A DNA stretch of 64,000 nucleotides, taken from NCBI GenBank assembly GCA_017510245.1, contig JAFWNQ010000003.1, forward strand, positions 1,799-65,798, read 5' to 3'. This DNA comes from Clostridia bacterium. GTDB taxonomy: Bacteria > Bacillota > Clostridia > TANB77 > CAG-508. Positions 1 through 64,000 of the stretch are shown one piece after another. Position numbers and translations under genes: made by a program. The notes under the pieces were generated by a model, which searched no databases, had not been told where the DNA came from, and saw only the letters and a list, made by a program, of their open reading frames with translations. How positions within the stretch are numbered: the first letter of the stretch is position 1; the number at the start of each line of letters is the position of its first letter.

Positions 1-79
1 CGAATATTAAAAAAGAGAAGGTTTTAATTTTGGCTACATTTGTAGCTATTTAAACCTTCTTTTTTTGTTCAATATTATT

Positions 80-703
80 TTAGGCTTGACATTTAACTAC
101 TAATCTTTTCTTTCCACTTTCAGTACAAGTAATTAATGTTAGAACCTTTTTTCCATTAGTAATCTGGGAAGTACAGTTTAAATCACTTGCACTAACAATA
201 TACTTATTACGTACAAAATACTTTAAAGTATCTCCTTTATTACTTGTTAGTTTAACAGTGTCACCAATTTCTAGCTTATCTAAATTACTAAATTGTTCAT
301 TATTTTTGTTATTATGTCCAACAATGCAAAAATTCCCTACTTCATTAGCATTACAACCATAAAACTTGGTTGGAGATATTTTTAAATTAGGATAGCTTGT
401 TTCTGCTATAATAGGATAAAAAACATTTATTTTTTCAATATCTAAAATAGCCGCAACATTACTTACATCTTTTATTTTTGATTCTTTATTAGAATTAGTA
501 TCAGAGCTAGTATTAATTTCATTTTGAAATTCTAATATAGAGTTGTATTCTTCATAAACTTTAGCATATTTTTCTTTATCATAACTGTTTTGAGATTGAA
601 TTATCTTAATTAATAAAAGTGACAGTAATGTTAAGATAACAATTAATAGTGTATATATTATTTTTCTTTCAATACTAATTTTTCTTATTCTTTCTAAAAT
701 CAT
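80..703 (-). CDS. Sortase (class D-like), membrane anchored
   Basis: N-terminal TM; IVGHN, TLITC and KRLVV motifs give the His/Cys/Arg triad. Confidence 0.9.
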   Translation of the reverse strand: MILERIRKISIERKIIYTLLIVILTLLSLLLIKIIQSQNSYDKEKYAKVYEEYNSILEFQNEINTSSDTNSNKESKIKDVSNVAAILDIEKINVFYPIIAETSYPNLKISPTKFYGCNANEVGNFCIVGHNNKNNEQFSNLDKLEIGDTVKLTSNKGDTLKYFVRNKYIVSASDLNCTSQITNGKKVLTLITCTESGKKRLVVKCQA

Positions 704-1589
704 ATGTTAACATCCCGATTATTATAATAAATGTAGTTATTATTCCAAAAACTACGATATTGTTTAATGTATACGAACGTCCAGTTTGAGGTATTGTCTT
801 TGCAGTAGATACAGTATTGTCTGATTTAGATGGTGAAGATTCAGGAGTGGTAGTTTCATTACTAACTGAACTGCTTTCACTGTTAGAAGACTGAGATTGT
901 ACCATTGATGAAAGATTAAAACTCATACTTTTAGAACCCGATGCAGAATTGAAATCATTATCTAGTATTTTAAGAGTAGCAATTATACTTGCATTAGCTG
1001 TTTTTTCAATAGTTAAAGAAAAAGTATTTCCGTCTGAATAATTTATATCTCCACTATCATGAGTGCTTAAAGCAATAATAAGATTATCAAACAAATTAGA
1101 ACTTAGTAAGTTACTTAAATTAATATTATCAGATACATCTTCTAAATTATTAGATGAATTTCCTTCATCTACAAGCTTTCTTTTGATGTAGCTGTCTAAA
1201 CTTTTGATTTCAGATATAATATAATCAGTTGAATCATTTATAGTTTTTCCCTGCACATTTGAAGCAGCTATATATCCATATAAGACTGTTAATAATTCAG
1301 CTTTTATAGTTTCTGTTTTATCATCATCAAAAGTAACTTGCTTAATAAAAGAAATGTCTTCTTGATTGTAATCAAAACTATATGCATTAGTGTTATAGTT
1401 TAAGGATACTTTATTATCAGACAATTCAAAAGAAACAGCAGAATTACTTTCTGTTTGAATATTTTCAAAACTTGAAGTTAAGTTTTCTAATGTTAATGGT
1501 ACAAAAGCTGCAAAACATGTAGAAATAACACTGAATAATAATAATGAAATTAGTGTTAATACTAATAATATTTTTTGTGTTTTTTTCAT
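675..1589 (-). CDS. Secreted cell-wall-anchored protein, sortase substrate (IPQTG)
   Basis: Signal peptide; Ser/Thr-rich linker; IPQTG + hydrophobic helix + RKNKKN tail; overlaps the sortase gene. Confidence 0.8.
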   Translation of the reverse strand: MKKTQKILLVLTLISLLLFSVISTCFAAFVPLTLENLTSSFENIQTESNSAVSFELSDNKVSLNYNTNAYSFDYNQEDISFIKQVTFDDDKTETIKAELLTVLYGYIAASNVQGKTINDSTDYIISEIKSLDSYIKRKLVDEGNSSNNLEDVSDNINLSNLLSSNLFDNLIIALSTHDSGDINYSDGNTFSLTIEKTANASIIATLKILDNDFNSASGSKSMSFNLSSMVQSQSSNSESSSVSNETTTPESSPSKSDNTVSTAKTIPQTGRSYTLNNIVVFGIITTFIIIIGMLTYDFRKNKKN

Positions 1590-1798
1590 AATTTAATTCC
1601 TTTCAAAACTTAATAATATACAATTCTATATTAGCATATAGAAAATAGTATTTTCAATAAAACAACAAAAATGTAATAGTTATGTAAAAAAAATGTAATA
1701 TGAAATAAAAGAATTAGTTGAAAACAATAATAAAAAAACAAACATATAGTATAATATTACTATATGTTTGTTAATTTTACATAATATTTATTACTGTT

Positions 1799-2158
1799 TT
1801 ATCTACGATTACCACATATTCTTCGACAGCAACAAATTCTACTGCAAGAATTTATAGTAGTAGGCTGATTGACATTATTATTGTTATTTGTGGCTCGTTT
1901 ATTACAAATCTTATCTATAATTCCAGATAGTATACAAGTTAGGACTGCTGTAATGAAAGCAAGAACACCTAATCCAATTGCAGCGATTGTCAAAAGTGCA
2001 GTTGATTCAGTAAATATTAATGCTACTATTAGAAATGATACAAAGACTATAGCCGAAATCAATAAAGGGCTATTAATTAATTTTTGCAATGCTACAGAAA
2101 ATAATATTACAGCAAGTGGAATCACGATAAAATAAAGTATTATAGTTAAAGCATCCAT
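1799..2158 (-). CDS. Small membrane protein (YbeF/DUF2651-like) with Cys-rich tail, possibly sporulation-related
   Basis: Three TM segments, CSRICCCRRIC tail; upstream CATACAAT (sigmaE-type -10) on the minus strand. Confidence 0.55.
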   Translation of the reverse strand: MDALTIILYFIVIPLAVILFSVALQKLINSPLLISAIVFVSFLIVALIFTESTALLTIAAIGLGVLAFITAVLTCILSGIIDKICNKRATNNNNNVNQPTTINSCSRICCCRRICGNRR

Positions 2159-2221
2159 ACATACAACCTTTCTGGGGAAAAAACTTTCCTTATAATATTG
2201 TATGTATTAAGTAAAAAAATG

Positions 2222-4435
2222 TTATTGCTTTAAATTAACAATAGTAACTCCATAGTCTCCTTCACCGTAACTTCCTATTCTAAAAGAATCAACATATTTT
2301 GACTTTTTTAAATACTTATGGATTCCTTCACGCAACTTACCAGTACCTTTTCCATGAACAACTCTAACTTGATGCAAATGTGCCATTTTACAATTATCTA
2401 AATATTTATCAAGTTCTGCAACAGCACTATCTACAGTTTCGCCAAGTAAATTGATTTCTGCTGAAATACTTTTAGCTTTATTATTCTGTATATAAACTGA
2501 TTTTTTTGTTTTTTTAGAACTGTTAGATAGTTGATTTGTGTTTTTATTATTTAATTCAAGTAAGACACTTAAGTCTATGCCACTATTTTTTAACTTGTTA
2601 GCAGATGAGTTTAGTTTATTACGTAGAGCATTAGCTTCACTTAGATCAGAACTATCCATATTATTTAATCTTTTTATTATTTTACTAGATTCATCTTTGG
2701 CATCCAAAATAATCTGCCTAGCCTCTTTTTTAGCTTTTTCAATTTTTTCTTGCTCATGAATTAATTTATCTGAGTTTTCTAGCTCAAGTTTTTTTCTAAG
2801 TTGAGTAACCTGATTTAGATTCTTTTCTATTTCTTTTCTATCTTCTTCAATTTTAATTTTATTATCATATATTTGCTTCATTAGTGTTTCTATATCAGTA
2901 TCTGGTTTACTAATTAAGCTTGATGCACGAGTTATGATTTCTTCAGGGATTCCTAATTGCTTAGAAATTGCAAAAGCATTACTTTTTCCAGGGATACCTA
3001 ATAAAAGATGATAGGTAGGTTTTAATGTTTTTAAATCAAATTCTACACTTGCATTTTCAAAACCATCGTGTGTAAGACAATAGTTTTTAATCTCACTATA
3101 ATGAGTTGTAGCTATTGTAAAAGCACCTTTATTGTGAAAACTTTCAAGTAGACTAATGGCTAAATTAGAACCTTCAATGGGGTCTGTGCCAGCTCCCAGC
3201 TCATCGACTAATATCAAACTCTTCTCAGTAAAAGTATTTAAGATCTGAACAATATTACTGATGTGTGCTGAAAAAGTACTAAGTGAAGACTCAATACTTT
3301 GTTCATCACCAATATCAGCATAAATATTATCGAAGATTTTAATACAGCTTCCTTCATTAACTGGAATGTGCAAACCTGACTGAGCCATAGCACAAAGAAG
3401 GCCAACCGTTTTTAAAGAAACCGTTTTTCCACCAGTATTAGGACCAGTAATTACAAGAGTTTTAAAATCTTTTTTTCCAATATTAATATTAATAGGAACA
3501 ACTAATTCTTTACTAATTAATGGATGTCTAGCTTTTTTTAAATCTATAAAAGAAGCAATCTCAGGACAAGTATAATCATCAGATATCGATATTTTTGCTT
3601 TTGCATTTATAAAATCAAGTTTACCAATTAGATAATAAGTGTGTTCAATATCATTCACAACTGGAATTAATAGTTGTGAAAGATTTTCAAGTATTTTTTC
3701 TATTTCTTTATTTTCTTCGATTAATAAATCATTAAGTTTATTATTCATTTCAAAAGTGGGTAAAGGTTCAATATATAGAGTAGACCCACTACTGGATACA
3801 TCATGGACAAACCCCTTAACTTTAACTCTATATTCTTCTTTTATAGGAATAACAAATCTTTCATTTCTAATTGTAACGATTGGATCCATTATATACTTTG
3901 AGTAAGAGCTTGAATGAATCATTGCATTTAATTTGTTTCTGATAGCAAGTTCTATATTTTTTTTATTTCTCCTAATTGAAGCAAGGGTAGATGATGCATT
4001 ATCAGCTATTTCATTTTCTGAAATAATACTCTTAAAAATTTTAGTTTCAATACTGTCATTAGAATACAATTCTTCGAAAAAAATGCTTATATGAGGAATT
4101 TCAACATTAGAGTCTTTTGAATACTTTTTTAATTCTCTAGCTGTTTTTAAAATAGTAGCTATTTCTATAAGAGATTTAGCTGATAAGTTTATTTTACTTT
4201 TTAGCTTTTTTATATTTAAAGTTTGATCATCAATTTCAAATATAGGAAGAGAACCACAAGAATGATTCAAGCAAACAGCTTCAGTGGTCTCAAAAAGAGC
4301 TGACTTAACATCTTCTTCTTTAGAATAGGGAGTTAAATCTTTAGCTATTTTTTTACCATTATAAGTATAGCAATTCTCTGCTAATTTATTTTTAATTGCA
4401 TTAAATTCTAATTTATCTAGAAATTTCTTTATCAT
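2222..4435 (-). CDS. mutS2: MutS2 family ATPase with Smr domain
   Basis: ITGPNTGGKT Walker A, DIGDEQS, DELGAGTDP, TTHY, C-terminal Smr VHGKGTG. Confidence 0.95.
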   Translation of the reverse strand: MIKKFLDKLEFNAIKNKLAENCYTYNGKKIAKDLTPYSKEEDVKSALFETTEAVCLNHSCGSLPIFEIDDQTLNIKKLKSKINLSAKSLIEIATILKTARELKKYSKDSNVEIPHISIFFEELYSNDSIETKIFKSIISENEIADNASSTLASIRRNKKNIELAIRNKLNAMIHSSSYSKYIMDPIVTIRNERFVIPIKEEYRVKVKGFVHDVSSSGSTLYIEPLPTFEMNNKLNDLLIEENKEIEKILENLSQLLIPVVNDIEHTYYLIGKLDFINAKAKISISDDYTCPEIASFIDLKKARHPLISKELVVPININIGKKDFKTLVITGPNTGGKTVSLKTVGLLCAMAQSGLHIPVNEGSCIKIFDNIYADIGDEQSIESSLSTFSAHISNIVQILNTFTEKSLILVDELGAGTDPIEGSNLAISLLESFHNKGAFTIATTHYSEIKNYCLTHDGFENASVEFDLKTLKPTYHLLLGIPGKSNAFAISKQLGIPEEIITRASSLISKPDTDIETLMKQIYDNKIKIEEDRKEIEKNLNQVTQLRKKLELENSDKLIHEQEKIEKAKKEARQIILDAKDESSKIIKRLNNMDSSDLSEANALRNKLNSSANKLKNSGIDLSVLLELNNKNTNQLSNSSKKTKKSVYIQNNKAKSISAEINLLGETVDSAVAELDKYLDNCKMAHLHQVRVVHGKGTGKLREGIHKYLKKSKYVDSFRIGSYGEGDYGVTIVNLKQ

Positions 4436-4677
4436 TATATAGTACCAATCCTTTCAATATCAATTATAAGAGCGTTAGATAAAAAAGTCAAATGAAAAGA
4501 ATATCTGGTTAATTTAGTTTTCATAATTTTTACATTTGACGCATAAAAAACGATAATTATAAATTATAAGAACATTCACAAAAGCAAAAAATAATAATAT
4601 ATTAAATTTAGTCAATAATTAACTAAAAAACGTGAATAATAAATGTAGCATTTAAATGTAGAAAGAAGGGAAAATTT

Positions 4678-5001
4678 ATGGACAATATAAGTGAGCATAT
4701 TGGACAAAAGTTTCAAGAGTGTAGGCAGAACAATAATTTAACACAAGGGGAAGTAGCTGAACTAGCAGGCATGGAACCAAGATATATTAGTCAAATAGAA
4801 AGAGGTATATCTAAAGGAAGTATTGATACTCTTTTAAAACTTTGTAATGCATATAGAATTACACCAGACGTAATACTATATGATTTACTTGATGAAGAAG
4901 TAAAAAAGTCTATAGAATTTTATGATGAGAAATTTAAGAAATTATCAAAAAGAGATAAAGAAACAGTAGATGTAATAATAGATCATTTATTAAACAATTA
5001 G
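4678..5001 (+). CDS. XRE/Cro-type HTH regulator
   Basis: LTQGEVAELAG...YISQIERG HTH pattern. Confidence 0.9.
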   Translation: MDNISEHIGQKFQECRQNNNLTQGEVAELAGMEPRYISQIERGISKGSIDTLLKLCNAYRITPDVILYDLLDEEVKKSIEFYDEKFKKLSKRDKETVDVIIDHLLNN

Positions 5002-5019
5002 TATATAAGTAAAAAGTAT

Positions 5020-5076
5020 AAAAAAGGACATCAAACAAAGATGGCAGTTATGCTATTTTTGAGAGGTGTCCTTTTT
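5020..5076. terminator. Bidirectional intrinsic terminator
   Basis: aaaaaaggaca...tgtccttttt inverted repeat between convergent genes. Confidence 0.7.
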
Positions 5077-5105
5077 ATGAATAGTTTAGTATTTGAGTTT
5101 TAGAA

Positions 5106-6587
5106 TTACAGAATTATACATATTAATCCTCCAGAACCTTCATTTACAATTCTTTCTAAGGTCTGTTGCAGTTTTATTTGAGCATCTTCTGGCATACAGT
5201 AAAGCTTGTTTTGAAGTCCTTCATTTACTAATTCGTGTAAGCTTCTTCCAAAAATGTTAGACTGCCAAATTTCTTTAGGATCATTCTCAAATTGAGAAAG
5301 CAAGTATTTAACTAAATCTTCTGATTGCTTTTCACTTCCAACAATCGGAGAAATTTCTGTTTCTACATCAGTTTTGATAAGATGAATAGAAGGAGCTTTT
5401 GCTTTTAATTTAACTCCATATTTAGAACCTTGCTTTACCATTTCTGGTTCATCCAGTATAAGGTCTTCAATAGAAGGAGTTATTATTCCATAACCTTTAG
5501 CTTTTACTTCTTCAATAGCAGGGAGAATTTTATCATATTGAGATTTGATTTTTGCAAAAGAGCAAAAAGTTGAAAACATATCATATTCTGATGAGATTTT
5601 TGCATTGGACATTTCTGATAATATTTTATAAAACAAGTCGGGATTAATACCTAATTTAACTGAAACACTACCAGTACCTAAATCTATTTCATCAATGTTG
5701 GAAGAAGTAATAATATCATTAGTTGATGTATTGGAAACAATAAAACTAACTTCTCTTATAATTCTAGCTTCAGAAAAAGAATTTTTAATTTCTTTAAAAA
5801 TTTGTTGTTTTAACCAATGGTCGCTATCTAAAGCATCTATCCAAGAAGGATATGTAATGTTTATCCTTTGAATAGGAAATTCAAATAGAAGTTTACCAAA
5901 TATCTCATTGATGTTTTCAATTGTAAGCTTTGAACAATCCATTGGAATGACTGAAACATTATACTTTTCTTGCAAAGAAGAAGATAATTGCTTGGTTTTT
6001 TCTGAATAAGGATCAGATGAATTTAGTATTACTATAAAAGGTTTATTTAACTCAGATAATTCATTAACAACCCTTTCTTCTGCTAAAATATAATCATCTC
6101 TACTAATTTCACTAAAGCTTCCATCAGTAGTTACTAATATTCCAACAGTAGAATGATCTTGAATAACTTTTTTAGTACCTATTTCAGCTGCTTCTTGAAA
6201 TGGAATTTCTTTATCAGACCATGGAGTTTTTACCATCCTTGGAACCTCATCTTCCATATATCCAATTGCATTATTAACCAAATATCCAACACAGTCTACA
6301 AGTCTAGTTTTAAATTTAACGTTATTATCTATAGTTATTGGAATGGCTTCATTAGGAACAAATTTAGGTTCTGTTGTCATAATTGTTTTTCCTGAACCAC
6401 TTTGTGGAAGCTCATCTTGAGTCCTTTCTTTTTGATATTCATTATCAATATTTGGAATAACGACCAAGTCCATAAATTTTTTTATAAAAGTTGATTTTCC
6501 AGTTCTGACAGGGCCAACTACACCAACATATATGTCACCATTTGTACGATTAGCGATATCTTCATACAGTTTTAAATTTTCTTTCAT
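5106..6587 (-). CDS. spoIVA: Stage IV sporulation protein A
   Basis: GVVGPVRTGKSTFIK, TTEPKFVP, C-terminal GGLICIIL; start moved to MKENL after a GAAAGGA RBS. Confidence 0.97.
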   Translation of the reverse strand: MKENLKLYEDIANRTNGDIYVGVVGPVRTGKSTFIKKFMDLVVIPNIDNEYQKERTQDELPQSGSGKTIMTTEPKFVPNEAIPITIDNNVKFKTRLVDCVGYLVNNAIGYMEDEVPRMVKTPWSDKEIPFQEAAEIGTKKVIQDHSTVGILVTTDGSFSEISRDDYILAEERVVNELSELNKPFIVILNSSDPYSEKTKQLSSSLQEKYNVSVIPMDCSKLTIENINEIFGKLLFEFPIQRINITYPSWIDALDSDHWLKQQIFKEIKNSFSEARIIREVSFIVSNTSTNDIITSSNIDEIDLGTGSVSVKLGINPDLFYKILSEMSNAKISSEYDMFSTFCSFAKIKSQYDKILPAIEEVKAKGYGIITPSIEDLILDEPEMVKQGSKYGVKLKAKAPSIHLIKTDVETEISPIVGSEKQSEDLVKYLLSQFENDPKEIWQSNIFGRSLHELVNEGLQNKLYCMPEDAQIKLQQTLERIVNEGSGGLICIIL

Positions 6588-6785
6588 TATATAATCCTTT
6601 CTCATACAAGTTTTATTAAAGTATATTAGTTTATTTTTAAATTATGACATTGTAAGTCCTATTTTTAACTAAATAGTTGAATTTAACATATATTTATGAT
6701 AGAATATCCTAAGTTGGAAATTTTCATTTTATAGAGTTTTATACAATATTAAATATTGTTAAAACAGCGAAGAAGGGGTAATAAT

Positions 6786-8018
6786 ATGGAAAACTTAAAA
6801 GAAGTTCTTTTAAAAAATCATCAAGATCATTTATTAAAATATCTTGAGATAGCTAATGAAGATGAGAAACAAAAAATGATAAAACAAATAGATAATATAG
6901 ATTTTGAACAATTAAATAAACTATATAAAATAAGTAAAAATAATAATTTTAACACAAATTGTAAGATAGAGCATTCTAGTTTTGTGGACAAAAGTAAGTT
7001 AACAATTGATGAACTAGAAGAGCTAAAAGAAGTGGGCAAAAATATAATCAAATCTGGTAAATATGCTGTTGTTACTATGGCTGGGGGACAAGGAACAAGA
7101 CTTGGACATGATGGACCAAAGGGAACATTCTTGCTTAATGTAAATCCTAAGCCAAAGTACTTATTTGAATTAATTGCAGAAGGGTTAATAAGGGCTAATA
7201 AAAAATATAACATAACATTAAATTGGTATATTATGACAAGTACTGAGAACAATGACAAAACAGTGGAATTCTTTAAAGAACATGAATACTTTGGATATCC
7301 TAAAGAGAGTATCATGTTTTTTGAACAGGGAAATATGCCATTTTTAAGTGAAGAAGGAAAACTACTAGTTGATGACAGTTTTAATATTAAATATGCTGCA
7401 GATGGTAATGGATGTATTTATAAATCAATGTTAAAAGATGGCGTTATAGATGATATGAAAAATAAAGGAATTAAATGGATCTTTGTGGGATCAGTTGATA
7501 ACGCACTAGTAAACATGGTAGATACAGTGTTAATTGGATTAACAATAAAAGAAAACAATGAAATAGGATCTAGATCAATAGTAAAATCAAATCCTCATGA
7601 ACCAGTTGGAGTATTCTGCAAAAAGAATGGAGTACCAGCTGTTATAGAATACTCAGAGATTTCTAAGGAGATGGCAGAAGCAACAGACGATGATGGAGAA
7701 CTTTTATATGGAGAATCAAATATTATGGCTCATTTATATAGCATAGATGCTATTGAAAAAATAAGTAAACATGACTTGCCTTACCATAGTGCACATAAAA
7801 AAGCTCCTTATATGAAAGAAAATGGAGAACTAGTTAATCCAACAAAACCTAATGCTTACAAGTACGAAGCTTTTATATTTGATGGATTTAGCTATTTTGA
7901 TAATATGTCAGTGCTAAGAGTAAAAAGAGAGGAAAACTTTGCGCCAATAAAAAACAAAGAAGGGAATGATAGCCCTGAAACAGCAATAAAACTATACAAC
8001 AACTTCTGGCATGTCTAA
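6786..8018 (+). CDS. UDP-N-acetylhexosamine/UDP-sugar pyrophosphorylase (UAP/UDPGP family)
   Basis: MAGGQGTRLG...PKG, DGNG, SVDN, VIEYSE, YKYEAFIFD, FAPIKN. Confidence 0.9.
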   Translation: MENLKEVLLKNHQDHLLKYLEIANEDEKQKMIKQIDNIDFEQLNKLYKISKNNNFNTNCKIEHSSFVDKSKLTIDELEELKEVGKNIIKSGKYAVVTMAGGQGTRLGHDGPKGTFLLNVNPKPKYLFELIAEGLIRANKKYNITLNWYIMTSTENNDKTVEFFKEHEYFGYPKESIMFFEQGNMPFLSEEGKLLVDDSFNIKYAADGNGCIYKSMLKDGVIDDMKNKGIKWIFVGSVDNALVNMVDTVLIGLTIKENNEIGSRSIVKSNPHEPVGVFCKKNGVPAVIEYSEISKEMAEATDDDGELLYGESNIMAHLYSIDAIEKISKHDLPYHSAHKKAPYMKENGELVNPTKPNAYKYEAFIFDGFSYFDNMSVLRVKREENFAPIKNKEGNDSPETAIKLYNNFWHV

Positions 8019-8071
8019 ACATTCAAAAAAATATACTCAAAAGCAGGAACCTAAGATAGGAGAAAAATCTA

Positions 8072-8566
8072 GTGAAAAAGGCAAAAAAGATAAGAGATTT
8101 AATAATACTAATTATAATAGTCTTTTTAATTTTTGGTGTTTTATATATACTAGTTAATAAAGAAGCGAAAAAAGTTAGACCTGGTATTGGTATGCATCCT
8201 AGTTGTACGCAAGAAGCAATGACACATAATTATACATTTGAAGAATATTGGGGAAATAAAGTTTCAACAACTGAGGTGAAACAGCTTGTTAGTTTAATAA
8301 ATATAAATAATAATAATTTTAAAGAAATGAATCAGATTGAGGGAATTATTTTTATAAATGGTTACAAGATAGATAGTATGGAATTTAAGGAAGAAACATA
8401 TTATATAGTTGAACCATCTAATGGAAAGACTGTCAAGCCAACAACCGAAGATAAAGTAGCAATAAATGAAGTTGCGCCAGATGGAAGATTTAATATAAAT
8501 AAAGTGGCAGGATATTATAGTAATGGGTATATTAGAAATATTAATATCATTCCAGTAGATAATTAA
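8072..8566 (+). CDS. Hypothetical membrane-anchored protein
   Basis: AGGAG RBS, GTG start, single N-terminal TM. Confidence 0.65.
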   Translation: MKKAKKIRDLIILIIIVFLIFGVLYILVNKEAKKVRPGIGMHPSCTQEAMTHNYTFEEYWGNKVSTTEVKQLVSLININNNNFKEMNQIEGIIFINGYKIDSMEFKEETYYIVEPSNGKTVKPTTEDKVAINEVAPDGRFNINKVAGYYSNGYIRNINIIPVDN

Positions 8567-8606
8567 TATATATATAAATCTGAGAGGTAAGGAAAGAGGA
8601 GAAATA

Positions 8607-9272
8607 ATGGAAGAATGCAAAATAATTAATCTATATAATTTAGAAGAAACAATTGCAAAAGACTTAATAGAAAAATATACATACCCATGGGAGGTATTAC
8701 CACATATTAGTGATTTTATTATAGAATTAGGAAACAGTCTTCCAGAAGAAGAATATACAAAAATAGGGGAAAATGTGTGGATTCATAATACTGCAAAAGT
8801 GTTTGAATCAGCTTATATAAATGGACCAACAATTATATGCAAAAATGCAGAAGTTAGACATTGTGCTTTCATAAGAGGAAGTGCAATTGTAGGAGAGAGT
8901 GCAACGGTTGGAAATTCAACAGAACTTAAAAATGTGATTTTATTTAATGATGTGGAAGTACCTCATTATAATTATGTGGGAGATTCAATACTAGGATACA
9001 AAGCTCATATGGGTGCTGGCTCAATAACATCAAACATAAAATCAGATAGAAAAAATATCATAATAAAAAAAGACGATAAAAAGATAGAAACTGGATTAAG
9101 AAAAATTGGAGCGATGCTAGGAGACAATGTAGAAGTCGGCTGTAGCTCTGTTTTAAATCCAGGATCTATTGTAGGGAAAAATACAAATGTATATCCTTTG
9201 TCATCAGTTAGAGGAGTAATACCAGCAAACAGTATTTATAAAAACAAAAATGAAGTAGTGGATAAAATATAG
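8607..9272 (+). CDS. Left-handed beta-helix acetyltransferase (GlmU C-domain-like)
   Basis: Hexapeptide repeats, GNSTELKN, PHYNYVGDSILG, MGAGSITSN. Confidence 0.85.
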   Translation: MEECKIINLYNLEETIAKDLIEKYTYPWEVLPHISDFIIELGNSLPEEEYTKIGENVWIHNTAKVFESAYINGPTIICKNAEVRHCAFIRGSAIVGESATVGNSTELKNVILFNDVEVPHYNYVGDSILGYKAHMGAGSITSNIKSDRKNIIIKKDDKKIETGLRKIGAMLGDNVEVGCSSVLNPGSIVGKNTNVYPLSSVRGVIPANSIYKNKNEVVDKI

Positions 9273-9459
9273 TTTTAACATTATGATTAGAGGCGAGCAA
9301 GTTTTAAAGAAGACTTGTGCTTGCTTGCCTCTAAAAGAGAAAGTTAAAGGATTTACTATATTAATTATTGATTTTTGAAAAATGGTATGTTAAAATAAAA
9401 AAAGCGGTAACCCAAAAGGAATAAGTAACCGATAATTCGTGAGTAATAATTAAATATAT

Positions 9460-9534
9460 TGGGGTGTAGCCAAGCGGTAAGGCAGGGGACTCTGACTCCT
9501 CGATGCGTGGGTTCGAATCCTACCACCCCAACCA
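9460..9534 (+). tRNA. tRNA-Gln (anticodon CTG)
   Basis: TGGGGTG/CACCCCA acceptor stem, AGCCAAGCGGTAAGGC D arm, CT-CTG-AC loop, GTTCGAATC T loop, encoded CCA. Confidence 0.97.
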
Positions 9535-9741
9535 TAGAAATAAGGTAACCAAGTCTGTGATACTAATGTGTTTGCTATTACAACATCAATTAGCAAAGGC
9601 TAGGTTATTTTTTTTTCTTGCAAAATATGGAAAAATATGTTAAAATACTAAATATGATTTTTTCAAAAAAATTTTTTCTAAAAAAAAACCCATAAAAAAA
9701 CAAAATAATATGCATAATATATATAAAGGAGGTGCGTTTAT

Positions 9742-9846
9742 ATTTTAGCAATAGGAATAATAATTGGATTTATATTTGGCTCTATAGTAACATTAGTTTT
9801 GTATGCTTGCATTTTAGCAGGAAAAAGATATAATATATATGAATAA
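9742..9846 (+). CDS. Small single-TM protein (34 aa, DUF3789-like), non-canonical ATT start
   Basis: AAGGAGGTG RBS 7 nt before ATT; (M)LAIGIIIGFIFGSIVTLVLYACILAGKRYNIYE; upstream in-frame TAA excludes an ATG start. Confidence 0.55.
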   Translation: MLAIGIIIGFIFGSIVTLVLYACILAGKRYNIYE

Positions 9847-9868
9847 TAGATTTAAAGGAATGATTAAG

Positions 9869-10684
9869 ATGGACAAAATAAATGAACTATCGAAAAGGCA
9901 AAAAAATGAAGAAAGAATTCTAATAGCGAATGCATTAGATAAAGTTAGATTTGCTAACGAAAGTAATAGATTTCAATATAGAAGTTTCTTAGATTTATCA
10001 GAACAATTAAAAATAGAATTATCATTTAAACTAAGAGGTATTGGCAACTATGAACTTAATGGTGGATATGAAGATGCAGAAAGAAAAATGTTACTAATTT
10101 ATCCAAAACAACATCTAGAAAATATTAAAGATATAGACAGCTATAAAAAAGAACGCTATGATATAGTAATTGGAATTCTTAGAGTAGATTTACCAAAAGA
10201 ATTGTATGGTAAATATGAACATCGTACTTATTTAGGTGCAATAATGAAAATGGGAATAGAACGCAAAAAAATAGGAGACATATTAGTTAGAGATGATGGA
10301 GCAGACATAATTATATGCAGAGATGTAGAAGTATATCTGAAAAGAAATTTGAAGGATTTAACAAGATTTCAAAAAGCAAAAGTTGAAATTGTTTCTATAA
10401 ATAAAATTAAATACGTAAAAAAAGAAAAAGACAATTATAGAATAAATGTTAAATCTATGAGATTAGACTGCATAGTAGCAGAGCTAGCTAGGTGTTCGAG
10501 AAATGAAGCTAATAAGTTTATAGAACAAGAAAGAGTATTTGTTAATTTTAAGGAAGAACTTGTGACAAGCAAGAAAATTGAAGAGAATACCTATATTACA
10601 ATAAGAGGAAAAGGAAGATTTAAAGTATTAAAAATTGTTGGAACAACTAAAAGTGGAAGGTTAACAGTTTTAGTTGAAAAATAG
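9869..10684 (+). CDS. ylmH: YlmH-family RNA-binding protein (S4 domain)
   Basis: GGYEDAERK, HRTYLGAIM, IGDI, MRLD...SR, IRGKGR motifs. Confidence 0.88.
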   Translation: MDKINELSKRQKNEERILIANALDKVRFANESNRFQYRSFLDLSEQLKIELSFKLRGIGNYELNGGYEDAERKMLLIYPKQHLENIKDIDSYKKERYDIVIGILRVDLPKELYGKYEHRTYLGAIMKMGIERKKIGDILVRDDGADIIICRDVEVYLKRNLKDLTRFQKAKVEIVSINKIKYVKKEKDNYRINVKSMRLDCIVAELARCSRNEANKFIEQERVFVNFKEELVTSKKIEENTYITIRGKGRFKVLKIVGTTKSGRLTVLVEK

Positions 10685-10807
10685 TTTATTAAGAAAGGGA
10701 CGCATTTTTCTGTACATTTGTACATTAAGATGAGTCTCTTTTAGATTTGTATATAAAATAGAAAAAAGGTCATATTAATAATAATTACATTATAAGGAGA
10801 TGTTGAA

Positions 10808-12124
10808 ATGAAAGAAATTCCTATTAAAAGCATAAAAGCAATGCAAGTTTTTGACTCCAGGGGTAATCCAACAGTACAAGTAACAGTATCATTATTAGAT
10901 GGAACTCAAGGAGTTGCTATGGTGCCATCCGGAGCATCTACAGGTAAATATGAAGCGATAGAGCTAAGAGATAATAATTATAGAGAGTATAATGGAAAAG
11001 GAGTAAGAAGAGCTGTTGAAAATATAAATAAAAAACTACAAAAATCACTAATAGGTATGAATGCCTTAAATCAAGAAAGAATAGACAATATAATAATTGA
11101 ACTAGATGGAACAGAAAACAAATCTAGGTTTGGTGCAAATAGTATACTAGGAATATCATTGGCTACTGCTAGAGCAGCTGCTAATTATTTAAATGAACCT
11201 CTATACAGATATATAGGTGGAATTAGTGGAAATATAATACCTACTCCAATGATGAACATACTAAATGGGGGACTACATGCAGGGAATAATATAAATATAC
11301 AAGAATTTATGATAATGCCAATTGGAGTAAGAAGTTTTGAAGAGTGCATGCAAATATGTGTTGAAATATATCAAGTTTTAAAAGAATTATTAAAGCAGAA
11401 AAATATATCTACTTCAGTTGGAGATGAAGGAGGATTTGCACCTAAATTAAAATTAAAAGAGAAAGAGAAAAAAAGAAATGGCAAGATTGAAAAGACTGAT
11501 GAAATAGCAATAGAGTTAATTATAGATGCGATAAATCAAGCTGGATTTAAAGCTGGAAGAGATGTTGCTTTAGCTTTAGATGTTGCTGCTAGCGAAATGA
11601 GAGAAGCTGCAAAAACAATAGAAAAGGAAGGATATTACTTTTGGAAAACAGATGAATATAAAACAAAAGATGAGATGATTGATTATATAGAAAATCTTGC
11701 TTCAAAATATCCAATTCGTTCTATTGAAGATCCTTTAGGAGAAGATGACTGGAAGGCATGGTCAGAACTAACCAAAAGACTTGGCTCTAAAATTCAACTT
11801 GTAGGAGATGACTTGTTTGTTACTAATAAAAGAAGATTACAAAGAGGAATAGATGAAAAAGTGGCTAATTCAATATTAATCAAACCAAACCAAATAGGAA
11901 CTCTTACAGAAACAATAGAAACTATAAAACTAGCTAGAAAAAATGGCTATAGAACTATTATTTCTCATAGGTCAGGTGAAACAGAAGATACATTTATAGC
12001 TGATTTGGCAGTAGCTGTTAATGCTGGACAAATTAAGGCAGGAGCACCATGCAGGAGTGAAAGAGTCGCTAAGTATAATAGATTATTAAACATAGAAAAA
12101 GAGCTAAAAAAAAGAAAGGAATAA
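10808..12124 (+). CDS. eno: Enolase
   Basis: DSRGNPTV, PSGASTG, GDEGGF, GDDLF, LIKPNQIG, SHRSGET. Confidence 0.96.
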   Translation: MKEIPIKSIKAMQVFDSRGNPTVQVTVSLLDGTQGVAMVPSGASTGKYEAIELRDNNYREYNGKGVRRAVENINKKLQKSLIGMNALNQERIDNIIIELDGTENKSRFGANSILGISLATARAAANYLNEPLYRYIGGISGNIIPTPMMNILNGGLHAGNNINIQEFMIMPIGVRSFEECMQICVEIYQVLKELLKQKNISTSVGDEGGFAPKLKLKEKEKKRNGKIEKTDEIAIELIIDAINQAGFKAGRDVALALDVAASEMREAAKTIEKEGYYFWKTDEYKTKDEMIDYIENLASKYPIRSIEDPLGEDDWKAWSELTKRLGSKIQLVGDDLFVTNKRRLQRGIDEKVANSILIKPNQIGTLTETIETIKLARKNGYRTIISHRSGETEDTFIADLAVAVNAGQIKAGAPCRSERVAKYNRLLNIEKELKKRKE

Positions 12125-12220
12125 TTCTATTCAAAAAAATTCTTGAAATGTTTTATTTTTATTGCTACAACTTGTACAGATATTAGTTAATCCAATGATA
12201 ATAAGGGGAGAATAAGAGTA

Positions 12221-13591
12221 ATGAGAAACAAAGGAATAACATTAGTTGCACTAGTAGTAACTATTATTGTGCTTTTAATACTAGCGGGTATAACAATTAA
12301 CATGGTGCTAAAGGATAATGGAATAATAGAAAGAACAAAAGAAGCAGCAGAAGTATATAAAAAAGCTGAACAAAATGATGTGAATGCACTTAAAGAACTA
12401 GCAGAACATATTAAGAATAAAACAAGAAATGACGATGATGATTATGATGAAGAAACTGTTAGAAAGGAAGTAGAAGATGAATTAACAACAGTGGGGATTT
12501 CACCAACAGGTGTATCAGGACAAGAACCGCAGATTTCTAATCCAGATCAAATTGAAAATCCCAATATTCATATTGAAACCACTCAAAATACTGTTAATAG
12601 TGTAATTAACCAGCAAATAAACGCAGGGTTTATTGGAAACAATCTTTACAGAGGACTGCTTAATTCATATTTGATGAAGTATTCTAGTCGCGTAATTTAT
12701 GAATTTACTCCAAATTCAATTAAAGATTCTCCATGGGACACTCTTTTATACAAACCTGAGATAATTGAAGATGACATATCGGTAGTTGACGGTGAAGAAG
12801 AACTAAATACAATTTTGGAGGATAATAGAGGGTGGTTAACTATATTTAATTCACCTATTAACTATCCGATAATGCAAGGAGCAGAAAACTTGTATTATGC
12901 TTTTCATAATTTATATGGAGATTCATCAATAACAGGAGCTATTTATATGGATGCAAGGAATTCTCCTGATTTTAGTGATAGATATAATATGATTTATGGA
13001 CATAATATAAGTAATGGAACAATGTTGGGAAGTCTAAATGATTATAGGAATAGAACATATTACAACGAACATAAAAATGGCATAATAGTTGGAAAAAACG
13101 ATGTATATGACTTAAGTGCTTTTGCAGTTGCGGAAACAAATTCTAATGAAACACATGTATATGGTGTTGGAGACCGAATAAAACGATTAAAGAATTTTCT
13201 AAAAAGCGATACAGAGAATAGTGACAAAATAACTTTTTTACAATATGATGAAGAAGAAGCGCAATCTGCTCAAAGAATTCTTGCATTATCAACCTGCATG
13301 AATAATTATAATGGAACAAAAGATCGTCTAGTTGTATTCTTCAAAATGACGACTCGTAGCGTAATTAGTCTGAATGTAGAAGGATATGAAGGAGAATATG
13401 ATGGAAATGAGTATTCTATAAATGTAGATGTAATGCCATATGATGTATCAATTGAATACAGTGTTGATGGAGGAAAAACATGGACAGATGAACAGCCTTC
13501 ATTAACTGAAAGAGGAACTCTAGATATTATCGTACGTGCAACAAGAGGAGAAGTGCAAGAACAGAAATCTGCACAAATAAAAATAAACTAA
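12221..13591 (+). CDS. Pilin-like leader fused to class B sortase and a C-terminal YDG/MBG-like domain
   Basis: KG|ITLVALVVTIIVLLILAG leader; YPIMQG, GAIYMD, IYGHN, GTMLGSL, LSTC, DRLVV; GYEGEYDG tail. Confidence 0.8.
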   Translation: MRNKGITLVALVVTIIVLLILAGITINMVLKDNGIIERTKEAAEVYKKAEQNDVNALKELAEHIKNKTRNDDDDYDEETVRKEVEDELTTVGISPTGVSGQEPQISNPDQIENPNIHIETTQNTVNSVINQQINAGFIGNNLYRGLLNSYLMKYSSRVIYEFTPNSIKDSPWDTLLYKPEIIEDDISVVDGEEELNTILEDNRGWLTIFNSPINYPIMQGAENLYYAFHNLYGDSSITGAIYMDARNSPDFSDRYNMIYGHNISNGTMLGSLNDYRNRTYYNEHKNGIIVGKNDVYDLSAFAVAETNSNETHVYGVGDRIKRLKNFLKSDTENSDKITFLQYDEEEAQSAQRILALSTCMNNYNGTKDRLVVFFKMTTRSVISLNVEGYEGEYDGNEYSINVDVMPYDVSIEYSVDGGKTWTDEQPSLTERGTLDIIVRATRGEVQEQKSAQIKIN

Positions 13592-13733
13592 CTAAATTAA
13601 TAAAAAACTCTTACTTTAATACTAAAAAACTTGAAGTAAGAGTTTTTATTATATTTCCTAAAAATGGTAATTGAATTGACATACTATTATAATAATGTTA
13701 TAATGGTAAACATAAAACTGAAAGGAATAAAAG

Positions 13734-15110
13734 ATGAAAGTTAAATGCGTAACACTTGGATGTAAGACAAATAAATATGAATCAAATGCAATGGAACAAA
13801 GCTTTAAAAAACATGGATATGAAATAGTGAGTGAGAAAGATGAAGTTCCAGATATATATATTGTTAATACTTGTAGTGTAACAAATGTTGCAGAAAGAAA
13901 ATCAAGACAAATGCTTAGAAAAGTAAAAGAAGTGAATCCACAAGCGATTGTTATTGCATGTGGCTGTTATGTACAAGTCGCAAAAGAAGAAATTGAAAAA
14001 ATTGATGAAGTAGACATTGTGCTTGGTATCAATGAAAAAAACAATATTGTTAATATAGTTGAAGAATACATTCAAAACAAAAATAAAGTTGTAAAAGTTG
14101 AAGACGTAATGCATGAAAGCAGTTTTCATGATTTTGGAACAACAACATATACAGAACAGACACGAGCAGTAGTGAAAATACAAGACGGATGTGACAGATT
14201 TTGTACATATTGCATAATTCCTTATGCAAGAGGGAAAGTAAGAAGCAGAGAGCCTCAAAGTATTATAGAAGAAATAAAAAAAATATCTGAAAAAGGTCTA
14301 AAAGAAGTTATCATTACAGGAATACATATTGCCTCTTATGGAAAAGACTTCAATAATGAAAAAACGTTAGAATACAGAAAGTTATATAATTATAAAAATG
14401 AATTTGAAAAATTTAATCCTAAAGATGACCTACATTCTGGAGGTTTTAGATTAATTGAATTATTAGAACAAATAAACAAAATAGAAGGAATAGAAAGAAT
14501 TAGGTTAGGATCTATAGAACCTAAATTAATAAATAAAGAATGGGTAATGAGAGTATCAAAACTAAAAAAGATATGCCATCATTTCCATTTATCACTTCAA
14601 AGTGGATGTGATGAAACTTTGATGAGAATGAATAGGAGATATTCAACTGAAGAGTTTGCAGAATCAGTAAAAATACTTAGAAAGTATTATGATGACGTAA
14701 TATTAACAACAGATGTAATAGTCGGATTTCCAGGTGAAACAAATGAAGAATTTAACACTACATATGAATTTTTAAAAAGAATTAAATTTTATAAAATGCA
14801 TGTATTTAAATACTCATTAAGAAGAGGAACAAAAGCTAAAAAAATGCCAAACCAAGTTGATGGAAAGATTAAAGAAATTAGAAGCAAAAAATTGATAGAA
14901 CTTTCAAACATAAATCAAAAGAATTATGATCAATTAATGATTGGAAAAACAGTGAAAGTTCTTTTTGAAGAAAGAGAAGGAGAATACTATAAAGGACATA
15001 CAGAAAATTATATAATGATTAGAGCTAAAACAGATAGAAATTTAGAAAACAAAATACTTGATGTGAAAATTAAAGAAATGAGTAATAATGAATTAATTGT
15101 AATTTTATAA
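13734..15110 (+). CDS. mtaB: tRNA t6A37 methylthiotransferase (radical SAM)
   Basis: TLGCKTN, NTCSVT, KIQDGCDRFCTYCIIP, LQSGCD, TRAM-like tail. Confidence 0.92.
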   Translation: MKVKCVTLGCKTNKYESNAMEQSFKKHGYEIVSEKDEVPDIYIVNTCSVTNVAERKSRQMLRKVKEVNPQAIVIACGCYVQVAKEEIEKIDEVDIVLGINEKNNIVNIVEEYIQNKNKVVKVEDVMHESSFHDFGTTTYTEQTRAVVKIQDGCDRFCTYCIIPYARGKVRSREPQSIIEEIKKISEKGLKEVIITGIHIASYGKDFNNEKTLEYRKLYNYKNEFEKFNPKDDLHSGGFRLIELLEQINKIEGIERIRLGSIEPKLINKEWVMRVSKLKKICHHFHLSLQSGCDETLMRMNRRYSTEEFAESVKILRKYYDDVILTTDVIVGFPGETNEEFNTTYEFLKRIKFYKMHVFKYSLRRGTKAKKMPNQVDGKIKEIRSKKLIELSNINQKNYDQLMIGKTVKVLFEEREGEYYKGHTENYIMIRAKTDRNLENKILDVKIKEMSNNELIVIL

Positions 15111-15189
15111 AAAATCCTTGATTTATTATGTAAAATTGTGATATAATAATTTAGCGTTTTGAAATAGAAAAAGAAAGGAATGATTTGAA

Positions 15190-16476
15190 ATGAGCATAAA
15201 ACAAGAAAAGACAAAAAATAAAAACGAGTTAAAACTAACTTTTACAGTTGAAGCTGAGAAATTTGATGAAGCAATAATGAATGTATTTAAGAAAAGTGCA
15301 AAATACTTTAATATACCTGGATTTAGAAAGGGAAAAGCACCATTTAAGATTGTTGAAAAGTATTATGGAGATGATATTTTTTACGAAGATGCTTTCAATG
15401 ACTTAGTTCCAGAAATATATGACAAAGAGATTAAAGATAATAAAATAGATGCAGTAAGCAAACCAGAAATAGATGTTGTTCAAATGGAAAAAGGAAAAGA
15501 TTTAATATTTACTGCAATAGTTGCAACAAAGCCAGATTTTAAATTAGGAAAATATAAAGGTGTAGAATTAAAGAAAATAGAATATAAAGTTACTGACGAG
15601 GACATTGAACATGAACTAGGTCATATGGCAGAACATAATTCAAGAATGGTATCTGTTGATGACAGAGCAGTAAAAGATGGAGACCAAGTTGTAATTGACT
15701 TTGAAGGATTTGTTGATGGAAAAGCATTTGAAGGCGGAAAGGCAGAAGGACAACAATTAACTATAGGAAGCAAGACATTTATTCCAGGATTTGAAGAACA
15801 ACTTATAGGAATGAAATTAGAAGAAGAAAAAGACATAAAAGTTACATTCCCAGAAGATTATTTTTCAAAAGATTTAGCAGGAAAAGAAGCAACATTCCAC
15901 ATTAAACTACATAGTATTAGTGTGAAGGAACTTCCAAAAATAGATGACGAGTTTGCTAAGGATGTTAGTGAGTTTGATACTCTTAAAGAACTAAAAGCAA
16001 GCATTAAAGAAAAGAAAAAAGAAGAAAATGAGCATAGAGCAAAACATGAAATGGAAGACGCAGCACTAGAGGCAGTTTGTGAAAATACAACAATAGACAT
16101 TCCAGAAGGAATGATAGAACTTGAAATTGACAATATGGAAGACAATATAGGTCAAAGATTACAATATCAAGGAATGAGTTTAGACCAATATTTAAAAATG
16201 ATGGGAAAAACTGAAAAAGAGCTAAGAGAAGAATTTAAAGAAGATGCTAAAAAGAATGTAAAAACAAGTTTAGTTCTTGAAAAAATAGTTGAAGAAGAAA
16301 AATTTGAAGCTGATAAAGACTATATTAAAGAAGAACTTGAGAAAATGGCAAAACAATATAACAGAAAAGTTGAAGAACTAGAAAAGAATGATAACTTAAA
16401 AGAATACTTAGAAACAGCATCTAAAAATGAGCAAGCAGTTAAAATAATAATAGATAATGCAAAACTTACAAAATAG
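15190..16476 (+). CDS. tig: Trigger factor
   Basis: IPGFRKGKAP signature, FKBP domain FIPGFEEQL. Confidence 0.97.
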   Translation: MSIKQEKTKNKNELKLTFTVEAEKFDEAIMNVFKKSAKYFNIPGFRKGKAPFKIVEKYYGDDIFYEDAFNDLVPEIYDKEIKDNKIDAVSKPEIDVVQMEKGKDLIFTAIVATKPDFKLGKYKGVELKKIEYKVTDEDIEHELGHMAEHNSRMVSVDDRAVKDGDQVVIDFEGFVDGKAFEGGKAEGQQLTIGSKTFIPGFEEQLIGMKLEEEKDIKVTFPEDYFSKDLAGKEATFHIKLHSISVKELPKIDDEFAKDVSEFDTLKELKASIKEKKKEENEHRAKHEMEDAALEAVCENTTIDIPEGMIELEIDNMEDNIGQRLQYQGMSLDQYLKMMGKTEKELREEFKEDAKKNVKTSLVLEKIVEEEKFEADKDYIKEELEKMAKQYNRKVEELEKNDNLKEYLETASKNEQAVKIIIDNAKLTK

Positions 16477-16479
16477 AAT

Positions 16480-16521
16480 GCAGAAAGAGGGGGACTAAAA
16501 TTTTTAGTCTCCTTTTTCTGC
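16480..16521 (+). terminator. Intrinsic terminator after tig
   Basis: gcagaaagagggggactaaaa/tttttagtctcctttttctgc hairpin. Confidence 0.7.
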
Positions 16522-16613
16522 ACACTTAAATAATATCTAAAAATGCTTGATAATTTGTGAAAAAAAATATATAATAAAAAAGCAATAATATTTTTATGAA
16601 AGGAATGATAATT

Positions 16614-17231
16614 ATGAATGATATGGATAGAATAAAAGATAGTTTAGTACCTTATGTAATTGAGCAATCATCTAGGGGAGAAAGATCTTATGATATTTTT
16701 TCTAGATTACTTAAGGATAGAATAATATTTATGAGTGAAGATGTTAATTCAGCTTCAGCTAGCCTTGTAATAGCTCAATTACTTTTTTTGGAATCTGAAG
16801 ATCCAGAAAAAGATATTTTCTTATATATAAATTCACCAGGAGGATCTGTAACAGATGGATTAGGAATTATAGATACAATGAATTATATAAAATGTCCAGT
16901 AACTACAATATGTGTTGGAATGGCAGCAAGTATGGGAGCTTTGCTTTTGACATCAGGAACTAAAGGAAAGAGATATGCAACGCCAAACTCAGAAATTCTA
17001 ATACATCAACCATTAATTAGTGGAGGCGGAATTTCAGGACAAACAACAGAGATTAAAATTCATGCAGATCAAATGATTAAAACAAGAGAAAGAATTAACA
17101 AGATAATTAGTGAAACAACAGGAAAACCAATTGAACAAGTAGAAAAGGATACAGAAAGAGACCATTATATGACAGCACAAGAAGCTCTTGAATATGGGCT
17201 AATTGATGGTATTATGGACAAAAGAAAATAA
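16614..17231 (+). CDS. clpP: ClpP protease subunit
   Basis: YINSPGG, AASMG, IHQP, ERD motifs. Confidence 0.97.
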
Positions 17232-17253
17232 AAATATGAGAAAGGAATAGTAT

Positions 17254-18570
17254 ATGGCTAAAGGTAATGAAAAGAATATTAGATGTTCATTTTGTGGAAA
17301 GCAACAATCTGCAGTAAAAAAAATAATTGCAGGTCCTGCAGGAATATTCATATGTGATGAATGTATAAAGACATGTGAAGGAATTCTTGAATCTGAAGAT
17401 TATTATGAAGAAGAAGAAAAATACGTAATAAATGAAGAAGCAAAATTACCAACACCACAAGAAATCAAAAGTATATTAGATGAATATGTAATAGGACAAG
17501 AAGAAGCTAAGAAAACATTATCAGTTGCAGTGTATAATCATTATAAAAGAATATATAATGAAGAAGAAAATGATGACAATAAGGATGATGTAGAAATCCA
17601 AAAAAGTAACATATTATTATTAGGACCAACTGGATGTGGAAAAACATTTCTAGCTCAAACTCTTGCTAAAATATTGCAAGTTCCATTTGCAATAGCTGAT
17701 GCTACAACATTAACAGAGGCCGGATATGTAGGTGAGGATGTTGAAAATATCTTATTGAAGCTTATACAGTCAGCTGATTATGACGTAGAAAAAGCTGAAA
17801 AGGGAATTGTTTATATCGATGAAATTGATAAGATATCAAGAAAATCTGAAAATCCATCAATTACTAGAGATGTAAGTGGAGAAGGAGTTCAGCAAGCTTT
17901 ACTTAAAATCGTCGAGGGGACAACTGCGTCAGTTCCACCTCAAGGCGGCAGGAAACATCCACATCAAGAGCTTATTCCAATAAATACATCAAATATATTA
18001 TTTATATGTGGAGGTGCATTTGAAGGATTAGACAAGATAATTGGAGATAGAATTGGAAAAAAATCGATAGGATTTGGAGCTAATGTCACAGATATTCAAA
18101 AGGTTGATAAGTATAAAATATATGGACAATTACAACCACAAGACTTGCTAAAATTTGGATTAATTCCTGAATTTGTGGGAAGACTTCCAATAATCGCTAC
18201 TTTGCAAGAATTAGACAGAAATGCATTGATTGAGATTATGACTAAACCAAAAAACTCATTAGTAAAACAATATAAAAAACTATTAGGAATTGATGGTGTT
18301 GAGTTAGATTTTGAGGAAGATGCATTAGAGGCTATGGTTGATAAAGCCATAGAAAGAAAAACAGGAGCTAGAGGTTTACGATCAATAATGGAAGAAACTA
18401 TGAGAGATGTGATGTATGAAGTTCCTTCGAATCCTAAGATAGTTAAATGTACTATTAATAAGGAAACTGTTCTTGGAAATGAAAAACCTAAAATAGAGGA
18501 AGATCCTAACAAAGAGATAAAGGAAAAAGTAAAACATAAATCAGAAGATGAAGATGAAGAAACAGCATAA
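17254..18570 (+). CDS. clpX: ClpX ATPase
   Basis: CSFC...CDEC zinc finger, [19 protein letters not shown] loop. Confidence 0.97.
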
Positions 18571-18717
18571 ACTAAAAGAACTTATAGAGATAGTGAAGTA
18601 CTATGTCTATAAGTTCTTTTTCAGTATTGTGTTTTTTCTTGAAATATTAAAGTTATGAATATTAATAAAAAAGCGATGACCTGCAACGGTAAAACATGTT
18701 GCAGGCCATCACTTTAA

Positions 18718-19041
18718 CTACTTCGCAACCAGAAAATCAGGGGTGCTGAACTCAAGGCTCAACTTACGCCTGACATTTGCAGGAATCGAGAAGCGCTGAT
18801 GTGAATTCTGAGGAAGAGTCAGAGCAATGACACACGTAGCGTCGTGCACAGTCATTCCCTCAAGCCTCTTATAAAAACCACAGCAAGACGCAGGAATCTC
18901 GTCGAAGTAATCAAAATCATAAGGATCTGAGCAGTTGCTTCCAGACTTGACATCGAGCTTGTTGTGAAGCTTGTGCTTTTTAGCGGGACGACCGAAGTAG
19001 CCCCAATAGAGCATAGGATGCTTCTTGAAAGATCGACTCAT
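18718..19041 (-). CDS. Orphan hypothetical protein (107 aa), GC-rich solo cassette
   Basis: GGAGG RBS before ATG at 19041; own TTGATT-17-TATAAT promoter; downstream hairpin ~18674-18712. Confidence 0.6.
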   Translation of the reverse strand: MSRSFKKHPMLYWGYFGRPAKKHKLHNKLDVKSGSNCSDPYDFDYFDEIPASCCGFYKRLEGMTVHDATCVIALTLPQNSHQRFSIPANVRRKLSLEFSTPDFLVAK

Positions 19042-19204
19042 GAATCCCAACCTCCAAAATCTTGAAACGGTCGTTACCAACAGAACATTACTATTATTAT
19101 ATCATAATAACAGCCAATAATCAAACAAGAACAGAAAAAAGTATAAGTATTATGTTCTATTATTTGAAAAAAAAGAATAAGTTAGATTTAGAGGTAAGGA
19201 TAAA

Positions 19205-19813
19205 ATGAAAGAAAAAGTTGAAGAACATTTGGCTAAAAACATAAAAAACTATTTAATACTAAGTTTAGTATTAATAGTAGGAGTCATTATAGGTATTATT
19301 TCTGTCAATAATTTAAAAGAAGAGCAGAAATGTGAAATAAATGATTATTTATCCGAATTTACAGATACAATAAAGAATAATAGTAAAATTGATTATTCAA
19401 AGCTTTTGGAAAAATCAATAAAGGAAAACATAAAAATAATAATACTTATAGTCTTGATAGGATTTTCAATTTGGGGAAAATTTGCAATAATAGGAATAAC
19501 TGGATATAAAGGATTTTGTTTAGGATATTCAATATCAAGTGCCATTGTTGCATTTGGTGTAGGAAAAGGAATACTATTTTCGGCAACACTTTTATTTTTG
19601 AGTCAAATATTGGTACTACCTATATGCTTTTATATAGCTGTTAAAAGCTTAAAAACATATGAATCATTAATATATGATAGTAATGATGATAAAGTAATAT
19701 TAATTGGATATGTAATATCACTTATAATTTCAATAATAATAATGATAATATCATCTTTTATTGAAACATATTTGAATAGTAATATGTTTATGTTATTTGC
19801 ACGATATTATTAA
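19205..19813 (+). CDS. spoIIM: Stage II sporulation protein M
   Basis: Multi-TM, KGFCLGYSIS and SSFIETY motifs, synteny with xerD. Confidence 0.85.
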   Translation: MKEKVEEHLAKNIKNYLILSLVLIVGVIIGIISVNNLKEEQKCEINDYLSEFTDTIKNNSKIDYSKLLEKSIKENIKIIILIVLIGFSIWGKFAIIGITGYKGFCLGYSISSAIVAFGVGKGILFSATLLFLSQILVLPICFYIAVKSLKTYESLIYDSNDDKVILIGYVISLIISIIIMIISSFIETYLNSNMFMLFARYY

Positions 19814-19946
19814 AAATAACAAATGCTGACAACATAAACAAAAAAAATAAAAATAAAGCTAAAAAAGTCTTTACTTTTTGTTAATAATTTGATATAACTT
19901 AATAAACTATTTATGTAAATAATTTTTTATAGGGGTGCAAAGAATA

Positions 19947-20828
19947 ATGGATAAACAAATAAAACTTTTTTTACAATTTTTACAAAGAGACAAAAAACTA
20001 TCAGACAATACTTTACAATCATATAGAAGAGACATATTACAATATGAAAAATATGTAGAAAATAATGAGATTAACTACATAAAAGTTACAGAGGAAGACA
20101 TAAAGAAGTATTTAAAAGAGCTAAAAAGAATTGGAAAAAAGACCTCTACAATATCAAGGAGTTTAGCAAGTATAAGATCATTTTATCAATTTTTAGTGAA
20201 AACAAAAAAAGTAAAAGGTGACCCAACAGCAAATGTTCAATCACCTAAAATTGAGAAGAGAGTTCCTAGTGTACTTACATCTGATGAAGTTGAGCTATTA
20301 TTAGAACAACCAAAAGATGTAGATTTAAAAGGTACTAGGGATAAAGCTATGCTTGAATTTGCATATGCTACAGGGATGAAAGTTACAGAAATTATTGATC
20401 TAAATATAGATGATATAGACTTTAAAAGTGGAACTGTTACATGTTCAAATCGTAAAAAGACAAGAACAGTACCTCTAGGAGGATTAGCTGAAAAAGCATT
20501 AAAAGAATATGTAGAGGAAACTAGACCTATACTATTAAAAGATGACAAAAATAAAGCATTATTTGTGAATATGAATGGTTCTAGACTTACAAGGCAAGGA
20601 TTCTGGAAAATAGTAAAATACTATAAAGAAAAAGCCCATATTGACAAAGAGATTACACCACATATTTTAAGACATTCATTTGCAACACACTTATTGCAGA
20701 ATGGTGCTGATTTAAAATCAATACAAGCAATGTTAGGACATTCAGATATATCTTCTACACAAGTGTATTCACAGTTTGAAACTAATGAATTGAAAAATCT
20801 TTATAAAAATACTCATCCAAGAGCATAA
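19947..20828 (+). CDS. xerD: XerD-like tyrosine recombinase (box I Arg replaced by Lys)
   Basis: RDKAMLE, LTRQGFW, TPHILRHSFATH, LGHSDISSTQVY; spoIIM-xerD synteny. Confidence 0.88.
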   Translation: MDKQIKLFLQFLQRDKKLSDNTLQSYRRDILQYEKYVENNEINYIKVTEEDIKKYLKELKRIGKKTSTISRSLASIRSFYQFLVKTKKVKGDPTANVQSPKIEKRVPSVLTSDEVELLLEQPKDVDLKGTRDKAMLEFAYATGMKVTEIIDLNIDDIDFKSGTVTCSNRKKTRTVPLGGLAEKALKEYVEETRPILLKDDKNKALFVNMNGSRLTRQGFWKIVKYYKEKAHIDKEITPHILRHSFATHLLQNGADLKSIQAMLGHSDISSTQVYSQFETNELKNLYKNTHPRA

Positions 20829-21043
20829 AAAGAAAAGGGAGATCACTGATCACCCTTTTTTGTGTGAACATAAAGATTAATTCATATAAACAAAAGTAAG
20901 AATGAACTGATTTTTATAAGGCAAAGCTGATTTAAGCTATAGTTATCATAGATTTGCAAGTTGTTTTAAGAACAATAATTTGACTATATAATAGCTTTGT
21001 GGTAAAATCTAGTTGCTATAATAATAAAAAAGAGGTGGCTAAT

Positions 21044-21244
21044 ATGAAACATAAATTTTTACAGGATTTAGGGATAGATATAGAGGAAGATACTAAAGAT
21101 GTATTAAAGCAATTTAACTTAAATGGATTTTTAGATGAGATTAGTGACAACAGACTGAAAGAAGAAGAAGAAAAAGTTGAAGAGTTAAAAGAAGAAATAG
21201 AAAATAGTGAGAAAGACGTTGATAACGAAGATAATAAGGAATAG
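21044..21244 (+). CDS. Small acidic hypothetical protein (66 aa)
   Basis: GAGGTG RBS; upstream TTGACT-17-TAAAAT promoter. Confidence 0.65.
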   Translation: MKHKFLQDLGIDIEEDTKDVLKQFNLNGFLDEISDNRLKEEEEKVEELKEEIENSEKDVDNEDNKE

Positions 21245-21257
21245 AAAGGTCTAACAA

Positions 21258-22604
21258 ATGGAAATTCCAATTAAAAAAAATGAGGAATATATAGTTAATA
21301 TAGTAGATTACGGAACTAATGGTGAAGGTATTGCAAAAGTAGATAACTTCACCATTTTTATTAATAATGCATTAAAAGGTGAAAAATGCAAAATACATAT
21401 ATTGAAAGTACTATCTTCTTATGCATATGGAAAAGTAATTGAAATAATAGAACCATCTGACAAAAGAATAAATCCAGACTGTAATATGTTTTATTTATGC
21501 GGTGGATGTGATTTAAGACATGTTGATTATAAGGAAACACTAAGAATAAAACAGGAAAAAGTTCAAAACCTAGTAAATAAAACACTAGATAAAAAGATTG
21601 TAGTAAATAAGGCAATAGGAATGGATAATCCATTATATTATAGAAATAAGGCTATATTTCCTGTTAACAATGATAAGAAAATCGGTTTTTATAAAAAAAG
21701 AACACATGACATAATAGAGTTAGATATTGAAAAAGAATATTGCAAAATTCATTCAAGTAAGTCACAAGAAATTGCACAATTCACATTAGATATTTTTGAA
21801 GGAGATATATATAATAGCAAAACTAAAAGTGGTGTTCTAAGAAATATAATGATTAGAGAAGGATTTAAAACAGGAGAGTTCATGCTTGTTCTTGTGCAAA
21901 CAACTAATGAAGTATTAATTGATGTGGATAAAATAATAAAAAAATATCCTCAAATAAAAACAATAATAATTAATAAGAATAGTAAAAACACAAATGTTAT
22001 TCTATCAAGAGATAATAAAGTTGTTTATGGTAAAGGATACATTTCAGACAAGTTGGGAGATTATTTTTTTAAGATTTCACCAAATTCGTTTTATCAAGTT
22101 AATCCAGTACAAACCGAAAGAATATATAATTTTGCAATAGAAAAAGCAGAGCTAAAAAAAACAGATATACTATGTGACTTATACTGCGGAATTGGGACAA
22201 TTGGAATTTTCGCATCAAAATATGTTAATAAGGTTTATGGTATAGAGATTGTACCTGAAGCAATAACAGATGCAAAACAAAATGCACAAGATAATAATAT
22301 ACATAATATTGAATTCATCGAAGGTGATGTGGAGAAGGCTTTTAATGATTTTATAAATAAGGATGTAAAACCTAATGTGGTTATAGTTGATCCTCCAAGA
22401 AAAGGATTAGATGCTAAGACTGTGCAAAGTTTGAATAATCTGAAATTAGAGAAATTAGTATATATTAGTTGTAATCCAGCAACAATGGTTAGAGACTTAA
22501 AAGAGTTAAAAGAAACTTATAAGATTAAAGAAATACAACCGGTTGATAATTTTTGCTATACATCACATGTGGAAACTATTGCAATTTTAGAAAAAGTTAT
22601 TTAA
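21258..22604 (+). CDS. rlmD: 23S rRNA m5U1939 methyltransferase
   Basis: TRAM domain, CGGC cluster, SFYQVN, DLYCGIG, DPPRKG, YISCNP, HVE. Confidence 0.93.
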   Translation: MEIPIKKNEEYIVNIVDYGTNGEGIAKVDNFTIFINNALKGEKCKIHILKVLSSYAYGKVIEIIEPSDKRINPDCNMFYLCGGCDLRHVDYKETLRIKQEKVQNLVNKTLDKKIVVNKAIGMDNPLYYRNKAIFPVNNDKKIGFYKKRTHDIIELDIEKEYCKIHSSKSQEIAQFTLDIFEGDIYNSKTKSGVLRNIMIREGFKTGEFMLVLVQTTNEVLIDVDKIIKKYPQIKTIIINKNSKNTNVILSRDNKVVYGKGYISDKLGDYFFKISPNSFYQVNPVQTERIYNFAIEKAELKKTDILCDLYCGIGTIGIFASKYVNKVYGIEIVPEAITDAKQNAQDNNIHNIEFIEGDVEKAFNDFINKDVKPNVVIVDPPRKGLDAKTVQSLNNLKLEKLVYISCNPATMVRDLKELKETYKIKEIQPVDNFCYTSHVETIAILEKVI

Positions 22605-22632
22605 TTTTCTAGAAAAAAAGGAGAATTTAGAT

Positions 22633-24240
22633 ATGGGAAGACTTATAGAAAAAGTGAGAACAGTGGTTGGAGAACAAAAACAAACTATAAAAAAATATAG
22701 TTTAACATTTGCTATCATTTATTTGGTTACTTTTATGATGATAGTATTAGGATTTAAAATAGATAACATAGAAAAAATATATACATTATTTATTTTAACT
22801 GATGTTTTTATCTTTGCGATAGAATCAATTTTTGATTTTAAATGGTATAGAATACCTATGTATGTAATAGCATTACTTCTATCTATAGCGGCAAACAATA
22901 CCATATATAGTGAGACAAATACCGAAAAGCAGATAATGTTTATTGCTGGAATATATATGTTTACAGTAATAATTGCAATATATAAAATTATAAAAGATTC
23001 AAATGTAAGTTTTTCTCAATTTGTAATAAGAGTTTTTAATAATGGAATTATTATTAGTATTGCATCAGCAGTAATACAAATTGGAAGTTTATTTATAGCT
23101 TTTATTATAGCTTCTTTATTATTTTCAAATACTGATATAGATATTTATCTAAAGACCGAAATATTTACTTTAGGATTTATAATTATTCCATCATCAATTC
23201 TTGCATTATTGTATGTAAAAAATGAAGTGATGAAACCTGTTAGTTTCTTGATAAGCTACATTATGCTTACCATAGTAATAATTGCTGAAGTAGTTATATA
23301 TATTTACTTTATAAAGATTCTTATTTTAAGAGAGATACCTTCAAATGTAATATTCCCTATAATTTCAGGTTTGTTTATGGGAGCATATCCTACTTGTATA
23401 ATGATTAATGGACTACAGAATAAGAACAAGTATATTGAAAAGAATATAACAATTTTACCAATTGCTTTTATACCTTTAATATGCATGCAGATTTATTCAA
23501 TTGGAGTGAGAATTGCTGAATACGGAACAACACCTGAAAGATATCTAGGAGTAATACTTGTTTTGTTTGAAATAGTAGCGGTAATTCTATCTTTTATAAA
23601 AGAAAAAAAGCATTATAGTAAAATTGTACTAATTGCAGCTGCCTTTACACTAGTTGTAATGTGCATTCCAGGAATAAATGTAATAGATTTCTCATGGAAA
23701 AGCCAATTAAGAAGATTAACTTCCGTATACAAGCAAGATACTAATTTTGACTCTTTATCTCAAGCAGACAAGGATATTGCAAAGGGAGCTTACGAATATC
23801 TTAAATATGATGAGGAGGGAGAAAAACATATTCCAAGTTATATAGACAAAGAGACCATGAATAAAAAATTGTTTAATAATGATGGTTATCAAGATTATAA
23901 TTATGGTAGCATAAACTACAATCCAGATACAAAAGAAATTCCTGTAGAAGGATTTAAAAAGGCAAGAGAAGTTGAAATATATAGTTATACAAATTCAAGT
24001 GCTAAGAACCTAGATTTTAATAAATTAAAAATATATAATGACAAAGACTTAAATGATAAAATAGAAAAAGAGATGAGATTATTTATTGAGAAAACAATAG
24101 ATACTGGAAAAATAATAAATAAAAGAGTAGATTTTGATAGTAATACATCACTATGGATTACTAGATTAAATATAAGATATAGAAAGAATAATAAAGAGAT
24201 TGAAAGCTTAAGTATTTCTGGCTACTTATTAACGAAATAA
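22633..24240 (+). CDS. Multi-pass membrane protein (DUF4153-like)
   Basis: About 11 TM segments, RIAEYGTTPERY and SQLRRL motifs. Confidence 0.65.
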   Translation: MGRLIEKVRTVVGEQKQTIKKYSLTFAIIYLVTFMMIVLGFKIDNIEKIYTLFILTDVFIFAIESIFDFKWYRIPMYVIALLLSIAANNTIYSETNTEKQIMFIAGIYMFTVIIAIYKIIKDSNVSFSQFVIRVFNNGIIISIASAVIQIGSLFIAFIIASLLFSNTDIDIYLKTEIFTLGFIIIPSSILALLYVKNEVMKPVSFLISYIMLTIVIIAEVVIYIYFIKILILREIPSNVIFPIISGLFMGAYPTCIMINGLQNKNKYIEKNITILPIAFIPLICMQIYSIGVRIAEYGTTPERYLGVILVLFEIVAVILSFIKEKKHYSKIVLIAAAFTLVVMCIPGINVIDFSWKSQLRRLTSVYKQDTNFDSLSQADKDIAKGAYEYLKYDEEGEKHIPSYIDKETMNKKLFNNDGYQDYNYGSINYNPDTKEIPVEGFKKAREVEIYSYTNSSAKNLDFNKLKIYNDKDLNDKIEKEMRLFIEKTIDTGKIINKRVDFDSNTSLWITRLNIRYRKNNKEIESLSISGYLLTK

Positions 24241-24300
24241 AATTAGCCTCTAGTTATATTATTTATGATTTTTAATATAATATAACTAGAGGTGATTTTT

Positions 24301-24759
24301 ATGAGTAAATTCAAAATTTATATTAAGTCTATATTGATTCCAGTTTTGGTAGGAGGATTTGTAGGTGTTGCTATTAACAGATTTATTGACTATGACACTT
24401 TAAATAGACCACCATTATCTCCACCAAGTATTACATTTCCAATAATTTGGACTATTTTATATGTATTAATGGGAATTTCATATGGTATTTTAAGAATAAA
24501 CAAACAAACTAGTAAAGAAATAGATTCAATTTATTATTGGCAGTTAATTGTTAATGCTTTTTGGTCTATATTTTTCTTTGTGTTTAAATGGAGATTATTT
24601 TCTTTTTTGTGGATAATTCTTTTATCTTATTTGGTATTAAAGATGATAAGTGTTTTTTACAATAAAAATAAAACAGCCGGAATAATACAAATACCATATT
24701 TGGTATGGACTATATTTGCAACATACTTGAACTTAGGAGTATATCTTTTAAATAAATAA
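24301..24759 (+). CDS. tspO: TspO/MBR tryptophan-rich sensory protein
   Basis: PPLSPP..FPIIWTILY, QLIVNAFWS, PYLVW..FATYLN. Confidence 0.93.
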   Translation: MSKFKIYIKSILIPVLVGGFVGVAINRFIDYDTLNRPPLSPPSITFPIIWTILYVLMGISYGILRINKQTSKEIDSIYYWQLIVNAFWSIFFFVFKWRLFSFLWIILLSYLVLKMISVFYNKNKTAGIIQIPYLVWTIFATYLNLGVYLLNK

Positions 24760-24797
24760 ATATTTTTTAGTGATTGCTACTCAATTACTAATATCTA

Positions 24798-24947
24798 AAA
24801 AACTAATATTAATATAAGTGAGTCACGCAGGAGAAACGCTAATGAAGTAATTGGAGACTTTCTTCTACCATAGACCATGTCAATAGTTATATTGACATAC
24901 AGTTGGAAGTTGACCGAAAAGACTTACAGTTATTCATATTAGTTTTT
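24798..24947 (+). ncRNA. Candidate rod-shaped structured ncRNA (~150 nt)
   Basis: Nested inverted repeats: aaaaactaatat/atattagttttt, gtgagtc/gacttac, gactttc/ggaagtt, atgtcaata/tattgacat; G-U pairs favour the + strand. Confidence 0.55.
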
Positions 24948-25070
24948 ATATTTTTTTTAGAGAGTATTAATCAACTATTGCAAATATTATTTTTTATAAT
25001 ATTTTTGTTGAGTTTTTATTCATTAAATGATAGAATGGATTTGTGATAAAACGGAAGAAAGGATAAAGAT

Positions 25071-26708
25071 ATGGATAATGAAGGAGATTTAAAAGAGGCA
25101 TTGGATTTTTTGGACTCATATAATATGGACAATAAAGCCCAAGCTGCAAATACAGAGCCAGAGAAAGAACAAGAATCAGATAATAAATTTGGATATCCAC
25201 CAGAATTAGCAGATACTTCTTTAGAAAGAAGGTATATAGGATTATTGCTAAACGAAATAAAAGCAATTTCAGTATATTATTTTTTATTTGATGACTGTTT
25301 TTTTGTTGATGATTTATTGCTTAATATATATAAAAAAATACTATTCACTGATGGTGAAAAATATGCACCAGTAATAGCAAAAGAAAAATTTAATTTTTCT
25401 AAAGAATCACAAGAATTATATGAAGTTAAGAATATGATTAAAGATGAATTCTATGATTCTAAATATAGACTAGATGATACTTATACTGAATTAAAGAAAA
25501 TATTTATACTAAGAAAGAATTATCTAGGAATACCAGTTAAAGACATACAAGCTAAAATAGCAGATGTATTAAACTATGAATTATACCATGAGATGACTCC
25601 TGAAGATGTTGAATCAGCTGTTGAACAAATTGCTAGTACTGAAAAATTCAAAAGATCTGTACTTAATAAAGATTTAACAAAGTTTTTAGTAGAAGGAGAT
25701 AATACTTTAACCAACGGTCTTGAATTGCCATTTCCTATAATGACAAAAGCTTTTAAAGGAATAAGAATAGGAGAAACTGCAGCATTTTCAATGCCTTCAA
25801 ACTATGGTAAAAGTAGATTTACAATTAATCTAGCGGCTTACATTGCTTTAGTTCATCAAAAGAAAGTTTTAATCATTTCAAACGAAATGTCAGAAGAAAA
25901 AATGAAACTTTGTTTGATTACGACTATTCTAAACAATCCGACAATTCAAAAGATGCACAATCAGAATGTGCATGTTTCAGAGAATCAATTATTAGAATTC
26001 AAATTTAGACCTGATGATGTTAACTCAGTTGAAGTTGACGAAAATGGATTTGTAAAGCAGGGAGAAGGAGAAAATCATTATGACTTTGCAAATAGATTGG
26101 CACAAATTTCTTCTGAATTTAGAAACGTAATAAGAGTTACAAATTGGTTTAATGACAAATTATATAATTCTATACATTTCATAGATATTACAGATCATAC
26201 AAACGATGAATTAAAAAAGGTTATAATGAACTATTATTATAAAGAACAAGTTCATTATGTGTTCTATGATACATTAAAAACAGATATTGATAATATTGGA
26301 AATGGGGAAGAATTGAAGAAAACAGCTACTATATTATCAAATTTAGCACAGAATTTTGGAATGTATATTGGCTCATCACTTCAATTATCAGAAACACAAA
26401 CAGATCCCGTAAACTTAAGTGTAAATGATATGGCTGTAAGTAGAACAGTAAAAGAAGTATTAGACACATTATGTTTATTTAAACAAATACATAATGAGGA
26501 CTTGGGAAGATATGAATATTCGACAGAAGAAACTTTTGAAAATGTTCATGATATAGAGAGATTCAAAAATCCAGATATCAGATATTATTCATGTGTAATT
26601 GATAAGAATAGAGCTGGCCCAAAACCGGTACTATTGTTTAAAATTAATTTGGCATATAACAGTTGGGAAGAACTTGGATACTTAAGATTAAAATCAGCTT
26701 CTGTATAA
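25071..26708 (+). CDS. Divergent DnaB-like (SF4) helicase, phage type
   Basis: MPSNYGKS (H1), IISNEM (H1a), VFYDTLK (H2), SLQLS (H3), DKNRAG (H4). Confidence 0.7.
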   Translation: MDNEGDLKEALDFLDSYNMDNKAQAANTEPEKEQESDNKFGYPPELADTSLERRYIGLLLNEIKAISVYYFLFDDCFFVDDLLLNIYKKILFTDGEKYAPVIAKEKFNFSKESQELYEVKNMIKDEFYDSKYRLDDTYTELKKIFILRKNYLGIPVKDIQAKIADVLNYELYHEMTPEDVESAVEQIASTEKFKRSVLNKDLTKFLVEGDNTLTNGLELPFPIMTKAFKGIRIGETAAFSMPSNYGKSRFTINLAAYIALVHQKKVLIISNEMSEEKMKLCLITTILNNPTIQKMHNQNVHVSENQLLEFKFRPDDVNSVEVDENGFVKQGEGENHYDFANRLAQISSEFRNVIRVTNWFNDKLYNSIHFIDITDHTNDELKKVIMNYYYKEQVHYVFYDTLKTDIDNIGNGEELKKTATILSNLAQNFGMYIGSSLQLSETQTDPVNLSVNDMAVSRTVKEVLDTLCLFKQIHNEDLGRYEYSTEETFENVHDIERFKNPDIRYYSCVIDKNRAGPKPVLLFKINLAYNSWEELGYLRLKSASV

Positions 26709-26729
26709 TAAAAATGGAAAGAGAGAAAT

Positions 26730-27404
26730 ATGACACTATATGAAATATTGGAAGTAAGTGAAAAAGCTTCAAACGAAGTTATAGAAAAAGCGTATAAAAC
26801 TTTAGCAAAAAAATATCATCCGGATTTACAACAAACACCAGAAGAGAAAAGAAATGCTGAAAAGAAAATGCAAAAGATAAATGAAGCTTATGAAACACTT
26901 AAAGATGAAAATAAAAGAATTGAATATGATAAAGAGCTACAGGCTGAAAAGGACAAGCAAACAGAGTATTATCAGTATAATAATATGCAAAAAAACATCA
27001 ATACTCAACCTAAGAATAATACAGAATTTAATCAACAGTCTCAATATATTCAAAATGACAATTACAGAAGTGCTACAGAATGGCAACAGATATTAGCTAA
27101 TTTATCTCCAAAAGAAAGAGATAGATTAATGAAGAGAATTCAACGTGATGCAAGGGAAGAGTATACTAGAGTAGCTGAAGACTATTATAGACAAAAAGGA
27201 TATATTGTTAAACATAAAACAACACCAAGGGAGTATCTTGCTGGTTTTATTACAATAGTAATAATCATTGCTTTACTTGGATTACTATGGTTGATTCCAC
27301 CAACAAGAAGATGGATGATTAGTGTTTACAATGGAAACATTGCAGTAAAGATAGTTGTGGATTTAATTATTAATTTTATAAAAGCATTATTTGGAAAGAT
27401 ATAG
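26730..27404 (+). CDS. J-domain protein with C-terminal TM anchor
   Basis: LYEILEV...KYHPD...INEAYETL; hydrophobic C-terminal helix. Confidence 0.9.
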
Positions 27405-27422
27405 AAAGGGATGTTGTAAAAA

Positions 27423-28421
27423 ATGGAAGAAAAAAGTGTAAGTAAGAAAAAGAAAGTATTAATGGTAATAGGTGCAATTTTAGTATGTGCAATAATATAT
27501 GTGATAGTAATAAAAACTTATAAAGTGAAAAATAGAGAAATTGATAAAGTAATTTTTAACTCAAATGAGATAGAAAATGAAGAGATAATTGAAACAGAAA
27601 AACTGTATGATGAAAGTAGTTTCCCTAAAGTTGATGCTTCTTTAGCTACACAGCCTTTAGTGGATGCTATTTATAAAGATTTTACTGGAACTAGTGATGA
27701 GAACTTCAATGAAGATGTATTGAATTACTCAAATACTCATCCTGGATATGTAAAACTAATCAATGATGAGGTTGACTTAATTGTAGTTACAGAACCTTCA
27801 GAGGAAGAATTAAAACTAGCTAAAGAAAAGGGAGTAGAATTAGAAGTGATTCCAGTTGTTAAAGAGGGATTTGTATTTTATGTAAATGCTAATAATAAAG
27901 TTGATAGTTTAACAACAGAACAGATTCAAAAAATATATACTGGAGAAATTACTAATTGGAAAGAAGTTGGTGGAGAAGATGAAAAAATAAAAGCTTTCCA
28001 AAGACCAGTTAATTCGGGATCACAAACAGGAATGCTTTCTCTTGTAATGAAAGATTTAAAATTAATGGAGGCTCCAAAAGAAAACTTGATTGATACTATG
28101 AGCGAAATAATTAATCTTGTATCAAGTTATGATAATGGAAAAAATGCTATTGGATACTCTTACTACTATTATGCTACTACAATGTTTGAAACTATTGATA
28201 AAACAGTTGCAAGTAATATAAAATTGCTGGGAATAGATGGAATAAAACCAAACAATGAAACTATACAGAATTCAACATATCCATTTAACACAGCATATTA
28301 TATAGTTATAAATAAAGCTGATAGTGAGAAAGATGCTTCAAGAATACTAGCAAATCAATTGTTATCAAAAAGAGGCCAAAGTGTTGCAGAAAAGGCAGGA
28401 TATGTACCAGTAAATAAATAA
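27423..28421 (+). CDS. PstS-family substrate-binding protein (TM-anchored, orphan)
   Basis: IYTGEITNWKEVGGED, QRPVNSGSQ, AIGYS, YPF. Confidence 0.8.
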   Translation: MEEKSVSKKKKVLMVIGAILVCAIIYVIVIKTYKVKNREIDKVIFNSNEIENEEIIETEKLYDESSFPKVDASLATQPLVDAIYKDFTGTSDENFNEDVLNYSNTHPGYVKLINDEVDLIVVTEPSEEELKLAKEKGVELEVIPVVKEGFVFYVNANNKVDSLTTEQIQKIYTGEITNWKEVGGEDEKIKAFQRPVNSGSQTGMLSLVMKDLKLMEAPKENLIDTMSEIINLVSSYDNGKNAIGYSYYYYATTMFETIDKTVASNIKLLGIDGIKPNNETIQNSTYPFNTAYYIVINKADSEKDASRILANQLLSKRGQSVAEKAGYVPVNK

Positions 28422-28434
28422 TAGGAGAAATAAT

Positions 28435-30048
28435 ATGGAAAACGAAAGTGAAAAAGTTGAGAAAAAAAGATTAAGTTATAAAAAGAAGTATATTATCTTT
28501 GTAATTCTATTATTAATAATTACTGCTATTGCCTGTGTGCTTACAATAAAGTATTTATCAAAGGAAAATTCTCAAGATGAAATAATTATTATAGAGAATA
28601 GTATAGAACAACCTGTAGAAAAAAAATCAGCGGAAGATAAAAAATATACAATTAATTCGTATACAGAAACATATGATGATAATCCTATAAGGATTAATAA
28701 ACACTATTTAGTAAAAGGTGTGGAAACTTCTGAGGATTTATATGAAAAAAGTGAAAACGAACGAAAAAACTATGTACAAATAGAAGGGTTAAAGGATAGA
28801 GATACAGAAAACAGTATTAATGAGAGATTAAAACAAAAAGCTATTGAAATGGACACAGATGATGTAAATACATATGTTGCTGGTAACTTTGGAGATGTAT
28901 TATCTGTGGAGATAAATGGACTTTGCAAAAATGAAAATGACAAATATATAACAAAGCATGATTGCTTAAATGTAGATTTAAATACTGGAGAAGAGATTCC
29001 ATTGGAAAAAGTATTTATATCATCAACACCTATTAAAGCGTTAATTGTAAATGGATTATATAAAGCCCTTTCATGGGAAAATATATATGGCGCGGATGAA
29101 GGCATAATCGAATCTTATGATATGAACAAATCTGATACAAGTGACTATGAGAATAAAAGCATAGAAGTGATGAGAAAATATGATAATAATAAAGATAACA
29201 TAGACTATATAATAAGTCCTGAGAAAGTGACTATACTAGGAAGTTTAATTCAAGATAAAAATGGAAATGACATTAGTATTAATATAGATTTTGTAGATAA
29301 TATAGATGAGGTCTCAATATATAAAAGATTTTTAACGGGCAATAGTATTTATAAAGATTCAAGCATAGGTTTGAAAAAGACAATAGTTTTTACTGAAAGA
29401 TTGGAAAATAGCAGTAACTTTATAGATGGAATTAAATATGGAAAAATAGCAGATAATGTATTTGACCAAGAAATATTACAAAAAAATGGTGTAAATGCTA
29501 ATTGGTCTGTTATAAATAAAGCTATTAATGAAATTAGTAGTAAAGAGAATAGTGAAACAATAAAAAATCTAGATAGCTCAAAAGGACTTTTTATTCAAAA
29601 GGAATATGGGGTAAATGACAGTGGAGAAAGTAATTATTACAAAATATATGTAACTATTGCTAAAACAATTTGTGATATTAATTATTTTAAAAATGAAGCA
29701 TTTAAAGATTTTATACATTTACAACAGCAAGAGTCTGGAGCAGCTACGCTAGTGATGTTTTCAAAAGAATTAAAAGAATTATATCCAAATTTAGAACCTG
29801 AGGATGAAGCACATGAAACTTACTACATAGGCATTAATGGAGAATTTTTAGGTAATACAGAACAAGAGGCTAAAACTAAAACTTCATCATCAGAATATCA
29901 AAATAAAATTGAACAGTATAATCCATCTGAAACTAAACAAGAACAGGAAGTAAATAATAGTAGTATTGAAGAAGATGAAGAAGAAAACAGTACAAGTGAA
30001 AACATAACAGAAGAAAATAAAAATACTATTAATGAAAGTTCAAATTAA
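28435..30048 (+). CDS. Membrane-anchored extracellular hypothetical protein
   Basis: N-terminal TM, YVQIEGL and NVDLNTGEEIPL motifs, acidic tail. Confidence 0.7.
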   Translation: MENESEKVEKKRLSYKKKYIIFVILLLIITAIACVLTIKYLSKENSQDEIIIIENSIEQPVEKKSAEDKKYTINSYTETYDDNPIRINKHYLVKGVETSEDLYEKSENERKNYVQIEGLKDRDTENSINERLKQKAIEMDTDDVNTYVAGNFGDVLSVEINGLCKNENDKYITKHDCLNVDLNTGEEIPLEKVFISSTPIKALIVNGLYKALSWENIYGADEGIIESYDMNKSDTSDYENKSIEVMRKYDNNKDNIDYIISPEKVTILGSLIQDKNGNDISINIDFVDNIDEVSIYKRFLTGNSIYKDSSIGLKKTIVFTERLENSSNFIDGIKYGKIADNVFDQEILQKNGVNANWSVINKAINEISSKENSETIKNLDSSKGLFIQKEYGVNDSGESNYYKIYVTIAKTICDINYFKNEAFKDFIHLQQQESGAATLVMFSKELKELYPNLEPEDEAHETYYIGINGEFLGNTEQEAKTKTSSSEYQNKIEQYNPSETKQEQEVNNSSIEEDEEENSTSENITEENKNTINESSN

Positions 30049-30151
30049 TATAAAAGATGTTAAATAAAGGACGAAAAGCTAAAGTGATTGACAAATAAGG
30101 GTTTTAAGTATATAATATGGCAGAATTGAAAATAGAAAGGAAAATCAACCA

Positions 30152-31078
30152 ATGGATGATAAAGTTTTAGTTTTTGGACACAAAAATCCAGATACAGACA
30201 CAATCTGCTCAAGCATAATAGCAACTAAGTTAGCAAAACATTTAGGATATGATGCTGAAGCTGTTAGATTAGGAAAAATTAATAAAGAAACAGAATATGT
30301 TTTTAATTATTTAGGAATAGAACCTCAAAGAGAAATTTCTAAAGTAGATGAAGGACAAAAAATAATACTTGTAGACCACAATGAAGAGGCTCAAAGCGTT
30401 GAAGGAAGAGAAAAGGCAGAAGTAATTGCAGTAATAGATCATCACAGAATTGCTGATTTTACAACAACAATGCCTTTATACTACATTGCTAAGCCATATG
30501 GATGTACTGCAACCGTTTTATTTGAACTATACCAACAACACAATTTAGAAATTGATAAAGAAATAGGAACATTAATGTTAAGTGCTATTATTTCTGATAC
30601 ATTACTTTTAAAATCTCCAACATGTACTGAAAAAGATGTTGAAGTTTATAATAAACTAGAGGAAATGCTAGAAATAAATGCAAAAGAATATGGTCTTAAT
30701 ATGCTAAAAGCAGGAACTGACATTAGTGCACTAACAGCTAAAGAAGTAATAGATCTAGATGCAAAAGAGTTTATGGAAAAAGGAAAGAAGTTTGTTGTTG
30801 CACAAGTGAATACTGCTGATATAAGTGATGTATTCTCAAGAAAAGAAGATATATCATTTGCAATGGAAAAAGAAATAGCAGACAAAAAGCTAGATTTATT
30901 TGTATTTGTCATAACTGATATTATTAATACCAATTCTAAGATAATTGCCTTAGGAGAAGATAAAGAATTGGCTGAAAAAGCATTTGGACAAGAATTAGAT
31001 GAAGATGATTCTATGCTATTAGAAGGTGTTGTTTCAAGAAAGAAACAAATTGCTCCACCATTATTAGAGAATTTATAA
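30152..31078 (+). CDS. ppaC: Mn-dependent inorganic pyrophosphatase (DHH)
   Basis: GHKNPDTD, LVDHN, DHH, SDT, SRKKQ. Confidence 0.96.
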   Translation: MDDKVLVFGHKNPDTDTICSSIIATKLAKHLGYDAEAVRLGKINKETEYVFNYLGIEPQREISKVDEGQKIILVDHNEEAQSVEGREKAEVIAVIDHHRIADFTTTMPLYYIAKPYGCTATVLFELYQQHNLEIDKEIGTLMLSAIISDTLLLKSPTCTEKDVEVYNKLEEMLEINAKEYGLNMLKAGTDISALTAKEVIDLDAKEFMEKGKKFVVAQVNTADISDVFSRKEDISFAMEKEIADKKLDLFVFVITDIINTNSKIIALGEDKELAEKAFGQELDEDDSMLLEGVVSRKKQIAPPLLENL

Positions 31079-31187
31079 AACATAAAAAAACGATAACTTA
31101 TTGTTATCGTTTTTTTTATGTTGAATTTTGAAAAATTGGAAATAGGAAAAGGAGAAGATCCAAGTTTTCTATCCAAATCTCATTTTC

Positions 31188-32849
31188 TTATATGTTAGAA
31201 ATTCTATTTAAAGCACTTATCACAGCTTTTAATCCCGATTTAGTAATATCACTATCTTGCCCTATGGCCCATATGTCAGTATCATTGATTTTAATATTAA
31301 TATAAGAAACTGCTTGAGATTTTTCAGCATTTTCGTTTAAAGATTCTTGAATGTAATCTAGTATACTAAAATTATACCCCTCATCATTTAAAATACTAAC
31401 AAAGGCATCAATTGGTCCAGTACCAATCTTGCTACCTTTCTTTTGCTTTCCTTTTATGGAATAGATGATATCCAAAGAAGTATTATTATTGCTGTTTTGG
31501 ATATCATAACTTTCTACTTTGACAATATCTTCTCGATTTATAAATTCTTTTACAAAGTAATAATGAATTTCTTCGATAGTTAATTCTTTGTGTAGCTTAT
31601 CAGATAAATCTTTAAAAAACACACCAATTTCTTTTTGCATATTTCTTGGAAGATTGTATCCAAATTGTGATTCTAAAATAAAGGCAATACCAGCTTTACC
31701 AGACTGTGAGTTAATTCGTATAATGGGTTCATAGTGCCTATGAATGTCTTTGGGATTAATTGGAAGATAAGGCATTTCCCAATATTTTTTAGATTTGTCG
31801 TTAGAAAGATTTTTTAAGCCTTTTGAAATAGCATCTTGATGTGATCCGGAAAAAGAAGTAAACACTAACTCTCCAGCATATGGATGTCTAGGTGACACCT
31901 TCATTTTCGTACATTTTTCAAAAATTCTTCTTGTTTGATTTATATGAGAAAAATCAAGCTTAGGATCTACACCTGTTACATACATATTCATTGCAATATT
32001 CATTAAATCGGAATTACCAGTTCTTTCACCATTTCCAAATAAGGTGCCTTCAATTCTATTTGCACCAGCTAATAGTCCCATTTCAGAAGTCGCAACAGAT
32101 GTACCTCTATCGTTATGGGTATGTATTGAAACGATAACATTTTCTCTATCATTTATTTTTTCACAAACATATTCAATTTGATCAGCAAATATGTTTGGCG
32201 TAGAACACTCTACAGTAGCTGTAAGATTAATGATAGGTTTATAATTAGTTTGGTTTTTCCATACATCTAAAACTGAATTGATTACATCTATTGAATAATC
32301 CACTTCTGCATTAGTAAATGACTCTGGAGTATATTCAAATTGCCATTCTGTTTCAGGATGATCTTTTATGTATTCACACATAATATTTGCTGCATTAACT
32401 GCAATTTGCTTAACTTCTTCTTTAGATTTATTAAAAACAACGTCTCTTTGGATTCTAGAAATAGAGTTGTAAATATTAACAATAACTCTTTTAGCACCAA
32501 TTAAAGATTCAAAGGTTTTTTGTAAAATATCTTCACGTGCTTGTGAGATAACTTGAATAGTAACATCGTCAGGAATCTTATTGTTTTCAATTAAATACCT
32601 TGTGAATTGAAATTCAGTTTCACTAGCTGCAGGAAAACCTATTTCAATTTCTTTGAATCCAATAGAAACCAGATGATCGAAAAACTCTATTTTTTCTTGT
32701 AAACTCATCGGAGTTGCTAAAGCTTGGTTTCCATCTCTTAAATCAACACTGCACCAGATAGGAGCTTCAGTGATTTCTTTTTCGGGCCATGACCTATGAC
32801 TGGGTTTTTTCCAGTCATACATTCTTTTATAATTTTCAAAATTTTTCAT
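31188..32849 (-). CDS. leuA: 2-isopropylmalate synthase (yeast/actinobacterial type)
   Basis: WCSVDLRDGNQAL, HTHNDRG, GNGERTGN, SGSHQDAI, RINSQSGK; GGAGG RBS before MKNF. Confidence 0.95.
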   Translation of the reverse strand: MKNFENYKRMYDWKKPSHRSWPEKEITEAPIWCSVDLRDGNQALATPMSLQEKIEFFDHLVSIGFKEIEIGFPAASETEFQFTRYLIENNKIPDDVTIQVISQAREDILQKTFESLIGAKRVIVNIYNSISRIQRDVVFNKSKEEVKQIAVNAANIMCEYIKDHPETEWQFEYTPESFTNAEVDYSIDVINSVLDVWKNQTNYKPIINLTATVECSTPNIFADQIEYVCEKINDRENVIVSIHTHNDRGTSVATSEMGLLAGANRIEGTLFGNGERTGNSDLMNIAMNMYVTGVDPKLDFSHINQTRRIFEKCTKMKVSPRHPYAGELVFTSFSGSHQDAISKGLKNLSNDKSKKYWEMPYLPINPKDIHRHYEPIIRINSQSGKAGIAFILESQFGYNLPRNMQKEIGVFFKDLSDKLHKELTIEEIHYYFVKEFINREDIVKVESYDIQNSNNNTSLDIIYSIKGKQKKGSKIGTGPIDAFVSILNDEGYNFSILDYIQESLNENAEKSQAVSYINIKINDTDIWAIGQDSDITKSGLKAVISALNRISNI

Positions 32850-32868
32850 AAAGTATCCTCCTGTATAT

Positions 32869-32913
32869 AAAAACAAAAAACTCTATACAATCCACAAAAT
32901 GATTATATAGAGT
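32869..32913 (-). terminator. Attenuator terminator in the leuA leader
   Basis: actctatataatc...gattgtatagagt hairpin followed by TTTTTGTTTTT just upstream of the leuA RBS. Confidence 0.8.
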
Positions 32914-32973
32914 ATATTCATCAAAATAATATTAATATATATAAATTATTCACAATAGTAATAAACTCTATAA

Positions 32974-33033
32974 TTAGGATAATAGAGCTATTTGTATGAG
33001 ATTTAATTCAATAATATTCTTTATAAATTCCAT
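32974..33033 (-). CDS. leuA leader peptide MEFIKNIIELNLIQIALLS
   Basis: AGGAG RBS; 4 Leu and 5 Ile in 19 codons; lies between promoter and terminator. Confidence 0.75.
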   Translation of the reverse strand: MEFIKNIIELNLIQIALLS

Positions 33034-33064
33034 TTTAAAATCTCCTAGTGAATTTATTGAAATA

Positions 33065-33093
33065 AGTATAGTACATTTTGAAAAAAAAGTCAA
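33065..33093 (-). promoter_or_regulatory. sigmaA promoter of the leuA leader
   Basis: TTGACT-17 bp-TATACT. Confidence 0.75.
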
Positions 33094-33182
33094 GAATTGC
33101 TTTTTTATGTGTTTTGAGGTATAATAGTAGAAGTTACGTATAGGTCAAGTATTATAAATTCTAATTAGAAAGAGGTAATACA

Positions 33183-33770
33183 ATGGGAAAGCGGACCTTC
33201 ACACAACTAAAAAAGAGTATGACTCTTCGGCAATTTAACCTGTTCTGCAGAGACATTGCGAATGAATATGCTTTTTCAGGACTGTTTTTGGCTAGGACAC
33301 ACTTCACAACTACATACAATATAACTGAAAGCTGTTATCAAAAAATAAAGGACTATGCAGTCACTCATTATTTGATTTCAGACCATGGAGTTGACCTTAT
33401 GGAGTCAAAATCTATGGGAAATCAAGCAAGGAGTGCAGGAGTTGAAGGCTGGTCCTCGAACAAACATTATGCTAAGCTTCGAAAAGAGAGGAAAAAGTTT
33501 ATATTTGAGATCGCTGAAGAGTATATCGAACATCCAGAAATGACACTAGGGCAGCTTATTGAAAGTAGAGGAAGAAATCCAGAAGGATATTACTACATGC
33601 TCTATATTGCATTTGTTGGAGACTATGGTGTAACGTTTGAGATGGCCAAGAAAATGGTCGCACGAATGTTTAATGATTGTCCTTCAGAAGACAAATGTAT
33701 AACTCTATGTGCCATTGTGGAAACATTTTGGAGTGAAAGGAATGCACGAAAAAAGGGAGGAACCCAGTAA
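33183..33770 (+). CDS. Orphan hypothetical protein, GC-richer solo cassette
   Basis: GAGGT RBS, upstream TATAAT, own terminator ~33756-33788. Confidence 0.7.
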   Translation: MGKRTFTQLKKSMTLRQFNLFCRDIANEYAFSGLFLARTHFTTTYNITESCYQKIKDYAVTHYLISDHGVDLMESKSMGNQARSAGVEGWSSNKHYAKLRKERKKFIFEIAEEYIEHPEMTLGQLIESRGRNPEGYYYMLYIAFVGDYGVTFEMAKKMVARMFNDCPSEDKCITLCAIVETFWSERNARKKGGTQ

Positions 33771-33872
33771 TGGGTTTCTCCCTTTTTGCAATAAAAATGT
33801 AATACTGAAATTGTTGAAAATATTAAAGTATAATGATACTATTAATATGATAGAGAATAATAGGAGGAACAA

Positions 33873-35813
33873 ATGAAAAAGATAAGAAGAATAATTGTTA
33901 TATTACTATTATTAATGGTTGCGTTTATGGTTAAAAAGGTTAATGCTTCGACATCTTCTACAGTTTATACTGGAGAAATACCACTTATTGAAAAAATAGA
34001 AGATATTGAAATTGTTTCGAATGAAGTTAATGTAGATGTTAATACATCAAAAGTAACAAACCAATTAATAATTAAAAATATCAAAAATGAAGACCTCGTG
34101 ACAAAAATAACAGCAAAACTTGAAGACAAAAAAACAGGTTTTTCAATCAAAGATTTAGTAATAAAAGTAAACAATTTAGAAATAAAAAACATCGAAAAAG
34201 AAGAAGATAATTATATCTTTAATGTAAAAATTAAATCAAATGAATATGAGAAAATTGAAATTAACTATACAACAGAAAATGATTTAAAAAATGCAAAAGC
34301 AATAAAATACAGTTTAGATAATTATAAAGGAAAAAAAGTAAAGAAGTTTAATATAGATTTAACAATTCCAGAAGAAGATATTCCATTGGTAAAAAAGATA
34401 TATCCAGAGTGCTATGACTTTAATGAAGAGAGTAAGAAAATTAGTGTTTGTTATTATGATTTTACAATAAACAATCTAACAAAAGATTTTATAGTACAAA
34501 AAGAAACATGGAACAATTTGATTTATGGAGAAGATGTAATAAAAGATGACCTACAGGCTGCATTATATAAAAATGCAAGAGAATTGATGAGCACAGATTT
34601 AGATGTTAAGTGGGATAGATATATAGTTGGTCTTTATTTAGAAGGAGATTTTGTAGAATACCTTTTTGATGAAAATCGTTACATAGCTAACTATTTTAAT
34701 ATAAAAATACCAGAAATAACAGAAGATTTTTATAGCTCTGTATACAGTACTCCACTTGAACATGACTCTATACTTTCGTATGTTATTTATAAACAAGCTA
34801 AGTATGATAACTTAAAAACGGTTAAAGATACCATTGTTGCAAAATATGATGGAGTCTATCCATTAACTAAAAATACTGTTGACAGATATAGTTACTCTGA
34901 TGCGAATGGAAATATAGTTGATAAAAAAATATGTATTGATTATGTTAGATCAGAAGGAGATAAAGAACTGTATATTGGATCAAGAAGATTTTTGGCTGAG
35001 CCTCCTAAAAGAAGATTTGACGAATTTGAATTATTAATAAAGAGAGACACAGGAGAAGGAGGTGGAATATATTATAGGTATGGGCCAGAATATACATACA
35101 GAACAATAAATATTGGACTTGACATAAATGGAAATGAAATTGATGCAACTGAAGAAGAGAAAGTTGAGTTTATTAATAAAATAGGTGCAGATTTATATAT
35201 TAGAAAAGTAATATATGATGGAAATACAAAAACAACTTTTGTTTCTGAATGGGATGGTGAAGAACATGAGGGAGACTTGAGTATGGTAGTTGCATATTAT
35301 ACGGATAAAAATAAAGAGATTGCAAACTCATATTTAGGAGAGAAAAGTGAATGGGTAAAAGTGCTGAAATTTGAAAATGAAATTGTATCCAATAATAGTA
35401 AGGTTCCAACGATTGTTTCTTCAGTAGGATACAGGACTATTGAAAATGGAAAGTATATGATTAATTTTTTTGGACGCTATGCTGGTAGATTTGATGCGTT
35501 AGGATATATTGGCGAAGCTATTAATACAAATGATGCTAAAGCTTTAATACAAGAAAATAATAAAGAAAACGAAAACATTAAACAACAAGTTGAAAATGAA
35601 ATAAAATCAATAAAAATTGCAGATGATAAAGAGGAATACTCAGTAAAAAGTAATGAAAAAATAATAAAAAATGACACTGGAGTGATAGAGAATAACAATA
35701 AAATCAATTTATCTAATAATGAGAAAATATTTATTGCAATATTAGGAGTTGCAATTATAATAAATATTTTAATAATAATTATAAAGAAAAGGGGAAAGAA
35801 AAATGGAAAATAA
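33873..35813 (+). CDS. Large secreted protein with C-terminal TM anchor
   Basis: Signal peptide, C-terminal hydrophobic helix and basic tail; overlaps the next gene. Confidence 0.7.
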   Translation: MKKIRRIIVILLLLMVAFMVKKVNASTSSTVYTGEIPLIEKIEDIEIVSNEVNVDVNTSKVTNQLIIKNIKNEDLVTKITAKLEDKKTGFSIKDLVIKVNNLEIKNIEKEEDNYIFNVKIKSNEYEKIEINYTTENDLKNAKAIKYSLDNYKGKKVKKFNIDLTIPEEDIPLVKKIYPECYDFNEESKKISVCYYDFTINNLTKDFIVQKETWNNLIYGEDVIKDDLQAALYKNARELMSTDLDVKWDRYIVGLYLEGDFVEYLFDENRYIANYFNIKIPEITEDFYSSVYSTPLEHDSILSYVIYKQAKYDNLKTVKDTIVAKYDGVYPLTKNTVDRYSYSDANGNIVDKKICIDYVRSEGDKELYIGSRRFLAEPPKRRFDEFELLIKRDTGEGGGIYYRYGPEYTYRTINIGLDINGNEIDATEEEKVEFINKIGADLYIRKVIYDGNTKTTFVSEWDGEEHEGDLSMVVAYYTDKNKEIANSYLGEKSEWVKVLKFENEIVSNNSKVPTIVSSVGYRTIENGKYMINFFGRYAGRFDALGYIGEAINTNDAKALIQENNKENENIKQQVENEIKSIKIADDKEEYSVKSNEKIIKNDTGVIENNNKINLSNNEKIFIAILGVAIIINILIIIIKKRGKKNGK

Positions 35814-36852
35814 TGAAATGAGTAATGGTGCAGCAAACAACAGTAATAACAATGAAAAAAAAGGGATAAAGATAACAACACTAAGCTTAATCATATTAAT
35901 AATGCTTGCAATAATATTTTGCATATATAAGGTTTTCTTTGATAATGAAGAAGTGAAAGTACAGCCAAAGCAAGCAGAGCAGGTTGCAGAAGAAATAACA
36001 GAAGTAGAAAATGAAATTAATGAAGCAACAACTAAACCAACATTAAAAATGACAGCAGAAGAATTTCCAAAAGTAGATGGAGCAACAGCAATGCTTCCAA
36101 TGGTAAAAGAAATGGTTAAAACTGTAGCTGGATTAAGTGATGCAGAAGCAGATAAGTATATTGAAGAAAACACTCAAGGAAAATCTGCTAAGGTTTATGC
36201 TAGTCTAATAAACAAAGAGAAAGACTTGATATTTGTTTCAGAACCATCAGATGATATATTGAAACAAGCAAAAGAAAAAAATGTTGAGTTTGATATGACC
36301 GGCATAGGCTATGATGGATTTGTATTTTTATTAAATGAAAAAAATCCTGTTAAATCTTTAACCATTGAGCAAATTCAAAAAATATATACAGGAGAAATAA
36401 CTAACTGGAAAGAAGTTGGTGGAGATGATGCTAAGATATATGCATATCAAAGAGAAGCAAATTCAGGAAGTCAAAATTTAATGGAAAAAATGGTTATGAA
36501 AGGACTAAAAATGAAGCAACCAGAAGAAACTTCAATAGCGATTAGCTCAATGTCAAAATTAGTTGATGTAGTTTCATCAGGAGAAAATAGTAAATATGCT
36601 ATAGGATATTCAATATATCTATATGCAAAAGAACAACATGTTGGAGAAAATGTTAAGTTCCTAGATATAAATGGAATTGAAGCAAATGATGAAAATATTA
36701 CAAATAAAACTTATCCACTAACAAAAGTTGTATATGCAGTAACAAGAAAAGACGTACCAGAAGACAGTAATGTGAGAAAACTAACTAATTGGCTATTAAC
36801 ACCATTAGGACAAGACGTTGTAGTATCTGGAGGTTATGTAAGATATAATTAA
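35803..36852 (+). CDS. PstS-family substrate-binding protein (TM-anchored, orphan), paralog of 27423
   Basis: FPKVDGATA, IYTGEITNWKEVGGDD, QREANSGSQ, AIGYS. Confidence 0.8.
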   Translation: MENNEMSNGAANNSNNNEKKGIKITTLSLIILIMLAIIFCIYKVFFDNEEVKVQPKQAEQVAEEITEVENEINEATTKPTLKMTAEEFPKVDGATAMLPMVKEMVKTVAGLSDAEADKYIEENTQGKSAKVYASLINKEKDLIFVSEPSDDILKQAKEKNVEFDMTGIGYDGFVFLLNEKNPVKSLTIEQIQKIYTGEITNWKEVGGDDAKIYAYQREANSGSQNLMEKMVMKGLKMKQPEETSIAISSMSKLVDVVSSGENSKYAIGYSIYLYAKEQHVGENVKFLDINGIEANDENITNKTYPLTKVVYAVTRKDVPEDSNVRKLTNWLLTPLGQDVVVSGGYVRYN

Positions 36853-36962
36853 TTTGTTATAAAAACGACTGAGAAAATCAGTCGTTTTTGTGATTTTTAC
36901 TTGTATCTTAAACATTATTTTGATATAATGAAAAGGATTTTTATAGAAAGAGGTGTGGAAAA

Positions 36963-37451
36963 ATGTCAAAAGAAAGAAATTGTGCAGATGAAAGAGCAAG
37001 AAAAGAAACACTTGAAATAGCTGAAAAATATACACATGATAAAGATAACTTAATAGCTATTTTAAATGAAGTTCAAGTGAAATATGGATATATTCCAAAA
37101 GAATCTCAATTAACGATTGCAGAATACTTAGATATGCCACTAGCAGAAGTATATGGTGTAATAACTTTTTATTCAAGATTTACATTAATACCAAAAGGAA
37201 AATACAATATATCAATTTGTATGGGAACTGCATGCTTTGTTAAAGGTGCAAAGGAATTAGTAGAAAGAGCCAAGGAAAGACTTGGAATCGAGGAAGGACA
37301 AACAAGCGAAGACGGAAAGTTTTCATTAGAAACAATGAGATGTGTAGGAGCTTGTGGATTAGCACCTGTATTTACAATTAATGACGAAGTATATGGTAAA
37401 GCAACAGTAAAAAAACTAGATGAAGTATTGGACAGTTTAATGAAAGAATAA
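36963..37451 (+). CDS. [FeFe]-hydrogenase NuoE-like subunit (HydC)
   Basis: CMGTAC and CVGACGLAP 2Fe-2S motifs. Confidence 0.92.
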   Translation: MSKERNCADERARKETLEIAEKYTHDKDNLIAILNEVQVKYGYIPKESQLTIAEYLDMPLAEVYGVITFYSRFTLIPKGKYNISICMGTACFVKGAKELVERAKERLGIEEGQTSEDGKFSLETMRCVGACGLAPVFTINDEVYGKATVKKLDEVLDSLMKE

Positions 37452-37535
37452 AAGTGCCATTAGGTACGTGCCATTGCCACTAGGGACGTAGAATTTTTGG
37501 CAATTTGAAGAAAATTGAGAAAGGAATATGTGTAA

Positions 37536-39398
37536 ATGAAGAAATCTATAGAAGAAATTGAAAAGATTCGTGAAATAAAAAGTAAAGAATTAGAGTTAAG
37601 AACAAATAAAGATTTCACTGGAGCTCGCAAAGATATATTAGTGTGTCATGGTACAGGATGTACATCTTCAAAGTCTCCAGAAATATTAGAGAAATTAAAA
37701 GAAATAATTAAAGAAAAAGATTTGAAAGATATAAATGTTGTTAAGGTCGGATGCTTAGGATTATGCTCAAAAGGACCTATAGTAATAATTAGACCAGAAG
37801 ATACATTTTACTCAATGGTAACAGTAGATGACTGTGAAGAAATAATTGAATCACATATTATTAATGGTGAGGTTGTTCAAAGATTATTATGCAAGACAAT
37901 TGATAGTAAAGAAGCTATTGAAAAATTAGATGACCAACCATTTTACAAGAAACAAAAACGTATTGCGCTTAAAAACTGTGGTATAATAAATCCAGAAGAC
38001 ATTGATGAATATATATCTGTAGATGGATTTAAAGCATTAGAAAAAGTTTTAACTAAAATGAAACCTGAAGAAGTAATTGATGAATTGACTAAATCTGGTC
38101 TAAGAGGACGTGGAGGAGCTGGATTCCCTACAGGAATGAAGTGGAATTTTGTTCTTAAAGAAAAAGGCGAGCAAAAATATGTTGTATGTAATGCTGATGA
38201 AGGAGATCCGGGAGCTTTTATGGATAGAAGTATCCTTGAAGGAGATCCACATTCTATTCTAGAAGCCATGTCTATTGCTGGTTATACAGTAGGAGCCAAT
38301 AAAGGATATATTTATGTTAGAGCTGAATACCCAATAGCAGTAACAAGACTTCAAATAGCAATAAACCAAGAGAGAGAATATGGAATTTTAGGTGAAAATA
38401 TATTTGGAACTGACCATAGTTTTGACATTGAAATAAGACTTGGAGCAGGAGCTTTTGTTTGTGGTGAAGAAACTGCACTATTAGAATCAGTAGAAGGAAA
38501 GAGAGGACAACCTCGTCTTAAACCACCATTCCCAGCAAATAGTGGACTATGGCAAAAGCCAACACTAATTAATAATGTTGAAACATATGCAAATGTAACA
38601 AGAATTATAAATAATGGAGCTGATTGGTATGCAGGAATAGGAACTGAAGGCTCAAAAGGAACCAAAGTATTTGCTCTAGGTGGAAATGTTAATAATGTAG
38701 GACTAGTTGAAGTTCCAATGGGAACAACTTTAAGAGAAATCATTTTTGATATAGGTGGAGGAATTCCTAACGGCAGAAAATTTAAAGCTGCTCAAACAGG
38801 AGGACCATCAGGTGGATGTATTCCAGAAAAATACTTAGACACACCTATTGATTATGAAAGCTTAAAAGAAATCGGATCAATGATGGGATCTGGTGGATTG
38901 ATTGTTATGGATGATACAAAATGTATGGTTAACCTAGCAAAATTCTATTTAGATTTCACTGTAAGTGAGAGTTGCGGAAAGTGTACTCCATGTAGAGTTG
39001 GAACAAAGAGAATGTTAGAAACTCTTGAGAAAATATGCGAAGGAAATGGAACTGAGAAGGACATTGAAAAGTTAAGAACATTAGCAGATAATATATGTAA
39101 AGCTTCAGTATGTGGTTTGGGTCAAACAGCACCTAATCCAGTAATAAGTACTTTGAAGTATTTTGAAGATGAATATAGAGAGCATGTTATTGATAAATCT
39201 TGTAGAGCTAAAGAATGCAAAAACCTTACTAAAATTGAAATTGATCCAGAGAAATGTAAGGGATGTGACTTATGTAAAAAAGCTTGTCCAGTTGGAGCTA
39301 TTTCTGGTGAAGTGACAAAAGTTCACGAAATAGACCAAAGCAAGTGTATTAAGTGTAGAAGTTGCTTGCAGGCTTGTCCTTTTAAAGCAATTAGCTAG
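37536..39398 (+). CDS. [FeFe]-hydrogenase NuoF-like NADH/FMN subunit (HydB)
   Basis: GLRGRGGAGFP, NADEGDPG, ESCGKCTPCR, two C-terminal 4Fe-4S motifs. Confidence 0.95.
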   Translation: MKKSIEEIEKIREIKSKELELRTNKDFTGARKDILVCHGTGCTSSKSPEILEKLKEIIKEKDLKDINVVKVGCLGLCSKGPIVIIRPEDTFYSMVTVDDCEEIIESHIINGEVVQRLLCKTIDSKEAIEKLDDQPFYKKQKRIALKNCGIINPEDIDEYISVDGFKALEKVLTKMKPEEVIDELTKSGLRGRGGAGFPTGMKWNFVLKEKGEQKYVVCNADEGDPGAFMDRSILEGDPHSILEAMSIAGYTVGANKGYIYVRAEYPIAVTRLQIAINQEREYGILGENIFGTDHSFDIEIRLGAGAFVCGEETALLESVEGKRGQPRLKPPFPANSGLWQKPTLINNVETYANVTRIINNGADWYAGIGTEGSKGTKVFALGGNVNNVGLVEVPMGTTLREIIFDIGGGIPNGRKFKAAQTGGPSGGCIPEKYLDTPIDYESLKEIGSMMGSGGLIVMDDTKCMVNLAKFYLDFTVSESCGKCTPCRVGTKRMLETLEKICEGNGTEKDIEKLRTLADNICKASVCGLGQTAPNPVISTLKYFEDEYREHVIDKSCRAKECKNLTKIEIDPEKCKGCDLCKKACPVGAISGEVTKVHEIDQSKCIKCRSCLQACPFKAIS

Positions 39399-39515
39399 TA
39401 GCAAGAATTTAAAATAAAGTGAAGAAAAATCATTACTAAGCACGGAGCTTCGTGAAGTTCTAAAAGATATTTATGAAGTGCCGATGACGAACGGAGTGAA
39501 GAATGGGAGGATTCA

Positions 39516-41255
39516 ATGATTAAGTTAGAAATAGATAGCATGCCGGTAGAAGTTGAAGAAGGAACAACAATACTTGAAGCGGCAAGAAAAGTAAATATTG
39601 ATATTCCAACACTTTGTTTCTTAAAAGAAATAAATGAAGTTGGAGACTGTAGAATGTGTATAGTTGAAGTTGAAGGAAGAAGAGGATTTGCAACTTCATG
39701 TATTACAAAAGTTGAAGAAGGAATGGTTGTACATACACATACTCCTTCAGTAGTAGAAGCAAGAAAGGCAGTTTTAAATTTAATATTATCTAATCATAAT
39801 AGAGACTGTCTTACATGTATTAGAAATGGAAATTGTGAACTTCAAAAATTAGCACAAAAATACAATGTTCAAAATGTAGATTATGATGGTGCTAAAACTA
39901 GTAACGAAATAGATGATAAATCACCATCTATAGTTAGAGACCAAAGTAAATGTATTCTTTGTAGAAGATGTGTTGGTATGTGCAAAAGAGTTCAAGAGAT
40001 TGGAGCAATTGAAAGTACAAATAGAGGATTTGAGTCAACTATTTCAACTGCAGATAATCAAAGTTTGAATGATGTTGATTGTACATTCTGTGGACAATGT
40101 ATTGAAGCATGTCCTGTTGGAGCTTTACATGAAAAAGATGATACAAGTAAAGTGTGGAGAATGATAAATGATAAAGATACTTTTACAATAGTTCAAACAG
40201 CCCCAGCTGTAAGAGTTGGATTAGGTGAAGAATTTGGAATGCCTATTGGAACTAATGTTAAAGGTAAAATGGTAACAGCTCTTAAGAGATTAGGATTTGA
40301 TAAGGTATTTGACACAAACACTGGTGCAGACTTTACTATAATGGAAGAAGCAAATGAATTTATCGAAAGATTTACTAATGGTGGTACATTACCTATGATG
40401 ACATCTTGCTGTCCTGCATGGGTAAGATTTGCTGAAAAGAATTATCCAGAACAATTAGATCATCTATCAAGTTGTAAATCACCACATCAAATGTTTGGAG
40501 CAATACTAAAATCATACTTTGCTAAAAAATACGATGTTGAACCAGAAAGAATAAAAGTTATATCTGTAATGCCTTGTGTTGCTAAGAAGTACGAAAGTGT
40601 TAGAGAAGAGATGGAAGTAGATGGACTACGTGATGTTGATGCAGTTATTACAATTAGAGAACTAGCTAGAATGATTAAACAACGTGATATTGAATTTACA
40701 GAATTAGAAGATTCTGAATTTGAAGATCCAATGGGAGAAGCAACAGGAGCTGCAGCAATTTTTGGAGTTACTGGTGGAGTAATGGAAGCAGCACTTCGTA
40801 CAGCTGCAGATACAATAGAAGGAAAATCTCTAGACAAAATAGATTATGAAGCAGTTCGTGGTCAAGAAGGTATAAAGAAAGCTACAGTAGAAATAGCTGG
40901 AAAAGAGATTAGAATAGTGGTTGCCAGTGGACTAAAGAATGCAAGGAAGATTATGAATGAAATATCATCTGGAAAAGCTGATTATGACTTTGTAGAAATA
41001 ATGGCTTGTCCAGGAGGATGTATAAATGGTGGAGGACAACCAATTAAGAGTAGTAAGATTAGAGCTACAAAAGATGTAAGACAATTAAGAGCTGATTCAA
41101 TATACTCAATTGATGAAAAGAGTACTTTTAGAAAATCACATGACAATCCAATAATTAAAACAATATATAATGATTTTCTTGAAAAACCAAATAGCCATGA
41201 AGCTCATAAATATCTACATACAACTTATCACAAAGAAGAAAAGTATAATTTTTAA
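39516..41255 (+). CDS. [FeFe]-hydrogenase catalytic subunit (group A3, likely electron-bifurcating)
   Basis: H-cluster motifs TSCCPAW, MPCVAKKYE, EIMACPGGCINGGGQP; hydCB context. Confidence 0.95.
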   Translation: MIKLEIDSMPVEVEEGTTILEAARKVNIDIPTLCFLKEINEVGDCRMCIVEVEGRRGFATSCITKVEEGMVVHTHTPSVVEARKAVLNLILSNHNRDCLTCIRNGNCELQKLAQKYNVQNVDYDGAKTSNEIDDKSPSIVRDQSKCILCRRCVGMCKRVQEIGAIESTNRGFESTISTADNQSLNDVDCTFCGQCIEACPVGALHEKDDTSKVWRMINDKDTFTIVQTAPAVRVGLGEEFGMPIGTNVKGKMVTALKRLGFDKVFDTNTGADFTIMEEANEFIERFTNGGTLPMMTSCCPAWVRFAEKNYPEQLDHLSSCKSPHQMFGAILKSYFAKKYDVEPERIKVISVMPCVAKKYESVREEMEVDGLRDVDAVITIRELARMIKQRDIEFTELEDSEFEDPMGEATGAAAIFGVTGGVMEAALRTAADTIEGKSLDKIDYEAVRGQEGIKKATVEIAGKEIRIVVASGLKNARKIMNEISSGKADYDFVEIMACPGGCINGGGQPIKSSKIRATKDVRQLRADSIYSIDEKSTFRKSHDNPIIKTIYNDFLEKPNSHEAHKYLHTTYHKEEKYNF

Positions 41256-41304
41256 GATTGTGAGAGGAACAGTTTAACTGTTCCTCTACATATAAGGAGT
41301 GAAG

Positions 41305-41874
41305 ATGGAATCAGAATTGGATATACAGAAATTTATTCCACAATTTGATATGGAGACAGAAATGAATATAAAGAAAGATATTCCACAATTTGATATGGAG
41401 ACAGTTATTGATTTTACAAAAGGAGTAGTACTAAATATTTATAATTCTTTTGTAAACGAAGATTTAAAAAGTATTAGAATAAGAATATCTGATGAATTAA
41501 TTAATAAAATAACGAAGAATAAGGAATTATATAGAATTTCTAAAAATTTTGATAGAGTTGCAGTTGAGAGAGTTGGACTTATTGGATATGAAAAAAAAGA
41601 AGATGGAATTTATGTTAAAATATTTGCAAACGTTAATTTTTTTGATGATGTTGACAACAATTTGGACGGAGCTGGAGGGAATGATAAATTCTGGTATGAT
41701 AGGTGGATTATTACATATAAAGCAATAACTAATATAGGTAATAATTGTCAAAACTGTGGTGCTGAAATGGAATATAATAAGGAAACGAATTCTTTTGAAT
41801 GCAAATATTGTAGAAGTGTTTTTTTTAGAGATTCTAAAGACTGGAAAGTTATTGATATAGAAGTTCAAAAATAA
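41305..41874 (+). CDS. Tim44-like domain protein with C-terminal zinc ribbon
   Basis: CQNCGA...CKYC zinc ribbon and terminal WKVIDI; N-terminal domain assignment is weak. Confidence 0.55.
   Translation: MESELDIQKFIPQFDMETEMNIKKDIPQFDMETVIDFTKGVVLNIYNSFVNEDLKSIRIRISDELINKITKNKELYRISKNFDRVAVERVGLIGYEKKEDGIYVKIFANVNFFDDVDNNLDGAGGNDKFWYDRWIITYKAITNIGNNCQNCGAEMEYNKETNSFECKYCRSVFFRDSKDWKVIDIEVQK
41334..41404 (+). repeat. 26-bp direct repeat with 45-bp period (IPQFDMET twice)
   Basis: tattccacaatttgatatggagacag at 41334 and 41379. Confidence 0.9.
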
Positions 41875-42091
41875 TAATTATAATAAAAAAACTCTTATAG
41901 TACTATAAGAGTTTTTTAGTTTGAAATTTTAATGTTAAGACGAGGTTATTTTACATAGCTTAGGACAAAAATGAATTCTAGTACTAAAAATAGCTGAGCA
42001 TGATGAACTAAGCAAAGTAATTAATTGCTATTATAAACTTGTATTCCTAATAGTATTTTGATATAATGCAAAATAAGTTAGGGGAAATAAT

Positions 42092-42502
42092 ATGACATAT
42101 GAATTTGAAGTAGAGGGAAAGATTGTTGGTAAAGAAAGACCTAGAGTTAATATGTATTCTGGGATGATATATACTCCAAACAAAACAAAAGATTATGAAT
42201 TTCTTATTCAACAATCATTTAAAATACAAAATCCACATTTTACAATGCTTGAAGGAAGAATATCGATTGAGATTATTGCTTATATGAGTATTCCTAAAAA
42301 TACTAGTAAAGTTAAAACTAAAGCAATGCTCGAAAATCAACTTAGTCCAACTAAAAAACCGGACATAGACAATATTGCAAAATCAATATTAGATTCTATG
42401 AACAAATTTGTTTTTAAAGATGACAATCAAGTTAGCAAAATTTCAGTCGAAAAAAGATTTGGCGAAGTTGAAAAAGTATATGTTAGAATAAGTGAGTATT
42501 GA
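42092..42502 (+). CDS. rusA: RusA-family Holliday junction resolvase
   Basis: GKERPR, KKPDIDNIAKSILD, DDNQV. Confidence 0.9.
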   Translation: MTYEFEVEGKIVGKERPRVNMYSGMIYTPNKTKDYEFLIQQSFKIQNPHFTMLEGRISIEIIAYMSIPKNTSKVKTKAMLENQLSPTKKPDIDNIAKSILDSMNKFVFKDDNQVSKISVEKRFGEVEKVYVRISEY

Positions 42503-42559
42503 GCTACTTGGTAATTTAAAATATTAATGTCAAAATGGATAGGAGTATTTTTCAAAACA

Positions 42560-43273
42560 ATGAAAAAGATTAGAAATTTTTTTATTTTTATTTTAATAGT
42601 TATAGTGTTTATAATAGTAGCAGTTGGTTGGTATGGACATAAGTATTATGAAAAATTAGTTAGCAAAGTTCCAATAGATACTAAAGTCGAAGAAATAAGG
42701 AATGACTATACTTTTGTTAAATCAGAAGATATTTCAGATTACTATTTTAAAGCAGTAGTTGCAGTTGAAGATAGGAGATATTACTATCACGGAGCAGCAG
42801 ATATTATTGGAATTGTTAGAGCTATAGTAAAAAATGCAAAAACTAAAGAGTTACAAGAAGGCGGAAGTACAATAACTCAGCAAGTAGCTAAAAATATGTA
42901 TTTGATGGAAGATAATAGTAATCCAGTAAAAAGAAAAGTTGCTGAAGCTTTTATAGCATATGAATTAGAAGAAAAATATACTAAGGAAGAAATACTTGAA
43001 TTATATGCTAATATAATTTATTTTGGAAATAGTTATTATGGAATAAATGAAGCTTGCCAGGGATATTTAAAAAAATCACCAAAAGAAATGAATTTGCAGG
43101 AAGCTGCGATGATGGCTGGAATTCCTAATGCACCTAGTGTTTACGCTCCTACTGTAAACAAAGAACTATGTAAAAAAAGATTAAAAAAAGTAATTTCTTC
43201 TATGGTAAAGAATAAAGACATTACTCAGGAACAAGTAGATGAAATCAATTCAAACTTTATAGACGAAATATGA
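42560..43273 (+). CDS. Monofunctional peptidoglycan transglycosylase (GT51)
   Basis: EDRRY..HG, GGSTITQQVAKN, RKVAE, KEEILELYAN; no transpeptidase domain. Confidence 0.92.
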   Translation: MKKIRNFFIFILIVIVFIIVAVGWYGHKYYEKLVSKVPIDTKVEEIRNDYTFVKSEDISDYYFKAVVAVEDRRYYYHGAADIIGIVRAIVKNAKTKELQEGGSTITQQVAKNMYLMEDNSNPVKRKVAEAFIAYELEEKYTKEEILELYANIIYFGNSYYGINEACQGYLKKSPKEMNLQEAAMMAGIPNAPSVYAPTVNKELCKKRLKKVISSMVKNKDITQEQVDEINSNFIDEI

Positions 43274-43280
43274 TATGTGC

Positions 43281-43521
43281 AAAAAAAAAGAGAGGTGCCA
43301 CCTTTAACCTCTCTCAAGGAACAAGTCCTCTAACCCTGCTCACCCAAGGCTGATGGAAAGCTACTTACTTTTAAAACAACAATAAATATCGTCGTCTTCA
43401 AGCTTTTTGGCTATTCCTTTGTTTTTGCCAAAAGTATTAAAATAATACTAAGACACGGTGGGCTTTTACTCAAGACCTTGCTTAAAACGTTCATCGCAGG
43501 TGCAAGGTTTACCTTTGCGAT
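43281..43521 (-). ncRNA. Candidate independently transcribed structured RNA (~240 nt), family unidentified
   Basis: Consensus promoter upstream, several stems with minus-strand G-U pairs, 5' pseudoknot, terminator with T-run. Confidence 0.7.
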
Positions 43522-43527
43522 ATAATG

Positions 43528-43556
43528 ATTATAGCACATAATTAAAATTATGTCAA
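43528..43556 (-). promoter_or_regulatory. Consensus sigmaA promoter
   Basis: TTGACA-17 bp-TATAAT with TG extended -10. Confidence 0.88.
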
Positions 43557-43575
43557 CAACAAGAAAGGAAGTTAT

Positions 43576-44547
43576 ATGAAAAAACTATTGTTAATAGATG
43601 GAAACTCGATAATGAATAGGGCTTTTTATGGAATAATGAGTAAAAACATGCTTTCGGCTGACGGAAAATATACAAATGCCCTATATGGATTTTTGGCAAT
43701 AATGTTTAAGAATATTGAAGAAGTTAATCCGGATTATATGCTGATAGCTTTTGACTCTAAAACTGGAGCAAATGTAAGAAAGAAAAAATATGAAGGATAT
43801 AAGAAAAATAGACATGGAATGCCAAATGAGTTAGCTGAGCAAATGCCTGAAATTAAAGAAATTCTTAAAGCTATGAATATTGAATACCTTGAGCTTGAAA
43901 ACTATGAGGGAGATGATATTATTGGAACAGCTGCAAAGAAATTTGCCAATGATGAGTTAGAGGCATATATATTATCTGGAGATAGAGACCTATTTCAACT
44001 TGTGCAAGATAATATTTTAGTAAGAATACCAAGAACAAAATTTGGAAAAACTGAAACTATAGTTTATGATAAAGAAAAAATAATTGAAGAATATGGATTA
44101 GAGCCCAAAGAACTAATAGATTTAAAAGCATTGATGGGAGACTCATCTGATGAGATTCCAGGTTGCCCTGGTGTTGGACCTAAAACAGCAACTGAATTAT
44201 TAAAAGAGTTTAAAACACTTGATGGCTTATATAGCGCACTAAATAATCCAGAGGAAAAGGAAAAAATTAGACCAAAGATTAGAGAAAAATTGATTGAAAA
44301 TAAAGAGTTAGTAGATATATCTAAGGAAATTGGAACTATAGATATTAATGCAAACATAGAATATAAAATAGATGATTTAATAATTAAAGATTGGAATAAA
44401 GAAAAAGTTTTTAAGCTATTTAAGTATTATCAATTTAATAGATATATATCAAGATTTAAATTAGATGAAATAAAGATTGAAGATGACAATGTTAATGAAG
44501 AAGAAATAAAAAAAGAAATTGAAGTAACGAATAAAAAAATAGAATAA
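43576..44547 (+). CDS. polA: DNA polymerase I, 5'-3' exonuclease part (ends at an in-frame TAA)
   Basis: LIDGNS, EGDDIIG, SGDRD, LMGDSSDEIPGCPGVGPKTA. Confidence 0.88.
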   Translation: MKKLLLIDGNSIMNRAFYGIMSKNMLSADGKYTNALYGFLAIMFKNIEEVNPDYMLIAFDSKTGANVRKKKYEGYKKNRHGMPNELAEQMPEIKEILKAMNIEYLELENYEGDDIIGTAAKKFANDELEAYILSGDRDLFQLVQDNILVRIPRTKFGKTETIVYDKEKIIEEYGLEPKELIDLKALMGDSSDEIPGCPGVGPKTATELLKEFKTLDGLYSALNNPEEKEKIRPKIREKLIENKELVDISKEIGTIDINANIEYKIDDLIIKDWNKEKVFKLFKYYQFNRYISRFKLDEIKIEDDNVNEEEIKKEIEVTNKKIE

Positions 44548-44565
44548 ACTATTATTAATGATAGA

Positions 44566-46245
44566 ATGTTATTTCATCTTGTAACTAGTGAATCAGAAGA
44601 TGAAACAAAAATAATAAAAAAGAATATAGATGGAATAGCTATTTATGAGGAACAGACATCAAAGAATATTTATGTGGAAAAACCAGATTTAACTACATTA
44701 AAAAAATATTTTGAAGATAGAAATATTCAAAAAGTTGGTTTTAATTTAAGTGAAGCATATGTATTGCTTAGACAAAACGGAATAAAGATGGGAAACATTG
44801 GTTTTGATGTTGAAGTAGCAGCCTATGATATAGATCCTACAAATATTAAACATAATTTGATAGATATAGCAAATCAGTATTTGAACATAGATGTTTCAAG
44901 ATTTATTCCAGAAAAACAAATGAATTTGTTTGATGATAATTCTAACAACAATGAGGTTGGAGCTTATATATATGCTATAAGAAAATTATATGATATTTTA
45001 ATAAAAAAACTAGAAGAAAATGGTTCATTAAAACTATTTAATGAAATTGAAATGCCACTAGTATCTGCTCTAGGAGAAATGCAGTATAATGGAATGATGT
45101 GTGACAAAGAAGAACTTATAAAGTTTGGAAAAGAATTAAAAAAAGAAATAGAAGAACTTACAAATCAGATATATGACTTAGCTGGAGAGGAATTTAATAT
45201 TAATTCAACACAACAATTAGGAACTATATTATTTGACAAATTAAAACTACCTGGAGCAAAAAAGAATAAAAAAGGATATTCAACAGATGTATCAACACTG
45301 GAAAAAATTGTAGATAAGCATCCAATTATTAATAAAATTCTAAAATATAGAACTTTAACTAAATTGAATTCAACATATGTTGAAGGATTAGTACCATTTA
45401 TTAATATAAAAACTGGTAGAATACATTCATATTTTCACCAAACAATTACTGCAACTGGAAGAATTAGCTCTACAGAACCAAATTTGCAAAATATTCCTAC
45501 TCGTGATGAGTTGGGAAAGAATGTAAAAAAAGCATTTAGACCACAGGAAGGATATGTTTATTTGGATGCGGATTATTCTCAAATAGAGTTAAGAGTTCTA
45601 GCGCATATAGCTCATGATAAGAATATGATTGATGCATTTAACAATGATGAGGACATTCATAGGGAAGTTGCTGCTAGAGTGTTTGATACTCCAATAGAAG
45701 AAGTTACAAGCATTCAAAGATCAAGAGCAAAAGCAGTTAATTTTGGAATAGTGTATGGAATTACTGCATTTGGATTAGCTAAACAAATTGAAACAACAAG
45801 AAAAGAAGCAGAGGACTACATTAATAATTATTTAGAAAAGTATAGTGGTGTCAAGAACTTTATGGAAAGAGTGGTTGAAGATGCTAAAGAGAAAGGTTAT
45901 GTACAAACTCTATTTGGAAGAAGAAGATATATTCCAGAATTAAAGTCATCAAATTATATGGTCAGAGAGTTTGGAAAAAGAGCTGCCATGAACACACCTA
46001 TACAAGGAACAGCTGCAGATATTATGAAAATAGCTACTAATGATGCATATAGAAAAATTGAGGAATGTAGTATTGATGCTAAAATAGTACTACAAGTACA
46101 TGATGAACTTATAATTGAAGTGGCAAAAAAAGATGCTGAAAGAGCAAAAGAAATATTAAAATCTTGCATGGAAAATGCAATGAAATTAGACATACCACTT
46201 AAAGTTGAGATATGTGAAGCAACTAATTGGTATGATGCAAAATAA
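44566..46245 (+). CDS. polA: DNA polymerase I, Klenow-like polymerase part (same frame as the upstream part)
   Basis: TGRISS.EPNLQNIP, DYSQIELR, RAKAVNFGIVYG, QVHDEL. Confidence 0.88.
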   Translation: MLFHLVTSESEDETKIIKKNIDGIAIYEEQTSKNIYVEKPDLTTLKKYFEDRNIQKVGFNLSEAYVLLRQNGIKMGNIGFDVEVAAYDIDPTNIKHNLIDIANQYLNIDVSRFIPEKQMNLFDDNSNNNEVGAYIYAIRKLYDILIKKLEENGSLKLFNEIEMPLVSALGEMQYNGMMCDKEELIKFGKELKKEIEELTNQIYDLAGEEFNINSTQQLGTILFDKLKLPGAKKNKKGYSTDVSTLEKIVDKHPIINKILKYRTLTKLNSTYVEGLVPFINIKTGRIHSYFHQTITATGRISSTEPNLQNIPTRDELGKNVKKAFRPQEGYVYLDADYSQIELRVLAHIAHDKNMIDAFNNDEDIHREVAARVFDTPIEEVTSIQRSRAKAVNFGIVYGITAFGLAKQIETTRKEAEDYINNYLEKYSGVKNFMERVVEDAKEKGYVQTLFGRRRYIPELKSSNYMVREFGKRAAMNTPIQGTAADIMKIATNDAYRKIEECSIDAKIVLQVHDELIIEVAKKDAERAKEILKSCMENAMKLDIPLKVEICEATNWYDAK

Positions 46246-46322
46246 TACTGAAAAAGGGCGAATAACCTATATGTGGAAGCTAAAAAATTTCGTCCTTTTT
46301 AGGTAAATGAAAGGATAACTAG

Positions 46323-46862
46323 ATGAAAAAAATACTACCTTTGTTGTGTATTTTAGTGATAGTAATAATAGTAGTAAATAGAAATGAAATATTAAAGGTA
46401 TTATATAAAACAAGTTATAGTGAATATGTTGAAGAGTACTCAAGAGAATACGGCTTAGATCATTTACTGGTTTATGCAATTATCAAAGCTGAAAGTAATT
46501 TCAATGCTGGAGCAATATCGAGTAAAGGAGCATGTGGATTAATGCAACTTATGGACAACACAGCGGCTGAAGTAGCAAAAAATGAAATGATGGAATATCA
46601 ATCTGCGACAACTCTATATAATCCAGAGAAAAACATAAAATTAGGAACAAAGTACTATTCTGATTTAAAACAACAGTTTAGAAATGATGAAATAGCTCTG
46701 GCTGCATATAATGCAGGAACAGGGAATGTTCAGCGATGGATTCTAGATGGAATTATTAAATCTGATGGAAGTGATATAGAAAATATACCGTACAAAGAAA
46801 CAAACACATATGTTAGAAAAATTCTAAGGGATTATAGAATTTATAAAAAACTGTATAAGTAG
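46323..46862 (+). CDS. Soluble lytic transglycosylase (SLT domain)
   Basis: IIKAESNF, GLMQL, ALAAYNAG, ETNTYV. Confidence 0.92.
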   Translation: MKKILPLLCILVIVIIVVNRNEILKVLYKTSYSEYVEEYSREYGLDHLLVYAIIKAESNFNAGAISSKGACGLMQLMDNTAAEVAKNEMMEYQSATTLYNPEKNIKLGTKYYSDLKQQFRNDEIALAAYNAGTGNVQRWILDGIIKSDGSDIENIPYKETNTYVRKILRDYRIYKKLYK

Positions 46863-46952
46863 TGAAATAGAGACAACTTTTTTTATGTAAAAATCTTGTG
46901 TTTTTATATTAAACAATGATATAATCATAAAGTAAACGAAAGGATAAATAAA

Positions 46953-48131
46953 TTGGTAGATATAAATAGATTAGGAAAAGAATATGAGATATACACAACT
47001 GTAAATTATATAGGAAAGGGATTCCCAATTATTTTGCCACGAGGGGCTAGAATTATCAGAATTTTAAGAAATTTTGTCGAAAGTGAATTGCAATCTAAGG
47101 GTTATAAAGTAGTTAGAACTCCTAGCATGTCAAATTCGCAAATCTATAAAATAGAGGATAGATATGAATCGGGAAAAGACAAAATGTTTGTTATAAAAAA
47201 CTATGAAGAGGAGAAGAGCTCTATAGTTTTAAAACCTTATGTGCCTCCATTCCATTGCACTATATATAATGAGAATCAACATAGCTACAAAGAATTGCCA
47301 ATTAAATATTGTGAAACATCAACAGTGTTTAGAAATGATATGGATATAAAGGGTATCGTAAAAACAAGACAAATAACATTATCTGATGCAAGTATTTTTT
47401 GTGAACCTCAAAAAGTTGAAGAATCTATAAAAGAAGCAATAAAAATACAACAAAAATATATTAATAAGTTAGACTTAGGAGTAACATATTGTATATCTAC
47501 TTGGGACGAAAATGAAAAAGAGAATTACATTGGAACACCTGATGAATGGAAGAATGTTGTTCAGTCAATGAAAAATGCTTTATCAGATCTTAATATAAAC
47601 TATACAGTCAACAAAAAAGGAAGAATGTATGGTCCTTCAATTAAAGTTAAACATAATAATAAAACATTTATAAGTATTCAAATTGATTTTGAGATTGTAC
47701 ATAGATTTGATACAAAATATGCAGATAATGATAGTACCAATAAATATCCGGTGTATATTCATTATACTGTGGTAGGAAGCTATGAAAAACTACTAGCAAT
47801 GTTAATAGAAAGATATAAAGGAGATTTTCCACTATGGCTAGCTCCAGTACAAGTAGTTGTAATAAGTGAAAACCAAGAGTGTGAGGAATATGCAAATGAA
47901 ATTAGAAATGAAATATCCAAAAGTGGAATAAGAGTGGAAACAGAGAATACAAATGATAATTATAGGAGTAAAATAAAGAAACAGCAAAAACTTAATATTC
48001 CCTATATAGTTACTGTAGGAAAAAAAGAAGTTGAAAATAATACTATAAAATTAATCAAAGGAGAAAATAAGAAGAGTTATAATTTAGACGAACTAATTAA
48101 GGAGGTTGAGGAGTGTCAAAAACAATCTTAG
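46953..48131 (+). CDS. Threonyl-tRNA synthetase paralog: core plus anticodon domain, degenerate active site
   Basis: SYKELP, YGP, QIDF, FPLWLAPVQV, IPY..VGKKE; no N1/N2 editing domains; Zn ligands altered. Confidence 0.82.
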   Translation: MVDINRLGKEYEIYTTVNYIGKGFPIILPRGARIIRILRNFVESELQSKGYKVVRTPSMSNSQIYKIEDRYESGKDKMFVIKNYEEEKSSIVLKPYVPPFHCTIYNENQHSYKELPIKYCETSTVFRNDMDIKGIVKTRQITLSDASIFCEPQKVEESIKEAIKIQQKYINKLDLGVTYCISTWDENEKENYIGTPDEWKNVVQSMKNALSDLNINYTVNKKGRMYGPSIKVKHNNKTFISIQIDFEIVHRFDTKYADNDSTNKYPVYIHYTVVGSYEKLLAMLIERYKGDFPLWLAPVQVVVISENQECEEYANEIRNEISKSGIRVETENTNDNYRSKIKKQQKLNIPYIVTVGKKEVENNTIKLIKGENKKSYNLDELIKEVEECQKQS

Positions 48132-50296
48132 AGTATATTGGCTTAGACTTAGAAAACTTACCAGAAACTATGAAATTCGTAAAACCTAAATATGATACTG
48201 CAAAAGCTATTGATAATGCAACATCATACAAGGTATATAAGAGAATTCCAGTTAAATCTATAGAAATACTTATAAGTGATACTGATAGGACTACTAATAT
48301 AATGGAAAGATATCAACAATCTATTACATTAGATGAATTTATTAGTGAGAATAAAAAGAGTTTTGAAAAGATGGCTAACAATACCAAAATTGAAGATGTT
48401 GAAAAACTGGAAGAATTACAAGATAGTTTTCAAAAACAAATTCCTTATTTTGTAAAATATGACAAAAACTACTTATGGCAAATATATTATTCTAGATTTG
48501 AGGACAAGTATTTTATGCTTTTCCCAACTAAAGAGGGGGAAACTGAAGTATTGTTTTATATGATAAAACAAAAGCTTCTAAAAGAAGATAAATATATATA
48601 TGTTCCAATATGCAAAGAGGAATGTAGTGAGGAAATTATTTCTAGTTCTAAACTTAAAGACATTGAAAACTACATATGGATGTTTACAGGGGTATGGCCT
48701 AATATCTTCGAAGTGACCACTGAGAAAAAATCAAGTCTTTTTATAACAGGACAAGTTAGACTTCAACAGGATTTCTCAAGCAGATTTAGAATAGAATTAA
48801 AGAATAGTGAGGATGCAGAGACTCAGTATACGATATTAAAGGCTTTATTTGTAATTTCAACAGAAACTAAAAACATTTATAAATTTGTTCCACAAGTCAA
48901 TACTAAAGGAGAGCTAGTATTAGGCTATGATAAAACAATTTTAAAAGTAGATAATCTTAAAGACTTTATTACAAAAGAAACTGCAAAGCAACAGAACTTA
49001 AAATATGAATATAAAAAATTGATAGATGAGAATAAAGAAAAGCTAAATAATATAAATACAATAGTTAATAAACAAGTGGAAATATATAATCGTCAAGAAA
49101 AACAAATCTCTGCTTTTATGAGTTATAGAAAAAGTTTTTTTGGTAGAGTAAAACTATTTTTTACAAATAATAAGAAAATGTCAGTTAATAATAAAAAACT
49201 GATAGAAAAATTGCAGAAAGATGTAAAAAAGGCAGAAGAGAGTGAAGTAGAACAAGTTGTCAATGATGCTGACATTTCTGATGTAAAACTAAATTTGTTT
49301 ACAATCTCTGATTTGGTAACAACATCTTTAGAAACTAAAAAAGTTGAAGATGAAAATAATAACTTAATTGCAGATATAAATGCAGCAAAGATAAAGCAAA
49401 AGAATATGAAACACAAAATTGAGAATGCACAAATATATCTTGATGAGATAGAGGAACATAAAAAGAGTTTATTAGAGTTTTGGAAATTTACTAATAAAGA
49501 TAATCAAGATATGCTTAATAAGGGGCAAGAAGAGGTTCAAACAGAGAAAAAACAAATTGCTTTTAGTTTGGACAATGGATTTGAAGAATTTGCAGAAGAA
49601 ATTGATAGATTCCAAAGACAAAAACTTTCAAAGGATGAATGTGATGCTATTTATGTTGCAAAATATTTATTACCAGGAGTTAATAGTGTTGTAACACGTA
49701 GTGATACATTTAGACTTGATGAAGAATATGATGAACTAATGAAAGAATATGAGAGTAAAGCTCCTGAGAGTTCTATATTTGGAAATCTTTTAGATGATCA
49801 AACTAAAGTGAAAAATATTAATAATAAAAAGCATAGAGAGAATCATAAAGAGTTATACTCTATTTTAAGATTCAACGAATTAACAACACTAGATGACTTT
49901 AAAGAAAGAATGAGAGAAATTGGTATTCTAGTTAATGAAGCATATCAAAAACTAACAACCAAATATGACATGACAATCTACTACAGCAAAAGAAATAAAG
50001 GATACATAATGGGAAATATAGATCCATATATTTTAATAAAAGATAGTGAAGTTAAGAAAATTTATAAAATGCAAACATCAAGTGATACTCATCTAATATA
50101 CTTTAGCAATATAGTCTTCTATGATAACAACAATAAAACATTACCACTGGGAATGGATGAATCTACAGAATTTATTACTAAAGTGGGAGAAAATAAGAAA
50201 ATATCTGATGTAGATATAAATTTATTAATAGAAAAAGATTTATTCAATGTTGAAGTTAGAAAAATAAAAATTATAGAAGAAGGCAAAAGAAATTAA
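48113..50296 (+). CDS. Large hypothetical protein with central coiled coil
   Basis: 727-aa ORF, GTG start after AAGGAGG, overlaps the ThrRS paralog by 19 nt. Confidence 0.8.
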   Translation: MSKTILEYIGLDLENLPETMKFVKPKYDTAKAIDNATSYKVYKRIPVKSIEILISDTDRTTNIMERYQQSITLDEFISENKKSFEKMANNTKIEDVEKLEELQDSFQKQIPYFVKYDKNYLWQIYYSRFEDKYFMLFPTKEGETEVLFYMIKQKLLKEDKYIYVPICKEECSEEIISSSKLKDIENYIWMFTGVWPNIFEVTTEKKSSLFITGQVRLQQDFSSRFRIELKNSEDAETQYTILKALFVISTETKNIYKFVPQVNTKGELVLGYDKTILKVDNLKDFITKETAKQQNLKYEYKKLIDENKEKLNNINTIVNKQVEIYNRQEKQISAFMSYRKSFFGRVKLFFTNNKKMSVNNKKLIEKLQKDVKKAEESEVEQVVNDADISDVKLNLFTISDLVTTSLETKKVEDENNNLIADINAAKIKQKNMKHKIENAQIYLDEIEEHKKSLLEFWKFTNKDNQDMLNKGQEEVQTEKKQIAFSLDNGFEEFAEEIDRFQRQKLSKDECDAIYVAKYLLPGVNSVVTRSDTFRLDEEYDELMKEYESKAPESSIFGNLLDDQTKVKNINNKKHRENHKELYSILRFNELTTLDDFKERMREIGILVNEAYQKLTTKYDMTIYYSKRNKGYIMGNIDPYILIKDSEVKKIYKMQTSSDTHLIYFSNIVFYDNNNKTLPLGMDESTEFITKVGENKKISDVDINLLIEKDLFNVEVRKIKIIEEGKRN

Positions 50297-50373
50297 AAAA
50301 ATTAAAAAAAATTATTGCTAAAATTTACATTTTAGTATATCATATAAATGTAGATTTTTGAAAGGAGAAAAAA

Positions 50374-50691
50374 ATGGACGAAAACAATTTAAATAATGAA
50401 GAATATAATGAAGAGGACAGCATTGTAGTACTAAAAGACGAAGACGGAAATGATGTTCAATTTGAGTTTTTAGATTTGATAGAATATAATAATGAGAATT
50501 ATGTAATATTATTACCAGCAGAAGAAGTTGAAAGTGAAGATGCCGATGAGGTAGTAATACTTAAAGAAGATAATGATCCAGATTCTGATGAAGAGTCATA
50601 TATTAGTGTTGAAGACGAAGACACATTAAATGCAGTATTTAATATTTTCAAAGATAAATTCAAAGAAGACTTTAACTTTATTGATGAGTAA
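50374..50691 (+). CDS. DUF1292 family acidic protein
   Basis: LKDEDG..FEFLD.IEY..YVILLP pattern. Confidence 0.85.
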   Translation: MDENNLNNEEYNEEDSIVVLKDEDGNDVQFEFLDLIEYNNENYVILLPAEEVESEDADEVVILKEDNDPDSDEESYISVEDEDTLNAVFNIFKDKFKEDFNFIDE

Positions 50692-50786
50692 AATAATTAA
50701 AAAGATGTATCTTGTTTAGCCAATTAAGTTTTTAATTGGCTAATAAAGATACTTTTTTTAAAATAGTAAAAAGGGGGAAAAAAAAG

Positions 50787-51257
50787 ATGAAATCGTTTGC
50801 AAATTGGATGTTAGTTATTTTTATGGTAATGTACTGGATATTAAGAATAATGGTTGCATATATGTATTCATTGGGGAAGGAGTTTATTGCTAGCCCTATA
50901 GATTTTAACACAGAGGTTGTACTCCTATTTGTGACTCTATTGTGTATAGTACTAGTTGTAAAGAGAGTAACTGTAGGAGGAATAATGTATGTGATAGCAT
51001 ATTTTGGTTATTTTGGAGTTAGCTTATATAACCAAATAATGCCGATGATTAAAACAGGATCTTTTAACATAAGTGGAGGAATGGATATGTTTTTATCTTT
51101 TATAGCTTTGATTCTTGCACTATTTGTTATGGTGGATTTGCTTTCTGATAAAACAAAAAAACCAGATGATAAAAAAACGGAATGGTTCTTTAATAATAAA
51201 GATTTGGATAGAAATCTAGATGATAGAAATGACCATAATCAATATAAATTGTATTAA
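50787..51257 (+). CDS. Hypothetical membrane protein (about 4 TM)
   Basis: Hydrophobic helices, charged tail, GGGG RBS. Confidence 0.7.
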   Translation: MKSFANWMLVIFMVMYWILRIMVAYMYSLGKEFIASPIDFNTEVVLLFVTLLCIVLVVKRVTVGGIMYVIAYFGYFGVSLYNQIMPMIKTGSFNISGGMDMFLSFIALILALFVMVDLLSDKTKKPDDKKTEWFFNNKDLDRNLDDRNDHNQYKLY

Positions 51258-51280
51258 ATAGTATTTAAGGAGAAAAAACA

Positions 51281-53836
51281 TTGGCTGTATTAAAATTTAG
51301 AATAGCAGAATTAGTTGAAAATAGAAGAATAATGTATGAAAATGGACAGTTTTTTATAATAAATGATGATGCATTAAGTGGTGAAATAATGCCTGTTCAA
51401 AGTATTTTAACAGAAACAAGTAAAACTACTAATTATTCAGTAGTAAGAGGCGAATTTGACACTAATAGAATAAGTGTACCAGGAAAAAGTATACTTGAAT
51501 ATCTACATAATACATTAAGTGAAGTAATAAAGCGCGACGATGTAAGTGTAATTTGGATATTAAATATTCTAGATCAACCGATTTTTAATGCAAAACTATG
51601 GAATGAACAATATGAAAAAGATTTTTTGAATTCAATATCAGAAATTGTAAAGAATTATAAAGAGGAACTGAAACTGCTACTAAGAATAAATAAAAAAGGA
51701 ACAATTGAAGACATAAAAAAGAATAGAGAGATGTATGGTGAAAGTTTTGACACATACCTAATCCAATTATATAAAGAAGGAATACTTGATGCGGAAATAC
51801 TTGGTGAAGTTAGTGTTTTTAAAGATTTTGATATTACAAGAATAAAAGAATTAATGAAAAGCCAAACACTAAATTCAACTCAAATATTGGATTTACAACA
51901 GAGAGGCTTAATAGATAGAGAAACAGTTATCGAAGCTTTTGGGGGCATTGATAATGTTTTAACAATGTATAAGAGAGTAAGTCGAAGTAGAAATGAAAGA
52001 AGTGCATTATTATATTTAAATCTTTTAGGTATAGATAATATCTGTATCTTATATGCATTGGGAAAAATACAAAAAGAAGATATTAAAAGAGCAAAAGTAA
52101 GTAAAAAAGATTTAGAAAAACTACCAGAAGAATTATTTGTAAGTGTATTGAAAAGAGGACTGCCTGATAATATAGAATACTCAAGCAAAGAAATAATAAA
52201 TCAATATATAACAAAGATTTCTGGAAGAAATATGATAGATTTAGCAAAAAGCGGAGTAGTTGAACCACAAGATTTATTAGAGCTAATAGATGAAGAAGTT
52301 GATGAAGAAAATAAAACAAGGGCAGTCAATTCTGAAGAAATAAAAGATTTCTATACTCCTGAAATGGTAGCAGATTTAACTATAGAAGAAAAAGTTGATG
52401 AAGATTTTATTCATAGAATTGATGAAAAAATACTAGCAAATGCTGATCAAGAAGAAAGAGAAGAGTATTTAATAAGTCTATTTGAACTATGCAGAGAAGG
52501 AATGGATGATAAGCATTTTGCTGAATTTATTTTATCAATGGCAGACAGTATCGATATCCCATTAGAAGTTTTTGAACGAAACTATATTTCAGATGAAGCA
52601 CTTGAGGAAATGTTTTATAGTGAAGAAGTATCAGAAGAGAAAATAATTGAGCATTTTAATAAAGGAATAGTTGGATTGTCTTCTATACAATTAATATTTG
52701 GAAATGATTATGATAAAATAATAGAGCAAGTTAATGGTGGAACACTATCGAAATTGGCTCTATCAATAATACCTATTAGAGAATTAAGCGATAAAGTGCT
52801 AGAGGGCAAATTAGCAATAGATAGTATTTTTGAATTGTATTCAAAATTTGATTCAATAGATATAGATGGATTTGAAGAGATAGTTAGTGAATATGAAACT
52901 GATTATTATTTAAGAAAAGAAGAAGGGGAAGAAGTCGGAGAATTAACCAGAATAGTTGACTTAATAGATGAAAAAATAGGTACAGAAAAAATAAGAGAAC
53001 TATACTTACATGACATTTTGACTCATAGTGATATATTGCAACTAGAAGAAAAGGGCATTATTACAGAAGAACAAAGAAGAGAAATTTCTAAAATAGATAG
53101 AGATAGACTTTATAAAGAGATTTTTGAAAACAGGGTAATAAGTGTTTTCGATGATGAAGAACCAGATCACTTAACACCACCTAGAGGAGATTTAAAAGGG
53201 GGAAGTCATCATAGTGCTAGAATAATGGAAACAAAAGCATTCTTTGAAGAAATTGGTGATTGTATTTTTAAAGAAGTTGAATCACAAGATGCAAAGTCAC
53301 AATTTAGAGGATATACACTAATTGGATATCCTGATTATGGAGTGATTGTTTTAGAAAATTTTGATGAAGGCGAAAATGCAACATACATAATGACTATAGA
53401 AGAGTTTAAAGGTTTTATAAGTATTAATGAAAATGGAACAATAACTTTTAAAAAAGGCAAAACTGCAATTAAGGATGAAATTGCAAGAGACAAAGGAAGA
53501 GCAATAGTTCCTCGCTCACATGTGGTAACATGGGGGAAAAATGTAATAGATTCTATAAGAGGACTATCAGAGGAGGCAAGAGAATCTATTACTACTGAAC
53601 AGCAAATAAAACTTAGCCAGTCAATGGTTGAAGAATACTATAGAGAAGAACTAGAAAGTGCAGGAGAAGATCAAGAAAAAGTTGAAAATATAAAGAGTAG
53701 AATCGAACTTGCAAAGGCGCATGTTGAAAATGAAACAGTAAGAGATAGAGTTAAAGAATTAAAGGCGAAAAGAAAAGAAATAGAAAGAACAACACCAAAG
53801 AGTGAGAAAGGAATTCCAAACCATGGAGAAGAATAA
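51281..53836 (+). CDS. Large acidic helical orphan protein (851 aa)
   Basis: AAGGAG RBS, TTG start, recurring L..xGxI helical units. Confidence 0.75.
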   Translation: MAVLKFRIAELVENRRIMYENGQFFIINDDALSGEIMPVQSILTETSKTTNYSVVRGEFDTNRISVPGKSILEYLHNTLSEVIKRDDVSVIWILNILDQPIFNAKLWNEQYEKDFLNSISEIVKNYKEELKLLLRINKKGTIEDIKKNREMYGESFDTYLIQLYKEGILDAEILGEVSVFKDFDITRIKELMKSQTLNSTQILDLQQRGLIDRETVIEAFGGIDNVLTMYKRVSRSRNERSALLYLNLLGIDNICILYALGKIQKEDIKRAKVSKKDLEKLPEELFVSVLKRGLPDNIEYSSKEIINQYITKISGRNMIDLAKSGVVEPQDLLELIDEEVDEENKTRAVNSEEIKDFYTPEMVADLTIEEKVDEDFIHRIDEKILANADQEEREEYLISLFELCREGMDDKHFAEFILSMADSIDIPLEVFERNYISDEALEEMFYSEEVSEEKIIEHFNKGIVGLSSIQLIFGNDYDKIIEQVNGGTLSKLALSIIPIRELSDKVLEGKLAIDSIFELYSKFDSIDIDGFEEIVSEYETDYYLRKEEGEEVGELTRIVDLIDEKIGTEKIRELYLHDILTHSDILQLEEKGIITEEQRREISKIDRDRLYKEIFENRVISVFDDEEPDHLTPPRGDLKGGSHHSARIMETKAFFEEIGDCIFKEVESQDAKSQFRGYTLIGYPDYGVIVLENFDEGENATYIMTIEEFKGFISINENGTITFKKGKTAIKDEIARDKGRAIVPRSHVVTWGKNVIDSIRGLSEEARESITTEQQIKLSQSMVEEYYREELESAGEDQEKVENIKSRIELAKAHVENETVRDRVKELKAKRKEIERTTPKSEKGIPNHGEE

Positions 53837-54170
53837 TGAACTTACTCAAAGAAATGAAACTTTTATTAATAAAATAATTAGGAAAATTTGTGGATTATTA
53901 AGTAACAAAAAGGATATTAAGAATAAAACAGAAAGTATAATTACAGACAACCAAAAAAACAACAATTCGTTTAGAAAAGATTTAGTTTATGATGATACTG
54001 AAATAAAAAGACTTGAACAATTAAAACAGAATTATGAGAATGATTCTACATTAGAAATGGAAATATCAACTGCTGATGCAAAAGCTTTAACTGAATACTA
54101 CAAGAAGAATACTCAAGAATTGCTTATAGAATTGAAAAAAGAGGAAATGCTTTTAAAAAAGGTTACATAA
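53823..54170 (+). CDS. Hypothetical protein coupled to the 851-aa gene
   Basis: GAAAGGA RBS; overlaps the upstream stop. Confidence 0.65.
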   Translation: MEKNNELTQRNETFINKIIRKICGLLSNKKDIKNKTESIITDNQKNNNSFRKDLVYDDTEIKRLEQLKQNYENDSTLEMEISTADAKALTEYYKKNTQELLIELKKEEMLLKKVT

Positions 54171-54250
54171 TTTGTACTTTTTGAGAAAATATGGTATAAT
54201 AATAAGAGCAACACATGGGGTGTTGACCGGTTGAGATGAAGGAGAAAACC

Positions 54251-54913
54251 ATGAATTACCGGCGAATAATGGTAGCTTTTTTGATTGAAGTTGTGTGCTT
54301 TCTCTCGTTAACGAGCTTTTACCTAGTTCCGGGAACAACAAAAGCTCAAGCACAAGAACTGACAAGCTCAAAGGCAGAAAATCAAGTAATAGGACTAATC
54401 TGTCAGAGAATGATAGAACAGATGGAGGAAGTTAAGACTGTACTTGAGACAGAGCTAAAGGAACAGGCAGAGGCAGAAGCTAAAGCAAAACAAGAGGAGC
54501 AAGAGAGGAAAGAAGAAGAGGCACGAAAGCAAGAAGAACTCGAGGCACAAGCAGAAGCTGAAGAACAAGCAAAAGCAGCCGAAGAAGAATCGTATGAATG
54601 GAGTGGAGAAGTACTTACAGCATGGGGTGGCGTTGCAAACGGACCTTCAGGCTTCGAAACATATTACAACCTTCCTATGGGAGGTGTAATAGATATTATG
54701 AGAAGCTTGGGGTATGATGAAGCAAACTATCCTTACTGGGTACGTGAAGACGGAGTGAAGATGCTTGGCGACTATGTTATGTGCGCAGCAGACTTGTCAA
54801 TCCGCCCAGAAGGTACTATTCTTCCTACTTCGCTGGGAATGGGGATAGTATGTGATACAGGAGATTTCATATATTCAGACCCATACCAGCTAGACATAGC
54901 TGTAGCTTGGTAA
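54251..54913 (+). CDS. Secreted coiled-coil protein with 3D/RlpA-like cell-wall domain, GC-rich solo cassette
   Basis: Signal peptide, EQ-rich coil, ETYYNL...CAAD...VCDTG...LDIAV; own promoter and terminator. Confidence 0.6.
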   Translation: MNYRRIMVAFLIEVVCFLSLTSFYLVPGTTKAQAQELTSSKAENQVIGLICQRMIEQMEEVKTVLETELKEQAEAEAKAKQEEQERKEEEARKQEELEAQAEAEEQAKAAEEESYEWSGEVLTAWGGVANGPSGFETYYNLPMGGVIDIMRSLGYDEANYPYWVREDGVKMLGDYVMCAADLSIRPEGTILPTSLGMGIVCDTGDFIYSDPYQLDIAVAW

Positions 54914-55041
54914 TAAAAGTGGTGTACTAGATCCTTCAGGGTGTTAGGAGGTATATTGCCTTCTAACACCCTTTTGTTATATAATAGGAAAGTAGAAAAA
55001 TGTCTGCTATTGTTCTATAATAAAAAATGAAAGGAAAAGAT

Positions 55042-55743
55042 ATGATAGAAATAAAAAATGTAACTAAAAGTTACAATGATAAAAAGGCTATAGATGATGT
55101 TTCTTTTAATGTTAATGATGGAGAAATATTTGCGTTTATTGGACATAATGGAGCTGGAAAAACAACCCTAATAAAATCAATAGTAGGAATTCATAATTTT
55201 GAGGGAGGGGATATCTTAATAAATGGTAAGTCAATTAAAGAAGAACCAGTTGAATGCAAAAAACAAATTGCATTTGTCCCAGATAATCCTGAATTATATG
55301 AGAATATGAGAGCTATAGATTTCATTAATTTTATATGTGATATGTATGAAGTAAAAAAAGAAGTAAGAGAAGAAAAAATAAAAAAATATAGTGAGCTATT
55401 TGAAATAGAGAATAATCTGAATGATACTATAAATTCTTTTTCACATGGTATGAAACAAAAAATTGCTATTATTTCTGCTCTTGCTCATGATCCTAAAGTC
55501 TTAATTATGGATGAACCATTTGTCGGATTAGACCCAAAAGCAGTACATGATACAAAAGAAATAATGAATGAGATGATTAAAGAAGGAAAAATAGTATTCT
55601 TTTCAACACATATTTTAGATGTTGCTGAAAAATTGTGCTCAAGAGTTGCTATTATAAAAAAAGGAAGACTAATAAAAGTGGGTGCAATGAAAGAAATCAA
55701 AGGTGATGAGAGTTTAGAAAAAGTGTTTTTAGAATTGGAGTAA
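55042..55743 (+). CDS. ABC-2 exporter ATPase
   Basis: GHNGAGKTT, FSHGMKQK, IMDEP, STH. Confidence 0.93.
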   Translation: MIEIKNVTKSYNDKKAIDDVSFNVNDGEIFAFIGHNGAGKTTLIKSIVGIHNFEGGDILINGKSIKEEPVECKKQIAFVPDNPELYENMRAIDFINFICDMYEVKKEVREEKIKKYSELFEIENNLNDTINSFSHGMKQKIAIISALAHDPKVLIMDEPFVGLDPKAVHDTKEIMNEMIKEGKIVFFSTHILDVAEKLCSRVAIIKKGRLIKVGAMKEIKGDESLEKVFLELE

Positions 55744-55745
55744 TT

Positions 55746-57359
55746 ATGAAAAAGTATTTATCATTGATAAGAGCATGTATGACTGACAATATGAGTATAT
55801 TTAAAATTAATGGAAAAAAACGTTCTGAGTTTTCAAAAAAAATTCTCCCAATTGTTTTAGCTTTTATATGCTTTTTCTCAATATGGTCATATGCTAATGT
55901 TTTTATGGAACCTTTAGTTGAAGTACATATGGAATATGTATTGCTAACGCTTTTTGCGTTCTTTACATGCATATTAACATTAACAGAAGGAATATATAAG
56001 TCTAGTAGTATATTGTTTAATTGTAAAGATGATAATATGCTATTATCTTTACCTATTAGTAAGTATTTAGTTTTATTTATTAGGATATTAAAGTTCTATT
56101 TATTTGAAGTATTATATAATACACTTTTTATGCTGCCAGCAATGGTTGTATATGCTAGATACATAAAGGTAGGAATTAGTTATTGGATGACATCAATTAT
56201 TGCACTGTTAATCTTGCCAATAATACCTATAATAGTGTCATGTATCATTGGTGGAATAATATCTTTAATATCTTCATATTTCAAGAAAAGAAGTTTTGCA
56301 CAAACAGTTATAACTATGGGATTTTTACTTGTAGTTTTATATGGAAGTATTAATTTAGAAAATATAATAAAAAGAATAGCAGAGAATGCTGAAGGGATAA
56401 ATGAAATAATAACGAAATTATATTTTCCAATAGGAAATTATATAAGATTAGTTACAAACTTTCATTTTATGGATTTGTTTATTTTTATATTGACAAATAT
56501 ATTTGTATTTACAATATCAATAATACTATTTGGAAAAGTATATTATAAAATAAATTCTTTAACTAAGAATTACAAAAGAGAGAATAAGAATAATAAATAT
56601 AACTATAAAAGAAGTAATAAGGTTATTGCACTAATAAAAAAAGAATTTAATAGATTCTTTAGTTCACCAGTTTTTATAACAAATGCTGGATTTGGATTAA
56701 TACTGTTTTTGATTGGATGTATAGGAATTAACCTTAAACTAGATAGTGTTATTGAAATAATGGCTATGCAAGGTGTAACAATTACGATTGAAGAAATACA
56801 AAATCTAATTTCTATAATTCTTTTTGGTTTTATATGTTTTACTGCACTAATGTCTTCAATAACTAGTTCAATGATTTCACTAGAGGGAAAGACTTTTAAT
56901 ATATTAAAGAGTTTACCGGTTAAAACATTTGAAATATTAATTTCAAAAATAGTAACAGCAGTAGTTATAATGATTCCAGTCTTATTTATTGGGGACATTT
57001 TAATATTTATTAAATTTAGTTTTAGTTTTTTAGAAATGGTAATGCTCATAATAGACTCAATCATTTTACCAGTAACAGCTGAGACTATTGGATTAATTGT
57101 AAATTTAAAATATCCTAAAATGGATGCAGAGAATGATACAGAAGTTGTTAAACAAAGTGCAAGTTCAATGGTGTCTGTATTAATTGGAATGATAATGATT
57201 GGAATAACAGTATATGGATTATACAAAGGATTAGAAACAGGTCTAGAATCATATCAACTAATTATTTATAGTACAATTTCTTATTTTATTATTTGTAGCA
57301 TTCTTCTAGGCTATTTATATAAAATAGGAGTGAAAGATTTTGAGAAAATAAGTGTATGA
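55746..57359 (+). CDS. ABC-2 exporter permease
   Basis: Many TMs; LLSLPI, SLEGK and LKSLP motifs; adjacent ATPase. Confidence 0.88.
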   Translation: MKKYLSLIRACMTDNMSIFKINGKKRSEFSKKILPIVLAFICFFSIWSYANVFMEPLVEVHMEYVLLTLFAFFTCILTLTEGIYKSSSILFNCKDDNMLLSLPISKYLVLFIRILKFYLFEVLYNTLFMLPAMVVYARYIKVGISYWMTSIIALLILPIIPIIVSCIIGGIISLISSYFKKRSFAQTVITMGFLLVVLYGSINLENIIKRIAENAEGINEIITKLYFPIGNYIRLVTNFHFMDLFIFILTNIFVFTISIILFGKVYYKINSLTKNYKRENKNNKYNYKRSNKVIALIKKEFNRFFSSPVFITNAGFGLILFLIGCIGINLKLDSVIEIMAMQGVTITIEEIQNLISIILFGFICFTALMSSITSSMISLEGKTFNILKSLPVKTFEILISKIVTAVVIMIPVLFIGDILIFIKFSFSFLEMVMLIIDSIILPVTAETIGLIVNLKYPKMDAENDTEVVKQSASSMVSVLIGMIMIGITVYGLYKGLETGLESYQLIIYSTISYFIICSILLGYLYKIGVKDFEKISV

Positions 57360-57444
57360 GTTCATAAAAGAAAAGAAGAAATAAAATAAATAAGCAGAAA
57401 TATAACAAAATAGAAATAAAGGCGACTGATGGTCGCCTCTATTT

Positions 57445-58179
57445 CTATTTAAATTCATAAAATTCAAAATCTTCTTCATCTAGCATTTTATATTGAGATT
57501 GTTTTAAATTCTCAACATCTTTTGCTGTGACACTTCCAAAATCGTATTCGTATGTAGTAGTTATGGTTGTGTTATCATAGCTTGATACAGTCTTGTAAGT
57601 AACTTTAGTTGTTTTATCTATATATTGAATATTTTTACTATCAGAACTCTCTGAAGTTGTAATTATATAGCAATCTTTATTATCTTCAACTCCTGTAGCA
57701 ATCTTAGTATGAATTCCATATGAAATGGTACCAAAGAAATCTGATACTTTTTCAGAAATAGACTGTTTATATAATGGACTGTCTGTGAAATCATATTCAT
57801 CAGGTGAGTACTCATAATCGTCTGATTCATATTCATCAGAAGTTATACACATTATTTTTTCATTACTATTATCTTTTTCTTTATATTCATATATTTTATC
57901 ATCAATAAAAACTCTTGTGATTTTTATTCCATCGTCATATTGAATGGTTTTGGAACTATTTCCATAAACAAAATCTTCAAAATACCCAGAATCATAAGTG
58001 GTTTTTGAATGAACGTTATCACTAGAACTAATTTCCTTATTAAATTCAAACATAGCATTTCCAGCATCTACAACGAATTGTGTTTTTTTCTTTCCATTTA
58101 TATATAGACCAATAATTATAGCAATAGCTACTACAATAATTAAAACAAGAACAATTATTATTTTTTTTATCTTTTTCAT
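57445..58179 (-). CDS. Membrane-anchored extracellular hypothetical protein (possibly LolA-like)
   Basis: N-terminal TM; DCYII, YIDKTT and FGSVT.KDV pattern. Confidence 0.6.
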   Translation of the reverse strand: MKKIKKIIIVLVLIIVVAIAIIIGLYINGKKKTQFVVDAGNAMFEFNKEISSSDNVHSKTTYDSGYFEDFVYGNSSKTIQYDDGIKITRVFIDDKIYEYKEKDNSNEKIMCITSDEYESDDYEYSPDEYDFTDSPLYKQSISEKVSDFFGTISYGIHTKIATGVEDNKDCYIITTSESSDSKNIQYIDKTTKVTYKTVSSYDNTTITTTYEYDFGSVTAKDVENLKQSQYKMLDEEDFEFYEFK

Positions 58180-58443
58180 CTTTTCCTCCGTAACTTTATA
58201 TACAAATATTATTATAAATGAAAAAATATGTCAAGTCATAAGTATACTATGAAAGAAAAAATGAATAAGTAGTAACATACTAATAATACTGCTTTAAAAA
58301 TGAATATATACTATGGGACTGCAAAATATACTTATAAGTAATATGTTAGTTGAAAGCATCTTAATATTATGATAAAATACAATAAAATAGATTACAAAAT
58401 AGTATTTAAAAGAAAAGGATAGATTAAAATTTAGAAGATAATT

Positions 58444-59082
58444 ATGGAAAAGTATAAGAAAAAAATAAAGAATATCGTAATAAAAAATTTAAAATGGATA
58501 ATAGTTTTTGTGAGCTTAGTTAGTTTCTGCATGATTGTGGAGGATGTTATAGATGAAGATATTATGAGTACAGATTCAAAAGGCTATGCTTTTATTGTAG
58601 ATCACTTAATGTCAGACAGAGTAACTCCTGTTGCAAAGATAATAACAAACTTTGGAGGTGTTTATTGGCTGATTGGTTTTACCATTTTTTTACTAGTATT
58701 TATAAAGAATAAAAGAATTGGAGTTAGTATTGCGTTTAATCTTGTACTAGCAGCTTTAATTAATTTTGCTTTAAAATGTATATTACAGCGTCCAAGACCG
58801 GTAGAATATAGAATTATTGATGAAAAAGGATACAGTCTTCCTTCAGGACATTCAATGGTAAGTGTAGCTTTTTATGGATATATTATTTATTTAGTATATA
58901 AGTATGTAGAAAACAAATATGCCAAGTGGAGTATAATTACTCTTTTATGTTTATTAACTGCTTTAATAGGAATAAGCAGAGTATATTTAGGGGTTCATTA
59001 TACTAGCGATGTTTTAGCAGGAGGGTTAATTGCATTTGCTTATCTAATAACATACATTAATTTTATTAAGGAAGCAATTTAG
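58444..59082 (+). CDS. PAP2-family phosphatase
   Basis: K...RPRP, PSGH, SRVYLGVHY.SDV. Confidence 0.93.
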   Translation: MEKYKKKIKNIVIKNLKWIIVFVSLVSFCMIVEDVIDEDIMSTDSKGYAFIVDHLMSDRVTPVAKIITNFGGVYWLIGFTIFLLVFIKNKRIGVSIAFNLVLAALINFALKCILQRPRPVEYRIIDEKGYSLPSGHSMVSVAFYGYIIYLVYKYVENKYAKWSIITLLCLLTALIGISRVYLGVHYTSDVLAGGLIAFAYLITYINFIKEAI

Positions 59083-59105
59083 TAATAAACAATAAAGGAG
59101 AGCAG

Positions 59106-62006
59106 ATGGAAAAAGAAAGAGTGAAGTATTATGACAATATTAGAGGAATACTAATACTATTAGTTGTACTAGGTCATTTCTTATTTAATATTAAGGATAA
59201 TGGTAGCTTGTTTAGCATACTTATAAAAACAATTTATTTATTTCACATGCCTATGTTTGTTTTTATTTCAGGATACTTTAGTAAGAGTATATTTAATAAA
59301 AAAAAGTGTTTTAAGTATTTATTTTATTACATTATTATGAACACAATAATCATGACTTACTCAATTCTTATAGAAGGAAATCAGGCATCACTTCTTATAC
59401 CTTATTATTCAATGTGGTATTTAATTGCTTTAATAATATGGAGAAAAACTGCAAAGTGTTTTGGAAATATAAAAGGAATCATTAAAATTAGTATTATTAC
59501 ATCATTTTTAATAGGCTTCTGCACTGAAGTAACAAATGCTTTCGCTCTATCAAGGATAATATCATTTTACCCATTTTTTATTATAGGATTTAAATTACGA
59601 CAATCTACAATTGAAGAATTGTTTATAAAAAAAGATAAATACAAATTAATAATAGGATATATACTATTAATTTTACTTTCGGTATTATCCATAAAAATAG
59701 TACCAAGTATTAATTTTAATGAGTTTTTAATGGAACCATATGAATCATATAATAATGTTTTTAATAGATTAATAATATTCTTTATGGCCAGCTGCTTTAT
59801 GTTTGCAATACTTTTAATAGTTTCAAATAAAAGAATAATTGGAATTACTAGATTTGGAGAAAAATCTTTTTACATTTATTTATTTCATAGAATAACTATT
59901 TTAGTGATTTCATTATTTTACAATTCAAGCAAAAATAGTTTAGTAACATTAATGATTCTATTACTATCTTCAATAGCTATATGCATATTGTTTAGCTCAA
60001 ATCTTATCTCTAAATATACAGATAAGATATATGAAATTGTATATACAAGTCTTGAAGAACACAAAATGAAGACTGAAAGGTATTTTATTAAAGGAGTTGC
60101 GATTTGCATTATAATGTTTACTATATCAACAGCAGGGGTGATTCCTTGGATAAGAGATAGAAAAAATAGTAATTTCAATATTGAAGAAAACGAAGATATT
60201 AAATACGAAGTATTGAGTGATTATGAAAAGAAAAGAATAGATAATTCATTTTCTATTTTGTTTACAGGAGATCTTATTCTTCTAAAAGAACAAGTAAAAA
60301 GAGGATATGATGAAAAAACTAATAAGTATAGTTTTGAAGATATCTTTGAATATACAAAAAATTATATTAAAGATTCAAATCTAAGTATAGGTGTATTCGA
60401 AGGACCTATGGCATCTGAAGAAAAAGGATTCTCAAATAGTGACTTTGATGATAACACACAACTTTATCTAAATTATCCTGATGAATTTGGTGAAGCAGTG
60501 AAAAATGCTGGATTTGATTTAGTAACTCTTGCAAACAATCATATGTTAGACAAAGGAAAAGAAGGTTTAAACAGAACGATTGATGTTTTAGATAATTTAG
60601 GATTAACACATACTGGTGGATACAAAACGGAAGAAGATAGGGATAATATAAATTTCATTGAGAAGGATGGAATGAAGATTGGAGTATTATCTTACACATA
60701 TGGATGCAATTATCATAATGAAGAAGAATTAATAGAAGAAAAAACAATTCCACTTTTAGTGGATAAAAGTAGTAAAAACTATAATTCAATAAAAAGTATA
60801 GTTGAAAATGATTTTGAAAAACTGAGAAGCAAAAATCCTGATATTATTATAGTAATTCCTCATATGGGGACACAGTTTTCAACTGAAACAGATGAGTTTC
60901 AGGAAAGTTGGAATAAGGTATTTATAGACTTAGGAGCAGATGTTATTTTAGGAGATCATGCACATACTGTACAACCATTGGAGATTAGAAAAAATAAAAA
61001 TGATGAAGACGTACTAATAGTAAACTGCCCTGGAAATTTTGTTAATTCATATACTGAGAACAACGGAGATGCTACTGCTATGGTAGAAGTTTATATAGAA
61101 AAGAATACAGGAAAAATTATAGGAAGCAGTATAATTCCAATGTGGGTACAGTCAAGAATCAATGGAAATTACAGAGCTATTCCAATATATGAATTAGCAA
61201 AAAATGAAAAATTGAGAAATGAAATAAGTACTTATGAATTAGACAAGATAGAGGAGGTTTGTAAATTTATCACAAGGATTATGATAAATAAAGAAATAAA
61301 AATGGATTTGGTACAAGACAAAATGTATTTTTTGAGTGGTGGATATAAAAGGCAAAAGACAGAGAAGATAGATCTAAATATGAAGAGTAAAATAGTTGAA
61401 GAAATATATAATGCAGACAGTGTTTGCTTTATAGGCGATAGCGTAACAGAAGGAACTAAAAATGGTGGATATGGTTGGTATGAACCGCTGATAAACAGTT
61501 TCAATAATAAGAAAATAAGCAATATTTCAAAAGGTGGAGCTACAATAAAAACAATAACAGACGAATATTTGAAAAACAAAATACAAGCAGATTTATACAT
61601 AATTGCAATTGGAGCTAATGATATTAGATATAGAGATAGTAGCATTTGTGCAATGAATGAAAATGAATACACATCTGAAATTGGTAAATTGATTGAAAAC
61701 ATAAGCAATAATAGTAAGGCTAGGTTTGTATTGATCGCACCATGGATTTCTACTTCAGACGATATAGATAATTGTAAAGTTAGTCAAGAAGAAAAGAAAG
61801 AACTATACTACAACTATACTACAAAACTCGAGCAATTCTGTGATGAAAAAGGTTATATTTTTATTAATCCAAACGTAATCATTGAAGATACTTTGAATAG
61901 AGAACTATCTGACAAGTATTTAATAGATTATATACATCCAAATGTAATGAATGGAATAAGACTATATAGTGAAGCGGTTATGAATTCTAGTGAAATAAAA
62001 AACTAA
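59106..62006 (+). CDS. Acyltransferase-3 + CapA-type metallophosphoesterase + SGNH/GDSL fusion
   Basis: DNIRG..GH, FHMP.FVFISGY; TGDL, ANNH, PHMG, GDHAH, PGNF; GDS, GAND, DYIHP. Confidence 0.82.
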   Translation: MEKERVKYYDNIRGILILLVVLGHFLFNIKDNGSLFSILIKTIYLFHMPMFVFISGYFSKSIFNKKKCFKYLFYYIIMNTIIMTYSILIEGNQASLLIPYYSMWYLIALIIWRKTAKCFGNIKGIIKISIITSFLIGFCTEVTNAFALSRIISFYPFFIIGFKLRQSTIEELFIKKDKYKLIIGYILLILLSVLSIKIVPSINFNEFLMEPYESYNNVFNRLIIFFMASCFMFAILLIVSNKRIIGITRFGEKSFYIYLFHRITILVISLFYNSSKNSLVTLMILLLSSIAICILFSSNLISKYTDKIYEIVYTSLEEHKMKTERYFIKGVAICIIMFTISTAGVIPWIRDRKNSNFNIEENEDIKYEVLSDYEKKRIDNSFSILFTGDLILLKEQVKRGYDEKTNKYSFEDIFEYTKNYIKDSNLSIGVFEGPMASEEKGFSNSDFDDNTQLYLNYPDEFGEAVKNAGFDLVTLANNHMLDKGKEGLNRTIDVLDNLGLTHTGGYKTEEDRDNINFIEKDGMKIGVLSYTYGCNYHNEEELIEEKTIPLLVDKSSKNYNSIKSIVENDFEKLRSKNPDIIIVIPHMGTQFSTETDEFQESWNKVFIDLGADVILGDHAHTVQPLEIRKNKNDEDVLIVNCPGNFVNSYTENNGDATAMVEVYIEKNTGKIIGSSIIPMWVQSRINGNYRAIPIYELAKNEKLRNEISTYELDKIEEVCKFITRIMINKEIKMDLVQDKMYFLSGGYKRQKTEKIDLNMKSKIVEEIYNADSVCFIGDSVTEGTKNGGYGWYEPLINSFNNKKISNISKGGATIKTITDEYLKNKIQADLYIIAIGANDIRYRDSSICAMNENEYTSEIGKLIENISNNSKARFVLIAPWISTSDDIDNCKVSQEEKKELYYNYTTKLEQFCDEKGYIFINPNVIIEDTLNRELSDKYLIDYIHPNVMNGIRLYSEAVMNSSEIKN

Positions 62007-62026
62007 AAATAGAAAGGAGAAGGAAA

Positions 62027-62566
62027 GTGAACCTAAAAATAAGAAAAGGAGTAAAACAGGATGCAAAAGGAGTAGTTGAAGTAAATACATATACATGGTT
62101 AACAACATACAAAGGAATTATGCCTGAAGAGGTATTAAAAAACCGTGTTAAAACAATGGAACAAAGAATTCCAAAAGTAGAAAAATCTATTATAGAAGAT
62201 GATAATCTATATGTAGCTGTAGATGATGAAAGAGTTGTAGGAATAATAACATATGGAAAATCTAGAAATGAAAAATATTTAGATTCAGGTGAAGTATATT
62301 CTATATATGTATTAGACGAATATCAAGGACTTGGATTAGGAAAAAAACTGTTTTTGACAGGAATAAACGAATTAATAGATAAAGGATATAATTCTATGAT
62401 AGTTGATGTTGTAGATGGAAACAAAACTATTCACTTTTATGAAAAATTTGGTGGTGAAAATGTAGAAGATAGAATTGATGAATTTGGTACTTCTAAAATA
62501 ACTGAACATATTATGTTTTTTAATGACTTGAAAAATATCTATAATACATTTGCAGACATGCTATAG
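62027..62566 (+). CDS. GNAT N-acetyltransferase
   Basis: IYVLDEYQGLGLGKKL, FYEKFGG. Confidence 0.92.
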   Translation: MNLKIRKGVKQDAKGVVEVNTYTWLTTYKGIMPEEVLKNRVKTMEQRIPKVEKSIIEDDNLYVAVDDERVVGIITYGKSRNEKYLDSGEVYSIYVLDEYQGLGLGKKLFLTGINELIDKGYNSMIVDVVDGNKTIHFYEKFGGENVEDRIDEFGTSKITEHIMFFNDLKNIYNTFADML

Positions 62567-62599
62567 GGAACGTAAAATTATAGCAATAAGTATAAAAAT

Positions 62600-62614
62600 G
62601 CAACTAAAGGTTGC
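62600..62614. promoter_or_regulatory. Palindromic operator GCAAC-N5-GTTGC over a putative -35
   Basis: gcaactaaaggttgc directly upstream of an XRE-HTH gene. Confidence 0.6.
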
Positions 62615-62666
62615 TAGAAAAAAGAGTATTAATATCTTATAATACCAATTATAGGAGGTAAGATAA

Positions 62667-63674
62667 ATGAAGTTTTGTGAAAACCTTTATGCTCTAAGGA
62701 AAAACATGAATATTAGTCAAGAACAACTTGCAGAATTAGTTGATGTATCAAGACAAAGTGTTTCTAAATGGGAATTGGGAGAGTCATATCCAACAATAGA
62801 AAATATTTTTAAACTTTGTAATGTGTTAAATTGTAAAATGAATGAGTTAATTAATGAAAAATTAACGGATTTTGAATTGATGAGTAATGAAGTGAAGAGT
62901 ATAAAACAAGGATATGAGAGATTTCTAGGGTATGCAGATACATATGATGAGGGAAGACCTAAATTGCCTAGTAAGGCTATTGATATTATTAAAATGTATT
63001 TAGATAGAAGCATAGATACTATAGTTGATTTAGGAAGTGGAACAGGGCTATCAACTGAAACATGTACTTCTTATGCCAATAACGTGATTGGAGTAGAGCC
63101 TTCGAAAGATATGATAAAAAAAGCGAGAACAAAAGAAAATAAAAAAATGCATTTTATTAGTGGTTTTGGTGAAAAAACAGGTTTAGAGAATGAAATAGCA
63201 GATATAGTTATTTGTTCACAAGCTTTTCATTGGATGGAGCCAAATACTACTATAAAAGAAGTGTACAGAATACTAAAAAAGGGAGGTGTGTTTGCTGTGG
63301 TAGATGCAGATTATCCACCAATAATAAACAAAGAATTAGAGCAATTAAACAGTTATATACTAAGAAAAACAGCGAGATTAGAGGACTATGATAGTAAATG
63401 GTTAAGCAAAAAAAACGAACACCTTAACAATATTAGAAAAAGTGGACTTTTTGACTACTCAAGAGAAATATGTTTTGAACATATTGAAAAATATGACCAA
63501 GAAAGATATAAAAAATTTTTATTAAGTCAAAGTAGTATGCAACACGCAATAAAATATAATTATAATTTGATAATAGATGAATTAGACACTTTAGACGAAA
63601 AACTAAACAGAATTTTTAAAGGGAAAGATTTAAATGCTTTATATTCTTATAGAATGAGAATAGGAATAAAGTAA
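62667..63674 (+). CDS. XRE-HTH + class I SAM methyltransferase fusion
   Basis: SQEQLAE..VSRQSVSKWE; YDEGRP, VDLGSGTG, GVEPS, QAFHW. Confidence 0.88.
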   Translation: MKFCENLYALRKNMNISQEQLAELVDVSRQSVSKWELGESYPTIENIFKLCNVLNCKMNELINEKLTDFELMSNEVKSIKQGYERFLGYADTYDEGRPKLPSKAIDIIKMYLDRSIDTIVDLGSGTGLSTETCTSYANNVIGVEPSKDMIKKARTKENKKMHFISGFGEKTGLENEIADIVICSQAFHWMEPNTTIKEVYRILKKGGVFAVVDADYPPIINKELEQLNSYILRKTARLEDYDSKWLSKKNEHLNNIRKSGLFDYSREICFEHIEKYDQERYKKFLLSQSSMQHAIKYNYNLIIDELDTLDEKLNRIFKGKDLNALYSYRMRIGIK

Positions 63675-63815
63675 TCGTACCATAGGGGACGATGAATTTT
63701 TGTAATAGAATAACTATTATTAGTCTTTCTTAAAAAGAATAAATGCAAGTTGAAAAAAGACTTGTTATATTCTATAATATAAACTAATTAAATAAATTAA
63801 AAGTAGGAAAAAAAT

Positions 63816-64000
63816 ATGAATGAATTAGAGTTTTATGAAAAAGTAAAGAATTGGGAGTTTAGTATGATTAATTATACTAAAGAATGTCTCACTGATTGGG
63901 ATTTATATAAGTTATTAGAATTAAATGCTAATAAAGATAGTATATTATTAGATTTAGGAACCGGAGGAGGAGAAAAAGTAATTAGATATTTTCCGGATTG
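63816..64000 (+). CDS. Class I SAM methyltransferase (truncated by window end)
   Basis: MNELEFYEK...LLDLGTGGGE motif I. Confidence 0.8.
   Translation, partial: MNELEFYEKVKNWEFSMINYTKECLTDWDLYKLLELNANKDSILLDLGTGGGEKVIRYFPD

Follow-up and report, generated by a model that had tools for sequence, protein, structure and literature searches.

The window, the whole 64,000-nucleotide stretch of DNA analysed, comes from the genome (G000; 1.24 Mb, 82% complete) of an uncultured gut bacterium. At 12221–13591 on the + strand it holds an open reading frame of 456 amino acids plus stop, with an ATG start and no break in the reading frame, that is built in the order pilin-like carrier, linker with a sorting motif, class B sortase and Ig-like unit. 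A Shine-Dalgarno-like GGGGAG, read from the sequence, lies 10 nt 5' of the ATG (12205–12210, + strand). The gene is flanked upstream by an enolase-like gene (10808–12124) and downstream by a MiaB/MtaB-like gene (13734–15110), both of housekeeping type and both named by eye only. A consensus terminator scan found no match 3' of the gene; it missed, because of AT-richness and a long loop, a strong terminator-like hairpin with a U-run that was revealed by folding (13598–13651, + strand; −17.8 kcal/mol, z −7.0, with 0/200 shuffles equally stable). A promoter match for the next gene was located at 13676–13704 (12/12 positions).

The gene is an insertion between two genes that adjoin each other in the relative G421. 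Its G+C (0.30–0.32 compared to 0.29–0.31 in the flanks) gives no sign of recent transfer, and in runs of three further studies contigs cross its junctions with zero differences. Among the sequencing runs, no RNA run was listed as holding the gene. The gene is real and intact, and its product is a modular, type-IV-pilin-like protein that carries a class B sortase of the pilus type as its passenger.

Pilin-type leader and carrier helix

The protein begins with MRNKG followed by ITLVALVVTIIVLLILAG, that is, a short charged leader ending in Gly and then about 20 hydrophobic residues. The basic leader (12221–12235, + strand) places Gly at −1 of a putative prepilin-peptidase site between G5 and I6, for which the conservation among paralogues argues: G, I, T and L at −1 to +3 did not vary among 20 paralogues aligned with MAFFT and I, T and L were present in 26/26, with leaders ranging from 5 to 14 aa and the invariance beginning at Gly(−1). 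Position +5 is Ala, as in 21 of the 26 paralogues; Glu was found in none of the 26, the pilin of the pilus locus included. The Pfam N_methyl family (PF07963) matched with an E-value of 0.057 and 13.5 bits, under the cut-off of 21.2, and matches to the paralogues and the locus pilin reached 16.1–16.5 bits against that same cut-off.

The carrier module (12236–12418, + strand) comprises a hydrophobic helix, I6–G23, and a conserved amphipathic continuation to about aa 66, and has its homologue in the helix of the locus pilin. The latter is a 74-aa ORF (G000:C1:45432-45656) situated between pilM/N/O-like genes and pilD-like, pilB, pilT and pilC genes, and the mature N-terminus of the fusion protein is identical to it at 19/20 and 28/40 residues. 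Judged by this match, the first ~60 residues are the pilin helix of the lineage. The class III-type leader with Ala at +5 described in an earlier note on this DNA is in this respect pilin-type for the organism. A profile of the carrier module had 34 matches in the genome, so that the leader is not a trait of this gene alone: about 34 other ORFs share the N-terminus, with LRR_5, DUF285 and Flg_new among their passengers. Two further paralogues on this carrier have Hint-like modules (below cut-off). A small ORF with the carrier module was present 2.2–2.4 kb 5' of pilB on the same strand in 5/5 genus relatives checked, and the pilin helix is used as a display carrier by about 30–75 ORFs per genome in this lineage of small-genome gut bacteria.

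AlphaFold2 (AF2) predicted helices at aa 5–32, 35–50, 54–67 and 77–90, the last of them (pLDDT about 60) in an acidic and basic helical stalk of about aa 67–92 (12419–12496, + strand). A globular pilin head is absent, the helix being followed by the helical stalk and a disordered linker, and the locus pilin itself has only 74 aa.

A pilus machine, whose lack (pilB, pilC and pilD) would by the earlier note have told against its reading, is present in the genome. Matches were obtained for PilB (TIGR02538, 2.1e-120), PilT (TIGR01420, 5.3e-92) and GspF/PilC (6.2e-58), all under the equivalog cut-offs, with T2SSE and T2SSF above their Pfam cut-offs. There are two pilD-like genes, with a canonical prepilin peptidase that has both Asp motifs (by eye) and a Peptidase_A24 match of 59.5 bits. 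Glu at +5 is normally required for the assembly of type IV pilins. Because of the Ala at this position and the N_methyl match under its cut-off, we only infer cleavage by prepilin peptidase and entry into a fibre.

Sortase domain, former anchor and relatives

The class B sortase domain spans aa 189–379 (12785–13357, + strand) and was recognized by Pfam, NCBIfam, PDB sequence matches, alignment, AF2 and Foldseek. Pfam Sortase matched with 33 bits (cut-off 26.6) and the NCBIfam class B sortase model TIGR03064 with an E-value of 1.6e-37 and 129.1 bits, under its equivalog cut-off of 153.75 and with the first 58 model positions unmatched. At E ≤ 0.01 the PDB gave 15 distinct sequences, all of them sortase B or generically named SrtB-like chains, headed by 3psq (5.4e-23) and 4y4q (8.8e-22). 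The AF2 model had a pLDDT >90 across about aa 200–380, and in a Foldseek search ranks 1–19 were all sortase B, the structures being only 24–29% identical (S. aureus SrtB 4lfd, E 1.2e-16; Spy0129 3psq, TM 0.87). As the earlier note had read, the domain appears intact and the His/Cys/Arg triad is in place by alignment: His261 in IYGHN (13001–13003), Cys359 in LSTC (13295–13297) and Arg369 in DRLVV (13325–13327; all + strand) were invariant in 76 sequences, the predicted catalytic His, Cys and Arg and also T358 aligned to solved SrtB structures, and Y226, G239 and T358 were likewise invariant. The genome also encodes a canonical 248-aa SrtB and five more sortases.

The relatives of this sortase form a large family from gut and rumen Clostridia that combines a plain membrane anchor, a class B sortase and Ig/MBG repeats. 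The best 150 representatives were 32–52% identical across the sortase domain, most of them 40–49%, and nearly all of the N-termini read among them were plain anchors. The long C-terminal extension of the family (up to about 2000 aa) is absent here, apart from an Ig-like beta unit, YDG...EYSVDGGKTWT, at about aa 383–456 (13367–13588, + strand), which corresponds to the first unit of that extension. It is 39–44% identical to the repeat unit of P0002 and P0003, has predicted beta strands with a pLDDT of only 50–61 (AF2), and matched Pfam CHB_HEX_C below the cut-off (E 0.062). In P0277 the unit comes directly after the sortase and alternates with units pre-labelled PF18676, which we take to be the MBG domain. 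Because of this alternation the unit is, on sequence grounds, an Ig-like 'YDG...DGGxTW' unit, CHB_HEX_C-like, and not MBG proper; of the YDG/MBG-like ending named in the earlier note, the Ig-like YDG part held and the MBG part did not.

The former membrane anchor was located at aa 138–163, IGNNLYRGLLNSYLMKYSSRVIYEFT (12632–12709, + strand), aligned by MAFFT to the anchor helix of the relatives. It is non-hydrophobic, with a best 18-residue Kyte-Doolittle mean of 0.15 compared to a median of 2.18 in 72 relatives, and AF2 predicted a helix over it (138–162, pLDDT about 84). The sole hydrophobic segment of the protein is the pilin-like helix at aa 6–24 (Kyte-Doolittle 3.16). The solubilized former anchor may be read as a sign of adaptation, as the new topology requires.

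Three other sequences, P0122, P0137 and P0221, share the loss of the anchor and form one group with the fusion protein (support 100/95) nested inside the plain-anchored family. P0122 is its sister (99/85) and has the same build at 44% overall identity; P0137 and P0221 have no pilin leader. The question of whether the fusion is unique, raised earlier, is answered by this second, diverged sequence, the only one besides the fusion protein found to combine a pilin leader and a sortase. P0155 and P0229 were considered as pilin-leader sortases and rejected, since they have ordinary anchors after long cytoplasmic heads (by eye).

The gene type was found in 0/400 other genomes of the order and 0/24 genus relatives. 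A word-index search with aa 95–385 gave 8 matches, none with a pilin leader, and a profile of the clade-specific region, run against longer proteins, retrieved only the four clade members and the plain-anchored P0277. GTDB species genomes contributed 15 loci, with plain anchors at all of the 10 N-termini read and a pilin leader at none, and JGI metagenomes 4 loci, all plain-anchored. Among 183 pattern matches in viral contigs there were 0 relatives, and a structure search of the ESM Atlas returned ordinary sortase clusters only.

Sorting motif in the linker and readings of the fusion

The linker contains the sorting motif I93-S-P-T96-G97-V98 (12497–12514, + strand), with a proposed cut between T96 and G97. 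The core I-[S/T]-P-T-G-[V/I]-x-G was kept in 4/4 members of the anchor-less clade, a conservation that rests on four sequences only, despite 27–38% identity in this region (38% between the fusion protein and P0122). Among the 1264 ORFs of the genome no other motif of this kind was present besides ISPTGV, and 7e-5 occurrences per 100-aa linker would be expected by chance. It is not followed by the hydrophobic stretch and charged tail found after the motif in ordinary substrates. The region had a pLDDT <50 in AF2 models of the whole protein and of aa 85–385; the motif is therefore not docked in the active site in these models, which we take as neutral.

The motif is that of the family's own substrates. 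At 11/19 of the relatives' loci there were upstream pilin-like genes bearing a C-terminal xxPTG sorting signal, in 8/11 of these the motif was [IV]-S-P-T-G, and the family form is x-I-S-P-T-G-V. DUF7601 was present in 7/8 of the pilin-like genes scanned (6 above cut-off), which also gave local matches to streptococcal pilus proteins, and the gene between them and the sortase had a Peptidase_S26 domain in 5/5 scanned. By sequence descent, the sortase of the fusion protein belongs to this plain-anchored family of pilin, signal-peptidase-like and sortase islets. Neither a pilin gene with an xxPTG signal nor a signal-peptidase-like gene lies beside it. No QVPTGV-class signal was found in the ORFs of the genome, and no DUF7601 gene either, a weak result because the same search was silent in all control genomes too; with the genome 82% complete, a separate substrate could sit in the missing part. 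The absence of a substrate next to the gene, as first described, therefore holds for the neighbours, both housekeeping, and fails for the protein itself, which has the family motif in its own linker (aa 93–98). The specificity assigned here derives from gene neighbourhood and from structures only 24–29% identical. On that basis the likeliest target would be the protein's own stalk and not host or neighbour proteins; the earlier note had proposed cross-linking of proteins onto the fibre, host or other cells.

In current descriptions, sortases are anchored in the membrane and process proteins other than themselves, and no relation is assumed between sortase pili and type IV pili. The fusion protein unites in a single chain the helix of a type IV pilin, the sorting motif of a sortase pilus and the sortase that matches it, which suggests that self-processing connects two pilus systems usually deemed separate. 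The conserved motif in the disordered linker can be taken as a further sign of adaptation. Our best reading, to which we give about an even chance, is a substrate-enzyme fusion in which the sortase would cut its own stalk between Thr96 and Gly97 and transfer or release it. The protein would enter the membrane N-in/C-out and MRNKG would be removed by prepilin peptidase; the sortase domain of the same chain or of an adjacent copy would then cut at Thr96/Gly97, leaving the pilin-like stalk (aa 6–96) as a thioester with Cys359. The amine that receives the stalk could belong to a cell-wall precursor or, as with the streptococcal pilus sortases related to this one, to a lysine in a different protein. 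Hydrolysis of the thioester is the alternative, in which the enzyme would be shed and a pilin of ~91 aa left. An enzyme directed at itself would be a single-purpose ligase or releaser and no general cross-linker.

A wider proposal, which we hold tentatively and rate at somewhat below even, is that the anchor-less clade as a whole (the fusion protein, P0122, P0137 and P0221) represents the first natural substrate-sortase fusions, each spent on its own N-terminal part. In the fusion protein and P0122 the type IV pilin helix would be attached covalently through Thr96, either to a lysine in another surface protein or to the cell wall, and the Hint-like paralogues could act alike.

The pilin-like helix, cleaved or not, might be nothing but the usual N-terminal anchor of the lineage for exported proteins, tethering to the membrane on a long stalk a sortase that serves ordinary substrates, with ISPTG a leftover of the fusion. 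The roughly 34 ORFs that attach unrelated passengers (LRR_5, DUF285, Flg_new) to this N-terminus, and that are therefore hardly all fibre subunits, would agree with a simple tether, as would the Ala at +5, the sub-threshold N_methyl match and the sorting-signal proteins of the genome, which use other motifs such as IPQTG, NPKTG and SPKTE. We nevertheless think it rather unlikely. A simple remnant should have drifted, whereas the motif was kept between the fusion protein and P0122 at 38% regional identity; the canonical SrtB and five other sortases are already available for the other substrates of the genome; and the family's own substrates carry ISPTG, not IPQTG.

A reading in which the protein is a modular pilin that takes the sortase outward on a type IV (pseudo)pilus, to act there on other proteins (fibre, host, other cells) and with the ISPTG of the linker no substrate, is improbable. 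Such a role would give no reason for ISPTG[VI] to be kept in a disordered linker in 4/4 clade members, two of which lack any pilin leader, and the family motif was found in no ORF of the genome except the enzyme itself. The carrier is, however, the lineage's pilin helix and the pilus machine is present; modular pilins with grafted modules are established and thought to be tip-located (PMC8179133, in the part available), and the closest solved sortases couple proteins to lysines and not to lipid II, according to the available portion of PMC3019223.

We see little likelihood of an inactive relic, in which a chance recombination would have joined the 5' end of a resident pilin-carrier gene to a foreign sortase and left an open ORF with no useful function. 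The rarity of the gene (0/400 and 0/24) and its insertion between genes adjoining in G421 fit such an origin, but six of six family-invariant residues were kept, the former anchor lost its hydrophobicity as the new topology requires, P0122 retains the same build at 44% overall identity, no differences appeared in runs of three further studies, and the G+C resembles that of the flanks. The idea that the assembler, which the repeated 5' module (34 copies) could have misled, fused a pilin-leader gene to a sortase gene was rejected as having a negligible chance. A single Logan contig of run X7 (12100–13009) begins at the 3' end of the enolase-like gene and continues with 0 differences across leader and linker into the sortase, contigs of runs X8 (12114–12813) and X6 (12136–13332, in overlapping pieces) cover the junctions with no differences, and the build recurs in P0122.

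If the self-processing reading is right, the protein would be a natural single-chain, self-ligating sortase of interest to protein engineering, a new route to fix or shed pilin-like subunits, and a case open to direct testing in a small-genome gut lineage. Should the extension to the whole clade hold, it would form a covalent bridge between two pilus worlds of Gram-positive bacteria, and if the Hint-like paralogues performed a similar C-terminal transfer, a 'pilin stalk plus self-processing ligase' would be a theme of the lineage. If self-processing is wrong, this is still the first sortase passenger found among modular pilin-like proteins.

Comparison with known systems

No published description of a pilin leader combined with a sortase was found, in agreement with the earlier note, and searches with leader strings and with sortase plus prepilin terms were likewise blank. 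The paper on TANB77 pilins (PMC11680825), in the part available, concerns a Tad-like cluster, a different system from the one described here. The plain-anchored family of gut and rumen Clostridia has an alignable anchor region and the same Ig-like unit after the sortase; it differs from the fusion protein in its hydrophobic anchor, its long extensions, which can reach about 2000 aa, and its separate pilin genes ending in ISPTG.

For the modular type IV pilins we equate InterPro numbers of the published Dataset S1 with LRR_5, DUF285 and Flg_new. On this equation, modular pilins with these modules are present in Dataset S1 of PMC8179133, in the part available, and the paralogues in the genome carry the same modules. 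PilB and PilC of Streptococcus sanguinis are examples that resemble the fusion protein in joining a leader and helix to a grafted module (same source, in part). Unlike them, it has no globular pilin domain, only the helix, and Ala rather than Glu at +5. No sortase occurred among the 264 architectures in the accessible part of PMC8179133 when searched with the word sortase, PF04203 and three InterPro numbers; the search criterion of that work was IPR012902/N_methyl, for which the fusion protein falls below the cut-off.

Engineered self-cleaving sortase fusion tags also place enzyme and recognition motif in one chain, and differ in being man-made and in having no pilin part (PMC2901362, as far as available).

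The closest solved enzymes are Spy0129 of S. pyogenes (3PSQ) and the sortase B of the pneumococcal type II (PI-2) pilus (4Y4Q), the best PDB matches, which have the same fold and the His/Cys/Arg triad at an identity of only 25–28%. In the available part of PMC3019223, substrates of pilus-building class B sortases end in EVPTG, VPPTG or QVPTG and are joined Thr-to-Lys, and Spy0129 had given no working in vitro activity; a substrate ending in VTPTG is described in the portion of PMC3178606 available. All of these share with the linker motif a Pro directly before Thr-Gly, and the relatives of the fusion protein, as in the FCT and PI-2 regions (known here from partial sources), are encoded in islets that also contain a pilin gene and a signal-peptidase-like gene. 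Spy0129 and the PI-2 sortase B are fixed in the membrane by a plain anchor, and their substrates are separate pilins with a full sorting signal, whereas the fusion protein, with no pilin or signal-peptidase-like gene adjoining, has a type-IV-pilin-like helix as its anchor, a degenerate old anchor and the motif in its own chain.

Sortase domain and genomic setting

The 456-codon ORF at 12221-13591 (+) has a GGGGAG run 10 nt 5' of its ATG and a strong hairpin 3' of its stop (-17.8 kcal/mol, z -7.0), and a perfect promoter match at 13676-13704 belongs to the gene downstream. The neighbours resemble, by eye, enolase and a MiaB/MtaB-type enzyme; because the enolase-like and MtaB-like genes adjoin each other in a relative (genome G421), the ORF is a 1.5-kb insertion, of the same G+C as its flanks. 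The stretch displayed a high word share in gut metagenome runs from three studies. A bovine gut run (X12) matched only 12100-12240 and 13489-13700, both gene flanks, with 1-3 differences and sequence inward of them unlike the ORF, and could represent a related strain with a different gene at this site. A tRNA-Gln (CTG) was called at 9460-9534 (+), and a 56-aa ORF opposite it was rejected as spurious.

The domains listed in the earlier note are real. The product scored above the Pfam Sortase cut-off and matched the TIGR03064 class B sortase (E 1.6e-37, under the equivalog cut-off). All 15 PDB sequence matches were sortase B entries or SrtB-like chains with generic names, and Foldseek returned sortase B at every one of ranks 1-19 with the AF2 model, whose pLDDT was >90 throughout the sortase domain. 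His261, Cys359 and Arg369 were confirmed at the nucleotides where they had been placed and are invariant in the 76 aligned sequences. The model predicts helices to residue 90, disorder at 88-120, helices at 122-134 and 138-162, the sortase, and a C-terminal beta unit of low confidence. Seven sortase-domain ORFs were counted in the genome, whose main sorting motif is IPQTG, IPKTG or IPRTG; two adjoining genes at 86-445 (-) and 675-1589 (-) encode an ordinary sortase and a protein of 304 aa whose sorting signal is IPQTG.

The pilin helix and its other carriers

The genome (1.24 Mb in 26 contigs, 82% complete, 28.9% G+C) contains one type IV pilus locus, ordered as three genes in the pilM/N/O positions (no family matches), a 74-aa pilin, a pilD-like gene, two small pilin-like genes, pilB, pilT and pilC. 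The machinery on which the earlier proposal of pilus display depended is present as pilB, pilC, pilT and two pilD-like genes (L008:5733-6575 and L009:4647-5378). For the one in the pilus locus the sole match is to the N-terminal domain A24_N_bact (9e-31), and no GxGD-type motif was seen in it by eye. The other, on a different contig, is a canonical prepilin peptidase (Peptidase_A24, 59.5 bits) with both Asp motifs, and lies 3 kb from a sortase gene. L004 (G000:C2:19115-22582), an ORF of 665 aa, matches T2SSE weakly (29.2 bits) and may encode the ATPase for a second pilus system of Tad-like type, as described for TANB77 (PMC11680825).

Against the mature start of the 74-aa locus pilin, 19/20 and 28/40 residues of the fusion protein are identical, and by this resemblance its N-terminus is the pilin helix of the lineage. 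The proposed pilin-type leader held in the homology of its helix to the locus pilin, and fell short in the absence of Glu at +5 and of a globular pilin head. In all five genus relatives checked, pilB is likewise preceded, at a distance of 2.2-2.4 kb, by a small ORF with the pilin module.

A regex scan identified 27 ORFs with this N-terminus among 32 matches, the other five being unrelated. With a profile the module was found hugely expanded, at 34 places in the 1.24 Mb (loci L028 and L030-L046, for instance) and at 1-75 places in 23/24 genus relatives. It also occurs elsewhere in the order, in 12/16 genomes and three of the four other families sampled. Leaders in 26 paralogues were 5-14 aa long, with I, T and L invariant at +1 to +3, Ala at +5 in 21 and Glu at +5 in none; MAFFT alignment of 20 paralogues gave G(-1), I, T, L, V13 and T14 as invariant. 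None of the 27 paralogues carries a sorting signal at its C-terminus. Passengers in the 20 scanned were adhesin-like or without family: LRR_5 (five), DUF285 (two, plus one below cut-off), Flg_new (two, plus one below cut-off), Hint-like modules (two, both below cut-off) and no family (eight). The Hint-like matches (L035:1-1347 and L042:1-1422; Hint/Hom_end_hint, E 2e-4 to 3e-3, below the Pfam cut-off) may represent modules that process themselves, borne on the same pilin stalk. Searched at full length against the database, the fusion protein gave 2691 matches; nearly all of the 120 listed align to only 11-29% of it, and the five fetched all share the leader.

Loss of the anchor and a sorting motif in the linker

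An exhaustive search with residues 171-379 returned 12030 proteins at E <= 0.001, the best 150 of which share 32-52% identity, mostly 40-49%. The 114 at E <= 1e-30 represent a large uncharacterised family (P0123-P0270, loci L047-L065) in which a plain anchor precedes the class B sortase and a long extension of Ig/MBG repeats follows it; the extension terminates either with another membrane region (...LTEDMRLPMVLIDRWTPLM...) or with ...TPLGLG...GDCFE. Relatives begin with plain hydrophobic anchors of the form ...LLSGLLAAVLILYSGYVLYD..., and the first unit of their long C-terminal extensions is the last domain of the fusion protein (as in the plain-anchored P0277). Residues 138-163 (IGNNLYRGLLNSYLMKYSSRVIYEFT) were aligned by MAFFT with the relatives' anchor; their hydrophobicity is 0.15, and the median over 72 relatives is 2.18. 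The new topology needs a non-hydrophobic old anchor because everything after a pilin helix is extracellular.

Anchor hydrophobicity is also lost in P0122 (353 aa, with a pilin-like leader that has diverged), P0137 and P0221. The latter two have the ISPTG motif and the sortase behind Ig-like heads and lack both a signal peptide and any hydrophobic segment (hydrophobicity about 1.5 in the best 19 residues), and their ORFs are possibly incomplete. In an ML tree of 76 sequences, whose bootstrap was not fully settled, the four anchor-less proteins form a clade of only four sequences (bootstrap 100, SH-aLRT 95) that branches within the anchored family, with the fusion protein and P0122 as sisters (99/85). 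A search of 400 further genomes from the order, 368 of high quality, did not turn up the clade-specific region, and 24 genus relatives held nothing closer to this sortase than ordinary SrtB of ~250 aa.

All four carry I-[S/T]-P-T-G-[V/I]-x-G about 40-70 residues N-terminal to the old anchor, here as I93-S-P-T-G-V98 inside the disordered stretch. We surveyed 19 loci of anchored relatives (15 from genomes, 4 from metagenomes) and found sorting-signal genes upstream on the same strand in 11 (9/15 and 2/4), coding for proteins of 350-720 aa with the signal at the C-terminus. The motif was LISPTG in four loci, VISPTG, AISPTG, AVSPTG, TVSPTG, IIPTG and TIPTG in one each, and APPTG and PTPTG jointly in one. 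In every case V, I or L comes next, and then hydrophobic residues and a tail of basic ones. Going by this correspondence, the sorting motif of the family is located in the enzyme's own linker.

Proposed action and comparison with known systems

In prepilins the helix serves as signal-anchor for membrane insertion. Here it would insert the protein into the membrane and a prepilin peptidase would trim MRNKG, steps that are jointly probable. Cys359 would attack Thr96-Gly97 in its own linker or that of a neighbouring copy, for which we see an even chance; an amine would resolve the intermediate by transfer of the 91-aa stalk, or water by release of the enzyme. Entry of the protein into the pilus fibre seems somewhat less likely than not.

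A plain tethered sortase with the motif as a leftover is rather unlikely. A sortase displayed on a pilus and acting on foreign substrates would suit the pilus genes and is less likely again: ISPTG occurs once among the genome's 1264 ORFs of at least 100 aa, in this protein, with a chance expectation of 7e-5 per 100-aa linker, and no QVPTGV-class signal was found in the 82% complete genome. A search there for a DUF7601 gene also came up empty, a weak blank because controls were silent too. With its three invariant residues in place, an inactive relic is improbable. An assembly chimera can be dismissed, since leader, linker and sortase recur unchanged in Logan contigs, taken from sequencing runs of three further studies.

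The literature, like the earlier note, yielded no description of this architecture, either as a pilin-leader sortase or as a natural sortase carrying its own motif; engineered self-cleaving sortase tags exist (PMC2901362). In gene content the relatives' islets are like the FCT and PI-2 pilus islets of streptococci, whose class B sortases gave the top two PDB sequence matches. DUF7601 was present in 7/8 scanned upstream pilin-like proteins (six above cut-off), some with local matches to streptococcal pilus proteins and one with a sub-threshold match to the NCBIfam 'QVPTGV class sortase B sorting domain', and a Peptidase_S26 gene lay between pilin-like genes and sortase in 5/5 scanned. These streptococcal sortases act on substrates ending with EVPTG, VPPTG or QVPTG, whose Thr is linked to the next pilin's lysine (PMC3019223), and on others ending with VTPTG (PMC3178606). 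Modular pilins carry a grafted function on a pilin module, and the 264 architectures listed for them include no sortase under the identifiers searched (PMC8179133). The fusion protein follows the same idea and departs from it in lacking Glu5 and the globular head. It joins two known kinds, the modular pilin and the pilus-type class B sortase, and if it does process itself, the mode of action would be new.
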